NCBI RefSeq assembly: GCF_001194135.2
Contig: NC_068981.1
Coordinates: forward strand, 135,206,611 to 135,270,610
Direction: 5' to 3'
DNA: 64,000 bases
Origin: Octopus bimaculoides
Lineage: Eukaryota
Part shown: one piece after another, positions 1 to 64,000 of the stretch
Numbering within the stretch: the first letter of the stretch is position 1
Layout: each line of letters starts with the position of its first letter
Program-made: the position numbers and the translations under genes
Notes under the pieces: generated by a model
What the model saw: the letters and a program-made list of their open reading frames with translations, nothing else
What the model was told of the DNA's origin: nothing
The model's database searches: none

Positions 1-25686: not shown

Positions 25687-26089
25687 AGGAAGCGGTCCAG
25701 CTTCCTAGGGCTAAACGGCAGTAGTGTGTTCCCTTCTTGGGATTGTCACATTAAGTTGACAATACACTACAACTTTATCGCTGCACTACTGCTTAAATCT
25801 CTCTGAGAGATTTGGAAATATTATATTTCTAATTTTGCTGATCAGTGAATAAACTTCACTATGATCATATAAGTTTGCGAGAGCTAAACAAGCTTCTTTA
25901 ACTAGCTGGCAAGCTACTTTAGGCTGATGATGAGCAAAGACTCAGAAACATGTCCCTGAATGCTGGCTAGGCTGGGTGGAGGAGCTTGTCTTCCCCTCGC
26001 AAACTTAAGGACACAGTAATTGTGTCAAGGCAGACAGGAAGCGGTCCAGCTTCCTAGGGCTAAACGGCAGTAGTGTGTTCCTTTCTTGG
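25687..26089 (+). mobile_element. Retrozyme-like element: 349-bp unit plus 54-bp terminal redundancy, containing a hammerhead ribozyme
   Basis: Direct repeats 25687-25740 and 26036-26089 (1 mismatch); no ORF; nested helices around the HHR; sits in a (TA)-rich tract between two SINEs. Confidence 0.7.
25918..25960 (+). ncRNA. Type I hammerhead ribozyme, canonical core, predicted cleavage GUC^ after 25954
   Basis: Helix I TTTAGG/CCTGAA (6 bp, one GU), CTGATGA 25924-25930, helix II TGAG-caaaga-CTCA, GAAA 25945-25948, palindromic helix III ACATGT, GTC 25952-25954. Confidence 0.85.
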
Positions 26090-26121
26090 CATTTATATAT
26101 ATATATATTATATATTGTGTA

Positions 26122-26483
26122 GGCGCAGGAGTGGCTGTGTGGTAAGTAGTTTGCGTATGAACCACATGGTTCCGGGTTCAGTCCCACTGTGTGGTACCTT
26201 GGGCAAGTGTCTTCTATTGTAGCCTCGGACCGACCAAAGCCTAGTGAGTTAATTTGGTAGGTGGAAACTGAAAGAAGCTCATTGTATATATATGTGTGTG
26301 TGTTTGTCCCCCACCCATCGCTTGACAACTGATGCTTGTGTGCTTACATCCCTGTAACATAGCAGTTCAGCAAAAGAGACCAATAGCTTACAAGAATAAG
26401 TCCTGGGGTTGATTTGTTCGACTAAAGGCAGTGCTCCAGCATGGCTGCAGTCAAATGACTGAAACAAATAAAAGAATAAAGAA
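26122..26483 (+). mobile_element. SINE family A, near full length
   Basis: ggcgcaggagtggctgtgtggtaagtag...ggttccgggttcagtcccactg...gcagtcaaatgactgaaac. Confidence 0.9.
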
Positions 26484-28716
26484 TATATATACATATATAT
26501 ATATACAGAGAGAGAGAGAGCGAGAGAGAGAGAGAGAGAGAGATCTAAGATAACTCAAAGGAGTCAGCAATGTAAATTTAGATTGTAAATGCAATGTTGT
26601 GGAAGTCATAGTGCACTGAATAGCAATCATGAGAAATTCTTAATGTATTGAAATTTGCTTAATAAACAGAGAAGAAAAACATATAATTCCTAGGGGCAAT
26701 TATTAAGAATTCTGAACAAGAAGGGAAGATGATTTTAAGAAATTAAACGCAACTCCTTGGTTGAATAAACATGTTTAGAGAGAAAGGACAATGTGTTCTT
26801 TATTTTGATGCATGTTTCAGTGTCGATTTGGCCTCATCAACATAACATTGTTTTTCTCACTTTCTCAAACAGATATAGCCAATTTGGGTGTGAGACATTT
26901 TGGCACAGCCATTCTTGCGCTGCCTGTTTGTTGTTGCTAATTAGACATTGACCTATTTGACAGCAGATGTTTTAATATTTCTCTCATTTAACGTTTTTCT
27001 TTTTCTCTCTCCTCCTTTCTCTGTCTCTCCCTGTCTCTTTCTCCCTCTGTCTCTTTCTCTCTCTTTATCTCTTTCTCTCTCTCTATCTCTTTCTCTCCAT
27101 ATGTGTATATTTTTACATGCACATGCATTTCTTTGTGTGTGTGTGTTTGCCTCCAGCATAAAAATATACTGATGCCAAAAGAGAGTGAATGTCCAGTCAC
27201 CAGTGCCAAATGATCAGTGTCGAAACAGCCACACCCAATTGACTCAGTCCAAGACAATTTAACATATAAAAGAAGACTTTAATACATTCTTGTCTAAGAG
27301 TAATTAGCATAATTAAAACTAAATGGAAATGTGAGAAAAATAATACAAAATTGACAAAGGTGCATAATTAATGCAGTTACAATAATTTATCAAAAATTTC
27401 CCTTTTGGAAACAAGGAAAACAAAATTCTGAAACCTGGCAGGAATTGTTAACAGTTCTGAATTTATACAATTTCATGTCACATGGACCATTTGGGTTATT
27501 TTCTCTTAGATGCTTTTAATTTTAATTATGGCAATTACCCTTTGCCAAGAATGAGGGCCAGAGTGAGAAGTAGATAATAGAATGACAAAAGAAGAGAATT
27601 TGAGAGATTAGATGAGAGAAAAAGATAGAGAGAGTGTATGAGTGAGTGATAGACAGCTACATGATGGTTATTGATAAGAAGAATGAATAGAAACAATGTG
27701 ACCAAGTAGAGTGATACAACAGAGACAGTCATTGAGAGAAAGAGAGTGATAAGAGAAGCAGGTAAAGAGAAGAAAGTAATACATGAAAGACAAAGAGAGT
27801 AGTATACCACCAGACATATATATATATATATATATATACATACACATATATATCAATAACACCAGCTACATTCACCAACTTAGGTTGATCAGTACATCCA
27901 CTACCAGCATCAACACACAATTCCGTCATTACCATTAGCAACACAATAGTCTTCTGACATCATCAATGTTCACCTGCCATATATCTGTGTGTATGTATGT
28001 GTGTTTGTGTGTGTGTCTCTGTGTGTGTGTATGCATACATCCATATGTACGTATTGTATGTATGCATGTAATCTTTTTTTTTTACTTGTTTTAATTATTC
28101 AACTGTGGCCATGCTGGGGCACTACCTTGAAGTATTTTAAGCAAATGAGTTGATTGCAGAGCTTATTTTCCTTTTTAAAGCCTGTTACTTATTCTGTTAG
28201 TTTATTTTGCCAAACTGCTAAGTTATGGGGACACAAACACCACAAGCAGAGGTGGAGGACAAACACACATACACCCATGTGCCAACATGCATACACACAC
28301 ACACGCGTGCGCACACACACACGAACACCTCATCACCACAGTTATTGCTTCTCTCCACCCCAACCACTCTTTCATTCTCTTCTAAATTGAGTAGTCATGT
28401 AACCTCTCTACACCAAAAAACCTTGCTTTTTGCTCTGACCCTTTGTCTCTTACTTCAACCCTCATCTCCTAGCATAAAGTCACCTCTCTCAAGGTTTGTA
28501 GTCCAGCAAGCTGCATGGTGACTTCACTAATTCTGGTGATACAAAAATGGCACCCAATACATGCTGTAAAGGAAGGACATCAAGCCATAGAAACCATGCC
28601 AAAATAGACAGTGGAGGTTGTGCGTCCAGGCAACCCTTTTCAGGGATAGCACTGCCTGCTCCATTTTGGCTGATAGTTAGCAAGGTGAGACACACATAAG
28701 AAAGAAGAAAGCAAAG

Positions 28717-28760
28717 GACCACTGATGAGGTCACAGAAGTGTGACGAAAGAACTCTGGTC
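28717..28760 (+). ncRNA. Minimal type I hammerhead ribozyme, predicted cleavage CUC^ after 28755
   Basis: Helix I GACCA/TGGTC (5 bp perfect), CTGATGA 28722-28728, extra G, helix II GTCACA-gaag-TGTGAC, GAAA, short helix III AG-aa-CT, C17. Confidence 0.75.
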
Positions 28761-28870
28761 GAAATAGGATTAATGTAATATAATGTAATATAAAGCTGAA
28801 GCAAATTAACACCAAATATACAGTGCATGTGTTTTTATTGGCTAAACTGGCAATATGACAATCCCCAAGT

Positions 28871-28902
<32 letters not shown>

Positions 28903-29020
28903 CTATATATATATATATACACACATATATGTATATATATACATATATGTATGTATTCACCATGATATATCGCTAGCTACTACACATTCCTTTTTTTCTC
29001 TCCATGTTTCTTTCTGTGTT

Positions 29021-29090
29021 CCGTTCTGTGGAAGAGCGTAGGCTCGAAACGTTAAAGACTTTTTCACTTCCTGAGCGTTAAACTAATATT
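29021..29090 (+). ncRNA. Hammerhead-like variant (CUGUGGA core), Penelope-like terminal repeat
   Basis: TT-CTGTGGA-A-GAGC gtag GCTC-GAAA-CGTT-AAAG followed by cttcctgagcgtta, the same downstream signature as the 22.5 kb copy. Confidence 0.4.
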
Positions 29091-29305
29091 TTAAGCTTTA
29101 TTTCCACTCATCTTTCGCACTATATTTCTCTATTCTTAATTTTCTATTAATTTCTTTCTTTCGCTTCCTTCTCTTTCTCTAAATTGCCACTGATGTTAAA
29201 TCTATTAACGTTTTTTTTTAAAAATAACTTGCCCGCATTCCTTTCATCATATACAGGGTAATCAAATTCGTTTAAATGGCTTATTGGTGTGTTTTGTTTC
29301 TCTTT

Positions 29306-29393
29306 TTTCCCTGAAGAGATGATTACATTGTTTTACATCATTTTATTCCCTCAGGTATAATATCAATATTTTCTTCGAAACATATGTCGGAAG
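29306..29393 (+). ncRNA. Hammerhead-like motif with an expanded helix II domain, predicted GUC^ after 29388
   Basis: TTTCC-CTGAAGA(29311-29317)-59-nt insert closed only by GA/TC-GAAA-CATATGTC^GGAAG; palindromic helix III ACATATGT; 5-bp helix I. Confidence 0.5.
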
Positions 29394-30256
29394 TATAAAG
29401 ATTTGAATAACACCTGCAATTAACTCCATTTCTTAATTTATGTATGTATCTGTGCGTGTGTGTGTATGCATGTATATATATATATATNNNNNNNNNNNNN
29501 NNNNNNNNNNNNNNNNNNNNNNNNNNNNNNNNNNNNNNNNNNNNNNNNNNNNNNNNNNNNNNNNNNNNNNNNNNNNNNNNNNNNNNNNNNNNNNNNNNNN
29601 NNNNNNNNNNNNNNNNNNNNNNNNNNNNNNNNNNNNNNNNNNNNNNNNNNNNNNNNNNNNNNNNNNNNNNNNNNNNNNNNNNNNNNNNNNNNNNNNNNNN
29701 NNNNNNNNNNNNNNNNNNNNNNNNNNNNNNNNNNNNNNNNNNNNNNNNNNNNNNNNNNNNNNNNNNNNNNNNNNNNNNNNNNNNNNNNNNNNNNNNNNNN
29801 NNNNNNNNNNNNNNNNNNNNNNNNNNNNNNNNNNNNNNNNNNNNNNNNNNNNNNNNNNNNNNNNNNNNNNNNNNNNNNNNNNNNNNNNNNNNNNNNNNNN
29901 NNNNNNNNNNNNNNNNNNNNNNNNNNNNNNNNNNNNNNNNNNNNNNNNNNNNNNNNNNNNNNNNNNNNNNNNNNNNNNNNNNNNNNNNNNNNNNNNNNNN
30001 NNNNNNNNNNNNNNNNNNNNNNNNNNNNNNNNNNNNNNNNNNNNNNNNNNNNNNNNNNNNNNNNNNNNNNNNNNNNNNNNNNNNNNNNNNNNNNNNNNNN
30101 NNNNNNNNNNNNNNNNNNNNNNNNNNNNNNNNNNNNNNNNNNNNNNNNNNNNNNNNNNNNNNNNNNNNNNNNNNNNNNNNNNNNNNNNNNNNNNNNNNNN
30201 NNNNNNNNNNNNNNNNNNNNNNNNNNNNNNNNNNNNNNNNNNNNNNNNNNNNNNNG

Positions 30257-30344
<88 letters not shown>

Positions 30345-30823
30345 ACACACACATACATATATTTGTATATTTATATACTTTTAGTTATGCACGCATATAC
30401 ACGCATCTTAATCTGTTATTTTTCTCTTGTTTCAGTCAGTTTTGTGGCCATACTGGAGCACTGCCTTGAAGGGTTTAGTCGCATAAATCGATCCCATATC
30501 ATGTGCATGTTTGTAAAACAAGGGTTAGCCGAATATAACGAGGCATTGTTTTACAGATGGATTCACGTCCTGTCTCTAACCTTTACATGTTTTTTTCTTC
30601 TCCGGGTAAGGGGTCTCATATTCTACACGTCTACGAAGGGGCAAGCCCACCCGACAGTTTATTGACAGGGAATATGGCAAGCCGTCACTTGTATCTCAGC
30701 AATTTTCGGAGAAGTGCAAGTATAAACAAGCCGCAAATGCACATGTAAAATGAACACTCGTATGGGTGTACGTACGTATGTATGTATTGTATTGTACATA
30801 TTTGTGTATGTATGTGTACACAC

Positions 30824-30869
<46 letters not shown>

Positions 30870-31949
30870 CTGTTTATTATATCAAATATATACAAATTTA
30901 TTTAGGTTTAGGTCCTTGAATCATTTTGTAACTTCTGCCGATTAAAAAAAAAAGTACACACACACACAAATTTAGAGGCCACACGAGGTAGATAAACGTG
31001 GTAAGATACGCATGCCTTTATTTTTCAAGGACGTTAGCGGCCTGAGTGAAGCACTTTAATTATGTCTAAGCTGAACTTGTAACTAATTTAGTTGAGATCA
31101 TAAGAAATAGCCTGACAACAAAAGTCGAACGTCCCACAAAGGAACTGGAAATGATAATAAATTATTTCAAGACGATAGAAGAAAAAAAAAAAAAACGTGG
31201 TGCTGGTAGATGATGATAATGCAGATGTAGTCACATTGTCAGCTTTCATTTTTGTCTCCACATGTTCTCTCTTCCTCTCGCTATCATTTGTTGTTGAACA
31301 TAGTTGTAAGAATAGTCATTAACTGGTAAATTTCTTGTTACCACATGCTTATCTAACCCCACTGATGTCGTTCGGTCTTATGATCCATAGTTTTTCATTA
31401 ATAATAATTTTATAGTCATAGAGAAAATTACGTAATGAAGAAATATATTAATAAAACATTTAATTTTCTTTTTGCTGACATAACCTATCAGTTGTTCGCC
31501 TCAGACTAGTTAATTCTTAATTTATTAACTACAGCAGTTTTTTTTATACACGTGTGTGAGAGCATCTTCGCAAACATTTTAATTCAAGACAAGTTTGGCG
31601 AGAGCGATCCCAACATGTGTATTTTTCATTTCAGTAGTAAATATAAAAACGACTGGGACTGTCACATTGAGTTGGCAGTATACAAAAACGACATTGTTAT
31701 ATAGATAAAACAAATTTACAGCATATTACTAGCTACCACGAGGTTTTAAGATTTGAACCCCTCCACTCATAAAAATGTGTTCCGTATTCAAAGTAATGAC
31801 GTTAAAGGTTTCGCTTTGAGAAACAAACCTCAATAATTTTTATATCCTCTTTAGTTCTCTAGACATTTTTTCGTGTGCGTAAAAAATTTTATTAAGTAAC
31901 TTATAGAAAGTTTACAGGGAACGATATCAGTGAAGGAACAAGATGTCCG

Positions 31950-32125
31950 TGACTATAGGTACAAGGGCTGAAATTTTAAGGAAGAGGGATAATCGATTAC
32001 AACGCCTTCAGTACATGACTGGTACGTATTTCATCGACGCCGTGAAGATGAAAGGCAAAGTGGATCTCAGCAGAATTTGAACTCAGATCGCAAAGACAGA
32101 CGAAATGCCGCTAAGCGTGAATTTT
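31950..32125 (-). mobile_element. SINE family B, diverged
   Basis: Reverse of 51140-51372 motif (gatgaaaggcaaagt.ga.ctc.gcagaatttgaactcaga). Confidence 0.7.
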
Positions 32126-32629
32126 CACGAGGTAAAACTCCATGAAACTGTCAGGGAAAAACCCGAAAAAGAAGATGAAAAAAATGAAGAAAATGCCGAA
32201 GTTAATCAAAATAGTCCGTCAGCCGGCATAACACACACACACACATCTATAAAGCTGATATTTATATTCTTTTATTTTAAAAATACACGTGTTGGGGTCC
32301 TGTTGATCGACCTCTTAAAATCTTTGAAATTTTACGAAGACACACACACAACACGTAATTATTAAGAATTAATAAATAAAAAGCAACTATATATATATAT
32401 ATATTATCTTATGATATTTACTTTGTATTTTATTATACTCATTTATTGTGCTTTTAATTATTAATTTTTCTGTATGTGACTGGATTTTCATCGATGAGTT
32501 CATGAACTTTGGTTTTTTCCCTAAAACTATATATTTATATATATTTTACTCTGTGAAGCTTAATTTAATTTTAATTTTTAATAAATTGATTTTAATTGAG
32601 TTTTTACCTGTAATTTTGGATTTTATCCC

Positions 32630-32670
<41 letters not shown>

Positions 32671-32704
32671 TTTTATTTGTCAAGAGTTGCAGTGGTTTCT
32701 AATA

Positions 32705-32860
32705 ATGTGCAAAGGACCTGAAATTTTGGAGAAGTGGGTAGTCGATTTTATTGTCGCCGGTACTTGACTGGTACTTTATTTTATCGATCCCAGAGGAAAG
32801 AAATGCAAAATTGACATCAGCGGTATTTGAACTCAGAATCTAGTCGGAACAAATACGAGA
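32705..32860 (-). mobile_element. SINE family B, diverged
   Basis: ctggtactttattttatcgatccc...gcggtatttgaactcagaa. Confidence 0.65.
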
Positions 32861-33435
32861 CTTGTTTTTTTTTTTTTTGAAGCTCGTCACTTAACAGTAT
32901 ATATTTATTAATTTTTACAAGACAAAGTTTTATAATAAATTCGCAGTTTGGAGTTACTAGATGTCATCAGACTATTTGATGACAGTAAACCGAGGTTTCG
33001 AAGTCACTGTCAACCTTTTCTTTGTGTATGTGTGCTTATCAGTGTCGAGGGCCTTCGGTATACTAACTGGTTTATAACTATGTTTACACACGCATACCCT
33101 GTCTATGTGTGTGTGAACTGTTTTATTATTTTAATATTCATAATGTGTATATGTATTTGTACAAGTGTGTGTGTGTGTACATACTTAGAAATAAATGCGA
33201 TCCGGTTTCGATTTCCAGTTAGTGCATTATCACTCACGCTATTACAGATTCTCTGGATACTTTCAGCATACACACACACACACACACGTTTCCGATTTTG
33301 TGTGCGTTTGTTTTGCACACACGCTTCCATTTTTATTTGTGTGCGTTTATCTGTTGATTAAAGTTTTTCACACACACACACTTACACATCGTGTACCCAT
33401 GGCAGAACTAATAATAGTGCGTTCCGCAGAGTAGC

Positions 33436-33449
33436 GTCGCTATGGTTAC
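33436..33449. promoter_or_regulatory. RFX X-box-like motif in a CpG-containing unique segment; candidate promoter
   Basis: GTCGCTATGGTTAC (reverse GTAACCATAGCGAC) fits GTNRCYATRGYRAC; CpG becomes sparse downstream of about 34.8 kb. Confidence 0.35.
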
Positions 33450-34561
33450 TGTACATCCTGTTTGTTCTGAAATATTTCTTTTCCGTATTTAAATTTCACA
33501 TTTGTAGGTTTTCATGTTTTATTTTTTTTCTTTCACTACTGTATTTTAAAATTCGTTTTGTTTTTAAACAATGAAAATAACTCTCCACATTTTTTCTTCT
33601 TAGTAAATGTTATACTTGGACAGTTTTTCTCACAGGGATCGCGGTTGTGAGACTCGAAAAGGATGAAAAGGAGGCGGATTAACTGTCATGTTTAATTAAA
33701 ATTCATCTGGTTTACAAACTTTTAAAGGCAAGACTTCCTTTGTNNNNNNNNNNNNNNNNNNNNNNNNNNNNNNNNNNNNNNNNNNNNNNNNNNNNNNNNN
33801 NNNNNNNNNNNNNNNNNNNNNNNNNNNNNNNNNNNNNNNNNNNNNNNNNNNNNNNNNNNNNNNNNNNNNNNNNNNNNNNNNNNNNNNNNNNNNNNNNNNN
33901 NNNNNNNNNNNNNNNNNNNNNNNNNNNNNNNNNNNNNNNNNNNNNNNNNNNNNNNNNNNNNNNNNNNNNNNNNNNNNNNNNNNNNNNNNNNNNNNNNNNN
34001 NNNNNNNNNNNNNNNNNNNNNNNNNNNNNNNNNNNNNNNNNNNNNNNNNNNNNNNNNNNNNNNNNNNNNNNNNNNNNNNNNNNNNNNNNNNNNNNNNNNN
34101 NNNNNNNNNNNNNNNNNNNNNNNNNNNNNNNNNNNNNNNNNNNNNNNNNNNNNNNNNNNNNNNNNNNNNNNNNNNNNNNNNNNNNNNNNNNNNNNNNNNN
34201 NNNNNNNNNNNNNNNNNNNNNNNNNNNNNNNNNNNNNNNNNNNNNNNNNNNNNNNNNNNNNNNNNNNNNNNNNNNNNNNNNNNNNNNNNNNNNNNNNNNN
34301 NNNNNNNNNNNNNNNNNNNNNNNNNNNNNNNNNNNNNNNNNNNNNNNNNNNNNNNNNNNNNNNNNNNNNNNNNNNNNNNNNNNNNNNNNNNNNNNNNNNN
34401 NNNNNNNNNNNNAAATACGCGGGAAAAATACGGAGATTATAATTCTGAAAAAAATTTCCAAAAATTTTTGTAAAACTTTTTTTCAGAAATTTTTTTTGTC
34501 AAAATATACAGAAAAATATGGAGGTTATGATTCTGAAAAAACTTTCCACAAATTTTTCTAT

Positions 34562-34631
34562 TTAGGGTTAGGGTTAGAGTTTTAGTTTTCCACAAATTTT
34601 TCTACTTAGGGTTAGGGTGGGGCTAGGGTTA
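34562..34631 (+). repeat. Short interstitial (TTAGGG)-like arrays inside a locally duplicated A/T-rich element
   Basis: ttagggttagggttagag ... ttagggttagggtggggctagggtt; ttttccacaaatttttcta repeated. Confidence 0.75.
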
Positions 34632-35405
34632 CGGAAAAAAGTGAAAAATGAAGAAATTGGAGGGGATGCCAGAAATTTCAAAATTCCAATTTTTGGCAAT
34701 TTTCCGGAATCTCCATATCTGAAAATGTGGGTTTTTGGCAAAAAAAAACAATAATTTGTGAGAAAATGGAGTGGGGAGGGAGGGCGGAGGAAGTCTTTCT
34801 GATACCATGCTGAGAAAATACGAATTAAATGGATGCATGTTCTATTTTATCTTTTCTGGTAGTATCATTGAACAAAATGCTTTGTGGTATTTCTGACTTT
34901 TTACGTTTTGGGTTCAATTCGCTCTGATGTCAACTTTACTTTTCATCGTTACTGAGTTGATAAAATAAAAGCAATCCTTCGATATTGGTACACGACATCA
35001 TTCACTCATGACATGAATGATGTTGTATCCTCATATAGACGCTCTGTAGACTGATATCGCAGAAATACCAAATAAAGTGGGATTGAAGCTGTCTACTAAT
35101 CTTCTTCCCTAAAATTTGCTGGCCTTGTACTTTAAATCAGAAACCAAAATAAGTGCTAACCAAGTACTGGAATTGATGGTGTCAACTAATTCGCTTACTG
35201 AATCTGCAGAGAAGACCAATAAAGAAGGCAATCTGGTGGTTCGCTGCTACAAAGATGCAAGCTGAGATCTGATCAGCCCTGGATGAAGGGGCTGCTACAG
35301 GGATGCAAGCTGGGACTCAAATTAAGCTTGGGTAATTAAACTGCCTGAAGGGGTCTGATGTTGAAATTCCCAAAACCTTCTGAAACCCTAGAAACATCAC
35401 TCATG

Positions 35406-35585
35406 CACTAGCATAGCTAGAGTGTGTGCCGCCTGGGACAGCCCTTCCATTTGCCACCCCAGATCCCACAAAAAACACATATTGCCTACAGCAATAGCCT
35501 ACAAGATGAAAAGTGTTTCTCAGGGCAGACTGCCCCCCCCCCCCNNNNNNNNNNAGACTGCCCCCCCCCCCTAGCTACACTAGTG
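35406..35585. mobile_element. Small hAT-like MITE remnant
   Basis: Imperfect terminal inverted cactagcatagctag / ctagctacactagtg with a poly-C subterminal run; no TSD seen; contains an N gap. Confidence 0.35.
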
Positions 35586-35934
35586 CAATAATGATGCATC
35601 CCAGAACTTCCGTAAGAAGTCTCTTGGAACTTTCCTCAGAATTTCTGGCCTTGAGTCTATATTAGAAACAATTAATAAAAAGGCAGGGGTGTGAAAAATG
35701 TTAGTAATATTTTTGATGCCGGGCAGAACCCTGGTATATGTTATCTTAAAAATCATTGGACCAGGGTATACTTTTTTTTTCTCTTGTTTCAGTCATTGGT
35801 CTATGGATATGCTAGGACAACACTTTTGAAGGGTTTTAGTCAAATATATTAACTCCAGTACTTATTTTGGCACTACTTAAATACAGAGGTCCCAATGCAT
35901 CTACATAACGATATGTTTTTACAGTGCACACTCA

Positions 35935-36040
35935 TTAGGGGGTTAGGGTTATGGTTAGTTTTAGGGTTCAGGTTAGTTAGGGTTAGGGTTAGTTTTAGGG
36001 CTAGTTAGAGTTTGGGTTACAGTTAGTTTTAGGGTTAGGG
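35935..36040 (+). repeat. Degenerate interstitial (TTAGGG)n array
   Basis: TTAGGG units interspersed with TTAG and TTTTAGGG variants over about 105 bp. Confidence 0.8.
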
Positions 36041-36756
36041 ATGTCTGCTTTGGTACGGTTTCCATGACTGGATGCCCTTGGGTGCTTTTAGTGTGGCATC
36101 AACAATAGTGAGGTTGCCAAGTAACTTGCAAGACAAAACCCCTCAACTAGGGGGAGTGGTATTGCGAAATGTAGTAGTAGTAGTTGAAACCTTGTGGGCA
36201 TTTTGGTAATGACTTCAGCAACATGATGATGATCATCATTATTTTAACACCCACTTTTCCATGGATGGAGTTTATTGAAGCAGATTTTCTACATCTGGAT
36301 GCCCTTCCTGTTACCGATCCCCACCTGTTTCTAACCAATGTAATATTTCCCCATGACCAGATGTTTTTACAGAATGTTGTAAGTAAATGATAACTGCTTG
36401 TATGGCAGCAACATTCATTTACAACTACTGTGCGATGTCAAGACAAGGAGACAATCATACACACACTTATACTCACACGTGTACATGCACACATACACAC
36501 AAGCACATATATGTGTGTGTGTGTGTGTGTAAAGCTAAGATCCAATGTGTCTACACGGGATCTCCTAATGACTATGTAAACTTCATATAATCAAGGTATC
36601 CTTGGCCTGAAGAGTAGCTTGCCGTCTACTCCTCGTTTGGATAATTTACTACTCCCAAGGTTCTGCTAGCTATGAGACATATGTAGCCTGGATTTTATCT
36701 ACTCCATTCCTTTCTTTCTCTATCTTCCTTCGCTTTTGGACTTTCCTCTGTCTCCT

Positions 36757-60222: not shown

Positions 60223-61038
60223 CAGGGTGCAATGAGTAAATTTTTGCCATTTTATAGTTTTAATTTTGTGCATGCACATAATTCACTCTGCCAGAAATTT
60301 GGAAACAACATGCTGTACTACTTGGCATTTGCACCAGAAGCTCCAATATGAACATTTCAGAGTGTTTGGGTGTCAATCTGAGGACAGATTGGTCCCAAAA
60401 CATGTACCAAGAGTGATAAAAATCAAACATCCAGTCAACATCATGGTGTTTAGAGTGATCACTAGGGATGGCAACATTATGCCTCCATTCATCTTCCCAC
60501 ATGGTCTCAGACTCAATACAGAGGCCTACATGAAGTGCCTGGAGAAGGTAGTGCTTCCCTGGGTCAAGAGGGTGGCTGCTGGAAGACCCTGTGTCTGATG
60601 TCTGGCAACAGGACTCTGCACCATGCCACACAAGCAGAAGAACACAGTCATGGCTGTCAGACAATTTCTGCGACCACATCACCCCTAACATCTGGCCACC
60701 TAACTCCCCAGACTGCAACCCCCTTCATTATTATGTATGGGGCACAGTTGTGCGAGAGACCAACAAAACTCCTTGTAACACCCAGGATGAACTGAAGACA
60801 AGGATTGTGGCAGCATTCACCAACTTAAACAAGGAGACCCTCCAGAAGAGTTGCAAAAGATTCCGAAGTCGTCAGGAGAATGTGGTTGAAGTGAATGGCA
60901 ATTTTATTGAATGAATTAACTCTTTAGTATTTCAATGTATTTTCATGTAATTTTGGTAAATATATCTATTAAAATGAGATGTCAGTGTTATCTTCCATTT
61001 TTGCATAATTTAGATGACAGTTTATTCACCGCACCCTG
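60223..61038 (+). mobile_element. Internally deleted Tc1/mariner element, DD37D (maT) type
   Basis: TA-CAGGGTGC...GCACCCTG-TA termini; transposase C-half ...WQQDSAPCH...WPPNSPDCNPLHYYVW...NGNFIE* with 37 residues between second D and third catalytic position (now H). Confidence 0.9.
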
Positions 61039-61057
61039 TATTTGCATGTGTGTGTAT

Positions 61058-61405
61058 CATCATCATCATCAACATTTAACATCTGTTTTCCATGCTAGCT
61101 TTGGACGGCTTGACAGGAACTGGCAAGGTCAGGGGCTGTGTATGTATGTGTGTGTGTGTGTTTATATCTGTTCATCTTGACATTGTGTGATAGCTGTAAG
61201 TTGGTGTCGCTGTCAAGCAAGCAGTATCATTTGTTTCCAATCTTCCATGCAAACATGTCTGGTCACAGTGAAATATTACCCTTGCTTGGAAGCAAGTGAG
61301 GGTTAGTGACAGGAAGGGCATCTGGCCATAGAAAATCTACTTCAACAAATTATGCCTGACCCTACAGTCATGGAAAAATGAATGTTAAAACAATGATGAT
61401 GATGA
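61058..61405 (-). mobile_element. Family C SINE tail(s), diverged, two orientations
   Basis: catcatcaacatttaacatctgttttccatgc; gacaggaagggcatctggccatagaaaatc...aaaacaatgatgatgatg. Confidence 0.6.
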
Positions 61406-61744
61406 TAATGCACAAAAATATAAAAAAATAAGAAATATAAATTGAAGGCTGATTCATATATAATAGATTTCCTATCATTTTAAAAGATTATGATTTCAGA
61501 CACAGCAAATTGGAAGAACGCACTATTATGTATGAAGTCTACTATTTTATTCTTACAGAGAATTCATTTATTGTTGATTTCCTGAGTGTCTTCTTGGTAT
61601 CTTTACACAAATTTGGAATGATCTACAAAAGCAATAAACCAATCACAAAGAATTTCTGAGTTGCTTTTTTACAGGAATAAAAGAGTTAAATGGAAATGGT
61701 CTTAATGAAAGACAATTTTGTTGGTTTTGTAGAAAAAAATATTC

Positions 61745-62085
61745 TTTTATCTTTTACTTGTTTCAATCATTGACAAAATCAACACCAATACATACTTTTA
61801 TTTAAAAGTCTGGTACTTATTCTATTGGTCTTATGTGTGGAACTGCTAAATTATGCAGACATAAATAAACCAACACTGGTTGTTAAGCAGTGGGGGACAA
61901 ACACAAACACAAAGACACACACACACATGATGGGTTTCCACACAGTTTTTGTCAACCAAATTCACTCACAAAGCATAGATTGACCCATGGATATGATAGA
62001 AGACAGTTGCCTAAAGTACTACACCATGGGAGTGAACTCAAAATCACATGGCCCCAAAGCAAGCCTCTTAACCACACAACCGTGC
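61745..62085 (-). mobile_element. SINE family A, old diverged copy
   Basis: cttttacttgtttcaatcattg...cttaaccacacaaccgtgcctgca. Confidence 0.7.
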
Positions 62086-62390
62086 CTGCAGTTATGGTGT
62101 ATGAAACAATTAATAGACCTTTGTTGTTTATTTTTTCCAAACAACTGGCTTTTTAAAAAATAGTTTTTAAGTATTCTTTTAGTCTTTTAGATTCAATCTG
62201 CTGTTATGCTGGGCCAGTGCCTTCAAGATTTGTTGGTTACTTCAATCCTAGTATTCTATCTGGTACTTACTTTGGTGCTGTCCAAAGGAGGAAAGCAAAG
62301 TTGATTTGTGTAGGATTCTAATGCAGATTGTAAAGTTATTTTAATCCATGCTCTATGATGGGATGTCCTTCCTAACACCAACTTTTTACT

Positions 62391-62660
62391 GGTGCTTTGT
62401 GAAGGGCCAAGTTCTGTCAAGAATGTATGAGTGCTTGTACTTGGCTGTTGTTCAACCATTTCAAGCAAGGCCTCATTTCCCACAACAGAAGATCTCCCTG
62501 GCCTTGGTTTGTCTTTAAGGCTCATGTTACTTTCCTTGAAACATCTGATCTAGTTTTGTGCTACACATTCATTGACAGTTTCTGGGTCTTCCACATGACT
62601 AATTTCTTTTGCCACTGCCCTTGCACCAAGTCCTTTTTTCCACTCATAACTGAAGCTGTA
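62391..62660 (-). pseudogene. Mariner transposase N-terminal (HTH) fragment
   Basis: YEWKKGLGARAVAKEISHVEDPETVNECVAQN*IRCFKESNMSLKDKPRPGRSSVVGNEALLEMVEQQPSTSTHTFLTELGPSQST matches mariner W(F)xxFxxG-SLEDxxRSGRP. Confidence 0.8.
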
Positions 62661-62694
62661 AAATCAATAATAAACAATTAATGTTTATATACTT

Positions 62695-63100
62695 TACTCT
62701 TACTTGTTTCAGTCATTTGACTGCAGCCATGCTGGAGCACCGCCTTTAGTCGAGCAAATCGACCCCAAGACTTATTCTTTGGAAGCCTAGTACTTATTCT
62801 ATCGGTCTCTTTTGCCGAACCACTAAGTTTTGGGGATGTAAACACACCATCATCAGTTGTCAAGCGATGTTGGGGGGGGGGGACAAGCACAGACACACAA
62901 ACACATACACTCACATACATACATATATATATACATATATACAACAGGCTTCTTTCAGTTTCCATCTACCAAATCCACTCACAAGGCTTTGGTTGGCCCG
63001 AGGCTATAGTAGAAGACACTTGCCCAAAGTGCCACATAGTGAGAATGAACCTGGAACCATGTGGTTGGTAAGCAAGCTACTTATCACACAGCCACTCCTG
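62695..63100 (-). mobile_element. SINE family A, full length
   Basis: Collinear reverse complement of 42692-43094. Confidence 0.9.
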
Positions 63101-63747
63101 CTATATATGAAGATAAAGAATAAACAATTCAGCAACGACCGGACAGCAAATTGTATCAAATTAATGACATAACATGGAGATACAAGTTGCCAAAAAACAT
63201 CAGTGGAAATCTGAAAAAAACTTTTGACTCAATCTGGAAACCTGTCCTCATGTGAAAAATATTAAGTAAAAAATTAGCAATGTTTATTGACATTTCCTGC
63301 AAATGAATTGCATTCCACAAAGCCTATTCAAAGATGAATAGAATAAAAAAATCCATTAGTTGAAAAAGGAAAGAGGTTAGCAACAGGAAAGGCATCTGGT
63401 TGCAAATCAATGCCTCAGTTCATATTTATCCAACCCATATTGACATGCAAAACTGGATGTAAAACATACAAGTGAATTCAGCTCTTATTTCAGGAGCACC
63501 ATTATTGTTTGAATATGAGTATTTAGAATCTCTCATTAATTTCCTTCCTTTTAACTTTCCCCCCGAAGGGCTGTGTCCAAAATGCTGGATTTTCCACTCT
63601 TCATCTCAAGCTCCCTGTACTCTTTTTATTGATTTTACCACATAATATAAGTCTTTCCATTTACAGAACTACACCAAGCTCAGCAGAGTCTGTTCAATAG
63701 TAAATCAATAGCCCGTGTCAAGAATACTGTATTTGATTGCATATATA

Positions 63748-64000
63748 CTCTTTTACTCTCTTTTACTTGTTTCAGTCATTTGACTGTGGCCATGCTGGAG
63801 CACCGCCTTTAGTCGAGCAAATCGACCCCGGGACTTATTCTTTGTAAGCCTAGTACTAATTCTATCGGTCTCTTTTTGCCAAACCGCTAAGTGACGGGGA
63901 CATAAACACACCAGCATCGGTTGTCAAGCAATGCTAGGGGGACAAACACAGACACACAAACATACACACACACATACATACATACATACATACATACATA
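63748..64000 (-). mobile_element. SINE family A 3' part (runs off window)
   Basis: ctcttttacttgtttcagtcatttgactgtggccatgctggagcaccgcc. Confidence 0.9.

What the first reader, a model, noticed from the sequence alone, without database searches (positions are those of the whole stretch)
25687..26089. Retrozyme-like unit: 349-nt, almost fully base-paired, hammerhead-containing element with terminal redundancy
Seen: a 54-bp direct repeat (25687-25740 = 26036-26089, 1 mismatch) defines a 349-bp monomer with no ORF. It holds a canonical type I hammerhead (25918-25960, GUC^). Helix I extends through nested stems: 25902-25910/25962-25970, 25888-25899/25978-25989 and 25870-25881/25996-26007 (12 bp perfect). 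The rest also folds: 25718-25728/25782-25792, 25742-25748/25757-25763, hairpins at 25795-25813, about 25838-25866, 26010-26026 and AGGAAG..CTTCCT. The imperfect positions are G-U wobbles, pointing to structure at the RNA level on the + strand. Known: metazoan non-LTR retrozymes are 150-400-nt repeats with type I hammerheads, often with a palindromic helix III that cleaves as a dimer; they yield circular RNAs and are thought to be mobilised by Penelope-like RTs. Inference: this is a 1.15-mer insertion, reverse-transcribed from a circular or multimeric RNA into a TA tract. With only one HHR, this copy alone cannot release a unit-length monomer. I do not know of a cephalopod description but cannot verify novelty.
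Basis: partly seen in the sequence, partly recalled or inferred. Interest (0 to 1): 0.9.

Follow-up and report, generated by a model that had tools for sequence, protein, structure and literature searches.

The report
Hammerhead-ribozyme retroelement copy (animal retrozyme)
This is one slightly-longer-than-unit copy of a roughly thousand-copy, non-coding mobile element that carries a self-cleaving hammerhead ribozyme; the kind of element is already known in animals (non-LTR retrozymes linked to Penelope-like retrotransposons), so it is a new member, not a new kind.

Summary
A 58-nt direct repeat (25687-25744 = 26036-26093, 2 mismatches) frames a 349-nt non-coding unit lying in a (TA)n tract. 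The unit holds a type I hammerhead (25918-25960, cut after C25954). A hammerhead descriptor finds 2 hits in the window against 0.01 expected.

Public DNA reads of the same organism show a family of about 1,000-3,000 copies. The head-to-tail joint 26035|25687 is genomic in many of them. Across copies the catalytic core varies under 2%. Helix I carries two compensatory pair changes, and the helix III palindrome changes ACAUGU to ACUAGU and stays a palindrome. This points to selection on a ribozyme that works as a dimer.

Two claims are overstated. Only 65% of bases pair. The 10.1/11.1 pair is U-A here and C·A in 78% of copies. Rfam scores the motif below threshold (HH9, 25 bits against 52).

RNA reads exist at low depth, with no excess of joints and no pile-up of ends at the cut site. 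Circles and cleavage are therefore not shown.

Best reading: a dead-end 1.17-unit copy of a non-LTR retrozyme family, probably moved by Penelope-like elements. A Penelope-type minimal hammerhead lies 2.6 kb away. The kind is known, and I found no paper describing it in cephalopods.

The parts
25687..26035 (+). One 349-nt unit of the element (non-coding, GC 42.4% against 33.4% for the window)
   Evidence: Repeat spacing 349; no ORF over 26 aa; GC; DNA read depth 110-2,400 at about 0.7x genome cover
26036..26093 (+). Terminal redundancy: second copy of 25687-25744, making the insertion about 1.17 units (407 nt)
   Evidence: 58 nt, 2 mismatches
25918..25960 (+). Type I hammerhead. Helix I 25918-23/25955-60; core CUGAUGA 25924-30; helix II 25931-34/25941-44 with loop CAAAGA; GAAA 25945-48; palindrome ACAUGU 25948-53 (helix III only as a dimer); predicted cut after C25954
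   Evidence: Sequence; descriptor 2 hits against 0.01 expected; Rfam HH9 25 bits, below threshold; core under 2% variable and compensatory changes at 25923/25955, 25919/25959 and 25950/25951 across genomic copies; ACAUGU pairs between two copies in cofold
25870..26007 (+). Long imperfect helix that extends helix I (25902-10/25962-70, 25888-99/25978-89, 25870-81/25996-26007)
   Evidence: Inverted repeat I1, 37 nt, 76%; RNAfold MFE
25742..25763 (+). Hairpin with one compensatory pair across the family (25743 U to C with 25762 A to G)
   Evidence: 25743 T>C 62%; 25762 A>G 44%, or 59% when clipped reads are counted
26010..26026 (+). Hairpin GACACA/UGUGUC. The frequent variants listed in this hairpin lie in the loop (26017, 26020), and in one variant contig the stem is unchanged
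   Evidence: variant GGACACAGGAAATGTGTC
25687..25706 (+). Hairpin AGGAAGC/GCUUCCU at the head-to-tail joint
   Evidence: RNAfold; joint 26035>25687 seen in 688 and 572 DNA reads
25831..25912 (+). Subfamily-specific middle segment. Only about a tenth of family reads match it at 80% or better
   Evidence: DNA depth 110-200 here against 2,000-2,400 in the rest. Loose ends at 25832 and 25913 continue into related but different sequence
25674..25686 (.). Left side of the (TA)n target, which is the tail of the upstream SINE copy
   Evidence: Sequence; SINE pair 25269-25687 / 26116-26505
26094..26115 (.). Right side of the (TA)n target. No target-site duplication can be read in a TA repeat
   Evidence: Sequence

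Best explanation
The locus is a dead-end, 1.17-unit genomic copy of a non-autonomous retroelement family of the animal 'non-LTR retrozyme' kind.

Proposed life cycle:
1. Copies with two or more units are transcribed on the + strand.
2. Two hammerheads pair through their ACAUGU palindromes to build a shared helix III, and each cuts after GUC (here C25954).
3. [quoted passage not shown]
4. A host RtcB-type ligase closes it into a circle.
5. The reverse transcriptase and GIY-YIG endonuclease of a Penelope-like element copy the circle or multimer for more than one turn and insert it into (TA)n.
6. This leaves copies with terminal redundancy like this one.

Shown here: the anatomy, the copy number, the genomic head-to-tail joint, the TA target, low-level RNA, and selection on the ribozyme.

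Inferred from the published family: cleavage, circularisation, and mobilisation by Penelope-like enzymes.

This copy has a single ribozyme, so it cannot release a unit by itself.
For: Motif beyond chance: 2 hits against 0.01 expected. The architecture equals the published canonical metazoan type I hammerhead: helix I 6 bp, helix II 4 positions, a CAAANA-like loop 2, and a 2-bp helix III with a palindromic 2-nt loop (PMC4209133). Rfam HH9 aligns helices I and II.

Family: DNA depth 600-2,400 where unique flanks give about 1, so roughly 1,000-3,000 copies. The joint 26035>25687 is in 688 and 572 DNA reads.

Selection on the ribozyme:
- Core positions C3-A9, G12-A14, A15.1, U16.1 and C17 all vary under 2%.
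- 12 positions vary at about 5% or more, and all lie outside the 13 core positions of the 50-nt stretch (P 0.015).
- Pair 25923/25955 changes G-C to A-U in 32%/37% of reads.
- Pair 25919/25959 changes U-A to C-G in 34%/37%.
- 25950/25951 changes AU to UA in 7.6%/7.7%, which keeps the palindrome.

Other support:
- Cofold pairs the palindrome between two copies.
- Fold z -7 on the + strand, stronger than the - strand.
- GC 42%, unit length 349 and no ORF all fit the published definition (PMC7229834).
- The (TA)n target and partial tandem fit Penelope-like insertion (PMC8557442).
- A Penelope-type minimal hammerhead repeat lies 2.6 kb away in thousands of genomic copies.
- RNA contigs of two other coded organisms hold the ribozyme region and the joint.
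Against: - No evidence of circles or cleavage. RNA joint reads per depth (0.22-0.34) do not exceed the DNA value (0.41), and no read ends pile up at 25954/55.
- RNA depth is low relative to copy number (RNA/DNA about 0.08) and the libraries are unstranded. Published retrozymes are highly expressed.
- The usually conserved G10.1-C11.1 pair is absent: U-A here, C·A in 78% of copies, 11.1 is U in 7%. The axolotl HHR_Amex2 has a U·U mismatch at the same place and still cleaves.
- Rfam score is below threshold.
- Linkage of the co-varying positions within single reads could not be read, only matched frequencies.
- Array lengths and the autonomous partner could not be seen without the genome.
- No reverse transcriptase in the window.
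Confidence: 0.72

Rival explanations
1. It is a remnant of the pseudo-LTR of an autonomous Penelope-like element (a partial tandem left after loss of the ORF), and not an independently propagating retrozyme.
For: The partial tandem and (TA)n target are typical of Penelope-like insertions. The conserved block 25913-26035|25687-25832 is shared with subfamilies that carry a different middle. Its 48-nt part 25785-25832 is joined to a different, longer sequence in RNA contigs of three organisms, including a 739-nt contig. Pseudo-LTRs and retrozymes are related in Xenopus.
Against: No ORF and no RT or endonuclease signal anywhere in the window. The middle of this copy is only about 80 nt, and that exact middle recurs at depth 110-200, roughly 150-300 copies, so the short unit itself has multiplied. 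The ribozyme is the canonical type with loop 2 CAAAGA, not the minimal Penelope type with a long helix II and a bulge after A9.
Confidence: 0.15
2. It is a stray fragment of a hammerhead-bearing satellite DNA that spreads by DNA-level events (unequal exchange, segmental copying) with no RNA intermediate.
For: The head-to-tail joint is common in genomic DNA. Newt 'satellite 2' was first described in this way.
Against: This copy is an isolated 1.17-mer that interrupts the TA tail of a SINE. No single family-wide terminus dominates the loose ends, which suggests variable end points as expected from copying a circle or multimer. The ribozyme helices show compensatory changes, which needs selection at the RNA level.
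Confidence: 0.08
3. The hammerhead is a chance match inside a hairpin-rich repeat and has no ribozyme role.
For: Rfam below threshold. Non-standard 10.1/11.1. No cleavage signal in RNA reads.
Against: 0.01 hits expected per window. The core is invariant and three compensatory changes occur across thousands of copies. The ribozyme region is the best conserved part in two other organisms, with 0-9 differences in 44-63 nt.
Confidence: 0.02

Closest known systems
Metazoan non-LTR retrozymes (Cervera and de la Pena, NAR 2020, PMC7229834: coral, mussel Rtz about 353 nt, axolotl Rtz 331/353)
   Same: Non-coding unit of 150-450 nt (349 here), GC under 45%, type I hammerhead, head-to-tail copies, strongly self-paired predicted RNA, co-existence with Penelope-like elements that carry minimal hammerheads.
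   Different: Published invertebrate retrozyme hammerheads mostly have a more stable helix III and cleave as single motifs. This one has the amphibian-style minimal palindromic helix III, so it should depend on a dimer. High expression and circles are not shown here. No cephalopod case was found in the held literature, and the host itself is not confirmed by any tool.
Axolotl/newt hammerheads HHR_Amex1 and HHR_Amex2 (satellite 2 type)
   Same: Helix III of 1-2 bp with a palindromic loop, active as a dimer. Amex2 has a U·U mismatch at the base of helix II, comparable with C·A or U-A at 10.1/11.1 here. Unit length 330-350 nt.
   Different: No sequence relationship was tested or expected. Copy number is about 10^3 here against 10^5 in the axolotl.
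Minimal hammerheads in pseudo-LTRs of Penelope-like elements (Cervera and de la Pena 2014, PMC4209133; Lunse et al. 2017, known to me but not held)
   Same: Palindromic 15.2-16.2 region, action as dimers, partial-tandem genomic structure, TA-repeat targets.
   Different: Those have helix II of 6-8 bp, helix I of 4-5 bp, an unpaired base after A9 and G10.1-C11.1. The focal motif has a 4-position helix II, a 6-bp helix I and a loop 2 like the Schistosoma/HH9 type. The motif at 28716-28760 fits the minimal type.
Rfam Hammerhead_HH9 (RF02275), clan CL00010
   Same: Helix I with internal loop, the CUGAUGA and GAAA cores, and a 4-bp helix II with a CAAAAA-like loop all align.
   Different: Helix III is deleted and 10.1/11.1 differ. 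25 bits against a gathering score of 52, so it is not a member by Rfam's own cut-off.

Membership tests
Non-LTR retrozyme | Contains a type I hammerhead with an intact catalytic core | tested here: met
   Core CUGAUGA, GAAA and GUC in type I order with helices I and II. The core varies under 2% across the family.
Non-LTR retrozyme | Short non-coding unit (150-450 bp) of low GC | tested here: met
   349 nt, longest internal ORF 26 aa, GC 42.4%.
Non-LTR retrozyme | Occurs as head-to-tail repeats, from dimers to multimers | tested here: inconclusive
   This locus is only 1.17 units. The joint 26035>25687 is in 688/572 DNA reads, roughly 1,300 joints in the genome (my estimate from the counts at about 0.7x cover), but array length cannot be read from 150-nt reads. 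No long-read runs were offered.
Non-LTR retrozyme | Transcribed, self-cleaved and accumulated as circular RNA | tested here: inconclusive
   RNA reads cover the family at depth about 40-200. There is no excess of joints over DNA and no end pile-up at the cut site. Libraries are unstranded and of unknown selection.
Non-LTR retrozyme | Self-cleavage in vitro (single or dimeric) | not testable with these tools
   Only a cofold prediction that the palindromes pair between two copies.
Non-LTR retrozyme | Highly self-paired predicted RNA | tested here: met
   z -7.0 to -7.2; 65% of bases paired.
Non-LTR retrozyme | Co-occurs with autonomous Penelope-like elements | tested here: inconclusive
   A Penelope-type minimal hammerhead repeat is present in thousands of copies. 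No RT/endonuclease ORF was seen in the window.
Penelope-like element pseudo-LTR | Flanks an RT plus GIY-YIG ORF | tested here: not met
   No Pfam hit among the ten ORFs scanned, out of 31 of 120 aa or more in the window; the other long ORFs overlap on both strands as in simple repeats and were not scanned. Nothing coding lies next to the unit.
Penelope-like element pseudo-LTR | Minimal hammerhead: long helix II, unpaired base after A9, G10.1-C11.1 | tested here: not met
   Helix II has 4 positions with U-A or C·A at its base, and a canonical loop 2.
Penelope-like element pseudo-LTR | Partial tandem structure and microsatellite (TA)n target | tested here: met
   58-nt terminal redundancy, with TA tracts on both sides (compare).
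Rfam hammerhead clan CL00010 | Score at or above a family's gathering threshold | tested here: not met
   Best is HH9 at 25 bits against 52. No hit in whole-window scans.

The most novel reading that the evidence does not exclude
It would be an invertebrate family whose hammerhead depends on a dimer, like the amphibian ones, and tolerates a C·A mismatch at 10.1/11.1. It would still be active, would produce circular RNAs not yet looked for in total-RNA data, and would be paired with the Penelope families reported as recently active in Octopus vulgaris (PMC13282606).
Probability: 0.25. Interest if true: 0.55.

Novelty: new member of a known kind. Interest (0 to 1): 0.4.

Why it matters
It adds a lineage to the known spread of ribozyme-bearing circular-RNA retroelements. 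It also gives natural covariation data for a dimer-dependent hammerhead, including a compensated change inside the helix III palindrome. The window places a canonical retrozyme hammerhead and a Penelope-type minimal hammerhead within 3 kb. That makes this genome a convenient place to test the proposed parasite-partner relation between retrozymes and Penelope-like elements. It does not change the current picture of what these elements are.

Tried and rejected
- Rfam at gathering score on the window, and at E<=10 on 600 nt: no hammerhead. Only a 71-nt scan gave a sub-threshold HH9 match.
- BLAST of the unit against the window: no second copy.
- Pfam on ten long ORFs of the window: nothing. Six-frame reading of 26550-28900: only low-complexity stretches.
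- Recovering family copies through spurious ORFs. A 48-aa open frame across the joint found no protein. An exact look-up of a 290-aa ORF, meant to identify the source record, found nothing.
- Exact-pattern scans for the ribozyme in bacterial/archaeal genomes and in viral contigs: 0 hits.
- A degenerate pattern in metagenomes gave 12 contigs with a similar but unrelated hammerhead. They have a U bulge and GGCC/GGCC helix II, and no ORF of 200 aa or more. They are not relatives of this unit.
- Laying contigs of organisms B and C on a 71-nt stretch gave no variant table, so that call was wasted.
- No Nanopore or PacBio runs were offered.
- Covariation in stem 25717-27/25783-93 could not be judged. 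Its variants do not pair up simply, and indels split the subfamilies.
- The host organism could not be identified. Run names are coded. My impression that the flanking SINE looks octopus-like is memory only.

Full report
**What is there**

The window holds a 58-nt direct repeat, 25687-25744 = 26036-26093, 97% identical, spaced 349 nt apart (alignment). The insertion is therefore about 407 nt, or 1.17 units. The left flank ends in ...AAAATATATATA. That is the tail of a tRNA-derived SINE copy (25269-25687), which has a second copy at 26116-26505. The right flank continues as TATATATATATATATTATATATT. The unit therefore interrupts a (TA)n tract, and no target-site duplication can be read. No ORF longer than 26 aa lies inside it. 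Its GC content is 42.4% against 33.4% for the window.

**The hammerhead**

Read from the sequence, the parts run in type I order:
- helix I strand UUUAGG (25918-23)
- CUGAUGA (25924-30)
- helix II UGAG/CUCA with loop CAAAGA (25931-44)
- GAAA (25945-48)
- C-AU-G and U-C (to 25954)
- helix I strand CCUGAA (25955-60)

Helix III is only A-U and C-G around a 2-nt loop, which cannot close. ACAUGU (25948-53) is a palindrome, however, and a cofold of two copies pairs it between molecules.

These proportions match the 'canonical' metazoan type I hammerhead as defined by Cervera and de la Pena (PMC4209133): helix I 6 bp, helix II 4 positions, a 6-nt loop 2 like CAAAUA, and a helix III of 1-2 bp with a palindromic loop. 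That type is active as a dimer. A descriptor I wrote finds two motifs in the window. It finds 0.01 per 64 kb in shuffles.

Rfam gives nothing at its thresholds. On 71 nt it aligns Hammerhead_HH9 at 25 bits against a gathering score of 52. Helices I and II are matched and helix III is deleted. By Rfam's rule this is not a member, and the lost bits are explained by the missing helix III.

**Fold**

- The + strand folds at -128.1 kcal/mol (z -7.2) and the - strand at -114.7 (z -5.9).
- As a circle starting at the cut site, the + strand gives -123.9 (z -7.0). 65% of bases are paired and 10 of 114 pairs are G-U.
- 'Almost fully base-paired' is too strong. The fold is branched.

**The family**

Only one copy is in the window. 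Raw DNA reads of the same coded organism give a depth of about 1 on unique flanks. On the unit they give 600-2,400, and on the SINEs 40,000-100,000. From those depths I estimate roughly 1,000-3,000 copies.

I then laid reads on the monomer alone. The well-conserved part is 25903-26035 joined to 25687-25830. The middle, 25831-25902, is matched by only 110-200 reads, so it marks a subfamily. The head-to-tail joint 26035>25687 is in 688 and 572 DNA reads, where the depth near the ends is 1,100-2,200. The joint is therefore genomic in a large share of copies. No single loose end dominates as a common terminus, so the end points of insertions vary.

**Selection on the ribozyme**

With a 2% reporting limit on 76 nt (pooled):
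- Every core position (C3-A9, G12-A14, A15.1, U16.1, C17) varies in under 2% of some 2,000 reads.
- Pair 25923/25955 changes from G-C to A-U, with frequencies 0.32 and 0.37.
- Pair 25919/25959 changes from U-A to C-G, with frequencies 0.34 and 0.37. In RNA reads all four sites are near 0.30.
- 25950 A>T and 25951 T>A both occur at 0.076-0.077. This turns ACAUGU into ACUAGU, which is still a palindrome and is what a helix III formed between two molecules needs.
- 12 positions of the 50-nt stretch vary at about 5% or more, and all avoid the 13 core positions (P 0.015).

I could not read linkage within single reads. The argument rests on matched frequencies in four libraries.

Outside the ribozyme, hairpin 25742-63 shows 25743 U>C (0.62) with 25762 A>G (0.44, or 0.59 when clipped reads are counted). 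In hairpin 26010-26 the frequent variants listed lie in the loop. Stem 25717-27/25783-93 gave no clear answer.

**An atypical point**

Position 10.1 (25931) is C in 78% of copies. The T of this copy sits where the family has a CpG, so it looks like a CpG-to-TpG change. Position 11.1 (25944) is A, and U in 7%. The usual G10.1-C11.1 pair is therefore absent. This copy happens to have U-A.

The axolotl HHR_Amex2 has a U·U mismatch at the base of helix II and still cleaves, better as a dimer (PMC7229834). Activity here must be tested.

**RNA**

Two raw RNA libraries cover the family at depth 40-200, equally on both mate orientations. Joint reads per depth are 0.22-0.34 in RNA against 0.41 in DNA. 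No read ends pile up at 25954/55. Transcription is thus seen, but circles and cleavage are not.

RNA contigs of two other coded organisms hold 25913-26035|25687-25780, including the joint. The ribozyme region has 0-9 differences in 44-63 nt.

The block 25785-25832 is joined in RNA of all three organisms to a different conserved sequence, AACATTTTTCTGATGTTCTTCGGCG.... This may be a longer relative. I could not fetch it.

**Comparison with what is known**

Non-LTR retrozymes are non-coding, low-GC, 150-450-nt head-to-tail repeats with type I hammerheads. [quoted passage not shown]

A 2026 preprint argues from vertebrate genomes that they derive from Penelope pseudo-LTRs. Penelope-like elements form partial tandems, and their Naiad clade is reported to prefer (TA)n (PMC8557442).

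The present unit meets the structural criteria. The expression and array criteria are open. It does not meet the definition of a coding Penelope element or of its minimal hammerhead.

A motif of exactly that minimal type lies at 28716-28760: 5-bp helix I, an unpaired G after A9, a 6-bp helix II with G10.1-C11.1, and a minimal helix III. It sits in a repeat with thousands of copies that ends in (TA)n.

**Novelty**

I found no paper in the held library that describes hammerheads or retrozymes in cephalopods. A detailed 2026 repeat annotation of Octopus vulgaris lists active Penelope families but no ribozyme elements. No tool confirmed the host of this window.

The element is a new member of a known kind.

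Noticed in passing
window 28716-28760 (+), inside repeat 28667-28878: A second hammerhead, of the Penelope-like 'minimal' type: gacca-CUGAUGA-g-GUCACA gaag UGUGAC-GAAA-g aa c-UC^ugguc. It lies in a repeat of about 210 bp that ends in (TA)n. DNA depth is 1,700-4,500 at about 0.7x cover, so there are thousands of copies. RNA depth is 650-1,100, about five times more RNA per DNA copy than the retrozyme family. Its helix III hexamer AGAACU is not a perfect palindrome. Rfam gives no hit.
   Followed up: partly
reads laid on window 25762, 25777, 25957; also before 26120: A palindromic 30-mer, AGGTTCGTCCATCGATCGATGGACGAACCT, follows retrozyme-family copies that break off at several different points. 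A near-identical sequence precedes SINE copies in about 18,000 reads. It is probably an abundant palindromic (MITE-like) repeat that has landed in many places.
   Followed up: no
window 25785-25832: In RNA of three coded organisms this 48-nt block continues into a different conserved sequence (AACATTTTTCTGATGTTCTTCGGCGTTTCT...; one contig of 739 nt). RNA per DNA is higher here than in the rest of the unit. It could be a longer relative, possibly the autonomous parent, or a host transcript that has taken up a fragment.
   Followed up: partly
window 25269-25687 and 26116-26505: Two copies, about 80% alike, of a tRNA-derived SINE with a TA-rich tail. Read depth is 40,000-100,000 at about 0.7x cover, so it is one of the most abundant repeats of this genome. 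The retrozyme sits in the tail of the first copy.
   Followed up: partly
window 35942-36039: A short interstitial array of TTAGGG-like telomere repeats (periods 18 and 34, degenerate).
   Followed up: no
L001-L012 (JGI metagenome contigs): Twelve contigs carry hammerheads CUGAUGA-U-GGCC-AAAUA-GGCC-GAAACAUGUC, with the same ACAUGU palindrome but unrelated flanks. L007 and L012 have two copies in opposite orientation 290 nt apart. There is no ORF of 200 aa or more, so this is probably host (eukaryotic) DNA in the metagenomes.
   Followed up: partly
window 29338-30665 and 44674-45800: Clusters of long ORFs that overlap on both strands, as is typical of simple-sequence or low-complexity DNA and not of genes. 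I did not scan these two clusters against Pfam; the ten other long ORFs I scanned gave no domain.
   Followed up: no
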